A stretch of DNA of 63,646 nucleotides, the filler included. It is 12 parts of 12 records of this genome, joined end to end, with 100 filler letters (N's around TTAATTAATTAA, not from the genome) between each part and the next. Parts side by side here need not be neighbours in the genome. Positions count along the whole stretch, not along the records: positions 25,200 to 33,924 come from SRR15195285_7785; 11 more parts are not named here. One strand, written 5' to 3'. Within the stretch, counting starts at the first letter, position 1. Each line of letters opens with the position of its first letter. Both the position numbers and the translations under genes were made by a program. Below are positions 1-63,646 of the stretch, piece by piece. Under the pieces are notes generated by a model. The model worked only from the letters and a program-made list of their open reading frames with translations, searched no databases and was not told the DNA's origin.

Positions 1-420
1 TACTACTACTACTAGTACTACTACTACTAGCTACATTAGATCTAGTACGAGTAAGGCTAGAGGTGTACCAGTGCATGTACTACTACTAGTAGTACAGTAT
101 TGATAGTCAGAACCTACTGTACATGTACTACATGTAGTACGCTAAATATTCTACTCCCGACCATCATGGTAGTACTCACGCACATGTACTCAAGTCCATA
201 CTATAATAGTAATAGAGCCGCATCTGTCTATAGTAGGGATCCCTACTAGTATGCTCGAGTACTATGAATGCTAGTAGTAGCTACCGGTACGGTACATGTG
301 CTGCACATGTATTATAGAAATTGTCATTGTCATTGTCATTATAGCACATGCTGTCATGGCTGCATGGCTGGTACAGACATGCACGCCATGATGCACGCAC
401 AGATGTCACCTTGTCAGAAT
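1..420. repeat. Low-complexity intergenic tract: (TAC)n plus dense GTAC/CTAG/CATG palindromic words and (TTGTCA)3
   Basis: tactactactactagtactactactactag at the start; many tacatgta/actagt/gcatgc words; ttgtcattgtcattgtcatt at about 321-340. Confidence 0.75.
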
Positions 421-617
421 GCACGCACACCGCCGCGGTTCGAGTACAGCTGTGAATGAACGCCGGGAGCCCGGGACCGCAGCTGCTCCAGAAGTCTAGC
501 GTGGAAGGGATCTAAACGTGGGCCAGCGCGTTGCGTCGCAGTCGGGGGCGTGGCTGCCATAACGACAAAGCTGTCTGGGCTACCTGTTTTCCCGCACATC
601 CGGAACGCCAGCACATC

Positions 618-2029
618 ATGCCGAAGAAGCAGAAGCAGACACCTACACCAGCTGGGTCTCGCGAGAAGTACACGGTGCTCAAGGATACGCCCACGAGGAA
701 GACTGCGAAGCCGAAGGCCGATCAAAATGGAATGTTGCGGAAAGGTCAGGTGGTTATCGTAAATGTGCGTATATAGTCCGTACACGCGCAGCTCCGCGTC
801 TGCACTTGCGTTGATATCGCAATGTGCAGCACTTCGTCGCTAACGCACCGCGCACCACTATGCGTACCCCACAGGGGCGGAACACTCTAGACGGAGTAGA
901 ACGATTTCATGTCGTGTCTCAAATCCATGACAAAAAGAAGGTTGATGGATGGGTTCGTGCCAAAGAAAAGGGGCAGCCGCTTCTCGTGCCCGAAGGAGAG
1001 GAGTTTAGCGCTGGCATGGCACCGCCGGCAAATATGTCTGCGGCGGAGAAGCTGAAGTGGAAGAAGCAGCAGCGCATGAACACATTGCCGACAATCTATG
1101 GTGAAAGTACGTTGCAGGCGATTGATGCCACCAGCAAAGCAAAGGCTACAGTAGGAGCGATCCCCGGCTCCATTAATTGGGGCATTAGACCAGTAAATAT
1201 TGCCATCGCAGAGCAGGGCAAGATTGGCGTGACTTGGGTTCCGGTTCGAGACGCAGCTACGGGGAGCGAAGCAGTAACGATTGAGAGCATCGCAGTAGGC
1301 GGACAGATGGATCAGCATCGCCAGCTAGGGGCTCCATTATGTCCTGGGCTTGCGCTGTCCAACGCTGCGGGGCGATCAACGGCAGGGATGTCATACTCGG
1401 AGGTGCTTGAGCATGTAAAATCGGCTGGGCGACCATTAGAGCTGCAGTTTGCCGGCATAGCTAAAGACACACCAGACGAGGTGCAGTCAGCGCTTACAAA
1501 AGGCGAAGCGCTGCCAACTAACATTGACACATCAACGGCTTTTCATGAGATGGCTGGGAAATCTAAAGTGGCAACAAAACTTAATGGTAGGGTTTGGAAC
1601 GCCCAGAGCGGCCGCAAGCGCACGGCAACACCGGTCACCGTGTTTCCTGGCGAAGGTGGTGAATCTGGACACGTTGATATCACAAGTGCCGAGCCCGGGG
1701 AGAAGCCAAAACTGCTGGAGTCGCTATCGTATTTAGAGATCCAAACCTTCTATGTGGACAAGGGGTCCAATGAGCCGCATATATGCTTCGCACATCGACC
1801 AGACCCTGAAGGAGTGGCGCGAAATATCAAACTGTTTATGCCAAGCGACCAGGCAACTGAGCTCGCCGACGCTGTGATGGGTCTGATGCAGGAAATTCAT
1901 GAGCGTCGTAATCCGCATGCTGCTTTCGAAGAGGGCGGCTCGGCAGTGACGACGATGGCCAGTGCTATTTTCGACCAGACGTCTGATAATCCTATGTTTG
2001 ACGGAGCCAGCGATGAAGAAGACACTTGA
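618..2029 (+). CDS. SH3b-like + PDZ + C-terminal PH/PTB-like scaffold protein (2 exons: 618-764, 830-2029)
   Basis: A phase-0 intron GTGCGT..TGCAG at 765-829 joins YTVLKDTPTRKTA..GMLRKGQVVIVN to HFV..DGWV (SH3-like). PDZ pattern: GKIGVTW..VTIESIAVGGQ..LCPGLALSNAAG..MSYSEVLEHVKSAGRPLELQF. The C-terminal beta-rich region ending in a helix is PH-like (weak). Confidence 0.7.
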
Positions 2030-2331
2030 GCGGGTGCAGACACAAAGTGTTCAACGAGTGTGTTCGTAAAATGTAAATTCTGCACCCCGCGGAATGTTAT
2101 CCCAGTGGTCTCGGTGTCTGCTGTTCGTTAGTGGGCGTGTCGACTTTGTCCATCGGTCGATCAATTGTCGTTCTCAGATACAACATGCAGGCTCAGACCG
2201 GATTCAACGCCTCGAGTTTGCCAGTCGCCTCGCAAAAAATCTGCCGGCCGTCTCGATCGGATGGTCAAGGTACGGCACGACTCGGCACTGTCCCTGAGGG
2301 ACCGCCAGTGCCTGGAAAACTGTTGCAAAAG

Positions 2332-4060
2332 TCATACACTTGCCTTTGCAGCTTTAACCGCCCAGAGCCAGAAATCATAATGCGGAGAGTTGCGCAACAA
2401 GAACGTGAACCTGTTTGGGCCTGGTCGGACAGACTCTTGCTGCTGTAGCTGTGCTAGAAACCCGGGCCAGCTCGACCCAGTAAATGTGCGCCGGAATTCA
2501 AGAAGCTTCGCAAGCATTGCCAGCACCGTGGGGTCGTCTGGCAACACGACTTCTTTGGGTAGCTTCACTTGCGTAAGTGTTGCAGCAGTGATCGGACTGC
2601 CTAAACTGCCTACCATAGTGGCGTCGCTACATCCCGCGAGTGACGCCGTGGTGTCTTCGGCTGTACTGTCGCTATCACTTGTGTCAGAATCTCCGTACGC
2701 AGCCAGACCCGGCAAAGTGTTCGCCGTGTTGTCATCCGAACCCAGTTGCTGACTCTTCCTCTTCGCTTGCTCTTCATCTACATAAGATCGAAAAACGCTG
2801 TGGCGCGGGTCGTCGTGCAACAAAAAATCGAATGTGCTGTCGAGAGCATTGAGCGACCGACATTTAGCAGGCACAACAGCAGCACGGCAGCATACATGGT
2901 GGAGAAAATTGTGACTGATGCAAATGGGCTCCTGCACGGACCGGTTGTGGATGTTTTTGAACTTCAGCACATCGATTGCCCTGCAGACCCCGTCGGGCTG
3001 TGAGCATACAAAGCTGGCCGTCCGGCGCATAACCTCTTGGTCTTGCTCAGACGGTTGAGCTTGAGCGAGGCTCTTGTCGTATTTAAACCCAACAGCAGTA
3101 CAAGTGCGGATCGACTCGCTTGAGGGTTTGGTCTGCTTTGCGATGGTCCCGCCATCGGTTCGATGGAGATCACGGTAGCGCTCTGCAGCCAGCTGCTGCT
3201 GAAGCTCGCCATCTTCGTCCGGGGGTGTCTGCAGCGCGAAGGCTTTGAGCTTCTTGATATCTCCCTCATTCTCCAGCAGCAGCCGTGCGTCGTAGCGATC
3301 GACAAGCAGGCCCTCATGGCCCATCCACGGCTGGAGGTGCTTCTCAGCGTGGATCCATTGGGCCAGCTTGTCATCGCGCACCGCGGCCAGCTGATGCCCA
3401 CGGACGCAAAGCATCTCTGTACAGCAGAATCATAGCGCATTCTTTAAACAAGACGGTACATTCTCAAAACAGTACCTATAGTGTGGTCATCTTGGTCATG
3501 ATTGCAGCAGGGGCCACTGCGAGAGAGGCGGCAGGCGGACATACGGATGCCATGGGGACACAGGGCTTGCGATTACCGTCTTTCTGAGAAGTGCCGTTTC
3601 CTTCAACACTACGTCGCCGCTTCCGCCCCATGCGTGATTCTGGCAGCACCTGGTCCGTTCAACAGCAATGTATAAGAACCAGACATGGAGGCGGGCACGC
3701 AGGCAGACAGACAGGCAGGGAGATAGGCAGGCAGGCAGGCAGATTGACAGATGGACAGCCAGGCTCCGGATTGGCAGATAGACAGCCACCCTGGCTGTCT
3801 TGCTGGCACTCAGACCGGCAAACAAGCAAGCAAGCAGACAGGCAACCAGGCAACCAGGCAGGCTGGCAACCAGGCAGCTGAAGTTGGCAGATAGACAGCC
3901 AGGCTGGCTTTCTGCCAGGTAGACAGCCAGGCTGACTGACAGAAGCATCCTGACGCCATCGACAGATACGTACAGCCAGCGGGTCTCTCGGATCGTACTG
4001 CACCGCCACGCCAGCAAGGGCCCTCGCATCCGCGTCGCCGTACGCCTCCACGTCCTCCAT
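2332..4060 (-). CDS. SFSWAP: Suppressor-of-white-apricot-like splicing factor (DRY_EERY + two SURP-like domains), multi-exon
   Basis: HLQPW..LLVDRYDARLLL..AERYRDL is the DRY/EERY signature. First SURP: VMRRTASFV..[intron 2941-2837]..FDFLLHDDPRH. Second SURP-like: RFTFLLRNSPHYDFW. The 5' exons are uncertain (ATG 4060 or ATG 3631, with intron 3576-3417); the 3' end may be spliced further. Confidence 0.75.
3690..3965. repeat. Degenerate tetranucleotide satellite (CAGG/CAGA/CAAG)n, probably intronic
   Basis: aggcagacagacaggcagggagataggcaggcaggcaggcagattgacag...; on the minus strand it lies between a GTACGT donor (about 3973) and a CCAG acceptor (about 3651). Confidence 0.8.
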
Positions 4061-4131
4061 CCCCTCCCTCTCGACCTCTCTCACAGGGGCTCAGAATTCG
4101 CCACTCCGCGGAGTGAAAACAACAGCAATTT

Positions 4132-4231
4132 NNNNNNNNNNNNNNNNNNNNNNNNNNNNNNNNNNNNNNNNNNNNTTAATTAATTAANNNNNNNNNNNNN
4201 NNNNNNNNNNNNNNNNNNNNNNNNNNNNNNN
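4132..4231. other. Artificial contig linker (44 N + TTAATTAATTAA + 44 N); first of 11
   Basis: Identical 100-bp spacers also at 10881-10980, 17237-17336, 20743-20842, 25100-25199, 33925-34024, 37414-37513, 41052-41151, 45006-45105, 52891-52990 and 59152-59251; the core has stops in all six frames. Confidence 0.99.
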
Positions 4232-4806
4232 GCGTGATTCCGCTTGCAAAACACCAGTTCCACCCAACGAGGCATCAGCTGCCACTCTCAGCACTCAAGC
4301 GGTGAAATTCTGGAGTGACGCATTCCCCGGTAGGCGGAAACCTTGAATACCGATACATGTACCATTTACACACGTACCTGAACCTGGTAGTATGGAGAGC
4401 GTTGGCACATGGCAGTTTTTGGGATTCCTGCGGGCGTGTGATGAGAAATCACTCACTCGGAGGGTGACCTCAGCTACATGTACATGTATGCCCGCGTACT
4501 CAAGTACTGTACCGTTCTGTGCGAGCTTGAACCGTTCGATGCCCGCGCGGGTCATCAAGTGAGCACTGCATGAGCAGGCAAGCAAAAGTACAGCATGTCA
4601 TGAGATTGGGGCGACTGGACTGGAGGGTGTCAGCGCGAACAACCTGCAATGCTGCCAAACACACGGTGAATGCTTTGTTACTTCAATATCGGCAGTGGCT
4701 CTAGCGAAATATGTATGAATGTGATTGATTTGCGAATCGCAGCACGGTACATGTACTAGTCCGCTGAGCTGATCTCCTCAACGTGCACACGACGGACGGG
4801 CTGCGA

Positions 4807-6672
4807 ATGATGCGGGCGGCTGCGCACAGGCTTGCTGCAGTAGGCCGTCATGTGGCGCCCGAAGCTGTCGAGGATGTGGCGGGCAGCAGAGAGGGTTGTT
4901 GGACGAGCGCCGCTGCAAGCGAGGGCGTGAACGATGCGACCGGCCTCTTCGCAGCAGACTCACCAGCCAAGCTGATCTCAACCGCGCGGGAGTTGGGTGC
5001 CACGGATACAGCGATAGACGGCTGCCTAGCAGGCGGGCGAGAGCAGATCCTCGATCAGCTGCGCGCGCTGATAGCGTCGGTCCGTGCACCGCTCGATCTG
5101 GCAAATCAACCGTCAAATTGGACGCGGGTTGCCACAGAGGCTGAGCTCACCACCGTCGGGAATACCCCTTTGAGCGTGTCGCTGGAGATGATCACCAACC
5201 CACAGCAATCTTTAGCTCGTCGCAAGACTAAGATTGTCTGCACACTTGGGCCTGCATCCTGGTCCGAGGATGCCATGGCTGGTCTGCTCGATGCCGGATG
5301 CAATGTTGGGCGGTTCAACTTCAGCCACGGCTCGCACGAAACCCATCAAAAGAACCTCGATCAGTTCCGCGCGGTGTGTGCCGCAAAGGGTAGCAACACC
5401 GCAATCCTCGTAGATACAAAAGGACCGGAGATCCGCTCGTCGATGCTGAAGGGCGGGCAAGATATATTCCTTGAAGCAGGAGAGGAGGTGATCATATACG
5501 CGGCTGGAGACGACTATACCACTTACGAGGGATTCAGGGACAGGGAAAGCAAGAAGACCAATATCGGCTGCTCGTATGCTGCTTTGGCAAGCACAGTAAG
5601 CCCTGGCGACCGCATCCTCTTTGCGGATGGAATGGTGGTGCTTTCTGTATTGGAGATTGTCGACGACAAGAACGTGCGGTGCATCTGCCACAACAGCGCG
5701 AAGCTCGGCGAACGGAAGAACTGCAACTTGCCCGGAGTCAAGGTTGAGCTTCCCGTGCTCATGGATAAGGACATTGACGACCTCCAGAACTTTGCCTGCA
5801 AAAATCAAGTTGACTACGTGGCCATTTCCTTCGTGCAGAGTGGAGAGGATGTACAGTACGTACGGCAGGTCTTGGATAGCGCAGGCGGCCAGAACATCCA
5901 AATCATTAGCAAGATCGAGAACGAAGCTGGCCTGCAAAACTTCGACACTATTCTGCAGCACACCGACGGTGTAATGGTTGCTCGCGGCGACTTGGGCATG
6001 GAAATTCCGCCGGAGAAGATTCCACTCGCGCAAAAGTGGATGATTGCCAAGTGCAACCAGGCAGGGAAGTTCGTTGTCACAGCGACACAGCTACTCGAGT
6101 CGATGATCAGTAGCCCGCTCCCTACGCGGGCCGAAATGACGGATGTAGCAAACTCCGTCTTCGACGGGACGGACGCCACGATGCTTTCGGGCGAGACAGC
6201 AAATGGGATCGATCCATCCAATGCATGTGCGACTATGGCTGCGATTTCAGCAACTGCGGAACTCGCTTGCGATTTCTCGAATGTCGTCAAGGCCAGAAGG
6301 GCATCTTCCGACGAGCTCGCTGAGCTGGCCTCTGCTGTAGAGCTCGTCGGCAAGATCAACGACTCGAGTGCTGAGCTAGCAGTATGTTTGTGCGATGATT
6401 TGGACTTGCTACGCGAAATTGCACACTATAAACCAACAGTCCCAGTTGTCGTCGGGACGAGGAGTAAACGGATCGCTCGTGCCACGAGTTGCCTGTTCGG
6501 GGTCTGGCCATGCCTGATTGAAGACAGCGCTGCTTTCACTGTTTTCTCTGTACTAGACGCAGCGGCAAAGATTGGAATATTCACTGATGAGGACAGCACA
6601 GTCGTTCTGCTTGGTGCTGACAAGACGGTAGAGTTGCTTCAGCATTCGGAGTCAATGAGCGACGTCAAATGA
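4807..6672 (+). CDS. PYK: Pyruvate kinase with about 135-aa N-terminal extension
   Basis: RKTKIVCTLGPAS, RFNFSHGSHE, DTKGPEIR, IISKIENEAG, DGVMVARGDLGMEIP, TATQLLESM, PTRAEMTDVANSVFDGTDATMLSGETA; single exon. Confidence 0.97.
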   Translation: MMRAAAHRLAAVGRHVAPEAVEDVAGSREGCWTSAAASEGVNDATGLFAADSPAKLISTARELGATDTAIDGCLAGGREQILDQLRALIASVRAPLDLANQPSNWTRVATEAELTTVGNTPLSVSLEMITNPQQSLARRKTKIVCTLGPASWSEDAMAGLLDAGCNVGRFNFSHGSHETHQKNLDQFRAVCAAKGSNTAILVDTKGPEIRSSMLKGGQDIFLEAGEEVIIYAAGDDYTTYEGFRDRESKKTNIGCSYAALASTVSPGDRILFADGMVVLSVLEIVDDKNVRCICHNSAKLGERKNCNLPGVKVELPVLMDKDIDDLQNFACKNQVDYVAISFVQSGEDVQYVRQVLDSAGGQNIQIISKIENEAGLQNFDTILQHTDGVMVARGDLGMEIPPEKIPLAQKWMIAKCNQAGKFVVTATQLLESMISSPLPTRAEMTDVANSVFDGTDATMLSGETANGIDPSNACATMAAISATAELACDFSNVVKARRASSDELAELASAVELVGKINDSSAELAVCLCDDLDLLREIAHYKPTVPVVVGTRSKRIARATSCLFGVWPCLIEDSAAFTVFSVLDAAAKIGIFTDEDSTVVLLGADKTVELLQHSESMSDVK

Positions 6673-6742
6673 TAAGTGATAAGATAATGATCATCAGTCT
6701 ACTATGTAATGCAATATCTACCTCCACTCGGTGCGTCATGGC

Positions 6743-9700
6743 TTAGAGTGTGTCGCCTACCTCACTGTGAGCTGGTGCAGCCAATGGCGAAGTCCCACCC
6801 ACTGCCCCTGCCCCGAAAGATGTGTCGACACTGTGCCCATTGTAGCGATACGCATAGTCACGCATTGCCACTGGGCCCTCACTGCTGCGCAGAAAGCCAC
6901 CATCCTCAGGCGGTACGCCTCCATCCACCTCCTCGAGGGCCGCAATGTGCAGCGGTACTTCGCGCGGGGTCACTTCAGGCAACGGGCTGCGTACTCTGCC
7001 ATCCGAGCCCGAGCCAATGCTTTCGTCTTCGTTAATGAAAACCCAGAGCCCACCTTGTTCCTGCTTGCGGCGATTCCTCGTGTCCTCGATTGTGCTGAGA
7101 GCGCCCTTTCCGTTAAGCAACGCAGCCGACTTGTTAATAAAGTCGAACAGTTTGGTCTCTGCACCGACCGCGCGGAGTTCAGCCTCCGCCACGTGTCTTG
7201 CCGATTCCTGCTGGACACGATCCGCAGAGCTCTCTAACCACGTGGCATCAGCAGCCCTGAGCAGAGGCAGCGAATAAGTCAACACGTGTTAGATACGCAG
7301 ATGCATCCAGCAAGGTGGAAGGTGGTATGAAATGGATATACTGTGGAGCGGAAAAGTCTCAGCTCGGACCACTTCTGTTTCTTCCTTTCGCTTTCGACTA
7401 GTAGTGAGCGCAATCGATGTTCTGACTGCAACATTTCGGTCCTAAGCGCGTCCTGGGCGCGCCTTGACTCGACACGCTCCTGCGACCATGGAGCGCGAGA
7501 AACAATGGCAACGCAACGCACAGGTCAAGAACGGCATTACAAATTGGACTCACAAAATCTACAGACAATGAATAGGCAAGCTCCGCACCGTGCTCAGCTC
7601 GGTACCTATGTCGTACAGCTGCTGTGCCGCGAGTGCACTGCTGGCCTCAGCCTCATCGGCTTGCGTGTGCGACGCATCTCGTTCTGCAATCAGCTGCTGG
7701 CGCTCTTGGCCGAAGCTGGCATTGCGACGTTGAAGCTCTGCACAAGCCATGTCTCGTTCGTGCGTAAGCGTCCGCATTGTTGCTTCTAAAGCTGTCACAG
7801 TTTTGCTGTGTGCGAGGTCTTTCTGTCCGAGTCTTGCACGCAGGCCGTCCTGCTCAATTTTAGCAAATGCAAGTTCTTCCTTGCTACGAGCGGTCACATC
7901 ACCCAGTTCTTCAGCGTGGCGAAGTTTCAACCGTTTGATCAGCCCGTCGCACTCCTTCAACGCCACGTCACGATCGCGGATCAAGCTACTCTTTACTGCA
8001 TTCCATGCAGCTGTCCGCTCTGCTAGCGCAGAAGAACTTGTCGTCTTTTCATCGATTGCCTTGCGCAACAGACCCCCCATGTGTTTTGCTGCTTCCTCCT
8101 GGTTGGCAATAGTTCTCTCTTTATCTGCAAGTAGTATCTGGCACTTCTTGTGCGCAGCGGTCTCCTTGTCATACTCAATCTGCAAGGCATCCAACTGTGA
8201 GCTGATCGTATCTAACTGAGTTGTCATTCTTTTCCGATCCTCGTCCCATTGCGATGCTTTGACCGCGATCTCCGATGACAATGATGCAGTGCTCTCACTA
8301 GCCTGGGCCATAACTGCAGAGATCCGTTCACTCGACTCCTGGAGCAGGGTTGCCTTCGCCTGTTCTGCCGCCGCAATAGCCACCGCGTGTTGGTCCAAAA
8401 CTTCGGCCCTGTCTGTCGCATGAGCCGCTCGGGCTGCATGTGTTTCTCGTTCTGCTTTACTCAACGCACCCTCTAGCGTTGGGACCCTATCCAACAGCGT
8501 CCGCTCCGCAGTGTCCAGCAGTCCAGCCAGCCGCGAAATCTCTGCAGCTGCCGCAGCTTGAGCAGCCTTGGCAGAAGATTCTTCCTGTTCGAGTCTCTCC
8601 CTCAGAGCTAGCTCAACACCAGCAGCCTTGGTCTCCACTGCTACAATAGTACTAGTCACTTGCTCTTGTAGCGCAGAGATCCTCACAGTGAGTACACGAT
8701 CCATCTCCATCTCTTGTGCCTTTAAGCGTGCTGTTAATGTCCTCTTTTCTTCTGTCCATGTCGCTTGTTCCTCTGCTCTGGCCTTCCCAATCAGTGTTGC
8801 CGTGTGCCTTGAGACACGATCGAGACGTTGGTCAGCGAGTTGTAGCTTGGTGTGTAAAACAGCTACCTCTTCCTGCGCCGCCTTGGCAAAGTCTGCCTCC
8901 TTCTCCGCTAGCCTCTGCTCATGCAAGCTGACCGTCTGCAAGGCCGCGTTTCGCTCTGTGGCAACTACACCAAGCTTACCCTCGGCCTTTGCCATCGAAA
9001 CTGCCAATTCTGCTTCTTTCGACGCAAACTTGGCTGCTGCTGTTGCTTGTTCGGCTTTTGCTGCTGCAACAGTTGCTGTAAGTTCCTGCTGAGCTGCGTC
9101 AAGCTCCTGTCGTAACTCTACGATTGTTGTGGCGTGTGCATCGACTGTGGCTTCTGCGGTTTGCCGAGTTTTCGACTCTACAGACATCCCAGATTCATAC
9201 TCTTGCAATCGCTTCTGGAGATCCTTCGCAGATGCTTCTGCTTCTGACCTGAGCTGCACCATAGCTGACAGCTCTTGTCTAGTTGCTACTAATGTTTCCT
9301 GCAATGTCAGTTGCTCAGAATGGTGGCGCGTGGCTGTGTGCGTCGCTTGTTTGGTGTTTTCGTGCGCCTCCGCTTCACAAACGGCCTCAACAATTCCAAG
9401 CTCGATGACACGAGCCAATTCTGCGTCCATCCAGTGTTGACCCAAGCGCTCAGCTTCTGCCTCAGCCGCATGGCGACGGCTTCGCTCTACATCAGCTTCC
9501 TCCTTGTCCGCCTGGCTCTGTGATCTATGTTGTGCGAGCATCATTTTAATGGAATCTCGCATTTCTACATTGTCTTGCTGAATCTCGGCAATTTTGGCCC
9601 TAAAGACGCGTTTCACTCCAGCAAGGTGCTCCTCGAGTTGCTGCGTCCCCTCTTTGGACACATCCTCACAGCATTGTGCATAAATATGGCCTTCAAACGC

Positions 9701-10880
9701 CTCCCACGTGATCCCGACCTCATGATCACAGCCCATTTGTGTGCATTCGACGATCCACTGCGCGTCAAACTTGTCGTCAACACGTGGTGGCGTGCCCCAC
9801 GCACCAATCCCCTCTAGGTACAGCTTGTACTCGGCTTGCTGCAACACACCAGAGCCAGTCGCATCGCAGAACCCAAAGATATCTGCAATCATCGCCTTGT
9901 TCTCAGCCCTGGTGTAGGCTTGTCGTGTCTCTTCTTGTCGTTGTCGCTCCGCGTCGGCGTGCTTTCCACGGAAGACCTCCAGTTCTTTGCTTGTTGTGTG
10001 CAAATCCTGTTCCAATTTCTTCATTTCAGCCGTTGCGTCACTCAGCTTGATCTCAGCCGAGCTGGCGTCATTCAAACTTTCGTCGCGGAAATTCGTGTTT
10101 GTAGAAGGAACTGCTTTAATATGTCTCAGTTCCTCCTGCGCCACAGCATGTTGTATCGTAACTCTCTCAAGCTGGGATGTGGTGTCCAACAACCGAGACT
10201 TCAAGTCTGTGATCTCAACAATAGCCAACGCGTTCTGCCGTGGGCTCTTGTCTTCAGCGTGCAGCTTTGAACTCAAGTCGTCTATTTGTTCCAATAGTCC
10301 CGCCTTCTCGTCCTTTGCAGCGTTCAGCTCGTGTTGCAGCTTCTGCACCTCAACGGTTTTTTCCTCTTCGAGCTGCGAAGACGACTGGCTTGCTGATAAG
10401 ATTGATTTATCGTCAAGCCCTTCGGCTAGTCCCATTGCAACTTTCTCAGCCTCTTCTCGTGCAGCCTCTGCGCGCAAAATTTTCTCTGCAGCAGATGACA
10501 GCTCTCGCGCCTGCGCTCCAACTTGCCTCTCAAGCTTTGCGATCTCCATCTCGTGATCAACCTGCAAGTCAGCAAAGTCTGTCCGAAGCTTGCTGATAAT
10601 TGCCTGTTGTTGGCTCTTCGGGTATTGGGGTCTCACTCGTTCGCTGAGGCTTAGCCACTGGTTGACTTCCACCATTAGGGCCGTCGAACAATCAGCTTCA
10701 TTACGATGTTGCTGCTGCGTCTGTGCGCTGAGTGCAAGCCACTGGCTAAGTTCAGCGTCGCACGACTCTAACGTATCACTATGCTCCCGCGCCAGCTTCA
10801 TATGTGTATGCTGCAACTCAATAAACGCACGTTGGTGTGTCTCGGCATCGGTGCTGACAGCTTGCACCGCCGCTTCCAAA
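6743..10880 (-). CDS. Large coiled-coil protein with an EF-hand-like motif, 5'-truncated by the contig end
   Basis: >1100 aa of A/E/L/Q/K heptad sequence; IFGFCDATGSGVLQQAEY is an EF-hand-like loop; intron 7588-7480 and a second intron near 7370-7258 link it to ORFs 7279-7521 and 6743-7285. Confidence 0.8.
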
Positions 10881-11070
10881 NNNNNNNNNNNNNNNNNNNN
10901 NNNNNNNNNNNNNNNNNNNNNNNNTTAATTAATTAANNNNNNNNNNNNNNNNNNNNNNNNNNNNNNNNNNNNNNNNNNNNGGACTGATTGTTGGATGAAA
11001 ATGTTGCCCTGTAGGAATTCCCAACCATATTTCGTTTTGCAAAACTGCAGAAAAAGTCTAGACTCCGAAA

Positions 11071-11112
11071 ACGAAAACAAAACTTTCATAGGAGACGAAA
11101 ACAAAACTTTCA
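11071..11112. repeat. 18-bp direct repeat ACGAAAACAAAACTTTCA x2
   Basis: Copies at 11071-11088 and 11095-11112 with a 6-bp spacer. Confidence 0.8.
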
Positions 11113-11394
11113 ACACCTCTGCAGAAGTGACTCACTCTCCTGATCAATAATAAGTCGAATAAGATGCCTCTTGCCTGCACCGCCGGCCGTGTTTTGACGG
11201 CGATCCGCTGCGTCCCTGCGCATACAGATGGAGCGCCGGCGTCCGGACAGCGCGTGGCTGCTGGGCTGCTGGTGAGCACGTGGCTGCGCTTCTGCCTCTA
11301 AAGTCGACCTGTGAGTTAGAGGATTTCTGCAGAGGATCCACGGCCACCTCATTCGGCATACAGCGCCAAGCAGCCAGCGCCAAGAGGTTGCGCC

Positions 11395-12672
11395 ATGCTC
11401 GCGTGGACGTCTCTGCTGGCTGTTGCGCTGATGGCGGCGAGCGCGGCAGCGCAGCAGCTGGCCGTCCAGCTAGAGGGGGCATTGGACTTGACGGCGCATG
11501 GCACCGGTGGTGGTGAGGCGGCGGCAAGGCTGCGCGTTGCGGTCACGGATGAGGCCACAGGTGCCAGCGTCGGGGCGGCCGAAGTGATTCTGTCGACGCT
11601 CACGTACATGCCAGCATCTGAGGAGGAATCTCTCGTGCAGACGGCTTCGGGTGCTGTCCTGTCGCTCGAACAGCCTGGGGCTGGGGCTGCATCGGTATAC
11701 AGTGTCGACTTCACCTCGCTGTTCGCAGGCCAAAAGCCGGCGCCTGGGCTGTACCGGCTGGACCTGTCTATTACCGCCGCCCCCGGCGGGTCTGCGGTCG
11801 GACCAGTGCCTGTTTCTCTCACTGCAAAGGTGAACGGCGACATTGAGCCCGTCGACTTCAAAATCACGACCACGAGTCTAGACGGTGCCGAGAGAGAGGT
11901 GCTCGAATTTACTGCGCAGCACCCGGCAGCTGTCCCAGAGACGGTGGACTTGCAGAACGTGACACACATGACTGTGGGGCTCAGAGCGCGGTCTGTGAAT
12001 GACGGCAGCTACGTACAGCCGCACCAAGCCATGGTGCATCTCACGAGCGACGACGACAAGAAGCGTCGTGTTGTTGTTGTCGTAGCGCTTCCGGTTCAGG
12101 ACGACCCAGACAGGCTAGAGGCGAACCTGGACGTGAGGCCGTCGTCACAGATACTGGCCGGCCACGGAGGGGAGTACACGATGCGAGTCGTCATGGGCGA
12201 CTTTTTCGCAAACAATGCCATCGTATGGGATGTGGCGACGCTATCCATACCCGACACGAACGCCACAGGGATCGCACTCGGCGCCTCGCCAGCCAACCCT
12301 CAGCCTGTGGTCAAGCACCAGTTTCCCGAGCCAGAGGCGACAACTGTGCCAATATTGTCCAGCGCCTTCGCGGCCGCAGCAGTGGCACCGACCTTCTTCC
12401 TGATGCTCGCGCTTATCCGTGCTGGTGCAAATGCGGGCGGCTGTGCGCGGATGACAACAGGCAAAGTCGCTGCAGTGGTTGGGTTCCACACATGTACGGC
12501 GGCGATGGTGTACTTGTCCGTTGCGTTCTGGGTATCCGGCACGTTGGGCGACACGGCTGAGAAGCTAGTGCCACTCGCATTGGCGAGCCTGCTACTCGGC
12601 TGGGCAGCGCTGCGCGAAGAGAGTGGCGAACGTGCGCTGGATGGGCGAGAGTTGAAGGCGAAGAAGGCGTGA
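11395..12672 (+). CDS. RPN2: Oligosaccharyltransferase subunit ribophorin II (Swp1)
   Basis: Signal peptide; VQPHQAMVHL; YTMRVVMGD..IVWDVATL; PVVKHQFPEPE followed by three C-terminal TM helices; lysine-rich C-terminus. Confidence 0.9.
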   Translation: MLAWTSLLAVALMAASAAAQQLAVQLEGALDLTAHGTGGGEAAARLRVAVTDEATGASVGAAEVILSTLTYMPASEEESLVQTASGAVLSLEQPGAGAASVYSVDFTSLFAGQKPAPGLYRLDLSITAAPGGSAVGPVPVSLTAKVNGDIEPVDFKITTTSLDGAEREVLEFTAQHPAAVPETVDLQNVTHMTVGLRARSVNDGSYVQPHQAMVHLTSDDDKKRRVVVVVALPVQDDPDRLEANLDVRPSSQILAGHGGEYTMRVVMGDFFANNAIVWDVATLSIPDTNATGIALGASPANPQPVVKHQFPEPEATTVPILSSAFAAAAVAPTFFLMLALIRAGANAGGCARMTTGKVAAVVGFHTCTAAMVYLSVAFWVSGTLGDTAEKLVPLALASLLLGWAALREESGERALDGRELKAKKA

Positions 12673-13221
12673 CGACCTAGGGCTCAATAGAGACCATCAC
12701 ATCGCGCGCCGTGATGGCGTGGTTGTGGCTTAAGTCGAGTTTATGGCCTTGCTTCGATTGTACCCCCAAGACAATGAACGCTTCGTGCCCGGCAGGCCGT
12801 GCCGTCGTCGAAATCGCGCTTTCGCCGAACCCCATTCTCGGACCATGGTGACGCCGGGCATTATTTAGCGAAGCCCGTGGCACCACCATCGGTGCGGTCG
12901 CGCCGCGTCGCGGTCGATTGGGCAAGCGCCGGGACTCACCCGAAAATCCAAATTCCCCTTCCCTGGCGCGGCACCGAGCTCTAGCTAGTAGAGTATCATT
13001 CAATACGTTCCGGCTCTTGACATTTTGGCCCAAATTACAAAATTCCGCAGACCGAGCCGCGTGCGTGAGGTGCGCGCGAAGACGTCGAAGTCACGTAAGC
13101 GCCGAAGCCGATCGTAGCGCTGCTGACTTGATAGAGCGCGAGAGTGCCGAGAGCGAGAGAGGAGCGACCAGCAGGGCAACAGCACGTCTGAGGCCAAGCA
13201 CACGCGAGCTGGAGCTCCGCC

Positions 13222-14418
13222 ATGGCCACCTCCAGCGGAAAGTCGCGTAGCCCAGCCAAGACACCACCCAAGACACCCCGCAGCGCAAAGCCGCGGACGT
13301 CGCCGCGTTCGTCGCCGAAAAGGAAACTCGGCTTCGACGCACCCGACGAAAGCAACGCGTCCGCGCGCTTCTCGCTGCAGATGCCTGACGGTAGTATGTG
13401 GACCTCCGAGTCATGGCTGGCAACCGTAGACCAGATGAAGCTCCTGCAGCAGAACGCCGAAAACCTAGGCGCAGCGCGAGGTGTATCGGCAGCGCTGGCG
13501 CGCGTGGTCCGGGAGTGTGAGGCTGGCTGTGAGCAAGCAAGCAAGCGCGGCGGACTGCATAAGGGGAAATCCGCACATCGTGCTCGCTCCGAACTCTGCA
13601 CTCGGTTTAACGAAGCTTCAGCAGCGTCCTGCCGCGCTCCTTTGTCGACCGCTCCATGTCAACCAGCGCTCGTCACACACGTCCTGGACGCTGCATACGA
13701 CGTCGCCGTGACAAACCCACGCCAGCTGAATAAGTACAAGCCTTTCTCACGCGAAGTATACGGTGAGACGAACGCTTCGCTTGTGCAGCACATCGTCGAG
13801 ACACAGAAGATTACCGCTGCAGATACTTTTTTCGACCTCGGTTCGGGCATCGGCCAGGTGGTTTTGCAGGCTGCCGCCATGACAGGGTGTCGTGCGTTTG
13901 GTGTCGAGCTGATGGATGTCCCAGCGCAATACGCAGCAGCACTACAGGTTGCGTTTGCGGCCGAGTGCGTGATGCTTTTCTCCTACCCCCAGAGCTCATC
14001 TGTGTGACTATCACTGACGCCGTGTGCGTACATGCGCGCCAGGCTGCAACGCTGGGGCAAAGCACTTAAACATCAACCAACTCTTATTCATGGAGACATG
14101 TTTGCGAAAGCCAATTTGGCTCAGGCGACGGCGATATTTGTCAACAACTTCGCCTTTCCTGTGGAGTTGAACCAAACCCTTGGCGCGCATATCGAAGCCC
14201 AGTGCGCCGTCGGGACGAAGATATTGACCTACAAGCCTATCACTCCGATGGGGAGGCGTCGACGAACGCGGCCAGACAAGATAGCCACCCCACAGCATAC
14301 TACAACGGCGCAGTCAGGTGGTTCAGGACTGCGCGAAGTTGGTCGTGGGATATTCGAGCACGACGGTGTGTCATGGACCTCAGGGCCGATCGAGTATATC
14401 ACGTACGAGCTGTGTTGA
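13222..14418 (+). CDS. DOT1: Histone H3-K79 methyltransferase DOT1 (exons 13222-13964, 14043-14418)
   Basis: YKPFSREVYGET, FFDLGSGIGQVVLQAA, AFGVEL, IHGDMF, IFVNNFAF; intron GTGCGT..CCAG at 13965-14042 restores the frame; basic SPKR/TPK N-terminal tail. Confidence 0.92.
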
Positions 14419-14558
14419 GGTGCGCGCAAACTGTGCGTGCGGCGTGTACCAGCTTCCCTATCTATCTCCCAATTCGATGCCCAAACAGAAATGAATGCCA
14501 TGATTTGATCAATACGCAGCAACGCTCGTACGATTCATAAGCTCTCTTCTTGGATTCA

Positions 14559-16914
14559 TTAGAGAAGGTCCTTGACCATGTAGCTCCCTTCCAAGCGAAA
14601 GCCAATGTTGCGGTAGTACTCGCGAACACCAATACCACTGATATCCGCGAGTTTGCATGCACCTTTCGACCTCGCAATACGCTCAGCTTCTGCCATGAGC
14701 CGCTGCCCAAGTCCACGGTGTTGGCTACGTCCCTGATGGACGCTGCTAGAAGCAGCAGTGCCTGGTCCACCGGCTGCAATTGCGGATCCGACCCCAATCG
14801 CGCGACCATAAACCTGCAGCCAGCGTACAATGCAAGCGCCCAGGATCTCTTTTGGAAGGTAGGGTTTGTACGGGTCGTTATTGAAGCGAAGCTTCAAAAA
14901 ACCATATACCCACCGTCTGTCCACTGACTCGAAAGACAGAAACCATTCCTCTCCGTCACTGGCATAGTAACGATGACGAAACAGCCTGGCCTGAGTTGCA
15001 TCGGGCGCCAGTGCCTCTTTCACCTCGCGGCTACGCAAGCAGAGGCATTTGTTCTCCATCCGCCGCTCCACAATTTGCTGCGCATTTGTCACATCGATAC
15101 CACCGACAACGTAACTTGGCTTGTCCGGTGAACGTGACGCCGGAATGTCTCTGACGACCCGTTCGACTCTCTGATACGGATGGACGCCCTCTAAGAAGTG
15201 CTGGATCACATTATACAGTGCCTCCGGGTCTTTGTCGAAGTAAGGTGTATATCGGCCGTCATGATACCATGACTTCAGCTCACTGAACTCCAGGACCATG
15301 GTAGGATACAGCTTGAAGCGGTCGAAGTCCATCGCGAAGTCAAAGGTGTGACTACAGTACCACTCCACGACCAAAACCACTCCGAGCAGAATACCAGCCA
15401 CAATCGCGGCGGCCGCCAGACCGTACGCACCGGCAACGGCGGCAGTTGCCACAGGGATGGCAAAGATGGCTGGAGCACGGATGTCGCGCACTCGTCTTGT
15501 GGTACCGCTGTGAAGTACGTCATCAATCATCTGGTGATCCATCTCTGGTGACGAACCAGGCAGGTCAGGCATCAGGTGTGCTAACACCTTAAATCCAAAT
15601 TCCTTCATCAGCTTTGTTCTCTCAACTATCTGGGCTCTTGAGCTGTCGCGCTTGGTAATGCGGTGTATCTCATCGTTTGTTGTTTGTACACCTATCTCCA
15701 TCGCAGTAATGCCAAGCCGGCGATTTTCCAACAGTGAGGCAGGGGTGACCATCTTCGGGTGATCCTCCACACAAATCTCTACGGCTCGGCAGCTCGCAGT
15801 TTCATTGAAAACCTGTTCTTCTTCCAAGGACAGAGGCTGCCTGCGCGAGTCTGGTGGCACATCGATGGTGTTGAGTGCAAACAGAGTGTCCCGAACGAAG
15901 GTCTGCTGAGCGTTACGAGTCAGTACGCTCCATGTGCCGCCAACAATTCGCACGAACACTTTCGAAGTGTCATGACCCATAGACTGCAGGCTACCCAAAC
16001 GATCGTAGACCTGGTCGGCTGTGTTGTAGCCGTTCCGCACAGCTCTTATCACGCCAGATTCGTGCGTTAGGTAGCTCTTCGGGTTCATCTGCTCTCCGTC
16101 TGCGTCAACCTCAGTTGGGCAGTATACGCACCCGAAGGTGCATGTCTTGAGCGCCTCAGTCCCTTTGAGTGTGCCAGCGTATCCGACACCCTCATCCAGT
16201 AGCTCCAGGTCGCCACGTCCGCAACTCACTCGGTCTAGAGCCAACTCGAACAACGCCAGGGCAGTAGATGCGCTTGTCAGCTCGACTTCGAGCCGCTTGT
16301 GATCAAGCCTGACCGTCTCGAGGCCGGGCTCCACCAGCACTGCGCGGTCATCGCCATGGCGTGTGTAGTTGCGGTAGCCCAGCAGAGTGTACACGGACTT
16401 TTGTTCGACAACTTCGATTGTCAGTATCCGGTCAGCTCGCGTGACGATGACGTTCCACACCGGAGCCGAGTGACCCGGCTGTCCCCATCACCCTAGGGTC
16501 AGTAAAGAAATGCACACTTGGAGTACGACAGCAGCGCGCTGGCGGGCGGCGGAGGTCACTCACAGGTACGAAAAGCGATAGATTCACGCCGCCGTAGCCA
16601 CTCTTCCCAAGCTTTTTGATGAGAAGTGCCTCCACATCTTGATTGTACGCGAGAAGGCCCTCGCGCACGCATGCGCGGTACTCGTGGATCACCTGTGGTT
16701 TCCCATACACCGCGTGTTTCTTCTCTTTGTTCAGGTCTGCGGTGACCGCGTGGAAGTCATCGTGACTCAGGTTGCCGTCCGGAGCTGCAGCGCTGCGCTG
16801 CCGCAGCCGGGCGTCCAGCTGCAGCACGTAGTCTCGCAGGTCGTGGCTGGACGACTGCCTAGCAGCAGCACGTGCAGGCGCCTGCCGGCCGGCAAGGTCC
16901 TCTATGTCCTCCAT
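14559..16914 (-). CDS. ELP3: Elp3-family radical SAM/KAT tRNA U34 modification enzyme, divergent (exons 16914-16564, 16478-14559)
   Basis: CTFGCVYCP, PKSY, GGTW, EIGVQ, HLMPDLPG, KLYPT, RVVRDIP, FLSFE, QHRGLG, ISGIGVREYYR..G; intron GTGAGT..ACAG at 16563-16479 with a TACTGAC branch site. Confidence 0.9.
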
Positions 16915-16926
16915 CCCTGGTAGCCG

Positions 16927-16977
16927 GCCCCCACGCAACCCAGCAAACCAGGCGTCGGAGCGCAGATCCGGGCTATC
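16927..16977. repeat. 51-bp dispersed repeat, copy 1 (just upstream of the ELP3 ATG)
   Basis: gcccccacgcaacccagcaaaccaggcgtcggagcgcagatccgggctatc matches 34025-34075 at 47/51 positions. Confidence 0.9.
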
Positions 16978-17614
16978 ACGATCTCTTGGGGCACCGGTTC
17001 TTGGGGCCACCGGTGGCGCCAATTTGCTGCGCCCGTCCGCTGTGCACCCTGCACCGCGCGCGCCGGCCGACACTCACACTGAAAATTCCAAATTCCAATC
17101 ACAATCAAATGCGGTTGGGAGTGCGCGATAGCTTTTTGTGAAGGGTCTCCGGGAACTGCTCCGATTCTACGCGCCGGATGGGCGCTCCGAGGGGCGGGAT
17201 CGGGCCTCAACACCCATGGGTCGGATCCCTGAGCGGNNNNNNNNNNNNNNNNNNNNNNNNNNNNNNNNNNNNNNNNNNNNTTAATTAATTAANNNNNNNN
17301 NNNNNNNNNNNNNNNNNNNNNNNNNNNNNNNNNNNNTATTTGAATTGACGCGGTGCGCTGCACCGCCGTTATGTAGTAGCGGCTGCCCACTGGGGCAGCC
17401 GTGTTGGCGTCCTGCTCTCTGTCGAGCGTAGTGCGTGGCGCGTCCAGCGTGGGGCGCCACGCCCCCTGGCGCTCCCTGTGTGTGAAGATATCCCTGCCGA
17501 CGGTCGCCACGCCGGTGGCCTGTCGGTAGTATTGCTGGACTGCCCACACGCGGCGGTCCCGCAGATGCAGCTGCCCTGCTTGGAGCGGCCTGCACCCCGG
17601 ATCTACCTGTCGGC

Positions 17615-18100
17615 TCAGCCGCACAGCCTGTCCGGCTCGAGGGGCCCACATGGCTCGAGCCGCAGCTGGCCGGCCTTCTTCGCCTTGGCCTTGGCGGTCT
17701 TGGTCTTCGCCTTGGTCTTGGCGGTCTTGGCCTTCGCCGTGGAGAACTTGGGGCCGACAGCCGCTGACTTGAGATCATCGGTGACCTTGCCAGCAGAGCA
17801 GAGCTGGCAGCGAACAGCAAGCCTGCGCAGCGCCTGCCAGCTCTTGCCAGTCTTGAGGGTATCGGCAATCGCCTTCCACTCCGAGGCCGCGGTCGGCACG
17901 CCCTTGGTCTTTAAGTGGATCTTCAGCTCGTTGACCTCGCTGATGTTCCTCTTGGTCTTCTTCTTCTCCTTGGTCGAGACAGTGTCCGCGGGTTTCTCGT
18001 CCTTCTGCGCCGGCACGGCGGCGCCGCTGGCCACGGCGGCGTTGGCCACGACAGCCGCCCGCAACTTCCCGGGCTTGCGACCCACCACCGTCCACTCCAT
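17615..18100 (-). CDS. Small basic protein with a Myb/SANT-like helix region and a histone-H1-like KAK tail
   Basis: SEWKAIADTLKTGKSWQALR resembles Myb helices 2-3; TAKAKTAKTKAKTKTAKAKAKK tail; GC3-rich coding-like codon pattern. Confidence 0.55.
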   Translation of the reverse strand: MEWTVVGRKPGKLRAAVVANAAVASGAAVPAQKDEKPADTVSTKEKKKTKRNISEVNELKIHLKTKGVPTAASEWKAIADTLKTGKSWQALRRLAVRCQLCSAGKVTDDLKSAAVGPKFSTAKAKTAKTKAKTKTAKAKAKKAGQLRLEPCGPLEPDRLCG

Positions 18101-18811
18101 CCCTTCCAGTCTCTCTCCCCAACCTGCATTTCAACAGCACGTCCAATTCAATTCAGCACAGATGAGATACAAGCAGCACGCGCGGGGCCGCTCCCCCGGG
18201 GCGGGGCGGCCCGCCCCGCCCAAGGAGGGCACGCCGAAGCGGACAACGAAGCAGATGCGAGCGGTGGGGGTCTGCGCGGGGAGGCGGCGGCGCACGTCAA
18301 ACGCAGCAGCAAGATGCTCCAGCAGCTCTGTTCTCACTAGGCTACCGCCGCGGGCGCCGAGTTTGAACCCCCTCATCAAATCGCGAAGCAGCAGCATGAC
18401 CCCTACAAACTAGTCCACCGCGACGATAAATGAACGCCTCCGCCGCCGGGCGGACCGAGCCAACGGCACCGTCTCTGTGGAGCAAGAGCGTCCGCAATTG
18501 AGCGGACACAGATTTAAATACCGTCTGCGGTATATCAACGACATATTGAAGTACTAAATTTCATATACTGTATCTTACGTATAATTTGAAATTGATAGAG
18601 GTATATTGCTCTGGGAATTACTACAAGAATTATACCCACTCGAGTGCCGCATAAATAGCTAGTTCCTTGATTATACTACTTATTAGTACTCTCCGGTGCT
18701 TCGGGCTGGAAATGTAGTCCGGGACCTTGGCTGCTGGCACGGCCGCCGGTGCAGCGGGACAGGCCAACGCACGCGTTGGAGGCCCACACACTGCCACGAG
18801 CGACGGGCTGG

Positions 18812-19597
18812 ATGGCTTCCGCATGCCCCAGCACACGAAGGACGCACCCAGCATTCGACATAGCCTGCAGTGGAATCCCAGCAGACTACTTTCAAATCAA
18901 GACCGACAAGCCTGGGGAGGAGTTACGATCGGTGGACGGGACCAAATCGCCGCCGCGCGAACGGGGGAAGATGGAGAAGACTCGAAAGGACTGGGAGCAG
19001 GACGAAGGCTGGTCGGTGACGCTGCACCTGAAGAAGGACAAATCGTTTGAAGTGGGTGAGAACACAGTTCTAGCACCAGACGGGGGGCTGCCCCTGCGGT
19101 ACTGCTTCTATGAAAAGAAGTGGCTGCGCTCCGGGAGGAAAACGGAGGAGTGTCAGTGGTGCAATACGAAGACATGTAAGGACTGCAAGTGCCCTGTGAT
19201 CTCAGACGCCAGGGCGGCCACACAATACCTTAGCCACATCAAGCAGAAAGAGGGCGAAGAGCTTCGAAAGGCAAAGAGGCAGCGGACCGACGGCGGCAGT
19301 CCCACGCGATATGGCACGGTCTTGGGCCACAACACTGCGAGCGCGGCGCCATCCGCATTTCAGTTGCGGAGCGAGGCAGGGAAAGATACATACGTTGGTT
19401 GGGTTCATCAGGGCGACCGCTTGGAGATTCTGGGCGAGTCGCATGACAACACGTGGTACAAGGTACGGCGCACTGGTGGGCTCAGTGTAGGGCCGGGCTG
19501 GCTGCGTGGAACACACCTCGATCTTGATGAGCCCGAGTCGTCCGATGAACCAGGCTACCAGGCGCTACTGGACTGCACACTGAATAACCATGAATAA
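18812..19597 (+). CDS. Hypothetical protein with a Cys cluster and a C-terminal bacterial-type SH3 (SH3b) domain
   Basis: CQWCNTKTCKDCKC; FQLRSEAGKDTYVGWVHQGDRLEILGESHDNTWYKVR..GWLRGTHL fits SH3_3; start codon uncertain. Confidence 0.65.
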   Translation: MASACPSTRRTHPAFDIACSGIPADYFQIKTDKPGEELRSVDGTKSPPRERGKMEKTRKDWEQDEGWSVTLHLKKDKSFEVGENTVLAPDGGLPLRYCFYEKKWLRSGRKTEECQWCNTKTCKDCKCPVISDARAATQYLSHIKQKEGEELRKAKRQRTDGGSPTRYGTVLGHNTASAAPSAFQLRSEAGKDTYVGWVHQGDRLEILGESHDNTWYKVRRTGGLSVGPGWLRGTHLDLDEPESSDEPGYQALLDCTLNNHE

Positions 19598-19761
19598 CCA
19601 TACTAGTATGTAAGTCACACTTGCCCCTTGCGCGCACGTGCATTCCGTTCTTGTGTCCTCGCCCCTCAGTCTCACCGGCGGCGCCGACCTACCACTGCCG
19701 CAGCAAGTGCAAGAACAAGAACGAGAACGAGAACAAGAACAAGGACCAGGAGGAGGAGGCC

Positions 19762-20613
19762 ATGCCGAACGGGAGGAGGAGGAGCCAGCGATCCAGGGCT
19801 GCGAACGCACGGCGCAACAGGGCCCGTGATCGTGCTTCGGCCCGGCGAACTGCCATGGCTGCAGAGCCCCGCATCATAGCGATCCTGAATGAGATCGAGC
19901 AGGAGGAACCCGACATTGACCACAAAGTCCTGTTCTTCAAGGGCCTGCAAAGGTTCCTGGGCGAGGGCGCTGCGAGCGATATCGCAGAGGCCAGGCAGCT
20001 CGCACACGGCCTGAACAGCATGTCCGACACGTTCGCTGGCTTCGAACAGGAGGTGGCGGACTATCTGAGCGAACAGGGCAACTGGGGCGTTCCAGTCACG
20101 ATTTTTCAGACGGCCGTGCACACCCTCAAAGCCTGCGGAGTCTCAGACACGATCTTGGACGCTCTGCAGGAGTCGCAGATGCCGGCCGCGAAGCCGACTG
20201 TCCTCAAGTCCCTCAAGACCCCGGCGCCCGAGGCTGCGCCGGGCGAGTGCATGACGTGCTGCCTGCCCTTTGGCGAGGACAGGCTATTTGGCTGCCAGAC
20301 GAAGAACTGCACGTACATCCAGTGCCTGGAGTGCGTGATTAAGGACGGTGGCGGAGCCTGTGCCCGGCCGGGCTGCCCCCATGTTCACATGAAGTGCCCG
20401 AACTGCCGCGAGAAGCAAGTGCTGGAAACCACAGACGGCGACTGCATGGAGCTTAAAGACCTGCCGTCGCCGCTGCTCTACCGGACGCTGGACTGCCTCC
20501 GTGGGCGGCTGAGGGACCACGTCAAGGCGAGGCACGAGCACATTCTGGACACGCTCGACACCTTCGGGGCGGAGATGACCGAAGTCCTCTCGGATATGCA
20601 GCACGTGTCCTAG
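19762..20613 (+). CDS. RING-like zinc finger protein with an Arg-rich N-terminus
   Basis: CMTC..C(QTKN)C..CLEC..C(ARPG)CPHVH.KCPNCR; single exon; strongly GC3-biased codons. Confidence 0.75.
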   Translation: MPNGRRRSQRSRAANARRNRARDRASARRTAMAAEPRIIAILNEIEQEEPDIDHKVLFFKGLQRFLGEGAASDIAEARQLAHGLNSMSDTFAGFEQEVADYLSEQGNWGVPVTIFQTAVHTLKACGVSDTILDALQESQMPAAKPTVLKSLKTPAPEAAPGECMTCCLPFGEDRLFGCQTKNCTYIQCLECVIKDGGGACARPGCPHVHMKCPNCREKQVLETTDGDCMELKDLPSPLLYRTLDCLRGRLRDHVKARHEHILDTLDTFGAEMTEVLSDMQHVS

Positions 20614-20686
20614 CTAGCGCGCGCGCAGCGCAGATAGTCGGGGTGAATATCCGCGAATATCCCTTTGAATGACATACAATTGTATA

Positions 20687-20710
20687 TGAATAACTGAATA
20701 ACTGAATAAC
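20687..20710 (+). repeat. (TGAATAAC)3 tandem repeat; related (TGAATAACCA)2 at 19581-19600
   Basis: Read directly at both positions, each at the 3' end of a plus-strand ORF. Confidence 0.85.
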
Positions 20711-20842
20711 TGACCCTAGTTTCTCCTACGTATAGGATGCTTNNNNNNNNNNNNNNNNNNNNNNNNNNNNNNNNNNNNNNNNNNNNTTAATTAATTAANN
20801 NNNNNNNNNNNNNNNNNNNNNNNNNNNNNNNNNNNNNNNNNN

Positions 20843-20868
20843 CTAGGGCATACCCGGGTATGCCCTAG
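20843..20868. repeat. Perfect 26-bp palindrome at the contig start
   Basis: CTAGGGCATACCCGGGTATGCCCTAG equals its own reverse complement. Confidence 0.95.
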
Positions 20869-22001
20869 GGCAATTATCATTGTGGTTATTATTCACCCAG
20901 TCAATTGCCTCAGTCAGGTTGCGTGTTCTCCCTCTAGCGTCCGACAGTACGAATTGACAATTGTACCCTGTCATATTCTCAACTATCCTGGCAGTAGTAG
21001 ATCTAAACCCAGGTTGTACGGATGCCCTGGTTGTACGGATTTACTAACGAATTTCTAGTTGTTTTACAACACATCGCGACGCCATACTACGCCAACACTC
21101 ACCTTGGCCTCGGTGGGTGCGATAAACTACATACAAAAAAGCGTGACGATTGTATTGAGAGAAACACTCATCGACGTGATGAGTGTTTCATGTGCACTAG
21201 TGAAAGCATGCTAATGAAAATTGTACGAAATTTCGCCTGTTTACTGCCTGCGGGCTCAGCCGCGCCCAGCCGACCGACTACCGCTCCGCAAAGGCCACCC
21301 AGTCGCCTCCGGCCGCCTCTCCGGGCCTAAACACAGCCGTTTCACGCCTATGGTGCGCCTGGTCAGCCTCCACTGCCACAGCGCCAGCCTCTGATGCCTG
21401 GTCGTTTTGGTCGCCCTTTTGGGTCGCCCCTCTATGGGGGCCTCTCTAGCGGAAAACGGCTGGGATGGCGGCGTTAAGCGGCCGGGCCCTGCCCAGAAAT
21501 TTGCTAGGACTCGCCTCTAGGTCCCGCCGTATGCAACGGTACCTAGTTTGGTCAGGGCCCGAACGCTTAAACTCAAGTTCGGGTACATGCAACACCGTCC
21601 TATCGCATAATATTGCCTAGGTCAGGCTCTGACCCTCAGGTGACCACCCCCGTTCAGTGACCACTGCGATACAGGTGTCGAGTCAGCTGGAGCGGTGCGT
21701 GAATCCACAGAGACAAGAATCAAGAAAGAAGAATGCACATGGTTTGCTGTGTTTGCGTGGGCAGCTGGGCACGCTCGGTCTATATAGGGATCCCCGTACA
21801 TGTACTAGTAGCTGGGCACGCTCGGTCGACTCGCTGGCACGGTCCCATGTCCGTCCCTGCTGGGCGGCACCGGTGCAGTGCAGTGTCGGTGGGGCGGTGG
21901 CGTGCTCCTCCTGTAGGTTGACGAACAGGTGCTCGAGCTTGTGGGGCTGCTCTGCGGACGAGCGGCTGGGGCTTGGGCAGGGGCGGCTTGGAGACCAGGG
22001 C

Positions 22002-23165
22002 ATGGCGGCGTGTGCGTGGCAGGGGACGTGGCGCCGGCTGGGGCTGCTGCTTGTGCTAGCGCTGCTGGTATCCGAGCTGGCTGTGTTTGCGGATGCAGCC
22101 GGCAAGAAAAAGAAGACCAAGGCCACAAAGAAGACCAAGGGGCCGAAGAAGAAGGGCTCTAACAATAGGGCCGATAGTGTCACTGACATGTCAGAGAAAG
22201 CGATTGGCGTCGAAGAGCTAGACCACCTGGCTCGTGGTGTTGAGAAAAAAATCGGGGGGAAGCTCTCGAAGCTCGCGGGGATGAGTGGGCACGCGAGCTC
22301 AGCGTTGCCGAAACCTACGAGCGTTGTGCCGCAGGAGGCGATCATGGTGGCGCTGCTCCAAGCCAAGCTAGAGCTCAGCGGAACCGCATTCACCAGTACG
22401 CCAGGCGGCAAGACAAGAGCCCCAGACGTTCGCAACGCTGGTGCCACTGATAGTGACGGAAACAGCGGCGGCGCGCTGATGGTGTTTGCTGAAAATGGGT
22501 GGCACCCTGTGGCCCTCGGACTGGTTGGAAACTGGACGCGCCACGGCTTCCGCTGCCACGGCCATGCTCGGGACGACGCTCATGAGCCGAACGAATCTCT
22601 GACGACAGGATATGGCGGCGTCAATAACACGCTGGCTGAATGTCAGACGGCTTGCCGAAAGCTGCGTTGGTGCCACTACTACAGCTACCGCGCTGACGTA
22701 TCCGACACAGCAGTTGATAGTAGGGGCGGCGGCAGATGTGAGTTTTACTCCGCGCACCCTGTACCAATATCTCAGGTACTGGGTAGCCAATTATCTGTAG
22801 CCGACGACTCTATCGATCACGCCGGGCAGTCGACCAGTGGTGGCGTGAACTCAGACGGCAGCGAGTCTAGATCGACAGTAGAGCGGGACTTGGGCACACC
22901 AATCCAAGTCGATCGCTGCGTTGTAGACCTGAGTGGCTGCAGCCATCCAGACACACCGGACAGCAGCTGCCTCTACACGGCCGGTGAGAGCGCGGCAGAC
23001 CAACGTGCAGCTGCGGCTCAGAAGGTGTTTGGCGGGCAGCAAGCCGAACGTGCGATCAAACCGACGCCTGCAGAAGAGTTGGCGTTGGCGGCATCAATGA
23101 CGCAGAAAGAGCGTCTCGCGGCGACACTAGCACATTTTGGTACGTTCCATAGGCGGCGCAAGTAG
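22002..23165 (+). CDS. Secreted or membrane-anchored protein with a PAN/apple-like module
   Basis: Hydrophobic leader LGLLLVLALLVSELAVFADA, then a Lys-rich stretch; TLAECQTACRKLRWCHYYSY..GRCEFY is a PAN-like Cys pattern. Confidence 0.65.
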   Translation: MAACAWQGTWRRLGLLLVLALLVSELAVFADAAGKKKKTKATKKTKGPKKKGSNNRADSVTDMSEKAIGVEELDHLARGVEKKIGGKLSKLAGMSGHASSALPKPTSVVPQEAIMVALLQAKLELSGTAFTSTPGGKTRAPDVRNAGATDSDGNSGGALMVFAENGWHPVALGLVGNWTRHGFRCHGHARDDAHEPNESLTTGYGGVNNTLAECQTACRKLRWCHYYSYRADVSDTAVDSRGGGRCEFYSAHPVPISQVLGSQLSVADDSIDHAGQSTSGGVNSDGSESRSTVERDLGTPIQVDRCVVDLSGCSHPDTPDSSCLYTAGESAADQRAAAAQKVFGGQQAERAIKPTPAEELALAASMTQKERLAATLAHFGTFHRRRK

Positions 23166-23876
23166 CGCCCACTTGTGTATTTCGTTTTTGCCCGTCACTG
23201 CTTCGTAGGTTCATGTGGTAATTTCGCTCCTCATTCTGTTGTTTCGGACAGGGCTGCCGGTACCAGACGAGCTTTTCTTGTCATCGGGCTGCGCTGTTGT
23301 CCATCGGCATAACACCAAGACACAGACATCATTGTACAAGGCAGCGCTGAGGGCCGGTGGTTAAGCCTAGGCAGACGCACCTCTGTCTTAGATGGTAAGC
23401 AATCGGCCTGGGAGGTCGCAATGTTGTTGACGGAGCAAGCACCTCTAGTCCTCTGCAACTTCGCTTGTGTGCTAAACACGCGTATGTAACTGGAATCGCA
23501 TCGAACTAAGCTTGTAACCCAAATTCTCACAGATCAGTTGACTTTTTTCTCACTTTTCAACGAGCGAGAAAACAGTTAACTAACCTGTGAGATATTGTGT
23601 CCTTAGTATAGCGACATAAAAATGCTTTGCATAGCACCAAAAAAGCTGGCCACATTCACTCACCATGCAACATCATAATTTGTCAGAAGATGAGTTCAGC
23701 CATGGCGTTGCAAAGCGCACCTACGCCTAACACGGGATTGTTTGACAGCGGCCTACGGTTTATTCACAACGGGGTCATTGTTCAATACTAGATCTAGTAC
23801 CTGGTAGAGTCACTTTCTCATTCGACTAGCTTCTTGTCTTCAAGATGAGTAAGACTTCTTGATGCGCTTGCCCCTC

Positions 23877-24860
23877 TCACCCAAACTTTCGCTTGAGCTG
23901 CCTCGCAAGGGCTTGATCCAGCTCAATTCGCTCTGATAGAGCCACGAGCTTGCACACATTTGCAACCACACGGTTTGCTTGCGCCGTCTCTGTGGTGAGC
24001 TTGCTCATCAACGACTCAAGCTCGATGTAGTCTGCGATCAGGTCTTCGATCATGAAGGCCACGTCCTCTGGTAGCCGTTCACCTGCTTGTAGTGTGCCAA
24101 CGCGTTCCTGTAGCGCTTTGAGCTGCTCTTTGGATATTGCGCACTGAGGTTCCAGTTTGGCCTGCATCTCTTCGATCTTGGCATCCTTTGCCCCAAGCTT
24201 TGCCTCCATCTCCTCGCGTTGCTCTCGCATCATTTGGCGCTGTTGCTCGAGCAGCCTCTCGACCATCGCCGACGACTCGAGAGAGCTCTGCATAGTCACC
24301 ATCTGCATGCTCGAAGAGAAGCCTCCGTCGGCCGAGCCTCGCTCTGGTGCGTGAGCAATAGAGGTTGGAACCGGAGCTGACGCTGGTACCTGTGTTCGTG
24401 GTTGTGATGATGGTTCTGGATCCGGCGGTTGCGATGATGGTTCTGGAGCTGGTGGTGCTACAGCTTGCGCCACAGCCGATGCCGTAGTTGGCTTCTCCAC
24501 ACCTGCAGACGGAACTGCCTCGTGGATCATCGGCCGGCAACGGTCGCCAAGCTCGCGCGCCACCACATCCATCTGTGCCTCGAATTTAGCGTCGTCAAAC
24601 TCATTGTGCAGCTCATAGGCCTCCTTGTCTACAATATGCATGCCAAGCCAGCCTGTGGCGAGGTAGCCTGGTTGCACTAGCAGCGGAATGATGTCCACCT
24701 CCGACTTGTGCGCGTACATCGCCTCCAGTCGGCAGCTCGCGCTCTCCTTGTACTCGTTGGTGACGGCAATCAGCACAACGTCCGCTCGTTCGATGGCGCC
24801 CGCCACTACCTCAAGGTCTGTTCCCTTCATGTTCTCCTTGGCGATCCATGTATTGTACCC
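23877..24860 (-). CDS. TIR_2-type TIR domain protein with Pro-rich linker and coiled-coil C-terminus; 5' part missing
   Basis: GYNTWI..ENMKG..AGAIERADVVLIAVTNEYKESASCRLEAMYAH..IIPLL..GWLG; the first TIR strand and helix are absent and a CCCAG acceptor precedes GYNTW. Confidence 0.85.
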   Translation of the reverse strand, partial: GYNTWIAKENMKGTDLEVVAGAIERADVVLIAVTNEYKESASCRLEAMYAHKSEVDIIPLLVQPGYLATGWLGMHIVDKEAYELHNEFDDAKFEAQMDVVARELGDRCRPMIHEAVPSAGVEKPTTASAVAQAVAPPAPEPSSQPPDPEPSSQPRTQVPASAPVPTSIAHAPERGSADGGFSSSMQMVTMQSSLESSAMVERLLEQQRQMMREQREEMEAKLGAKDAKIEEMQAKLEPQCAISKEQLKALQERVGTLQAGERLPEDVAFMIEDLIADYIELESLMSKLTTETAQANRVVANVCKLVALSERIELDQALARQLKRKFG

Positions 24861-25071
24861 TGGGTCGGGTGTCGCCATGCACGGATGATGGTGGTCCTCC
24901 CTCGGATCGCAATCCATACACGCTCGACATTCAACAGACCTTCCGAAGGGTATGGCCAAAGGTCAGGCTGCTCACGATTCGTCACATATGTGGCGTCTCC
25001 CTTGGGAATCTCGGAAGTTCACCCGGACACGGCTGACCAAGATCTTTGCATCGGTCGTGATCAGCCTGGGA

Positions 25072-25099
25072 CACAGGGCACTTGGCCAAGTGCCCTGTG
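25072..25099. repeat. Perfect 28-bp palindrome at the contig end
   Basis: CACAGGGCACTTGGCCAAGTGCCCTGTG equals its own reverse complement. Confidence 0.95.
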
Positions 25100-26114
25100 N
25101 NNNNNNNNNNNNNNNNNNNNNNNNNNNNNNNNNNNNNNNNNNNTTAATTAATTAANNNNNNNNNNNNNNNNNNNNNNNNNNNNNNNNNNNNNNNNNNNNC
25201 TGTGAATCTATATGAGTTAATGCATTGATGAAATTGATGTGGGTAACACCTTAATATATAATTTATCCGTCACCGGTTTGCATTCGGCAAATCCGGGGAA
25301 GCATCCTTGATCGCCTGCCTGGGCCAGGGCGGGCCTCACGCTGGTCCCGGGTGCCTCTCTCGATCAGGCCTCACGCGCGTGGAGAACGGCCACCCGACGA
25401 GAATCACCAGTCAGAACCCCCCAGATTTCAGGATGTGCGAACAGGGAGGTATAGAACAGCTGTCCCGCGTCAGTCGGTCCACCAGACTTTTCAGTGAGTT
25501 CTCAGCACCCGGCGAGACTGCACGAAAAATGCGTTGGTCCTCGACGAAACACCCCTCGAGATTCACTATCAATGGGAACTTCCTACTCAGAAATTGGGTG
25601 TCGTTGTATTGAAATCACACTGCGCCCTGTATGCGAGCAATTCGGGATGAGTCAACCGCAGTGCTCTGCAATTCGGCAGTCAAAAAACAGGGCCTTCCCA
25701 ACTGCCATTCCCAGCCGTCAAGGAGAAGAAGCTGCTGGCCAAGGAGAAGGCGGAAGCGCTCCCGATCGTTAACAGCCACGTTGTTGGCAAGAGGTGGAAT
25801 CATAGTGCGTTTTGCTCTTGCTCTTGCGGAGCGTAGCGTAGCGTCCCGAAGAGGGCGTGCGCTCGAGGGGTCTTCCGGCTCGAGGCGAGGCGGTGCGGTG
25901 CTGCAGCGGGGTGGACAGGCGGAGCTGCGCCTTCCAGGCCAAACACACGGTGTAGGGCAGCCAGCCCCCTGCACACACCGTGTGTCTAGCACTGCTCCGC
26001 GCGGCGTGCGGTTTCGGAGCGCCTGGGGATCGGGAGCAAAGAGCGATTTTAGGGCTGGAAGACGGCGGTGGCGGAGGGCATATAGGGACAGCGGAAGGGA
26101 GGGGGGCTGCTGGG

Positions 26115-29100
26115 ATGCCAGGCAAGTCTGCGAGGCGGACGGGCGGCGGGCAGCACGCGCGGACAGGGTACGATGCAGCGAAGAAGCGGCGCGATGCTGA
26201 GGGGGCGCAGCAGGCGGCGAGAGCGCGCTCAGCCAGTGGCGTCAAGCAGTCGAAGCACGCGAGGACGGCGCGCTCGGGTGGGAGCGACGGCAGCCCAGCG
26301 CCGGTCGGGAGGGCGAAGGCGCCTGAAGCACAGCGGGAGTGGAACGATCCCATCTGGCAGGTCCAAGGGCCCGGCGACAGCCCCACGCCCGAAGACACGT
26401 TCGCCCTGCGCGTCGGACGCGTCCTGAAAACGTGTACTGAGAACTGGCCTGAGAATGCCAGAGAGCCGCCGCCGGACAAGAGCGCGTGCGAGAAGCAGCT
26501 GCAAAAATGCGCCGGCCACGCCGGCTTCGCCATCAGCGCGCTGCTGCCCCCTAGTGCTGCTAAGTCGAGCGTCACGGTCGAGGGTTTGAAGGACGAGGAC
26601 TCGCCCGTTCTGCCTGAGTTCATGGTACAGAAGATCAACGATCTCGGTACGCAGCTCGAGGCTCAGCAGAAGGAGTCCGAAGAAATCCATCGCAAATTCC
26701 AGATGGTCGACAAGAGCGAAAACGGGGTAGTCGACGCGAAGGAGTTTGAGACGCTGGTGCGGCAACTGGGCTTAGAGCTTACCGATGAGGAGATCGCGCA
26801 AGCATTCACAGACATCGATGAAAACAGAGACGGATCGATTGACGCGTGGGAGTTCGAGGGATGGGTTAAACAACTTGTGCGCCAGGACGCAAAATATGTC
26901 GAGGGCCTGAGTCGCATAGGGCGGAAAAGAGGATGGGCGAAGATCAAAATTCCACACGCAAGTATGAAGAAAAACGCTTCGGGGAGGCCGTCACGCACGC
27001 AGAAGTTCCTCGCTCCGAAGAAGAAGAAACTGAAGCCAACCGGCAGATACTGGCTGGAAGTTATCGGCAGCAGGCTCTCGATTTATGACAGCGAGGACAG
27101 AGTCGAGGAATTTGCACGACTGCAGCTCTCGGACATGGAGGTTGAAAGTGTCGAAGAAGAGGACCGACAAGCTGACGGATGGGGAGACGAATCTGGCAGC
27201 GAGAAGAAGGGCGCCTTCAATGCGGTTTCTTCTGCGGCTCAAACAGCGGTTACTGCTGCGAGTGCTGCGACGCATGGGTTGCTGCAACACAACGAGGAGG
27301 TCAGACGCACCGTTATTGCTCTGTATTTGCGACTAGAAGGGGGGGGTAGGCATCGGGTGGCAATCGACATCGAACCCGGAAACAGCAGGGAAAGCTCCGT
27401 CAGCTCATGGGTGCAGTCTATGCGTTTGGGGCTGTCTTACCAGGGCCGCCAGCGCAGCGCGAAGCAGCTGTGGGACAGCCTATCCAAGCGTTTGAAGTTG
27501 CTCGTCCAGATGCAGAAGCAGTACGGGGACATCCACGACATGTACGGCTATTCGGAGTCGGATTTCGCCGAAGTTCCCATTCCGAAATATATACGTGATC
27601 CAGACTCGTTGTTTTCAGGCTTCTGGGATCTTCTGCAGCTCGTCATGCTGCTCCTGGTATGTTACTATGTGCCACTTCGGACGGGTTTCGGAGTGACCGT
27701 CGAGCTCTGGTCGTACGATTTCTGGCAGGATGCAGTAATCGATATCTATTTCATCATCGATATTGTCATCCAATTCCGTACGGCGTACTGGAGCCGCTCC
27801 GGTGTCCTCGTTACTGACACAAGAAAGATCCGCAACAATTACTTGAAGGGATGGTTTCTGATCGACTTTGTCTGTGTGCTGCCACTGGGTTACGTCGGCT
27901 ACATCTTTAGTGGAGATGGCGAAAACGGGGGTTTCCGGGCAGTCAAATCTCTTCGCTTGTTGCGAATGGGGAAGATGATGCGGCTGGCCAAAGTTTACAA
28001 GATGCTTCAGAAATACGACAACGTCGCGGAGCTGAAGCCGCTCATTGCGATCTTTGGTCTGATCTTTTTGGTGGCGCTTGCCAGCCATCTTTTGGCATGC
28101 TTTTGGTTCTTGATTGGCGTAAACGACCAGGTGATGGTGCCAGAAAATGGGGATCCGTCGGCAGTAACTGTGCTGGAGGGGTGGGTGAACCAGAAGGCAG
28201 GAGACGATGCGTGGTGGGGGGCCAAGGGCCAGAACGCGACGCTCAAGACTCGCTATGTCACATCGATGTACGGCATTTTTAACGCGCTCGAGAACGGCTA
28301 CACTGACGATGAAAAGCTTTTCGCCATCTGTGCCGAGCTGATTGTCGGTTCTGTGATTTACGGCGGCCTGGCTGCTGTGCTCTCCGCCGCAATGATGGAG
28401 TCGCAGCAAGCTTCAGAGGAATTCAACACAAACTACAAGAAGTTGAAAACCTGGATGACCTCGCGAAAGCTAAAAGGCAGCTATCAGAACATGGTATTAA
28501 AGGCGTACAGCCATAAGTTCAAGGACTCAACCACATTCGATGAAGAGAAGCTGCTAGCGGACTTACCGCCAGCGATGGCATCGGGACTGATGGATAAGCT
28601 GTATGGCCAGTTCATCAATGACGTTCCCTACTTCCGCGGGCTGGACAAAGTTATTCTCATCAAGCTCGCGTCTTCGACAAAGCCCCTTACGGCGGCCAAA
28701 GAGTCGCTGATCATGGAAGAAGGCAAGGTCGGCCACGAGATGTTCATTTTGGTTGAGGGCGAGGTGATGGTTGAAAAGCAGGGAATCGAGCTGGGCTACT
28801 TCCGGAAGCCAGGGTCTTTCTTCGGCGAGAATCCAATCGTTGATCCACGTGGTACCGAACGCCGGACGCGAAGCGTGAAAGCAGTTACAGACTGTTTCTT
28901 GATCTACCTGGAACGGGACACCATCAATTCAATCGCAGATCAGTATCCAGAGCTGCAGGCGAGGCTCCGCCGTTTCCAACGCCTTGGGCAGCGCAAAAGA
29001 CGCGACCACGAAGCTGCTAAACTGGCGCTTGAACAGACTTTGCAACAAACTTTACATGAACCTGACAATGCCAGCAGCGGCGATGGCGGTGAGGACGCTG

Positions 29101-29628
29101 CTGGCGGTGTGCAGCCGAGCACACCACCAAGGGATTCGCCAGATGTTAGTCAAGCTCCAACGAGCCGTGGTTCTGATGGTGGTACAGCATTGCAAACACG
29201 GGAAACGGTAGAAGCATTGCAAACACGTGTTGGGCAGCTCGAGCGTAAGTGCAGCCTCATCATCCAATGGAGCTTCGTTTGCCACAATTCATGATAATCA
29301 CTTACGGCTTTCGTCAGCTCTCCGTTTTGGTTTGTCTTGACTGTTTGGATGAATATTGTACATGCTGCGCGCAGGCATGATGGCAGAGCGCTTCGACAAG
29401 CTAGATAACTTAGTCCAAAGCCTCCTTCAAGCGTCACGGGCAGGCACGAGCGGCGACGCAGACTCATCTAGACCTTCGTCCCCTGGAAGAGGCAGCGGTG
29501 GCCCCGCACTCGCATCCAGGCCGTCGACACCGCCTCGCGTTGCTTCGAGGGTCACAGCTGTGCGAAAGTCTCCGCGCGGCAAAATGCAGGCAGCAGCCTT
29601 CCTAGGATCCATGTCGCACCGAACGTAA
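26115..29628 (+). CDS. CNBD-family (KCNH/HCN-like) 6TM channel with N-terminal EF-hand pair and PH-like domain; atypical pore
   Basis: EF hands DKSENGVVDAKEF and DENRDGSIDAWEF; S1 WDLLQLV; NYLKGWFLIDFV; S4 RAVKSLRLLRMGKMMRLAK; S5 HLLACFW; C-linker; CNBD EMFILVEGEV..FFGE..RRTRSVKA; intron GTAAGT..GCAG at 29245-29374. Confidence 0.9.
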
Positions 29629-30240
29629 GTACAGCTGCCGCTTGCCCTGCGGCGTGGAGTGTTGCAGTTTTGTCGCTGGGTCAGACCCTGCCCCCGCCAC
29701 CGAGGCACTAACCGTAGCACGTTGCACGCACGCAGGGTATCGGCCGCTTCGCCTGGCGCCGTCACGCTGAACTTACAAGAGCACGTAGACGCAAAGAACG
29801 TAGATTAGGTGTGGCGGCCGGCGTTGATGGCTTTCTAGTATGAGAGCATGACGTCGTCGGAGACACGGCCCCACGCTGTCGAAAATTCATTGCCTTGCGA
29901 AAGCGTTCTAATTCTTAGTTGATATCGCCACTCGTAGCCCTCAGTCCTAGCTTCGCCGCCGGTCCGCCCAACGTCAGCCCCAAGGAACACCCTCAGGTTC
30001 TGTCATCGTCCTTCTAGCTAGCGATCGAGGTTCCTGTATATCGCGCGAGTATACCATTAATAGCATGACCTGGTATTCATAGTACCGGTAGGGGCCCAGA
30101 CCCACGGTATCACAATCTGCCGCGCCAGTCCGAATTCGAGTCGGCGCGCCCGGCGCGCCGCGCCGCCGCCGTTTTACGTACTCGATACGTACACCATGCA
30201 CTGCTGCACCGGCGCGGCGGCGGCCGCTCCGAGTCGACCT

Positions 30241-32439
30241 ATGAGCCCCGTGTTGCTGCCGCTGCTGGCGACTGTGGGCACAGTCACCAGCGATTACTAC
30301 ATCGACAGCAACATCGGCTCAGACTCCAACGCTGGCACTGCCGAAGGTCACCCCTGGCGGTCGCTGGCGCGCTTGAACAGTGCACACCTCGCACCCGGCG
30401 AGCAGGTGAAGCTCGCAAAAGGTGGTGTTTGGCGCGAGCGGCTGACTGTCGCAGGTGGTGGAAACGACACGCATGGGCCGGTGGTCTACACGAGCTACGG
30501 AACTCACTCCGACAACAAGCCGCTGCTGCTGGGCTCGGTGGCGGTTGAGGCAGCTGGCAACTGGACCGCAGTGCCTGGCGTGCCCGGTCAATGGCAAACT
30601 TTCCCGAAGCACCTGATTCCAGCAGCTGGGGCGACCGAACTGCTGCACAACGCTGGCTTCGCGGCCGGCAGCTCCTTCTGGGGCCTGTGGAACGAAAATC
30701 CTGAGGGATTCGCCCACGTCAGTGGCAGCGTGTACAGTGGTACAGCTGTTGTGCCACCCACTGCGTCGGGCGCCACGAAATCGTACCAGCTGACCTTCAA
30801 AGGTATGGCTGCTGAACCACAATCTTATACGCAATTTTTCGCACTGAACGTATCCGTCACTAGTGGGCTAAGCTACCGACTGTCATTCTGGGCCAAGTCA
30901 ACGGTAGATCTAAATGTCTCAGACATCTCCGTGTTTGCCATGAAGCCACCGTACATGCCATGCGCCCCAAACTCGGCGCCAGTGCTGTTGAAAGGCAGCA
31001 GTGGTACCGATGGTGGCTGGAACAAATACTCGGTGGATTTCTTAGCCACAGATACCTGCAATCGGCAGCTGGACAACCAGGGACGCGTCACGTGGTGGTT
31101 TCGAGCGGACGAGTCTACTGGAGGTCTGCCTGACAATGCGCAGGTTTGGTTTGCAGGCGCGACACTGAAGCACGTCGTGGAGGAGAACCCCAGTCGCGTG
31201 ACTTTCGAAGAAACTAGCGATGTAGGAAACCTTTTACTATTCTCTACGAGGGCATTAGGCCTGTATTCTGAGCCGGATCGTTACGGCTGGAAGATGTGGG
31301 ATCAGTCTGACGTGAAGAAGAACGGCGACTTCCACTTCGATCGCTACAGCAAACTCCTCACCACATTCTGCGACAAGGGTCCACCCCACGACTGCTGGCC
31401 AGGTGGAATAGAGGCGGCACTCGACATAACTCAGGTCAAAATGGACGGTGCCTCACACGTGGTTGTCGACGGCCTGGCTGTTTGGTTTGGGGCTGCCCAC
31501 GGCATCAACGGTGGGGGCGTAGACAGTGTCGTCGTACGGAACTGCGATTTCGCATGGATTGGTGGCGGGGTCTTGTCATATGATTTTCGCTCTACCGGCA
31601 AGCCCGTGCGTTATGGCAATGGTGTGCAGTGGTGGAACGGCGCTAGGAACATCGAGGTTTACAATAACAGGCTCTGGCAGATCTATGACACTCCACTGAC
31701 CAACCAAGGAGAAAATTGCGTGGCGGGGGGCGGAAGCCAAGAAGGCTGCGCGATGCGCAATATTTCCTACCACCACAATCTAGCGATCAACTCGGGAATG
31801 GCGTGCGTGGAGATTTGGTACTCTGACCCAAATGCGACGATGGGCGAAGTACGATTCGAGAACAACCTCTGTGCAAACATCGGCAACGGTGGGTGGTCGT
31901 CAGCGCAGCGTGAGGACCCAGCAGGTCGTTCTCTGTGTTTCTATCACAACTCGGCGAAGACTACTGCAGTCTCGATCCGCAACAACCTTCTCTACCAGAC
32001 TGTCGGGTTTGAAGCGATGGTCTACGTCTCCGATCGGTGGACGTTGTGGGCAGAGACGGAGCTGCAGTTCGATCACAATGCCCTGTTCAAGACGTCAGCC
32101 ACGCCGCCGCCGCCACCCCCGCACAACGGCAGCCTGGACGAGATGACAGATTATGTCAAACTGATCGGCGCGTCACCTATGCACATTCACTCCGTGGCAG
32201 ACTTTGCACAGTTCAGCAAGAGCCATGGTGGCTCGGGGAGAGCGACCATCTTCGCAGATCCAAAGCTACGGGGTGTGGCGCCAGTTGCAGGGAGCGAAGT
32301 CGACATGCAGAAGTTAACGCACGGCGGATTAGAGGCTGGATCACCGCTGAGAAGCGCAGGCGCTGTTGTGCAGTGGCCGGCTGACTTCAACGGAAAGCCG
32401 ATCCCCACGTCTTCGCCGTCTATCGGCCCATTTCAGTGA
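30241..32439 (+). CDS. Secreted right-handed beta-helix protein with an inserted CBM4/9-like jelly-roll module
   Basis: Signal peptide; YYIDSNIGSDSNAGT..PWRSL; ELLHNAGF..YRLSFWAKS (CBM-like); GAAHGI, VRNCDFAWIGG, RYGNGVQWW, IYDTPLTNQG; C-terminal DFNG..PSIGPFQ; single exon. Confidence 0.85.
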   Translation: MSPVLLPLLATVGTVTSDYYIDSNIGSDSNAGTAEGHPWRSLARLNSAHLAPGEQVKLAKGGVWRERLTVAGGGNDTHGPVVYTSYGTHSDNKPLLLGSVAVEAAGNWTAVPGVPGQWQTFPKHLIPAAGATELLHNAGFAAGSSFWGLWNENPEGFAHVSGSVYSGTAVVPPTASGATKSYQLTFKGMAAEPQSYTQFFALNVSVTSGLSYRLSFWAKSTVDLNVSDISVFAMKPPYMPCAPNSAPVLLKGSSGTDGGWNKYSVDFLATDTCNRQLDNQGRVTWWFRADESTGGLPDNAQVWFAGATLKHVVEENPSRVTFEETSDVGNLLLFSTRALGLYSEPDRYGWKMWDQSDVKKNGDFHFDRYSKLLTTFCDKGPPHDCWPGGIEAALDITQVKMDGASHVVVDGLAVWFGAAHGINGGGVDSVVVRNCDFAWIGGGVLSYDFRSTGKPVRYGNGVQWWNGARNIEVYNNRLWQIYDTPLTNQGENCVAGGGSQEGCAMRNISYHHNLAINSGMACVEIWYSDPNATMGEVRFENNLCANIGNGGWSSAQREDPAGRSLCFYHNSAKTTAVSIRNNLLYQTVGFEAMVYVSDRWTLWAETELQFDHNALFKTSATPPPPPPHNGSLDEMTDYVKLIGASPMHIHSVADFAQFSKSHGGSGRATIFADPKLRGVAPVAGSEVDMQKLTHGGLEAGSPLRSAGAVVQWPADFNGKPIPTSSPSIGPFQ

Positions 32440-32487
32440 CGTACTGGAATAGCTAGATGAACTTTGCCAATTGACCATGAATGTCAT

Positions 32488-33654
32488 TCATGCGTGCATC
32501 TGAAATACATTCTTGTCAAGCAGGTATTGTAGCTTTGGCGCGTATCTGGGGTCGCTCATGAATCTCGTGAAGTAGCCTGGTTGTCCGCACATCTGTAGAA
32601 TCGGCTGAAACTCTGGGTCCGACATGATCTCCTTAACCTTGGGATCGTTCAATGGAAGGGCTGCCTGTGCGGCCGCTTCCTCCTTCGCCTTCTTCTCCGC
32701 CTCCTCTTTCTCTTTGCGATCTTTGTCGTCTGCTATATTCGAGAAGTGATCCCCCATCAAGCCCATGAACTCCCTCAGAAACTCCGTCACTTGCTTGTCA
32801 TTCGCATACTTTTTCGACGCGGCCGCAGAATCCTCCTGCATCTCCTGCATTGCCTTCTGACAGCGTGGGTCCGCAAAGCCACGCATCAGACGCGGGTTAT
32901 TTTGGAATCGGGACATAAAGTCGCCGTTCATCCACTCGCTTTGCTTCTCACTCGCAGCACCGAGAGCCTGCTGCACCTCGTCCAGCTTCCACTGGGACTC
33001 TTGTTGTGCCTCCTTGAACTTCGGCGTCACGACCTCGATTATGTCGTCATCGTCGGCCTTCTTTCCCCTGTCCTTCTTCTTGCCTGCCGAAGACTTCTTC
33101 GCCGCTGCACTGTCCAGGAAACCCTTCTCAAGCGGCTTGCTCATTGTCAGGTTCCCTGGCTTCACGGCCAGCGGCTTCTTCATCCCAGCTATCCTCAGCA
33201 CGAAGCGCCCCTTCTCTGCATCAAAGCGTTGTACAACCCCCTGTTTGCCGTTGTGCTGCGGGGCTCCTTGTAACCCGCCGACCTCCACTGTATCACCCAC
33301 GGCAAACAAGGTGGCAGGGTCCTTCGGCTCCGCCGGCTTGGGCTTGGGCTTGGGCTTGGGCTTAAGCTTCGCAATCAGCGCGTCGTGCGCGGGCGTGCTA
33401 GCCTCCTCGTCAGGCCGCTTCGGCCGAAAGGGATCTTGGATTTTTTCCTCCAGATCGAGCAGGCTGCTGTTGGTGCTAGGCTTCGGCGCGGGTGCAGCAT
33501 CGTCCAGCGGCGGTGGGCCGTCATCTGCGAGTGCGGCAGCAGCGAGCGTCAGCAGCCGCCCCCCCACACACACACACCCAATCGGTGAGCAACGCGACGC
33601 ATGCGTACCATCGAAGTCATCCAGCGGCGGCGGCCCGTCCTCGTCAAAGCTCAT
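32488..33654 (-). CDS. STI1/HOP-DP domain co-chaperone-like protein with a KOW/SH3-like insert (intron 33608-33525)
   Basis: NPRLMRGFADPRCQKAMQEMQED..KKY and DPKVKEIMSDPEFQPIL..FMSDP..KLQYL are STI1-like; VGDTVEVGGLQGAPQHNGKQGVV..GRFVL module; the in-frame 84-nt GTACGC..GCAG intron splits the DGPPPLDD repeat. Confidence 0.75.
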   Translation of the reverse strand: MSFDEDGPPPLDDFDGTHASRCSPIGCVCVGGRLLTLAAAALADDGPPPLDDAAPAPKPSTNSSLLDLEEKIQDPFRPKRPDEEASTPAHDALIAKLKPKPKPKPKPAEPKDPATLFAVGDTVEVGGLQGAPQHNGKQGVVQRFDAEKGRFVLRIAGMKKPLAVKPGNLTMSKPLEKGFLDSAAAKKSSAGKKKDRGKKADDDDIIEVVTPKFKEAQQESQWKLDEVQQALGAASEKQSEWMNGDFMSRFQNNPRLMRGFADPRCQKAMQEMQEDSAAASKKYANDKQVTEFLREFMGLMGDHFSNIADDKDRKEKEEAEKKAKEEAAAQAALPLNDPKVKEIMSDPEFQPILQMCGQPGYFTRFMSDPRYAPKLQYLLDKNVFQMHA

Positions 33655-34024
33655 CGTCGTCCCAGCGCGCACGTGGTCCACGCAGAGGCCTCGCTGCGCC
33701 GTCCTGTGTGCGGTGATAACTACTAGTACGTGTAACAACAACGACGCCAATCCCACGAACGTCCCACCCCGGGCAGGTCGATTCTCATTCATGCAAAATA
33801 AAGCGCCGGAGTGTACACATTCATTTTACATTTCTGGCCAGTCTCCGTTAGGAAATTAGAAAATAGGGTACGATGCCGGATGTATCCTAGATACTGTAAA
33901 GAACCTACCTTAAGGTGTATTGTGNNNNNNNNNNNNNNNNNNNNNNNNNNNNNNNNNNNNNNNNNNNNTTAATTAATTAANNNNNNNNNNNNNNNNNNNN
34001 NNNNNNNNNNNNNNNNNNNNNNNN

Positions 34025-34075
34025 GCCCCCACGTAACCCAGCAAACCAGGCGTCTCAGTGCAGATCCGGGCTATC
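34025..34075. repeat. 51-bp dispersed repeat, copy 2 (contig start)
   Basis: 47/51 identical to 16927-16977. Confidence 0.9.
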
Positions 34076-34642
34076 CCATGCCCGCCACGAAACCGGTATA
34101 CAGCGGTACGGACACGACTGCTGTAGTACTACTCTGAGTACTGTCGCGGCCGGCCAGCATGGCCATGCCACCATGCATGCAGCCAGCCACGCCAGCCCCG
34201 CCACGCACGCGCGGCGCGAACTAACTCGCGCGCGTGGCGTGCCTACATGTACGCGTACTCTCTATATATTATATACTGTGGCACGGTATGAATTTGACCA
34301 GCATGCCCGTCCGCGCCGCGGCGCACGCGCGGCCTGCAAGAAACGAGGTCAAAAGGCGTCAATTCTATACCGCAATCGCGCATTGCGCGCCCTTGCTACC
34401 TACCCCCAACTCTTGCAAGCAAACCTTTTTAATTCTAGTTAAGCAGGCTTGTTCGGTATACGGATCCTTCGATTTCGATGATTATACAGATTGCCAAGGC
34501 TCCCTCCGCCTCTCCGGGTTTTGCGTCCTTCATTATTTTTACAACGTTCTTTGAAAATGTCAAAATGATCCGCCACTACCTTTTGTAGAAGGTATTGCCA
34601 CGTGCAACATCACCTATCTGTGACCTCAACGTGGCGTACGCG

Positions 34643-36889
34643 CTATGGCGGCAATGACTCCGACGACGCCACCTCGCTAACGGCGGCGCTGAGCAACTCA
34701 TCTCCTCGCCCTCGTTTCTTCGCAAGGCAAGGAGGGAGCGGAACCGTCGTCCCATTAGGATATGGCCGGCTCAAGGTCTCCGGGAGCAGCATCGTGGAGA
34801 CTGGCACGCACCCCAGGCAACACACGAAGATGAAGAAGAGCGTGGATGTACCTCCAATAGCGTTCGGAAGGTAGCCCCCCACAGATGTTCCAGCCACGCC
34901 AGAAGCGTAACATGCCGCGAGTACAGGCGCGTTGTAACGTGTCGGGTAGAGCTCTGGGACGCTTAGATACATTGTGTTGAAGACAGCGTTCGCGAATACT
35001 GTGCCGATCCTACCCGATGCGAGCGTGCGTACACACGTTGTGTAGTATCGCAAACAAAGATTAGCCCCAACAGGAACCACCAGTGGCAGCTAGGCAGTCG
35101 AGTATCTACCTTGCTAGAGTATGTTGCATGTCTAGGGGCGGAGGAGGGGGGAGCTTACATGCTCATCGGCGTAGCAATGCTAGGTAAAAAGGCTCCAAGA
35201 GCCATCACGACACACACTAAGCCGTACATGACTGCGTTGCCCTTCGTACGGCCCCAGCGAGGCTGGTCAATAAAGCGCGTCCCAAAATAGGTTGACGGGA
35301 ACAACGGAAGAGCCGAGGCCAGCACCCAGTCTGTGTACGCGTCACCGCTGCAACGAACAAGATTGAGCAATGCTGGGCAAGCTACCTTGCACAGTGCGTG
35401 TGGCGGCGCAAAGGGGTGCAGTTGAACACGAACCTCAGATTTCCAGAGTTGAAGGCAATCCCGTAGTAAGACAGTGAGGCACAGAACCACAAGTAACACA
35501 GCCCAAGCAAGGTCAGGCATGTCGGGCCCTTCAGCAGAGTAACCAGGTCAGCCAAAGTCAGCTTGCCTCCACCATCTCCGTCGATTTCATTGTTTCCTGC
35601 CACGTCGCCAGCGAGTGTGATAGAATCGGGTGGACTCTTCGTAGGTTGCAGTTGTGAATATGGTGGGTCTGGTCGTTTGCCAAGCAATGCTTCCATGGCG
35701 GCATCGGCCTCTTCGAATCGACCTTGGTCGATCAGCCAGCGAGGCGATTCTGGGACGTAGGCGATGATCAGAATGGCTTGGAGGAGTACGATCAGCCCGC
35801 AACTCGCCTGCAGGAAGCGCCAGGATAACTGCAACCACACGACGACGAAATACGAGAACGGTGCAAGCAGCAGCGTCTTCACGTCCCAGCCGTAGCTCCA
35901 CATCCTGACAGAATACTTCGTGCGGTTGGCTGGGCCGCAAAGCTCCGCAGCCATTGTGAACCCAGGCACTGTCGCCGCTGAATAGGTAAAGCCACAGAGT
36001 GCGCAGGTGAGCGAGTATGACGCATAGCCTTCGCACAGGCTTCCGAGACAGAGGACAATCCCAAAGGTAAGCTGCCCACAGCTATAGACGGTCTTGCGCC
36101 CGTACATGTTCGAGAGCCCTGAGCCGAGGAAACCGCCGACCGGACTCAGCATGGAACCCCAGACGCCGATCATGCCGATGAGCGCTGTGTCCTCACAGAA
36201 CAACTCGAAGTCACGTGCCAGCGTTGAGTGGTCCTCCTCGCAGATCCGCCCCTCCTGCGGGCATAGCGCGCATGTCGATGATGCGCAGCCACCCTTTGGC
36301 GGCGCTCGGCACGGATTGCCAGTGATGTCGAGCTGCCCAGTGCATTCGGACGCGGGGAGCTCGGAGAAGTCCGTGCGGACGGAGGTGACGCACTTCGGGT
36401 TGCCCTCCTCAGGGTCGACCGGGCAGCACCCGGGCCCGCCGATGGCGGCGGCCTGCAGCAGCCCTCCGTCGGTGCAGTTGCAGCGGCTCGCGGCGTCGAA
36501 CGGCAAGGATACAAAGTAGCGCACTGCAGTTGCAGGTGTGGCAGCGAGCGCCACAGGGTTCCCATGGCAAGGGCACACACGCAGTGAGATTTGGTTCGAA
36601 GCAATGCCACCGACTCAAAATGATCATATCTCGGGGTCGGCGGCAGCAGCAGGCTGACAGCATGCCAATGGCATGCCAGCGAGTGAGGGTTGAGCTTTGC
36701 TTCCTTACCGTACGCATTGTCTGGGACCCACCACCCGCCCGCGAGGATGAGGAAGATCATCAGGCGCTTGCTATTGGGCGGTGCGTCCAGACCCTCATCG
36801 ACGCGCCCCGACAGCGTCCCCCCACTATCCGTCATATCCATACCGCCAGCCGGGTGGTCCGGCGGGGCTGCAGCAGCAGTGCTCCCCAT
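34643..36889 (-). CDS. MFS transporter, SLC22/organic cation transporter-like, multi-exon
   Basis: TLARDFELFC, LSNMYGRK, AELCGPANR, PESPRWLI..GRFEEA, SLSYYGIAFN, WGR, ELYPT, LLPETL; Cys-rich loop 1; several short GT-AG introns link ORFs 36170-36910, 35382-36578, 35155-35520 and 34643-35080. Confidence 0.88.
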
Positions 36890-37665
36890 ACAATTATGTA
36901 CTTCAATCACTCTTCACTGCTGGGGCGCTGCTTCGCTATTTACATCTTACATGATTATATAGCTTGAAGGGGTGTAGGTCGGCTGCACCGTAGTTGCATT
37001 CATCTAAGGCTGAGCGCAGAGGAGGCCAGCCAGCAGCCCTGTGCTCAGCTAAGGACGGTCTCGCAACCGCCGGGGCCCGCGCCGCCACGCAGCGCGAGCC
37101 GGCCGCCCGCGCGCCCGGGCTACGCTGCCAGGCACGCACATCGCGACGCACGGACGCGGAGGCGCATATATATGATATCAATTTATTGATATTGATATAT
37201 GCACGCACCCGCGGCGGCGGACCGCCGTCGGGTCCGTCGTCGCGCCCCGGATGCATCAACCATCATGCAAGACTGATCCTGTCTTCGGTGCAGTATCGGC
37301 ATACGGAGTACCCAGGTTGAATGAGTGCCATGGCAAAGTGCGTGACCGCGGCGCGTGCGTGCCACGCCGCAGTCGGCGATGCAGACGATGATGCTGCGCT
37401 CGCGTGGGGGCTGNNNNNNNNNNNNNNNNNNNNNNNNNNNNNNNNNNNNNNNNNNNNTTAATTAATTAANNNNNNNNNNNNNNNNNNNNNNNNNNNNNNN
37501 NNNNNNNNNNNNNTGCGTTGCGCAGTTGCCCCCCCCCCCCCCCTTCCCCGCATTTCTCCGTTGGATGCTGCGTCTGCTGCCCTGGTGCACAGCCGACCGC
37601 GCCACCAGCGGTACCGCGGAGTGGCCGAGCATGGGCTTACCGGGTGCGTGTGTTGGATCGTTCAG

Positions 37666-37747
37666 AGGACGGAAAATCACCAAGAAGGGGCAGAAGGACC
37701 TCGATTTGGTGGCCACAACCCTGACTGCGCCTGCTTCCGAGTGGTAA
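37666..37747 (+). CDS. RPS19: Final exon of 40S ribosomal protein S19 (eS19); the rest lies beyond the contig edge
   Basis: After a TTCAG acceptor: GRKITKKGQKDLDLVATTL..*, matching the eS19 C-terminal GRxxTxxGQxDLDxIA motif. Confidence 0.75.
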
Positions 37748-37894
37748 ATAATTTACTCCGTATTGGGTGAAATGCTCAAGTCTTCTCTCCTATGTGGCAC
37801 TCAACGTGGTGGCGCTCGAGCCGAGTGGTGTGCTATAAGCGACGAAGCGGGTCGCACGACTCAGCGGGTGGCTGCGGAACCTGAGGATCGTCCC

Positions 37895-40857
37895 TCATGG
37901 TGCCTTGTCGTCGCAGGGCTGTGGTGTGGACGAAGATGCAGGAGATGGATTCTGGGCCTGCAACATGGCGCTACCCGGGGTCGGCGTCTGTCGTAGTTGT
38001 CCACGTCGTTCACTATACACACCGCACAGCGCGCGCGCCTCCTCACCAGCCCTGCGCCCCACTCCCAGGAGTAGTCGAACTTGTCCCCAGCAGCCAGCGG
38101 GTCGTTGGTGAGCAGTTTCGAGCGTAGAAACTTGAGCATCACGGATTCTCAATAGCGTATAATCCTGCAGTCGTTGCCACCCGGCAAGTTCTCTACTGTT
38201 GCTGGCGACGACTGATCGCTGCTCCCGGCAGTTGTAGGACAGAGTCCTCCATTGGCGGACAACCTGTAGAGACTCGCCTACCAGTATCCACGGTCCTCGT
38301 GGCTTAAAGTTGCAGGTAGCGTTGAAGGTAGCGGACTCGCACAAGCCCTCTTTCGCACGGTACCTGGTACAAATGCATTTATTTCGTTGGGTGCTACGGG
38401 CCATCTAGGCCGCACTCCTAGCTGGCCTTCAATCGAGGGTCGACGTACCAATCCATGCACCTCGTCCATAGCCTGGCGAGGGCCTTTGAACCACGCGTGA
38501 CCACTCTAACTGCCGGGGCCTCAGGCAAGCTACCTAGTAGCAGCCCAGTCGCAATGCCTTGGACAAACAGCCCAAAGTGGTTAAGGGCGATGATCTCGAG
38601 CACGAGCCCTTCCATCGTGGGCAGGAGAACCCCGATGCCTACGGCGATCTGCAGGATCAGTCCGAGCAGATTGCAGAGACCAACAGTTCTCAAAAGCACC
38701 GACGACCACATCGGTAGTGTCGGATCCGATGTTGGCGACATCAGTGGGGCGTCAAGGTCTGTTGGAGCTGCAGCAGGCGGCAGAATGGGTTTGAATGGAT
38801 CACTCTGATCCATCGGTGACTGTCTGCCCTGCCGCTGCTCCCACACTAGTCCTCCAATAGCTACAGCTGAGAGGCACGTAGCAAGCCCTGATGAAGCAAG
38901 TGCGTAGTCTCGGTACGCTGTCGTCATCGCTGAAGACTCATCGCGGCTACTGAAGCACGACCAGCACGTCAGGTCAAGTCGTGCCCAGATGCCAGTGCCC
39001 CACATCAATCCGACCCAAAGAGATGGCAGCAGCCAAGCAGTCCATAAAATTCCCCACTTCCCCAGTCGAACAATCTTCCACAGGAGACTCGACGTAGCCG
39101 CTTCCTTGTGCAGTCGATGAATGTCGGATACAATGATGATCACGCCCCATATCCTCGACGCGGTTACCTGTTTGCATGCAGACGAGTCGTGTGGTTATTG
39201 CAGGCAGGGTGGCCAGTGGCTGTTTGGACAGTGCTGTTGATTGACTGAAGGCGGGTAGCACAAGTACAAATGTGTGCTTTCTCACCATTCCTTCGATTCC
39301 GAGCGTGCAATTCTTTGCCTGTGTCGGGTATAGAGTACGGAAGGCAACGTCCGAGCATATCGCTGACAGTAGAGGGTAAGCTGCTTGGCACGCTGCCAAG
39401 AAGAACACACTCCACACCAGATGGTGCCGTCGCCATCCCATACCTCTGCGCGTGGGCGCGAGGATCATAGAGGCCGAGACAAACAAGGCCCACAATGAGC
39501 CGACGACGGATGCCCAACCAATTTGTTCTACAAACAGCAGGACATTTGTTGCCGCCTGTGCGCCAGCTGTTCTCAGATCGATGGTGATCATCTCCGCGGA
39601 TGCAAACGCAAGCGGAGCAAAGAGCACGGTACCAATCACAGTAGAGAGCGCGATGAGCGAGCAATCAGTCTCACTGGCTCCATATCGCTCAGCGAACAGA
39701 AGATTCTGTGCGGACGATGGGAAAGTGCTGTATACAAATGCGAAACGGCTGAGCTGATCGCTGCCTGTCAACTGCAGCACAAGTAGCCGAGACACCACTG
39801 GCAGCAGGAGAGACTTAGCGCACACGATCAAACCCGCTTGAATCCAGCGGCGAGCTGTAATCTCGCCATAGTCTTTAGTAGACGGTGCCATCTGAGATGC
39901 CATGATGGCGTGACGTCGTTGATTTCGAGGCCTGCCGGTCGCTTCCGAGGATTGGGATTGAATTGACTCTCTGCGACTGCGGTTGTCCTGGTCCATAGCA
40001 GCAGAAATCAGCGCGTCGGGCGCGAGCAGGTTTTGATCCTCTGACTCACTATCTTCCTCCTGCTCGGGACTCGCGAACATGCTGGCTCCGAGGCAAAACA
40101 GCGCGAGCGACGAAAATGATGCGCCGACGGTATCGAGCACACCTGCGACGAACCCTGGAAGCCGTGCTCCAATGCCTGAGATGTTTGCGAGCACCCCTAG
40201 CGCAACACAAAACACGACCGGATTGGCGATAGTCGGCAGTAGGACTTGTTTCACAATGAACAGGCAGTTGATCCCTTCGACGGCCTGCCCTGGATTAGCT
40301 GCTGCTGTGCACCGGCGGCGCGCTACAACCGCAGCGAGCTCCAGTATCGAGAAGCAGATCGGATTGATCACCAGCAGTGTGATCGGTGCCATGAGAAACA
40401 GGTATGAGAAGCCGTCTACAGCGCCGTTTTCACCGGTGAACAAGGCTCTCACGATCGGCAAGCCGAGCGCGAAGTCATTCGACGACGTTGCACACATCGC
40501 GAACAGAGAGCCCAGCGACCAGCTACGTGTCTCTACGGGCGAGCTTTCTGGTGTGAGGTAGGCCGTCAGCAGCCCGACGAGTGCGGCCACGGACCCCTTA
40601 GAGAGGAGCATCCCCAAGAGGAACATCGGGTCCGCCTGTGCGATGTCCAGCTGCGCGATCGAGAGAAAGCAGAGCGCCGGGAGAGAGTACGCAGCGGCAA
40701 AGCGTCCGAGCCCTGCGGTGACGTCGCGTGGCGTCCAGCCCACGCGGGCACTGACATATCCCAGGACCACGATCACCATGGTCTCCAACAGCGCCGGAAG
40801 CAGGTTCTCGAGCAAATCAGCCCCCGCGCCCTCGCCCTCGCTGCCATCAGAGCTCAT
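37895..40857 (-). CDS. GPR155: GPR155/LYCHOS-like protein: PIN-type transporter domain fused to a GPCR-like TM domain (introns 39285-39168, 38448-38364)
   Basis: NLLPALLE..VLGYVS, GLGRFAAAYSLPAL, ATSSNDFALGLPIVRAL, YLFLMAPITLLVINPICFSILE, NPVVF, FVYSTFP, APLAFASA, then further TMs ending FVQGIATGLLLG, paralleling GPR155 motifs. Confidence 0.82.
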
Positions 40858-41336
40858 CAACACCCGCTCTCCCAAACCCACCGGGCCCTTTCACAGTGCC
40901 ACCACCCTCTCCAGCGCCCCCAAAACCACCCTCAGCGCGGCCATTCTCATCAGATACGCCGTGCAGATGCGGTGCCCATCTTCGTGTGATGACTTGGTAG
41001 TCACAAACGGGGCTACTACAGAATGGTACGATTTTCCGGTACAGACTGCACNNNNNNNNNNNNNNNNNNNNNNNNNNNNNNNNNNNNNNNNNNNNTTAAT
41101 TAATTAANNNNNNNNNNNNNNNNNNNNNNNNNNNNNNNNNNNNNNNNNNNNCGGACTCACCACCGCTCAAATGGCTGTGTGCACGTGACTCCGGGTCGTC
41201 CAGGTGCGGACGCACGCGCGAGCGAGCTACGCCGCGCGCGACCGGCCGGCGCCGGGCGCGCCCGGCGCGGCGCCGGGGACGCCGGTCTCTCCGTGGTCAG
41301 CAGCAGCAGCAGAAGACGCGTGGGAGACACAATACG

Positions 41337-43657
41337 ATGTCCCAGGAGGAGTCGCAGTCGGGAGACCTCGTGCGCCTGCTCAATGCCGCGCGCTGCGAGG
41401 ACTCCTGCAGCGCAGAAGCGGCGCAGGCGCTTGCCGATGCAGTGCGAGTGCGGGCACGTAGCGATGCCGGGCGCGCCGCGGCGGGTGCGTTGCCTGGTCT
41501 GTTGGAGGTACTGGTGGCCGTGCTGGGAGATGCACGCCTGATCAGCGCGTGGCCCAGCACGGCTGGGGCGATGGCCAACCTTGCGGCAAACAACGACCAG
41601 AATCGCGATGCCCTCGCCGACGCCGGAGCACTAGCGCAGCTCGCGTCTGCGTGCAAATCTTCCTCGGGGCCGGACTTTGATCGTTGCGCCGCCGCGGCAC
41701 TGGGGAATATTGTCGCGGACAACGGTGCATGCCAGCAGGTCGCTATCGACAGCGGTTGCGCTGGCGCGATTGCCAACCTGATAGTGGCCGACGACGCCAG
41801 CGTGCGCCAGCTCGCGGCGAAAGCCTGCGAAAACCTAGGTTCAGGCCCGCACGTCGTTGGTGCACTTGTGGAGGCAGAAGTGATAGAAGCCTTGTTCTGG
41901 GTGGTCTTGAAGCACACCGAAACCGCAGCAGACGTCCTGGTTGCGCTCTTGCACATTCTGGCTGTGCTTCCCGCAGAAGCACCGCTCACCCGGATGGCTC
42001 CGCGCGGCGCTGTCGACGCGCTCAGTGCGGCCCTCCGATGCGCGTCAGCAACAGTGCGGGCTGGGTCGCTAGCGGTATTGCAGCAGATTGTGCCGCCCGG
42101 CACCCCACTGTCTGACGACGATATAGCAGCGTTTGGCAGCGAGCTGGTCGATGAACTACTCCAGCTCATTTCCTCTGATTCCGGTGTGGAGCTCACTACA
42201 CAGCTGGCGTCCTGCGCAATTATACGTTCTGTTGTGCTAACAACAGCAGGCAATTCACTGCTGTGGGAGCGCTCCGCCGTCGCGCCGCTCACAGCTGGTG
42301 TGATGCACACCACTGCTGCTATCGACACAGAAACTACAGCGGGCCAGGAGCTCTTGGACCAGGCGCGGCTTCGGCTCGACTGCCTTTGCATCCTCAACGC
42401 GTTGGCAATTTCCGAAGAACGATGTCTCAGCATGGCCAAGACCAAGCCGTCCAGCGAGTCTGCGGCCTTGCCAGTCGAGTGTGCGGGGACAGCACGAGAG
42501 TTGCGTGCAACCAGGCTCGCTGGTACAGCTGGCCCAGAACCTGAGCCTGAGCCCGAGCACCAGGTTTGCTCCAACCTGGCCGCTGCGTGCGTGGCAGTGT
42601 CACGACATAAACACGACCTCGAAGGCACGCGGGTTGCCATCAATCTACTGCGCAACCTTGCACTGCCGGCCCCATCTGCACGACAACTGCTTGACTCTGG
42701 TGTACTGGCTGCGTTTGGCAACGCGATACAGCACAAGGATCCCAATGTGGGAGCATGCGCAGCGGCTGGCTTGCGCATTATGGCCTCGCACAGCACAAGA
42801 GCAAGTCTGGCAATGTGTACGTCACAGTGGTTTGCGCACCAAAGCGATCGGGCTGCAGTTGGCGATGTCGACAGCCTGGTGGATCGATTGCTCTGCGTTG
42901 ACTTGGAGAAAACTCACCGTACGCTTGCGTTGTTTCGGCTGCTGCTGCGCGTTTTGGTCTTTAATGTTGCAATAGCGCCGTTGTTCGAACCACCCCGGTG
43001 ACTGACTGACAGACTGGCTGTGTGTTTGCGATCAGCACATTGCCGCGTGGAGCTCGCTCGGACCCTGGCGTTGGTGGAGGTTGCTGCTGCAGACTACTGG
43101 TCTCGTTTGCGCTCTCAACAAACACCACAAGACACAACTGTTGAGACAGAAGCAATAGCAAGTGCATTGCGGGCTCTGGTGTCGGAAAACGGAGTTGGCT
43201 TCATTTCTTTCGTGCGTTAGCTAGGGCGATTTGTTCCAGGATTCACGCGCCTGTCTAGTCTAGCTGCTACCTGCCGTCAGCGCTGTTGATCCATTTTTTC
43301 TCATCTGCTCTAACATTCGCGTGGGTGCGATGCTGTGCTGTCTTGGTGCTGTGATAATTGTCCGGTGGATGCACGTCGCTTTACACACGCATACCCGGGC
43401 AGCTACTGCTGTCGAAAGCGCCAATTCTGCACCAGGAAGCACTGAGTGCGCTGGCAGCAGGTCGTGCTGTCGCTTATGGCTCCGGATCAGATGGCACACT
43501 TCCACCCCTCGGTATACGAGACTCAGAGGATCCTCTGCGCCACGGCAGTGAGACTAAAATTGCGGGCACAGAACAGACAGTCCGCGAGATCTTGATGGGG
43601 CTGCGACACTCCGCTGCTATCGGGCAGATGGTGAATGCGTTGCTTGACGTGCAATGA
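41337..43657 (+). CDS. Armadillo-repeat protein, SmgGDS/RAP1GDS1-like (introns 42919-43035, 43212-43402)
   Basis: ARM repeats (AMANLAANNDQNR, ALGNIVADN); LLRNLALPAPSARQLLDSGV, HCRVELARTL and ILHQEALSAL resemble the SmgGDS C-terminal repeats. Confidence 0.7.
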
Positions 43658-43765
43658 ACCAATGTGCTTTCGGACAGTGTCTACTAAGCATTGAATTGGC
43701 ATGCGTCCATTTCTCGCCGGCATGTGAATACAAGGAAGTGAGCGCACAGACGACAGCTTCTGTGA

Positions 43766-45005
43766 CTATGCGCCGCCACCTCCAAAACGTTCCATTCGCA
43801 TATTGCGCAGCGTGTTGGCGGACGGCAATCGTTGCAGCTCACCGGTGTCATCTCCTGCGTCCTCCTCCTCATGCTGCTCCTGTGCCTGGTCATCCTCGTG
43901 ATTACACGGGTCCGCTACCGGCTCGACTTCAGGCTCGGGCTCCATATCCGGCAGAGCAGGAAAGTCAATGACACATGAGCCGTCAACCTGCCGAGCTGAT
44001 GCCTCTCCCGCCGCCGATTCAAGTTGCGCCTCCGGCTCAAGCCGGTCGAGTCGCAGGTTCCGCATTGTATTCGCAGATGGAAGCCGGCGCAAATCATCGC
44101 CCAAATCCTTAGTGTCTGCATCATTTGCGACACAAGATCTGTGCTGGTCGACTACAAGCCCAGAAGGAGATGTAACATCTACTGGAGGCATTTGTCCTCC
44201 TAGAGTTGCACCCTCGGTGAGCTCGCCACTGCCCTCCAAGCTGCTAGGAGTCATAAGATGTTCCACGCGAAGGGTGCGAAGCGTGTTGTTGCTGGGACCT
44301 CGCGTCAGCTCTGCGCCGGCATCATCATCGCCCAGTGCCTCTGTTTCCTCACCAAGAGCAGCCTGTGCAGCTGAAAGCGACCAGTCGTTTGCAGCGAGGA
44401 CGCTCTCCGCCTTTGAGCGGCTCACACCAGCAAGGTGCTGGAGAGCCTTCACCAGACGGGCCTGATGCTTGCGATCATCTTCTGCTTTCGCAGCCCCAAC
44501 CTCCTCTGCAGCTTTTAGAGCTGCCAGTAAATCAAAGCCTGCCTTTTGTAAGACCTCTCGAGCGGCCGCGTCATCGAGATTGGGGGCTACTTTACGGACT
44601 TCCGCTACATCGTCGGTTAGATAGCTCATATCTAGCGCAAGCTCGGCGTTAAATGTCGACTTCAGGTCCACGCCGTCCACGTCCAGATTGCCAGCAGCAT
44701 CCTCAGCAGAACCAGCATCAGGCGCTGCCGCCTCTTCCTCTTGCGCCTCTGGGTTATGTACGCGCTGCAACCGTGTCACAATGAACTCGAACACATCGCG
44801 ACCTTCACCACAGTGGATCGGCACAACTGAGCCTGATGTAAGTGTGCAGAAGTCCCTGGACAGAGGGCCACTCAGCACTGACGTAACATCGAAACTACCG
44901 TCTGCTGCCTCTGCAGCACCGGCTCTGACCAGTTCTTCAAATCCAGGTGTGATGCACTTGAGTTTGACACCATCACACGAGGGAAGGAGCCATGGCTCGA
45001 TGAGC
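43766..45005 (-). CDS. UFD1-N-like domain + two UBA-like domains + three C-terminal helical repeats; 5'-truncated
   Basis: VKLKCITPGF..VLSGPLSRDFCTLTSGSVVPI..FEFIVTRL resembles the UFD1 UT3 second lobe; AAREVLQKAGFDLLAAL and KAESVLAANDWSLSAA are UBA-like; frame open to the contig end. Confidence 0.65.
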
Positions 45006-45738
45006 NNNNNNNNNNNNNNNNNNNNNNNNNNNNNNNNNNNNNNNNNNNNTTAATTAATTAANNNNNNNNNNNNNNNNNNNNNNNNNNNNNNNNNNNNNNN
45101 NNNNNGTCTCGAGATCGGTGCGATTCTGAATTACTACTCGAGATCGGTCACGATCACAATGCGACGACAGTAATAAATCAGCTCGAGTCGAGATGCAAGC
45201 ATTCTCCGCCATTTCGCACTTGGTTGTGATTGCCAAATCAGAAAATGACTATTTCTGAATCTCAGCCGCCGCAAATCCGGGAATCTTTGAATGCTGGCCT
45301 GCTTGCGCGTGACTCGACTCTCTACTGGTTCCCATACTCCATACTGGGAACGCGGGAGAGGTGATGTACATGATCATGGATGGAACACTTGGTGCGCGAG
45401 TCACGCCGGAGCTTCTTGATTGAAGTACAGCAATAACGAATTCGGTTGAGTTGGAATCAATGCCGTCTCATTCATTCAGGATTCAGTTGTCGGCTTGTCG
45501 CATTCTTGGGTGGAAACAATCGTGAGTTCGTCGCCATTCGGTACCTCTGTACAAGCGCAACATCGGCCATGAACATCGTCACGTGTGCAGCCGCCGCGCG
45601 GAGCCGCCGGGCCCGGAGCCACGCATCCGCGCTGAAGCCATTCGCACGTTCTGCTCGGAGCACAGCCTGAGGGTGTCCAGCAACGTATTCCAGCTGTTCG
45701 CGCCGCAGACGCAAACGTGACACACTGGCAAGACGGTC

Positions 45739-47489
45739 ATGACCAGCACGAACGTGCCGAATCTCCCGTCGCTCACGGACCTCGAAGCGCAGTCGGTCGA
45801 AGATGACGCCAAGAACCCTCGGGCGTCGACATTCAATCAGTCTGGCAAGAGCAATGGTAACAAGGCGCCGGCCATGTCGGATCCCGAGCGCGCTGCCAGA
45901 TTACAGGAGATGTCGAGTCCTACGCTCCTGCCTCTGTCGACCCCGCGCCGCATCGAAGTGAAAGTTCTGGAGATGCAGGCATCGATGAATCAGCTCCAGC
46001 TCCAGCTGCTGGCCTTGGGCGGCGACGCAAACACCGTGAGCAAGCCAAGCGGTATGGAGAAGTACCGATATGACCAGGACGCAAGCGTGGGATCGGACAG
46101 CGATTGTCCTCAGGCGCCCGGAGCTGTGCGTCCAGAGTCCATTGATCCCTTGTTTCGGGTTGCGGTCAGTCAGAGCAGCACTGAAGATTGATTGCGCTGA
46201 TGGTGCAGTCGTTCGGCGCGCTAGTCATCGTGTTACAGAGCGTTCTGGCGCTATTGTACTTGTTCACCGTGGAGTCTGAATGGGCGCCAGTTTGCGGCGA
46301 GGGGCGGAACGCATCCATTGTCGGTGATATCTGCGCCGACGGAGGCGTAATGGCCGAAGAGCGGTACTACAAGTTCTATCTCGATGTTGCTCTCATGATG
46401 TTTGTTGGCTTCGGCTACTTGATGACTTTCCTGCAGTATTATGGCCTCGGAGCTGTGGGCTTCACGATGCTGATCACTGCACTCACTGTCCAGTGGGCAA
46501 TCTTGGTAGAGCATCTCTTTGCCGCGATCGTGGCTGGCGATGGCCTTCACAAGCTCTCCATCAGCTTCATCGAATTAATAGATGGCAATTTCGCCGCAGC
46601 ATGTCTACTGATCTCCTTCGGTGCCCTGATCGGCAAAGTTGGGCCGGTGCAGATTGTTGTGATGGTTCTGCTTGAGGTCGTGGTGTTTGCCTTCAACAAA
46701 AGAGTAATCTTGATGGACGGCATAGGCATCGCAGATCTAGGAGGGTCGGTCGTTGTACATTGCTTTGGCGCCTACTTCGGGCTTGCAGTCGCGTTCGTTC
46801 TAGGCGTTCCAGCCACACGCTGCAACGACCTTGCTGAGGCGAGCACCATTTCGGATGTCTTCTCTCTTATCGGCACGGTCTTTTTGTGGCTGTACTGGCC
46901 TTCATTTGTAACTGCCATGCCTGAGGACAGCGCACAAGAAAGGACCGCGCTGCTCAACACAGTATTCGCACTGCTTGGATCGACAGTGGTCACTTTTGGT
47001 CTCTCAAGTTGGCTCGAGAAACGCATCCGCCCTGTGGACATCCAGAATGCCACACTTGCTGGAGGCGTCACCATTGGCTCCTCCGCCAACTTCTCGCTCA
47101 CACCTGCCGGGGCCTTGGCGACGGGAATGATTGCTGGTCTGGTCTCTACCGTCGGCTTCTGCAAGCTTCAGCCAGTGCTTGAAAGCAAAGGCCTACACGA
47201 TTCGTGTGGCGTCCACAATCTTCATGGAATGCCGAGTATCCTAGGCGCGCTCGTGTCAGCGTTTTTCCTAGCTGTGTCTGACCCTCCATCCGAGGGCGCA
47301 GCTCCAATGGGCGACAAGCAAGTCAGCGCGCAGTTGACTGGAGTCTGCATCACTGTCATCATTGCCGTACTGTCAGGTTTGGTCACTGGTGCGATTTTGA
47401 AGCGTCTCCCAGGTGCTCCGCGATCGAAATTTGTCGACCGTACAGCATGGGAGGTTGCCCCAGACTTCATGAAAGACCATCACGCGTAA
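45739..47489 (+). CDS. Rhesus (Rh)-type ammonium/CO2 channel (intron 46165-46208)
   Basis: YKFYLDVALMMFVGFGYLMTFL, LISFGALIGK, DLGGSVVVHCFGAYFG, GTVFLWLYWPSF, DIQNATLAGGV, HDSCGVHNLHGMP; both pore His residues are present. Confidence 0.95.
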
Positions 47490-47913
47490 GCTAGAAAGCA
47501 AACGCTCGAAAACTCACTGGCGTTTTGCTGCGGCAAATTTCGTGGTTTCCTCCCCAACACAGTGCCGCACAATGAATTTCGGTGTTTAAAGTACCGCTAG
47601 TCGAGCCAGGTATGGTCGGTCTAGGGTGGGAAAGGTGAGCCGGGTGATTTTTGCATTGGCACCCGCTGTCGTGCTGTGTCCTATCCTTTCAACCTCTCGC
47701 GTCTCGCCGCCGTTGATCAGCACAGAAGCCTCGCCATAGCGCTTCATTGTCATTGTGCGCATCATCGTTGTTGAGGACTATAATATTGATTACTATGCAA
47801 CGATCTATGTGCCCCAGTTTCCGGAGCAATAAAGGGCGTTGTGCTAGCTGTCACTCACGCTAGCAGTGGCTGAGCAATTTTGCCGTTGTACGCTTGGCTT
47901 ACGTTCCATTCAT

Positions 47914-49894
47914 TCACACGTTTGGACGCCATGGGCCCCATGATCCCCACTCCCGAGGGTCTGATGACCTGTTGGCTCCAACTGGGTTGCTTGCAGGATC
48001 ATCTGGCGGGCACAGGGCGGGCACGGCCGTGTCATTGTAGTACTTTAGTCGCGTGATCATTGCTGCAACTGCGTCCGGCTGTGACGCTGCGAGGTTGCAC
48101 AGTTCAAGGGGATCGCTTGAGATGTTGAACAGCCACGTATGCGTTCCGTTTGTATCGGCGATGCACTCTGGTCGGGTCGGCATCACTGGGGGTACACAAA
48201 CCGAAGGAGAGCAGCCGGGAGGTACGAAGTGCTGATCCGCGCCTGGTCGGCCTAAGATCAGTTTCATGTCTCCGACGCGCAAAGATGCCGACCCGAACGG
48301 CAGTCCAGCATCTCCACCCTTCAGCATGTCGATGTTGTGAAGCAGCTCTTTTCGCGGGGAGGTGCCGTTGGTAACGACAGCCTCCCAAACGTCGATGCCG
48401 TCTATGCCATCCAAACCGTCGCCACCAGCCAAGTGGTACAGCGACGGAAGCCAATCACTCACGTGAACCAGTCCGTGGTACTCGAAACCAACCATCTTCA
48501 GCAATGCCGAGTGGATGAAACCCGTCGCACGCGCACCTCCCTCCCATAGAGTTGCCTTCTCGCCACGCATGGGCCAATTGTAACCTGGATACAACAACGC
48601 AACACCTGCACTGAGAACCATTGATGAGAGTGACAGTATGCTCGTGGCAACAAATAGCTGACTCACCACCCCCTTTGTGAATGCCCCCGTTGTCGGCGCT
48701 AAGAATGAATATCGTGTTTCTGTTGTTTTGGCATCCCACAGCGCTTTATCATACGTGTGTACACGGCCGCGAAACAACGGTGCACGTAGAGAGGCGTCGG
48801 TGGGGGTAGTGTTACTCACGAGTACAACCCAAAATCTCGGGTTGCGTTGACAACACAACCAACGGCATGATCCATCTCCAGTACCATGGCCGCGTAGATC
48901 CACCGGTTCGTGTCTCCGTCAAAATCATCGAGCTTGAACTGCTGCTGCCAGTACGGAGCGGATTGCAAAGGGGAGTGGACGGCTTGAAACTACCAGCAGT
49001 TCACTTGTTAGTGTGACACTCTGTAGAATGTAGAGATCGCAGCAATTGAAGTGGTTTGAAACCTACCGGCAGGTATAAAAACAGTGGTACACTGCTCCAC
49101 TGCTGAGAGTGGTTGCCAATGATATCTACAGCCCTCTCTCGGAACAGCTTCGTAGAGTATTTGTCTGGTGACCCATGATCAGTGGTAGCACAGTCGTGAT
49201 TGGGAATGCCGTCCACTCGGAAATCGTACCCAGGCTCACGGACGTGGGTGTAGTAGTCTTCTTCGCCTCCAAGGTAGCCAAAGTCCGATCCACCGTCGCC
49301 GTGTGGGCCACCGCCAAACCCACGCTTCCACGGGCAGTGGTCTTCTGTGTAGAATCCTAGGTGCCACTGTAGATCCGGACCAGCAGACACGCGCCTCAGG
49401 TGTGGGTGATTGCTTCTAGGACGTCTAAACGCTGGGGCCAGCAAGGCAATGTTGCGGACCTTGCCAACTTTGTGGGCCACGTAGCCGCGCTCGATCAAAC
49501 GGTTGCTCATCAAAGAAATGTTTGTAGGCAAACCATACGGCTGCTGCGGATGGATCACGCCATGCTGCAGACCAGTGTGGATTTGGTACATCCCGGTCAG
49601 CAACTGTGAGCGCGTCGGGGTACAGACAGGTTGTACGTAATATCCCTCAAGCTTGATGCCAGTGGCAGCAAGTGTGTCCAGGTGTGGTGTCCGCAGAAGG
49701 TTGTCGTACTTTCGGTTGTGGTACCCGACGTCGGTGTGACCATAGTCATCGATCAACATGAAGACGATACTGGGTGGCTGAGTAGCTCCCGATTCGAAGC
49801 GGGCGGAGCTGCCAGCGACGACTTGCCACAACAATACGTGCAGCCACAACGAACTGAAGAATATGCGCGGCTGCTCGAGGCGTCCGGCTACCAT
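47914..49894 (-). CDS. Arylsulfatase B-like S1 sulfatase, secreted or lysosomal, 5 exons
   Basis: PSIVFMLIDDYG, formylglycine motif CTPTR..LLTG, GK|WHLG, LYLP|FQAVHSPLQ, SADNGG, NWPMRGEKATLWEGG, HVSDWLP, LFNISSDPLE; GT-AG introns give a complete frame. Confidence 0.95.
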
Positions 49895-50175
49895 CGCCAG
49901 AACGCTAGCGAGCGCTCGCTGCCGCCGGCCGGCGGCGCGCCGCGCCGCCAGCAGACCGACGCGAGCGCGCGCCGCCGGAAGCACTGTCACGTAGTATTTA
50001 CTCATTTACTGTACGGCGCCGGCGCACTCGTCCCGCGCGATACGATACCGGATACCCCGCCGGCGCGCGGCCGGGGGCGGGGTCCGTCCTGCGACCAAGT
50101 TCGCTGTGACGTCGTTTTGTGAATGAATGCACGACGGCGTGGACACGCCGACGGTTGCTGATGCGCAGCGCCTGA

Positions 50176-51158
50176 ATGGACGGTGGTGACGATGGTGGCA
50201 GCAGCAGTGGCTCGGAGAGCGCCGGCTACGATTGCGACGAAGGTTTGGCTGCAGCGACGCACGATCGAGGCTATGAGAGCGCCAGCAGCAGTGGCAGCGA
50301 CGGGGAGTCGCCGGATCTCATGCAGCTGAGCCCCGACGAATACATAGGCGCTGTCGGTGCCGTTGCCATGATTGACAGCGCATATGGCATCGTGCAAGAC
50401 GCACAGCCATATGCATCCGAGCTCGTGGTAGTCCTGGCTCGCGCTCTGGAGGACTGGAGGGTGCCAGACGGTGGCTTTCAGGCAGACCAGCAAAGTGCCA
50501 GTTCGGACATCACCACGCTGCTAGAGTCACCAACGACGCCGAGCGACATTATGGCTGGGCTCGACCCGGAGGCTCTGTTCGTGCTTGGTGTAGAACGAGC
50601 TCTTGTGGAAGGTGTGCAAGAGCTAGTGACAGAACGCCCCTTCTACGACGAGGCTCCGCACTTCCTAGCGAACCAGCTCAGGATACGCACCGCTCATTTA
50701 GAGGTGCCGCTCGAGGCTCACGATGAAGAAGCAATAGAATCGCACCTCATCTCCTTAGAACAAGCACCAGAACCGGAGCCAATGCAGGCGGGCGGTGATC
50801 CACTCGCGGCGTTGCGGTGCGAGCGCCTCGATCCTACGCACCACGACTGCGTGATACGATTCACAAGGATAGCTGTCCGTGCGCGTGGTATACTGTGTGC
50901 CACAGAGACCGTCGGCCGGAGGTCAAGCTTGAAAATGGCCTGGTAAGGGTTGCTGTGAGGGACTGTCGTGACGCGCCAGTGAGTGTGGTAGCGGTGGCTG
51001 ATGGCGATTGTACGGTGCGAGATCTCACCGGGCGTGCTCTTAACACCAGCGAAAGTTACAGCGGCGTTGAGAAGGAAAGGTCTGCTGCTAGCAGCACTCT
51101 CGGGCTGCGGCTGCTTGGCGGCGGACTGGTACTCGGAGGCAAGGGTGAGCATAACTAG
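50176..51158 (+). CDS. Hypothetical acidic protein with a Dpy-30/RIIa-like dimerization motif
   Basis: VERALVEGVQELVTERPFYDEAPHFLANQL resembles the Dpy-30 motif; a probable intron from GTAAGG at 50943 to TACAG near 51061 extends the ORF. Confidence 0.5.
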
Positions 51159-51504
51159 CATTACTTGTTTGCGTTACTAGTCCGACGGAGCTTGTTTGCT
51201 CACTTCGGTCTAGAACCTAATCTCTTTCCCGACATGCCAAGGGAGTCTGAACACCGGTCATGACAATGTGGGCAGGGCAAGGTAACAGGGCACTACGCCA
51301 AGGAGCCGTGGGTGGCAAGCTGCTGCCTTTGTCGCCGTCACGCAAATGAGCCGGCTGTGACGTGTGACACAGCCTTAGAACGCGTCCAACAACTCAGTGT
51401 GGAAGTATAAAATATCTGTGGACCAGGACGGTACTTGGAATAGACTGTCCCTCATTATTTCAATGGATAGGAGCATCAGGCGTCGTCGTACAAATGGTGG
51501 TGCT

Positions 51505-52890
51505 TCACTTCGTCGGTCTTTCCCAAGTCGTCTGCTGCGTCGCTGCGTGGTAGTAATACTCCCGCCCTGACGCTGGATCCTTTGCCGCCTTCCAGCCATC
51601 CGGCAACTCTGCCACTGTGGGTGTGGCAAGCGGAGAGGCACCGTCCGTAGTCGCCTGTGTTGCCTGTCCCAAAGTCGTCGCCGCTGCATTGGAAGCGGTT
51701 GCTGCCTGCATGTCGACTCCATTCATTTGCTGCAGTCGTTGCTGCTGTGCAGCTGAAGCTTCATATTGCGCGGCAGTGGCCTGGTTGCTGCCGGGCGCCG
51801 CCGCTGCTGCTTGAGAAGCACTTCCAGATGCCGCTGCTGGGGCCGTAGCAGCCACAGCCGCCACTGTGCTCGCCGCATCAGCGCCATAAAACGCACTGTA
51901 GTCGGTGGCAGGTGTTTGAGCAGGAGCTGGGGCCGGAGTAGAAGCTGAAGATGCCGAGGCAGGGTCAGCAGCAGGTGCAGCTGCGGGCGCTGCCACCACG
52001 GGCGTCGTTGTCCCTGCCGATGCCGCTGATGCTGGTGCAGTCACGGCCGCCACAGTGCTCGCCGCATCGGCCGAGTAGTACGCAGAATAGTCCGTTGTGG
52101 GCGCCGGTGCTGGGGCTGCTGACGCTGACTGCGCACCTGGAGGCCCTGCCGCCGCTGGTGCACCCGCTGGTGCCGCCGCTGGCGCCGCTGCTGGTGCCGT
52201 AGCAGTCACAGCGGCCACTGTGCTCGCCGCATCAGAGCTGTAATACGCACCGTAGTCGGTGGTGGACGGTGCGGGAGCCGGAGCAGACGCAGTCACCGTA
52301 GTTACCGTGCTTGTCGCATGTGTCGCCTGTGCTGTTGCAGCCATTGTACTCGCTGCATCAGCGGAATAGTAGGCAGAATAGTCTGTCGTGGGTGCCGGTG
52401 CTGGGACGCCCGCCGGGGGAGCACTACTCGCGACACCAGTGGGCGGCGGCCCGGTCACCGCTGCCTGCTGGACCATCCCAGCTGATTGCTGATTGTAGTA
52501 CTGGCTGTAGTCTGTCGGTGCGGATGCGGGTGTGGGTGCGGGACTCATTTGATACCCGCTCTGTTGTGGGTACTGGGGCTGCGGGCTTTCACTGCCGAGC
52601 GCAGAGGCGTAGGCGTAGCTGTTTGGGTCCTGCTGTTGCTGCTGCTGTGCCGCACCGTCCTCTCCCATCAGCCATGACGGCACCTTTATGCCAAACAGGT
52701 TCGGTTGCTCGCCCTTCGGCTGCCCACTCCCTGCTCCGTCCCCAGCACCTCCTGCTCCGAATGCCCACTCGGGAAGCTTGACGCCGAACAGATTCGGTGT
52801 GGTGCCTTTGTCGTCACTTTGGGAGGCGGAAAATCCGAAATCATCGGGTGATGCATCCCAAGGCTTAGCGCGCGCCCCTCCTCCTCCTCC
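51505..52890 (-). CDS. Ala/Pro/Thr-rich repeat protein with a C-terminal WW domain; 5'-truncated
   Basis: LPDGWKAAKDPASGREYYYHAATQQTTWERP is a canonical WW domain; TDYSAYYSADAASTVAAV repeats; frame open to the contig end. Confidence 0.88.
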   Translation of the reverse strand, partial: GGGGGARAKPWDASPDDFGFSASQSDDKGTTPNLFGVKLPEWAFGAGGAGDGAGSGQPKGEQPNLFGIKVPSWLMGEDGAAQQQQQQDPNSYAYASALGSESPQPQYPQQSGYQMSPAPTPASAPTDYSQYYNQQSAGMVQQAAVTGPPPTGVASSAPPAGVPAPAPTTDYSAYYSADAASTMAATAQATHATSTVTTVTASAPAPAPSTTDYGAYYSSDAASTVAAVTATAPAAAPAAAPAGAPAAAGPPGAQSASAAPAPAPTTDYSAYYSADAASTVAAVTAPASAASAGTTTPVVAAPAAAPAADPASASSASTPAPAPAQTPATDYSAFYGADAASTVAAVAATAPAAASGSASQAAAAAPGSNQATAAQYEASAAQQQRLQQMNGVDMQAATASNAAATTLGQATQATTDGASPLATPTVAELPDGWKAAKDPASGREYYYHAATQQTTWERPTK

Positions 52891-52990
52891 NNNNNNNNNN
52901 NNNNNNNNNNNNNNNNNNNNNNNNNNNNNNNNNNTTAATTAATTAANNNNNNNNNNNNNNNNNNNNNNNNNNNNNNNNNNNNNNNNNNNN

Positions 52991-55900
52991 AACGTTTCGC
53001 TTGGATTGTGAGCGGTTTTGCCAGCGGCACCAGAACTCATGTTGAATGAAGTGCAAGCCTTCTCAGCAATCTGGGCGTCAATATCAGTGGGAATGTGTGC
53101 GACTGCGCTAAGCGCATTATTTGAAAGGCCTTGTTGCACTAAATCAATGTTGACACTTGCGTGATTGAGAACCCAGTGCGTAGTGAACAGCGCGACGAAC
53201 AGGGCACCTGATTTTACTCCGGTCATTTTGGTATCGCCACGACCGTCTGTAACTTCAGCAGCTAGGACCAGGCTCTGCCCTTCACGATTGCGCAATCTGA
53301 TAGTGTCCGGCCAAGAATTTCCCTGCTGCCGCAATTCGCCAGTGAAACCAGCCGTTGCAATTACCATGGTATTTTGCCCAGATGGAAGATCAATTTCGTG
53401 GACTTTGGTTTTCCCACCACTCACAACGTCCGTTGCAAATACGTTCCCTCCAGTCTGATCTCTCATGTATACCTGGCAGTCACATGCCAACGCATTCTCG
53501 ATGACAAGTGGTGGCAGGAACTCGATGTAGGTCTGTCCATCAGTATTGACGACGTAGACCGATATCACGAAGTCCGGTGACGATCCATCGATGGCCACAC
53601 ACGATAGTTGGAAACTTTGTCCTAGCCCCTGCCGCATGTGAGATAGCGTTTTCCCACCAAGTTTACGGCTCCAAGTATACAGGTTTCCCACACGCCCAGC
53701 ACGCCCAGGTCGCAGCATCAGTTGGCCGTCGCCAAAATGACCTGCCGTGTGCAAAACCTCGAGTGGCAATTCTTGACCAGACGGTTCGAAGTTGCCAGGT
53801 ACTTTATGGTCACCAAATTTGATGTCTAGCGCGCGAGCAGAAGAATTGCGGATAACCACTGGTGAGCGGATGACCACGCGTTTTCCACCTTTGCCATCTC
53901 CGTTCGTGATGACAGATACCTTGCAGATGAGTGATACCGATCCCTTCAAATCATCTCCGTCATCTCGAGTGTTGTTCATAGATGTTGCAGACTTTGGGTA
54001 AAGGGTGACTGGGAACACACCACTCTTTTCAATGTCAACAACTGTAGGCATGAATCCATCCATACGAAATTGGATCCGGTGAGGCCGATGCCTACTGCTA
54101 TCTGAGGTGACTATGCCTGACCGCAGCTCTCGTTCTAGATAGCCTGTAGTCCCTTCGATATGCTCTTCTCCCTCATCATCATCGTCATCGTCGTCATCTT
54201 CCAAATCGAGCTGATATGATTCATCAACTCTCCCAACCAAGCCCCCTGGGTTGACTGATGGCTCGCCGTGTATCTTCGTACAAGCCCCCCTCCTCGGTGT
54301 AGCAACACGATCATTGGATCGCCGGAAGGTATGCCGCGGGAAGTAGAGATCTGTGTGAGTTTCATTCCGCACTATGCACGGCAAACTGGGTTCCAAGGAA
54401 AACTCGTCAGCGTAGCTTGTTGTAGATGAAGGCTGCACACCACCAGAAACATCTTCATCACAATTGCGCCATCCCTGCAACATCTCCATTTGCTGCTGCA
54501 GTCCATGTGCCATATCTACAAACATGCGCGTGATGTTGACATTCACCATGCCTGCACATATGTGTAACTTGGAATGCCCGACCCTGACATGCCTGTGTTC
54601 AAACTGGACAGTGACTGGTTCTAGAAATGGTTCCCAGCATGAGATGTTTGCGTTTAACACATCCACGCAAAACTCCACACCTGCTTCAAGTCGTGGCTCT
54701 TCTGACTTCGCACCGGATCGATATACGAAAGGTCTGTTATTCATCGACTTCAGCAGCATTCGTATTAAAGGGGTCTCTGTCGAACCCGAAACGTAATACA
54801 CTCGCAAATCTTCAAAAAGTAGGTCCATTCCGAGTTCGATTTTCCGTTGGATAGACCTTGGGGGTGCTGGTACGCGGAATCCGTCATCATGTGAGGACGA
54901 GGATACAACACTATACAGACTCTTGCACAATGCTGCTAGTTCGGCAACGTCGGCGGTGCAAAACTGACAGACAACCGCGGGTGATCTCTGCTCTCTGTCC
55001 AAGACAATGTCAAGTCGACTGTTTTCGTGCTGCCTGATTGTGTATTCCGGTCTGATCAGGGAGCATTGCAGAAAGCAGAGCTGCTGTCGAAAACGGGCCT
55101 CTCCTGAGGACGAAGTGGGTGCAAAGTACACTCGCAGTCCTTTTAGTGTGACTTTGCCTTTGATCTCTTCATTTCGATGGAGCTCGCCTCCGAATTCATC
55201 GTGTTTGCACGACGCGCTAAACTGCACCACAAGAGATCGGCTGTTGCTATCATCGTCGTACAATTCGAGCTGGAGGCCGTTAACCTTGACTTGGCAGTGA
55301 GTCTTGTGAGAAAGACGCGGGGTGTCTTGGTGCTTCGGCAACGGCGACGCTAACAGGCTTGGCGATGCCACCCCAAGCAACGGTCCACGCTGCAGCAATT
55401 CTGACTCGGTGCCACGTGCTGCCAGTCGAGCGACTGTCCCACGCAGAGCGGCACCAGCCCGGTGGATGGCGCGGAGTTCTGTGCACCCAATGCGACACCA
55501 AGGTTGTTGTACGCTCAGTTCGATAACCCGCGTACCATCACGAGTGCCCAGACTCAGCTCGACTGCATTGCCTGCGTGACATTCTACTCGGAAAAACTCA
55601 GAACCCGGTCCGGTACACATAACAAGGCTGTCAATAAGTATTGATGCATGCCCCTCATCGACATTTGCGACTGTCTTCTTCACGTGAAGGCTGACAGTCG
55701 ACGACGGGCGGGCGAGTACGACCTTAGCACAGACACCGTGCAGCACCAATCTGCTTTTCACCTGCTGATCTTGATCGAGAGAGATGTGCGTAGGGTCAGA
55801 TGGTGATGTATTCGCAAGTGCGACTTCATGCGCACTTTGTGGTCCAGATTTGAGAAATTCTGGGATTCCGACAGAGCTTGAGACAAAGTCCACCAAAAGA

Positions 55901-58900
55901 GCAAAAACGTCAGCATGATATGCAACTTCCACAGGTGCCACTGTCAGAGCCCTCACCAACTCGCCGCCTTCGTAGCCCTGCTGATAAAGAATCACAGGAT
56001 TTTGTGATTCGGAATCGCAGGCAGCTTCTGCAAAAGACAAAATCGATATGCTTCGGGGGCGACATCCTGACAAAGTAAGAGAGTCTACCACCAGCTTGCG
56101 CTCAAGGGAAACGCCCATTCGATACACCAAGCCACCGAGTTCAGCCACAGCGATTGGCGATCCATCCTGTATACCAGTTGGATCTCCGATCATGACGATT
56201 AGCTTTCGTATCTTCAGGTCTGTAGACTTCGCCGCTGTTGCAGGCTCTATATTCACCCACCGGGGTTGTGTCATGCACACTGAACACATCTCAGCCTCCA
56301 TTCGTAAGCTTACCTCTTTGCTTTGCGCAAATACCACGCTCACGAATCGGCACTCGTACTCGTAGATGATTGCGCCGGGCAGATCGTTCGGATGACGAGG
56401 CCTTGGGCGTAGCATTTCCGAATCAGTCATGAATGTGCGTACAATTGATGCAAATTTGACCAGCCGGTCGTATGAAAACACGAAAGCTAGCGCTGAGAAG
56501 CGTAATGAATATTTTTCTCGTGGTAAACCAACAAATATGGGTTTCGGCACGGCAAGGGTGCGCAATGTTACATCCACATCGGCAGAGTCGCTCAGAATGC
56601 TCAGTTCGTTCAGTTTGCGATTACGCATGCAGTGGTACAGGTAATCTCGAGGAGCCACAAATGCACGCATCCGGGAAAATTTAACATGCATCGTTTCGTA
56701 GTAGCTGGCCTCAGCTCCCTTGTCAATGAAGCCTGGGCTGAAAAAATCGGCCGGGGATCGTCCACATTCCAATTTTTCCGCGACAATCAGTAATGTAGGT
56801 GACTGCGGATCGTTGATGTGAGCTGATATGCAGATTTTTGGGAAGTTGAAATGGCATCGTAGTACTTTCCGGCCCTGCCGCTTGACGGTATCGTGTTGTG
56901 TAGTCAGTGGGATGGATGTTGTTGTGCTGGTTTGTGGACGATCGGCCTGCTCCTCATTGCCTTTAATGAGCTCTGGGGAGCATAGTGAGTGCAACTCCTC
57001 AAGCAGCTGGGTATCGAACTGAGGCAGTTCACGAATCCACCGACTTAGTTGAGCACGTGTGGCACGCAGTCGTTGCAGCCACATGTAGAGATAATACTGT
57101 GCCGTGCACTCCTCACTGTGCAGATGGTCCAGCATTATTCGGACAGCATCACGGTCTGTTAGGCCACGTGCCACTGCGCACTTCCAAACCTCATGCAGTA
57201 ACCGCGCGCTCGGCGACTGTAGGTCATTAGCACGGAATTCGGGCTCGTCGAGAGAATCGATTTGCCGGTCTACGCTGCGCACATGTCGCAGACTAGAGCT
57301 TCGAGTAAGGCCAGCATCAGCTTGCCGCTCTACGTTGCGTGCATGTCGAAGACTACTGCTTCGACCACCAACGCCAGCAGCATCTGAGGAAGTTGAGTCA
57401 CTTGACTCATCATACGCCGCAATATTTGTTGCCGATCGCGCAGCAGAACCATGCCGAAAACGTGCGAATCTCTGACCGAAGGAACTTGAATCCCGCCCAC
57501 GGCTCAGACGTCCTACTCGGCCTCTCCAGCGCTCGGGCTGGTCATCCCATTCAACCCATTGACCGCACGAAATGCTGTTCAAATCGTTGAAAAGTTGGTG
57601 TAGACTATCATACGCCTTGCAGTCAAATGAAACGTCCACAGAGTTCAAAATCAAATGAAAATCTCGTTGAAAAATCCCCCTGTCCCACGTATTCAGGCCC
57701 TGACACACTCCCACTGAATCCGAGGCGGTGGTGAAGAGCAGCCGATGATGCCCTTTCTGTAACTTGTCGATGGACCGCAATATTGGGATGCACGCCTCTA
57801 CTGGCTGCGTAAACGTCCCGTCTTGACTTTGAGATCGTGTATAAACGTCTTCTCGCAGTAGGCTCATGGTGAGCTCAGTGGCTGATATCCGTGAACAGTC
57901 GACCAAACTGCCAAAAAATTTCACTTCAGTGTCAACACTTCCGAAATCAATTGACAACTGCTCTCCAGCTACGTTGAAACCGGTAAGCGTGACCCCACAT
58001 GAAAACTTGCCCGCTATATGAGTACGGACATGCCGCTGCAGAAACAGATCTGGCTCATATTCATGAACCGTGTTCAGAATGTCTCGGTGTAGGTGGGATA
58101 GGTCCTCATGTAGATGTTCAACGGGGTTGCGCTGCATCCACCAAGATAAAGGAAACTGGTGCTGCACAACGTCTGGATCATCGCTTTTTTGACTGTCAGA
58201 TGCGGTTATGCTGTCTTCGAAAATCCCCATCACCGCAATCTTCCTGTACAGCTGCACATCGGCGACAGTCATCTCGGCTTCCATCTCACGGATCGCACGG
58301 CTACGCTTGGTGTCGGTGTCCTCACGCCAAAAGTACTTGCCGAATCCAAACTTGGATGTTTCTGTTTGTGCGTGCTGAGCTTCTCGTACATGCCGAAACA
58401 ACGCAGGATGTAATCGACCGAGAAGTGCCTGTTCAACAATGGTGCTTGGGTCTGCAGTAGAAGCGCCAGATACGTGCTCCGGACTTGCTGCTGCTTTCGC
58501 ATACGCAGCCAGTTGTTCCTCACGGTAATGGCTTACATACTTGCGGCGCTGATCACGACGGGCTCTCAAACGCTCCCACGTCATTCGACGCGGACGATAG
58601 CGTCGACGCAGCGATGTCAAACACTGGCCAGCGAAGCACCACAATTGCTTCCACAGACGCGATCCACCTAGTGCCCGAAGGCTTTTGTTGCCAATATAAG
58701 TATACCGGCGGCGTATGCTTTCGATCAGACGACGTTCTGATGCTCCACTGATCCGCTCACGCAATGCGTTAATGTCTCGCAATTGCCGCATGTTGATTTC
58801 ACATGCGACGCGTGAAGATTGTATCAAGTGCACCCTCATATACTCTTCTGCAAACGTAACCCTGACAATTCCCGATACTGGTGCAACCAATGGATGCGGA

Positions 58901-59151
58901 TCAGGACGCTGTTGCATAAACTGCACGAAGGCTTCATGGTCTCGTCGTCGTTGCGACTGGTTTTGGTCGCCACTAGATGACACAGCTGGAAGATATGCCG
59001 CCGTATCTGGAAGCCAGTACATAGATATTCCGTGCCCGTTCCACTGTCGGTACGGCATCTGCGCAGCATCACGATTCCATTCGCGCGAGGGCTGGTCGGG
59101 CTGCGGCTGCGGCTGCGGCTCCTGCTCTGGCTCTGGCTCTGGCTCTGGCTC
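52991..59151 (-). CDS. VPS13: VPS13-family bridge-like lipid transfer protein, internal fragment (both ends truncated)
   Basis: >2000-aa open frame; RPRRMTWERL..RRKYVSHY after the chorein region; CWEPFLEP motif; VAB repeats (IVRNET, VVIRSPVVIRN, FLPPLVIENAL, HWVLNH). Confidence 0.88.
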
Positions 59152-59251
59152 NNNNNNNNNNNNNNNNNNNNNNNNNNNNNNNNNNNNNNNNNNNNTTAAT
59201 TAATTAANNNNNNNNNNNNNNNNNNNNNNNNNNNNNNNNNNNNNNNNNNNN

Positions 59252-59501
59252 AAAAGCTGCAGCTATGCGTGAGGCCAAACGCGCAGCTATAGTTAAGCTT
59301 GCAAAACAGCCCGACGTAACAGTCGAGAAAGGGACCGACAGAGCTGCAGTTTCCACCGCCGTACCATCAGATGACAATGCCACCATGGGACGTAAGAGTA
59401 CCTCGACCGAAGCAAAACGGGCCGCGATCATGGCACTGAGAGCGCAGAAGCAGCAGCAAAGGCAGAAGGCACAGGCGGCCAAGCTTGAAGGTACAGGATA
59501 G
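59252..59501 (+). CDS. 3' end of an unidentified protein (EAKRAAI repeated twice)
   Basis: Open frame from the contig edge to TAG at 59501, helical K/A/Q-rich sequence. Confidence 0.5.
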
Positions 59502-59772
59502 ACAACATAGGTGGATCGCGTCGCTTGCCTATACAATGCGTGTGTGTGCATCTTGTCCTCAGCAACGATGGAAAGAGGATGATGAGGATTCAGCTGCTCA
59601 TTGGAATGCATGGCATTAATCGAGTGCCCCCCGTTCAAGTACAAATTGCACGCTCACCGATCGCCGCGAAACTTCTATAGTTCAAATCCCTGTCAGCAAA
59701 CCGTCCTGGCTGCACCTTCGCAACAGAATTCGTCGGTCCGTCGCGCATTGCCGCTGAAGAGGCGAGTAAGTA

Positions 59773-62700
59773 TCACTTTTGTGGCAGCGGACATGAGACC
59801 ATCTGATTATTAACCATTGTGCTGCCGTACGCTTCCCACTGCTTATCCGTAAAGCTTGAGAAAGCCTCGCCACCATGCTTGTTGTGCGCCCCACACCTGC
59901 ACCAATCATATGCAAGCAGCGGTAGCACACTTGGTCTTCACCGATTGCTGCGAGTGCACGCTTGTCTTGATGCAGCAAAACTTTCACAAAAACTAACAGT
60001 CCATGCAGCATCGATGCATGGCACACCAGGTATTATTTGCGAAGATGTTGTCGCTCGGGGCACTTGAGGCTGGTACACTCAGCGTTTGCAACACCGGGTA
60101 ATTCGCCAACCACTTCCTGTTAAGACACACCCATTAATATCTAGACGGGTGGTGCACAATCATTGAGACACGCACGCATACCGTAGGTACGTACCTACCA
60201 CCCGCGCTTTTGAGGAGATAATCCACGCCCTCCGTCACACATTGCATGGAGAATGGTGGGTCTGCCTTGAGGCTGCAGTTTCTGTACTCTGCGTTGTCGC
60301 GGTGCTCCGTGTGCTCCTCCCGCAGCCCAATGGGTGGCGCTGGGGCACACTTCGAACAGTTGGTGTTCTCCGAGCCGCGAACGCCACCCGAGATTGGCGT
60401 GTTGACGTGGATGAAGCGATTGCCATGAATGAGGTTGAACCGACCACTGATGGCAATGCCGTTGTCGCAATTTGTGAAGGTGTTGTTATAGATCTCCCAG
60501 TTGCTACATAGTGCGCCCGCTTTGATGTCAAGCAATTTGATGAGCCAAAGTGGATCAAAGTGAGGACAATGATGACATACCTCATTATATCATCGAGGTA
60601 TATCGCTTGTGAGTTCGATCCTGAGCCACTCACACCCTCCGCACGCTCCGCTTTAATGTTGCGAAACGTGTTGTGCCTCACGGCATTGCCCACATTGACA
60701 AATGCAGTGCCTTGCTGGCCACAGGTGTCTGCGTGCAAAGCAAAGGCAAACCGTCGTAGTTCAGTGATCTGCACGACGCAATTGGATATACTACCATTCG
60801 AATAGTTGGTGATGTCGCCCTTCCTCGATGGCAGCTTACAAAATCCACCTGTGTCGTCGCACTCGTATCCACAGCCATCTAGGACGTTGAATTCAAAGGA
60901 ATTGTTTGCTGTTGCCACTGCCGGATAGTTGTACCAGCCATCTTTGCCATCCGGCCGCTCGTACGTTGCGCCACCTGGTTGCACCTGCTTTACTTCGTTG
61001 CCCCCGCCGAGAAAGCAGTTGTGAGGGAGTTTATGCACAGTGTTGTGAGAGTACGTGTTGCTTACTCCGCCCCAATGAATCCCTGGCGTGTATGTACGCT
61101 TCCACTGCGCGACATCGTATATCTCGTTTCGCAGTACGCTTAGATTGCCTGGCGTCAGTAGCGTGTCATTGCCACCATGCGCCCGGATGCCTGCGCACCC
61201 ACAATCATGGACAGTCGTGTCAACCACCTCGCTGTCTGTCCCAAGCAACGTGATTCCGTCGAGTGCATGGCCAGCAACCGTGCAGTTTCTGATAGAAATG
61301 CCAGTCACTCCCGTGGCTGATACGCCAGAACCACGGGCGTGCAGAATCTCCAACCCGCGTACGGTGACATGATTCACACCGTTGAGCTGCAGTGCCGTTG
61401 CGTTCTTGGAGAGAACGGGCGGTGACGTAGCAGAGAGTGGAGTCGGGGGGTAGAAATAGAGCTGCCGTGTCTTGTGATCGATGAAGTACTCTCCTGACGC
61501 ACGTGAGCTTGTAGTTACTGGCCATCCGCTGGCTCACGAGGTAGGCACGGGGTACACAGAAGGCTGACGACGCACCTGGCGCGTCGAGCTCTGACAGAAG
61601 GTTAACCACGTAAAAACGTGCGTTGTTCCTGGTCTGATCGGGTGGGTCATATCGCAGCTCCACACCGCGGACCACATCGATGATCTTATTGTAGGTATCA
61701 GCCCAGTCAAACAGCAAGTAAGCATGGATCCACCCAGTCCCTTCGGCCACCCACCTAGCAGCACGTTGCGCGACTGGAGATGTTGCGCATGGTGGACACG
61801 AGCTGGCTGGGCTCGGTGCGTGGTCGCACTGCCCAGGAGTCGAGTTACTTGGGCAGTACGTCCGGTTAGGATGAGTGGCACAGACTTTCAGTGGACAAGG
61901 CGGGTAGTGTCCCTGCGTCCATACGCCGTGATTGCTCCAGGTAATCTTGCGTGGTGTAGTACCATCATGGTACACTCCTATGAGCACCGGGCTCGTGGGT
62001 TTACCGCCGAATTTAGCGGTGATCTGCACACCATCGATGGTGCCAGTGGCAGTTCGCCACGACCCAGCCGGGTCGGTGATGGTAAGGGAGCAACCAACTT
62101 GCGTGATGTGCATTGTATCGCTGCCTGCCGGTTGATACTTGTCGCGCCACTCCCCAGAAACGTTGGCACAACTGCCCAAACTCGTGGCAACATCGTGCAC
62201 GTGGGCTCCAAGTGCCTTTGGCAGTGGGTTCAGTAGAATACACCCTGTGACGTTCTGTGGATCCTCCCCCTTGCAATACGCTTCCGAACCATGCATGTTG
62301 AAGTTCCCATTGCCCCGCAGCCAGTTGGCGTCCCAGGATATTGTACCGTCGGACGGTTGGACGTTGAGATTTGGGAAGCGAGCCAGCACCATCCGATGTG
62401 TGCCGACGAACAGTTCCACGCGGTCGTTGAGGCAGCCCCGAACGCCAGAGCCGTGGACAATGGACCCCAGATCGGCAGGTACGTCCGGAACTGCGCTCAG
62501 ATTTGCGACGAGAACCTCATCGCCTGGGCTACGGGGAGTGAAGAGATGTGGTGGGATCTGCACGCCACCTGATAGCACTGCTCCTGGGCGGCCAGTCCAT
62601 AGCACCGGGTGCTGAATCGTACCAGAGTCGGCCTCATGAAGGTGAAGTGGCGGATAGATTCCCGGGTGAAGGATAACCTCCGTCATCCCACCTTCCAAAG

Positions 62701-62899
62701 AACCACTGCTGTCCATCGTCGATATCAGCTGTCGCAGCTTGTCGCGCGCACCGTTCGGCGTGCGCATCGGCGCGAGCGCACTGCCATCGTTCGCGTCGTC
62801 GCCGAGTGGATGCACGTGCAGTGTCAGTTGGTGGTCAACCGCACGGGCGTCTAATACAATGAGGAGCTGCAGTCCGAGCCGGAGCAGAAAGCCCCGCAT
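59773..62899 (-). CDS. Secreted parallel beta-helix glycoside hydrolase-like protein (GH141-like), multi-exon
   Basis: Signal peptide; HVHPLGDDANDGS..P, LSGG, ELFVG..MVLARFPN, FDWAD, YVVNLLSELDAPG|EYFID, DTGGF|YTCGQQG, AIYLDD; about 5 short GT-AG introns; stop inferred at 59773. Confidence 0.8.
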
Positions 62900-63164
62900 C
62901 TGCCAGGCGGTGGAGGTGCCAAGATCGATGCTGTGCACCTGCTCGGGGAATCACTTGAAGCTGTGCATCGCACCGAATTTGTACGGCTGTACCAGCAGCG
63001 AGCTGGTATCGTATACTAGTATGTCGGACGCGACAACCATCCGAACCTGGGTACTTGCAAGGTGCTAACAACTCGTACTACTTGGAGCAGTAGGGTTGGA
63101 AACCTACTGGAATCACAAGCTGGCGGAGGGATGGGCAAGTGATGGAGATGTGGCGGCGGGGATA

Positions 63165-63644
63165 ATGTTAGGGCGCATTAGAGTAGACCCAGTTGGAGTG
63201 CTTGGGAGGGCTCGAGGCGATACAGACCAGACCCCACGCAGACTGGGAGAGGGCGTGGTCGTGTTGGACCCCGCGGGCGTACACTTCGTACAGCGCGAAG
63301 GACCAGCAGCAGCAGGAGCTGCATCCGCGGCGATCTACGAATGGGTGGGTCTCACGGTGGCAGGGCAGTTCCCGGAGCGAGTCAAGGCGCAGGTCAGAAA
63401 GGAGGGCGACGTATGCTTGCACAGGTATGGGCCAAGACACACAGTGATACACTGCGCAGCACATGACTTCAGAGCAGACAGCCGGAACCCAACGCAGAGG
63501 CTGGCACAGGCGTAGATGGTAGGCGAACTGGGTGAGGACGTAGACTTCGTACCAGTGGTGGTGACAGAGGGGATTGACAGGACCGAGACGCCCCCGGGAA
63601 ATGGAAGGCAGAGGCCCCACGAATTCGATCGGGACTGCTGCTGA
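63165..63644 (+). pseudogene. Macro-domain-like sequence interrupted by an in-frame TAG
   Basis: VVLDPAG..GAASAAIY..VIHCAAHDFR..LAQA*..FVPVVVTEGI follows the macro motif order (NAAN / GGGV..AI / VIHAVGP / L..AY / FPAISTGI); TAG at 63513-63515 occupies the usual Tyr position. Confidence 0.55.
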
Positions 63645-63646
63645 TG

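Follow-up and report, generated by a model that had tools for sequence, protein, structure and literature searches.

A picozoan clade of cyclic-nucleotide-binding-domain channels with a shortened P-loop that lacks the K+ filter signature

The window analysed here, a stretch of 63,646 nucleotides made of 12 parts joined end to end, contains a channel gene in which the P-loop is seven residues shorter than in KCNH channels or K-type relatives and lacks the TxG[YF]G signature. The gene is genuine, and it is transcribed, spliced and conserved; the short loop is a trait of a whole clade, not of one gene, every organism-named member of which belongs to Picozoa. The pore was probably remodelled, not lost. 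Chances are about even that it is a conducting, non-K+-selective cation pore, possibly permeable to Ca2+, with a minimal acidic ring, a reading of conduction and selectivity based on conservation and analogy.

The encoded protein has the domain order EF-hand pair, PH-like fold, S1-S6, C-linker and cyclic-nucleotide-binding domain (CNBD) (Table 1), and the start methionine of exon 1 (MPGKSARRTGGGQHAR) is kept in orthologues P0003-P0005. A metatranscriptome contig (run X12) is spliced across the two GT..AG introns of the gene, with 250 nt on its shorter side at the first joint. RNA contig cover of the gene is partial in X12 and X15, and the gaps were given no weight.

Table 1. Features of the channel gene in window positions
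Feature	Position	Strand	Description
Channel gene	26115-29808	+	1150 aa spliced, three exons
Exon 1	26115-29244	+	Open reading frame; all folded domains inside; RNA contig ends exon at 29244
Small N-terminal helical module, conserved motif GGHAGRA	26400-26543	+	AlphaFold2 pLDDT 74-88
EF-hand pair	26664-26924	+	Two canonical 12-residue loops, DKSENGVVDAKE and DENRDGSIDAWE
PH-like beta-sandwich and C-terminal helix	26913-27449	+	AlphaFold2; disordered insert of ~45 residues
Voltage-sensor domain S1-S4	27609-28001	+	Pfam Ion_trans E 2.5e-16; AlphaFold2 helices; conservation
S4	27924-28001	+	Eight R/K in register, every third position, uninterrupted
S5 and extracellular turret	28035-28241	+	
Pore helix (LKTRYVTSMYGIF)	28242-28280	+	AlphaFold2 helix 236-248, pLDDT 94-97
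Shortened P-loop NALENGYT	28281-28304	+	Stands in for K+ filter and post-filter linker
S6 (DDEKLFAICAELIVGSVIYGGLAAVLSAA)	28305-28391	+	Includes Glu267, invariant Gly276, Ala279
C-linker	28392-28619	+	AlphaFold2; Foldseek matches to HCN, EAG, CNG
CNBD	28620-28946	+	Pfam cNMP_binding E 4.5e-11; phosphate-binding cassette FGE...RRT(R)SV
Intron 1	29245-29374	+	130 nt, GT..AG; joint 29244^29375 in RNA contig, run X12
Exon 2	29375-29624	+	C-terminal tail
Intron 2	29625-29735	+	111 nt, GT..AG; joint 29624^29736, same X12 RNA contig
Exon 3, coding part	29736-29808	+	Stop codon 29806-29808

Because the window is joined from short contigs, the assembly was checked, and no support for an artefact was found. 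Two DNA runs of separate studies, X1 and X2, yield contigs that span the loop without an indel; a synonymous C>T at 28295 is the sole difference between DNA contigs in the loop region, and one RNA contig (X12) covers the loop unchanged. Some part of the gene is present in 19 runs from 15 studies, and at least ten of those listed contain 50% or more of the words sampled. In orthologues of 86-87% identity the 21 residues encoded by 28254-28316 are identical. The concordance of independent DNA contigs from two studies with a spliced RNA contig, the identical residues in the orthologues and the spread over 15 studies leave only a negligible probability that the short loop reflects an assembly error, a frameshift artefact or a pseudogene.

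Strain polymorphism among contigs was used in place of orthologue dN/dS; a metagenome scan with a single protein query yielded no close orthologue loci, and a second scan, with alignment A2 as query, gave 80 loci of which the best was just 38% identical. Over 822 synonymous and 2721 non-synonymous sites, the contigs show 11 differences of each kind, so that pN/pS is ~0.30, a value from only 22 differences in metagenome contigs of mixed strains. The single difference in S5-S6 is synonymous. An earlier note on this DNA had held that the gene does not look like a decaying pseudogene, which agrees with its transcription and splicing, this ratio and the retention of the loop by orthologues.

Positions 28254-28316 of the + strand translate exactly to YVTSMYGIFNALENGYTDDEK, with the codon of the conserved loop Glu at 28290-28292 (residues of the channel core are numbered from window position 27537 as residue 1). 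The TVGY/FG consensus filter of the CNBD-channel superfamily is absent, and the loop reads NALENGYT. MAFFT alignment with a fish KCNH6-like channel (P0027) and a K-type relative (P0022, TISTVGYGDYTAQTNAEK) places a gap of seven columns after FNALE. HMMER alignment with solved hERG chains gives the same seven-residue loss split as 1 + 6 ('nalen.gy......tddek'), in which the losses are the Val, the filter's second Gly and five residues after the filter, and the filter G-[Y/F] may survive. The loss of about seven residues including TxG(Y/F)G, as previously claimed, is thus borne out in its length and in the missing motif, while exactly which residues were lost is made uncertain by HMMER. The Pfam Ion_trans match covers only profile positions 3-157 of 241, i.e. 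S1-S5. In the AlphaFold2 model the loop (pLDDT 94-97) forms a helical turn at 250-253 and S6 begins at 257, leaving an eight-residue link between pore helix and S6; we know of no P-loop channel with so short a link. Because the RNA contig runs collinear through the pore, a hidden intron was rejected as an explanation for the gap; a BacNav-type P2 helix was rejected as none is present in the AlphaFold2 model.

The placement of the loop G-Y on the hERG filter G-F would suit a channel that is still K+-permeable or K+-selective through a remnant E-N-G-Y filter. Such a channel is quite improbable: the loop has neither the Val nor the second Gly, and Gly254 occurs in 32/59 and an aromatic residue at 255 in 23/59 clade sequences, the remnant not being the conserved part of the loop. 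The filter of K+ channels is a stack of four carbonyl sites, for which the loop is too short.

The 16 closest homologues in the database, at 35-87% identity, all have the short loop. Pfam PF07885 matches none of these 16 (P0003-P0018), against 9 of the next 10 (P0019-P0028). Pore modules were typed by HMM-anchored extraction, as classing by regular expression missed many and gave false positives (e.g. P0067). Among 260 aligned modules, 129 have 20 residues and G[YFLW]G between two anchors, and those of the short type, without G[YFLW]G, have 13 (49 modules), 14 (17) or 12 (9) residues. With the pore columns left out, a FastTree phylogeny of 177 rows recovers a short-loop clade of 36 rows (SH-like support 99), and a quick IQ-TREE run on 57 rows places 31/31 short rows to the same side of a branch (SH-aLRT 97). 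K-type protist channels surround the short clade in these trees, and at least seven short-loop clusters occur in one picozoan co-assembly. The proposal of independent evolution is upheld at the level of the clade and not as a one-off, the trees pointing to one origin followed by radiation. Neither a published short-loop CNBD clade nor picozoan channels were found in the open-access articles searched, and the supplementary filter-motif tables of PMC7576140 may hold single cases. An ESM Atlas look-up returned generic CNBD-channel clusters only.

The domains listed in the earlier note are borne out: two good EF hands, a PH-like domain, a regularly charged S4 and an intact C-linker and CNBD. The EF-hand pair is recognised by Pfam (EF-hand_7, E 7e-11) and by structure (VIA-align Z 10-11, rmsd 1.2-2.0 A), and both loops carry Asp, Gly and Glu at positions 1, 6 and 12, predicting Ca2+ binding. 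The AlphaFold2 model of the PH-like domain, a seven-stranded sandwich under a capping helix with strands at 270-419 and the helix at 429-440 (pLDDT 70-85), matches PH domains at Z 9.5-10.5 over 95-106 aligned residues (3hw2_B, Z 10.5; 1fb8_A, Z 10.1; 1eaz_A, Z 9.8). This fold was detected by a wide VIA-align search, Foldseek on the N-terminal model giving marginal E-values only. No Pfam PH match occurs in the N-terminal 482 residues, which match EF-hand families only, while the homologue P0012 carries PF00169. The GGHAGRA module is conserved in P0003-5, P0008, P0011, P0012 and P0017.

In S4, R/K is present at 137, 140, 143, 146 and 149 in 55/56, 56/56, 56/56, 56/56 and 57/57 sequences, respectively, and the clade keeps Phe72 of S2 and the acidic counter-charges Asp65/69/75/110. 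The CNBD cassette aligns with FGE...RRTASV of HCN1, matching it in both the FGE and the Arg-Thr. phmmer matches the channel to HCN1 (1.4e-36 over residues 19-476), and Foldseek retrieves the folds of HCN4, EAG1, hERG and CNGA1 (E ~1e-23).

Across 59 clade members the loop, with the consensus N-A-L-[E/D]-x-x-x-T-x-x-E, is as conserved as S1-S4. Top-residue frequency is 0.64 in the loop, 0.63 in the pore helix and 0.66 in S4, the values for the whole protein and the turret being 0.51 and 0.35. An acidic residue (E/D) stands at 252 in 48/52 sequences, T256 is found in 58/59 and E259 in 59/59, and in S6 G276 is found in 59/59 and A279 in 56/59. Within the clade, the FQKDFGPGT, FEKWSVNT and MSGQWAFT subgroups, 8/36 rows, lack an acidic residue at the corresponding position. 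The loop thus drifted between subfamilies, as would be possible were conduction dispensable, and its conservation could also stem from folding or assembly instead of permeation.

These subfamilies, the missing K+ signature, the link of just eight residues, which might occlude the pore instead of lining it, and the precedent of HCNL1 (PMC7306766) would all fit a central pore that does not conduct, with an HCNL1-like ion or proton path through the voltage sensor, or with the protein acting purely as a voltage, cyclic-nucleotide and Ca2+ sensor or as a scaffold. This alternative is nevertheless unlikely. Loop and S4 are equally conserved here, unlike the HCNL1 pore motif, which is not conserved between species, and the HCNL1 proton path needs a Met gap in S4 (PMC7306766), where positions 140, 143, 146 and 149 are all R/K here. 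The unbroken S4 and the conserved loop therefore argue against an HCNL1-like dead pore. The S2 Phe and counter-charges are intact, the pore-lining Gly276 and Ala279 are near-invariant, and the residues that the loop conserves, being polar or acidic, form no hydrophobic plug. Of the earlier suggestion of a pore-dead or altered-selectivity, HCNL1-like channel, altered selectivity is the favoured part, and the HCNL1-like, pore-dead part is not supported in view of the conserved loop and unbroken S4.

Assembly was modelled with ESMFold2 from four copies of S5-S6, without a supplied alignment. The tetramer reached an ipSAE of 0.55 in three runs, against 0.00 for the best of three controls, a mark reached by 21/30 proteins solved as pairs and 0/23 solved as single chains. 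The runs agreed in at least 75% of their contacts, with a partner pLDDT of at least 64. The pore helix packs against S6 of the adjacent chain, whose residue 249 is contacted by residues 251/252; the loop contacts carry an expected error of ~6 A. As like complexes are solved, the pass may reflect memorised structures, and it shows likeness only.

An obligate partner or modulatory subunit, co-assembling with K-type (TVGYGD) EF-hand-CNBD channels of the same organisms in the manner of CNGB or silent Kv subunits and tuning their pore, is improbable. The adjoining K-type relatives are also from Picozoa (the P0022 cluster, COSAG06; P0135, SAG11), as a partner subunit would call for, but loops that differ by seven residues would be difficult to fit into a mixed fourfold filter. 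In modelling, the homotetramer passes, possibly through memorised structures, and so many paralogues within one co-assembly are unusual for an accessory subunit.

A conducting pore of the favoured kind could have arisen as follows. In the clade ancestor, the K+ signature (TxG[YF]G and post-filter linker) would have collapsed by 6-8 residues, leaving an eight-residue link between pore helix and S6 (N-A-L-E-N-G-Y-T in the present gene). Four subunits would still assemble round a central pore, its narrowest part being a single short ring of loop residues (Asn249, Glu252), buttressed by Glu267 from the S6 of the adjacent subunit and topped by an acidic outer mouth of Asp257, Asp258 and Glu259. The result would be a cation pore incapable of K+ selectivity and probably non-selective or Ca2+/Na+-permeable; single acidic rings work in this way in CNG, BacNav/Cav and TRPV5/6 channels. 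Gating would be by the intact S4 sensor and by cAMP or cGMP at the CNBD, with modulation by Ca2+ through the EF hands and perhaps by lipid through the PH-like domain. More tentatively, the picozoan lineage may independently have turned a K+-channel scaffold into a Ca2+/Na+-permeable one through loss of most of the P-loop, with one conserved Glu/Asp ring kept, this scaffold then radiating into channels gated by voltage, cyclic nucleotides and Ca2+.

In a broad survey of eukaryotic Kv/CNBD channels, departures from TVGY/FG are rare and confined to individual channels, the sole clade-level exception named there being metazoan CNG with TIGE (PMC7576140). The picozoan clade is a second clade-level departure, with more paralogues than CNG (at least seven clusters) and a far more drastic change (loss of seven residues, a link of eight). 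Picozoa are abundant marine heterotrophs that resist culture, and the clade provides a first handle on their signalling. If the pore conducts, it sets the minimum of P-loop required by a tetrameric cation channel and would be a natural experiment in the conversion of a K+ pore to an acidic-ring pore. If the Ca2+/Na+ acidic-ring reading is true, the filter would be the shortest among tetrameric cation channels, and the radiated channels would control the behaviour of these uncultured flagellates. If the pore does not conduct, a conserved, expressed family of pore-less voltage, cyclic-nucleotide and Ca2+ sensors would also be new. Its shortness and near lack of introns make the gene feasible to synthesise and to study by patch clamp.

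Among known channels, the picozoan protein most resembles the KCNH/HCN group, with which it shares six transmembrane helices, an R/K-rich S4, a four-residue S4-S5 link (in the model), a C-linker and CNBD, the pore helix YVT(A/S)(L/M)Y and an S6 start of T-x-x-E-K, its best sequence and fold matches being HCN1/HCN4, hERG and EAG1. It differs in the short P-loop, in the absence of the KCNH filter SVGFG and in its N-terminus, where an EF-hand pair and PH-like fold stand in place of the PAS/eag domain of KCNH or the HCN domain; no PAS/eag domain was found by Pfam in the N-terminal 482 residues, and the fold matches there are to EF-hand and PH. The phosphate-binding Arg-Thr, which is not known from KCNH channels, is kept in the picozoan CNBD.

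Metazoan CNG channels (TIGE) are likewise CNBD channels without K+ selectivity, and the Glu ring of their filter governs cation and Ca2+ handling. Their TIGE(T)PPP filter is not matched in length or sequence. The sole CNG-type pore in the set (P0036, TLTTIGDLPTPETNAE) has 19 residues between the anchors, compared with 13 here, and the clade stands apart in the trees. Judged from its position, the origin of the short loop is independent of metazoan CNG, because the clade nests among K-type protist channels.

HCNL1, a proton channel of zebrafish sperm, is a CNBD-family member without a canonical filter in which the pore motif differs between species (WPFLE and WISTK), a Met breaks the Arg string of S4 and forms the proton path, and cyclic nucleotides have no effect (PMC7306766). 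In the picozoan channel, by comparison, the loop is conserved, S4 is unbroken and the CNBD motifs are intact. The analogy with BacNav, Cav and EukCat, in which the pore helix leads directly into x-L-E-x-x, is functional and not homologous at this level. Filters of these channels are single acidic rings of the TLESW type, and they are followed by a P2 helix, whereas the picozoan model runs straight into S6.

The Pfam Ion_trans match of the channel (E 2.5e-16) was confined to profile positions 3-157 of 241, corresponding to S1-S5, and a MAFFT alignment with the fish KCNH6-like P0027 and with P0022, a K-type relative carrying the TxG[YF]G filter (aligned segment TISTVGYGDYTAQTNAEK), reads FNALE-------NGYTDDEK for the channel, with a seven-column gap. 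HMMER alignment with solved hERG chains split the same seven missing residues 1+6, pairing E-N-(gap)-G-Y with T-S-V-G-F and T-D-D-E-K with T-N-S-E-K, and the start of S6 keeps the conserved T..EK. Both alignments agree with the earlier note that about seven residues are missing; the K+ signature is gone, with the exact identity of the lost residues ambiguous.

The reading frame is open from 25980 to 29294, and the start sequence MPGKSARRTGGGQHAR at the first Met (26115) is kept in the nearest homologues. Among the public runs listed, 19 contain the stretch or part of it (10 of them at least half of the sampled words). They belong to 15 studies and are all metagenomes of marine or seawater origin, six of the runs being RNA libraries. 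Contigs of four runs (X1, X2, X12 and X15) were compared with the window. The loop is spanned by DNA contigs from X1 (28152-28461; no indel, no difference) and X2 (28208-28529; no indel, one synonymous difference, 28295 C>T), and a 1507-nt RNA contig from X12 covers 28141-29244, 29375-29624 and 29736-29888, skipping 130 nt and 111 nt with GT..AG ends, indicating that the channel mRNA exists, is spliced and contains the short loop. The spliced protein has 1150 residues. An artefactual short loop is hardly credible against these indel-free DNA contigs and the same loop in spliced RNA. Differences between contigs (11 synonymous in 822 sites, 11 non-synonymous in 2721 sites) give a pN/pS of about 0.30, a rough value for mixed-strain metagenome contigs, and most of the non-synonymous differences fall in the tails at the two ends of the protein. 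Another X2 contig, partly matching 28078-28270, continues into sequence coding a ...NALDGNG... loop type, indicating a paralogue of another subfamily in the same sample.

The 12 contigs are chained by 11 identical artificial spacers, each N44-TTAATTAATTAA-N44, so linkage of genes across a spacer is not shown; the TIR-domain ORF listed below lies on the neighbouring contig and is thus unlinked to the channel.

Positions of the channel, its neighbours and the spacers along the whole stretch
Feature	Position	Strand	Remarks
Contig carrying the channel	25200-33924
Small helical module	26400-26543	+	5' of the EF hands; conserved GGHAGRA(I/V) in several clade members; pLDDT 74-88
Pore region	28254-28316	+	translates as YVTSMYGIFNALENGYTDDEK
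Intron 2 site	29676		12-nt deletion relative to the window in contigs of 3 of 4 runs (X1, X2, X15)
Stop codon	29806-29808	+
TIR ORF	23877-24959	-	360 aa; Pfam TIR_2, E 4.3e-8; coiled-coil-like tail
ORF	30196-32439	+	747 aa; channel's contig; hydrophobic N-terminus; Pfam search gave zero family matches at E <= 0.01
STI1/HOP DP ORF	32488-33792	-	434 aa; channel's contig; Pfam E 1.5e-17
Spacers	4132-4231, 10881-10980, 17237-17336, 20743-20842, 25100-25199, 33925-34024
Spacers (rest)	37414-37513, 41052-41151, 45006-45105, 52891-52990, 59152-59251

A word-indexed protein search (8000 candidates scored) returned 43 proteins at E <= 1e-3, and the 16 nearest non-self matches (P0003-P0018, 35-87% identical to the channel in the MAFFT alignment) all share the short loop. 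Pfam PF07885 matched none of these 16 vs 9 of the 10 next homologues (P0019-P0028), which read T/A-V-G-Y-G-D. A profile built from 15 family members and run over 1.84 billion representatives matched 85,845 proteins at E <= 1e-3, of which 4,026 reached E <= 1e-30; the best 150 of the 85,845 were retrieved. In 188 proteins (260 pore modules), with the Tyr of the pore helix and the Glu of S6 serving as anchors, 129 modules had 20 residues between anchors with G[YFLW]G, short-type modules without that motif had 13 (49 modules), 14 (17) or 12 (9), and the sole CNG-type pore in the set had 19. With pore columns removed, an unrooted FastTree tree of 177 rows placed all short-loop rows in one group of 36 (SH-like support 99), and an unrooted quick IQ-TREE tree (LG+G4) of 57 hand-picked rows (31 with the short loop, the 18 nearest of the K-type and 8 distant ones) placed the 31 short rows on one side of a branch (SH-aLRT 97); both trees were built without bootstrap.

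Of 25 short-loop clusters whose names were looked up, 11 have a member with an organism name, in every case a 'Picozoa sp.' single-cell assembly of EukProt (COSAG01, COSAG02, COSAG06, SAG25 or SAG31). Two K-type clusters adjoining the clade are also picozoan (P0022 from COSAG06, P0135 from SAG11). Judging from these relatives only, the organism carrying the channel is most likely a picozoan. The co-assembly COSAG02 alone has members of seven short-loop clusters (P0006, P0048, P0051, P0056, P0060, P0065 and P0101), indicating that the clade is a paralogue radiation. Separately, in multi-repeat CNBD channels (P0024, P0025, P0089, P0157, P0173; P0093, P0116, P0151) TVGYGD is replaced in one repeat by TLVVVVIGDV or TLTVVCFGD, with GYG kept in the other repeats of the same proteins; this is a second kind of filter departure, unrelated to the short loop.

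Conservation was taken from a 59-sequence clade alignment (27-86% identical to the channel protein) as the mean frequency of the commonest residue, which was 0.66 in S4, 0.64 in the P-loop, 0.63 in the pore helix, 0.54 in S6, 0.51 in the whole protein and 0.35 in the turret. In core numbering, where residue 1 corresponds to position 27537 of the window, the counts at single positions are Asn249 (45/59), Leu251 (43/59), Glu/Asp252 (48/52; 40 E, 8 D), Thr256 (58/59), Glu259 (59/59), Glu267 (39/59), Gly276 (59/59) and Ala279 (56/59), and poorly kept positions are Gly254 (32/59) and the aromatic at 255 (23/59). The clade thus conserves the acidic residue and its frame rather than the G-Y remnant, and a residual K+ pore is distinctly improbable. 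Subgroups lacking an acidic residue at that loop position account for 8 of 36 clade rows, which weighs against the acidic ring being universal.

The voltage sensor and the ligand-binding domains agree with the earlier note's description. S4 carries eight R/K at every third position (134, 137, 140, 143, 146, 149, 152 and 155), the middle four being invariantly R/K in the clade (56/56 at 140, 143 and 146; 57/57 at 149), which also keeps Phe72 (52/52) and Asp65/69/75/110. The CNBD is intact, with a Pfam cNMP_binding match (E 4.5e-11) and FGE and RRT(R)SV aligned with FGE and RRTASV of HCN1, apart from a three-residue insert. Both loops of the EF-hand pair (Pfam E 7e-11) are canonical, and the pair resembles calmodulin-type pairs (Z 10-11). 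The PH-like domain, modelled at pLDDT 70-85 over residues 267-445 of the N-terminal part with a disordered insert at 354-396, matched PH domains in structure comparison (Z 9.5-10.5), although the Pfam search of the channel protein detected no PH domain.

The AlphaFold2 model of the 498-residue core (59-row alignment; mean pLDDT 87.5, pTM 0.70; 94-97 in blocks spanning 231-260) has a pore helix at 236-248, a one-turn helix at 250-253 (A-L-E-N), coil at 254-256, an S6 beginning at Asp257 and continuing into the C-linker, and a four-residue S4-S5 link; its Foldseek matches were HCN4, EAG1, HCN1, hERG and CNGA1/B1 (E ~1e-23). The tetramer that the earlier note had called for was modelled with ESMFold2 from four copies of S5-S6 (residues 160-300), without the clade alignment, and passed with an ipSAE of 0.55 in 3/3 runs (best of three controls 0.00); the mark set by the tool was reached by 21/30 proteins solved as pairs and 0/23 solved as single chains. 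Partner pLDDT is 64 or higher and the runs share at least 75% of contacts. The pore helix (237-250) packs against the neighbour's S6 (257-268), 251/252 contact the neighbour's 249, 267 contacts its 248/249, and 279 and 283 meet across copies. Solved tetramers exist in the family, so the pass may reflect structures memorised by the predictor, and this model shows likeness, not function. That the channel is an obligate heteromer subunit is improbable.

A survey of the superfamily (PMC7576140) describes, in its accessible text, filter deviations as rare and individual, with metazoan CNG channels the exception, and the open-access literature searched mentions neither a CNBD clade with a short loop nor channels of Picozoa. 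The best fit to the data, held with about as much belief as doubt, is a remodelled, conducting cation pore incapable of K+ selectivity, given a loop that is conserved, polar and acidic and lies near the axis where the subunits meet, an S6 with a conserved hinge glycine and small residues lining the pore, and the intact sensor and CNBD. A non-conducting pore, leaving the protein as a sensor or with conduction through its voltage sensor, is rather unlikely. The earlier note had offered an HCNL1-like dead pore as one option; in HCNL1, according to the accessible text of PMC7306766, the dead pore goes with a replacement motif that is not conserved and with an S4 interrupted by Met, whereas the channel shows neither.
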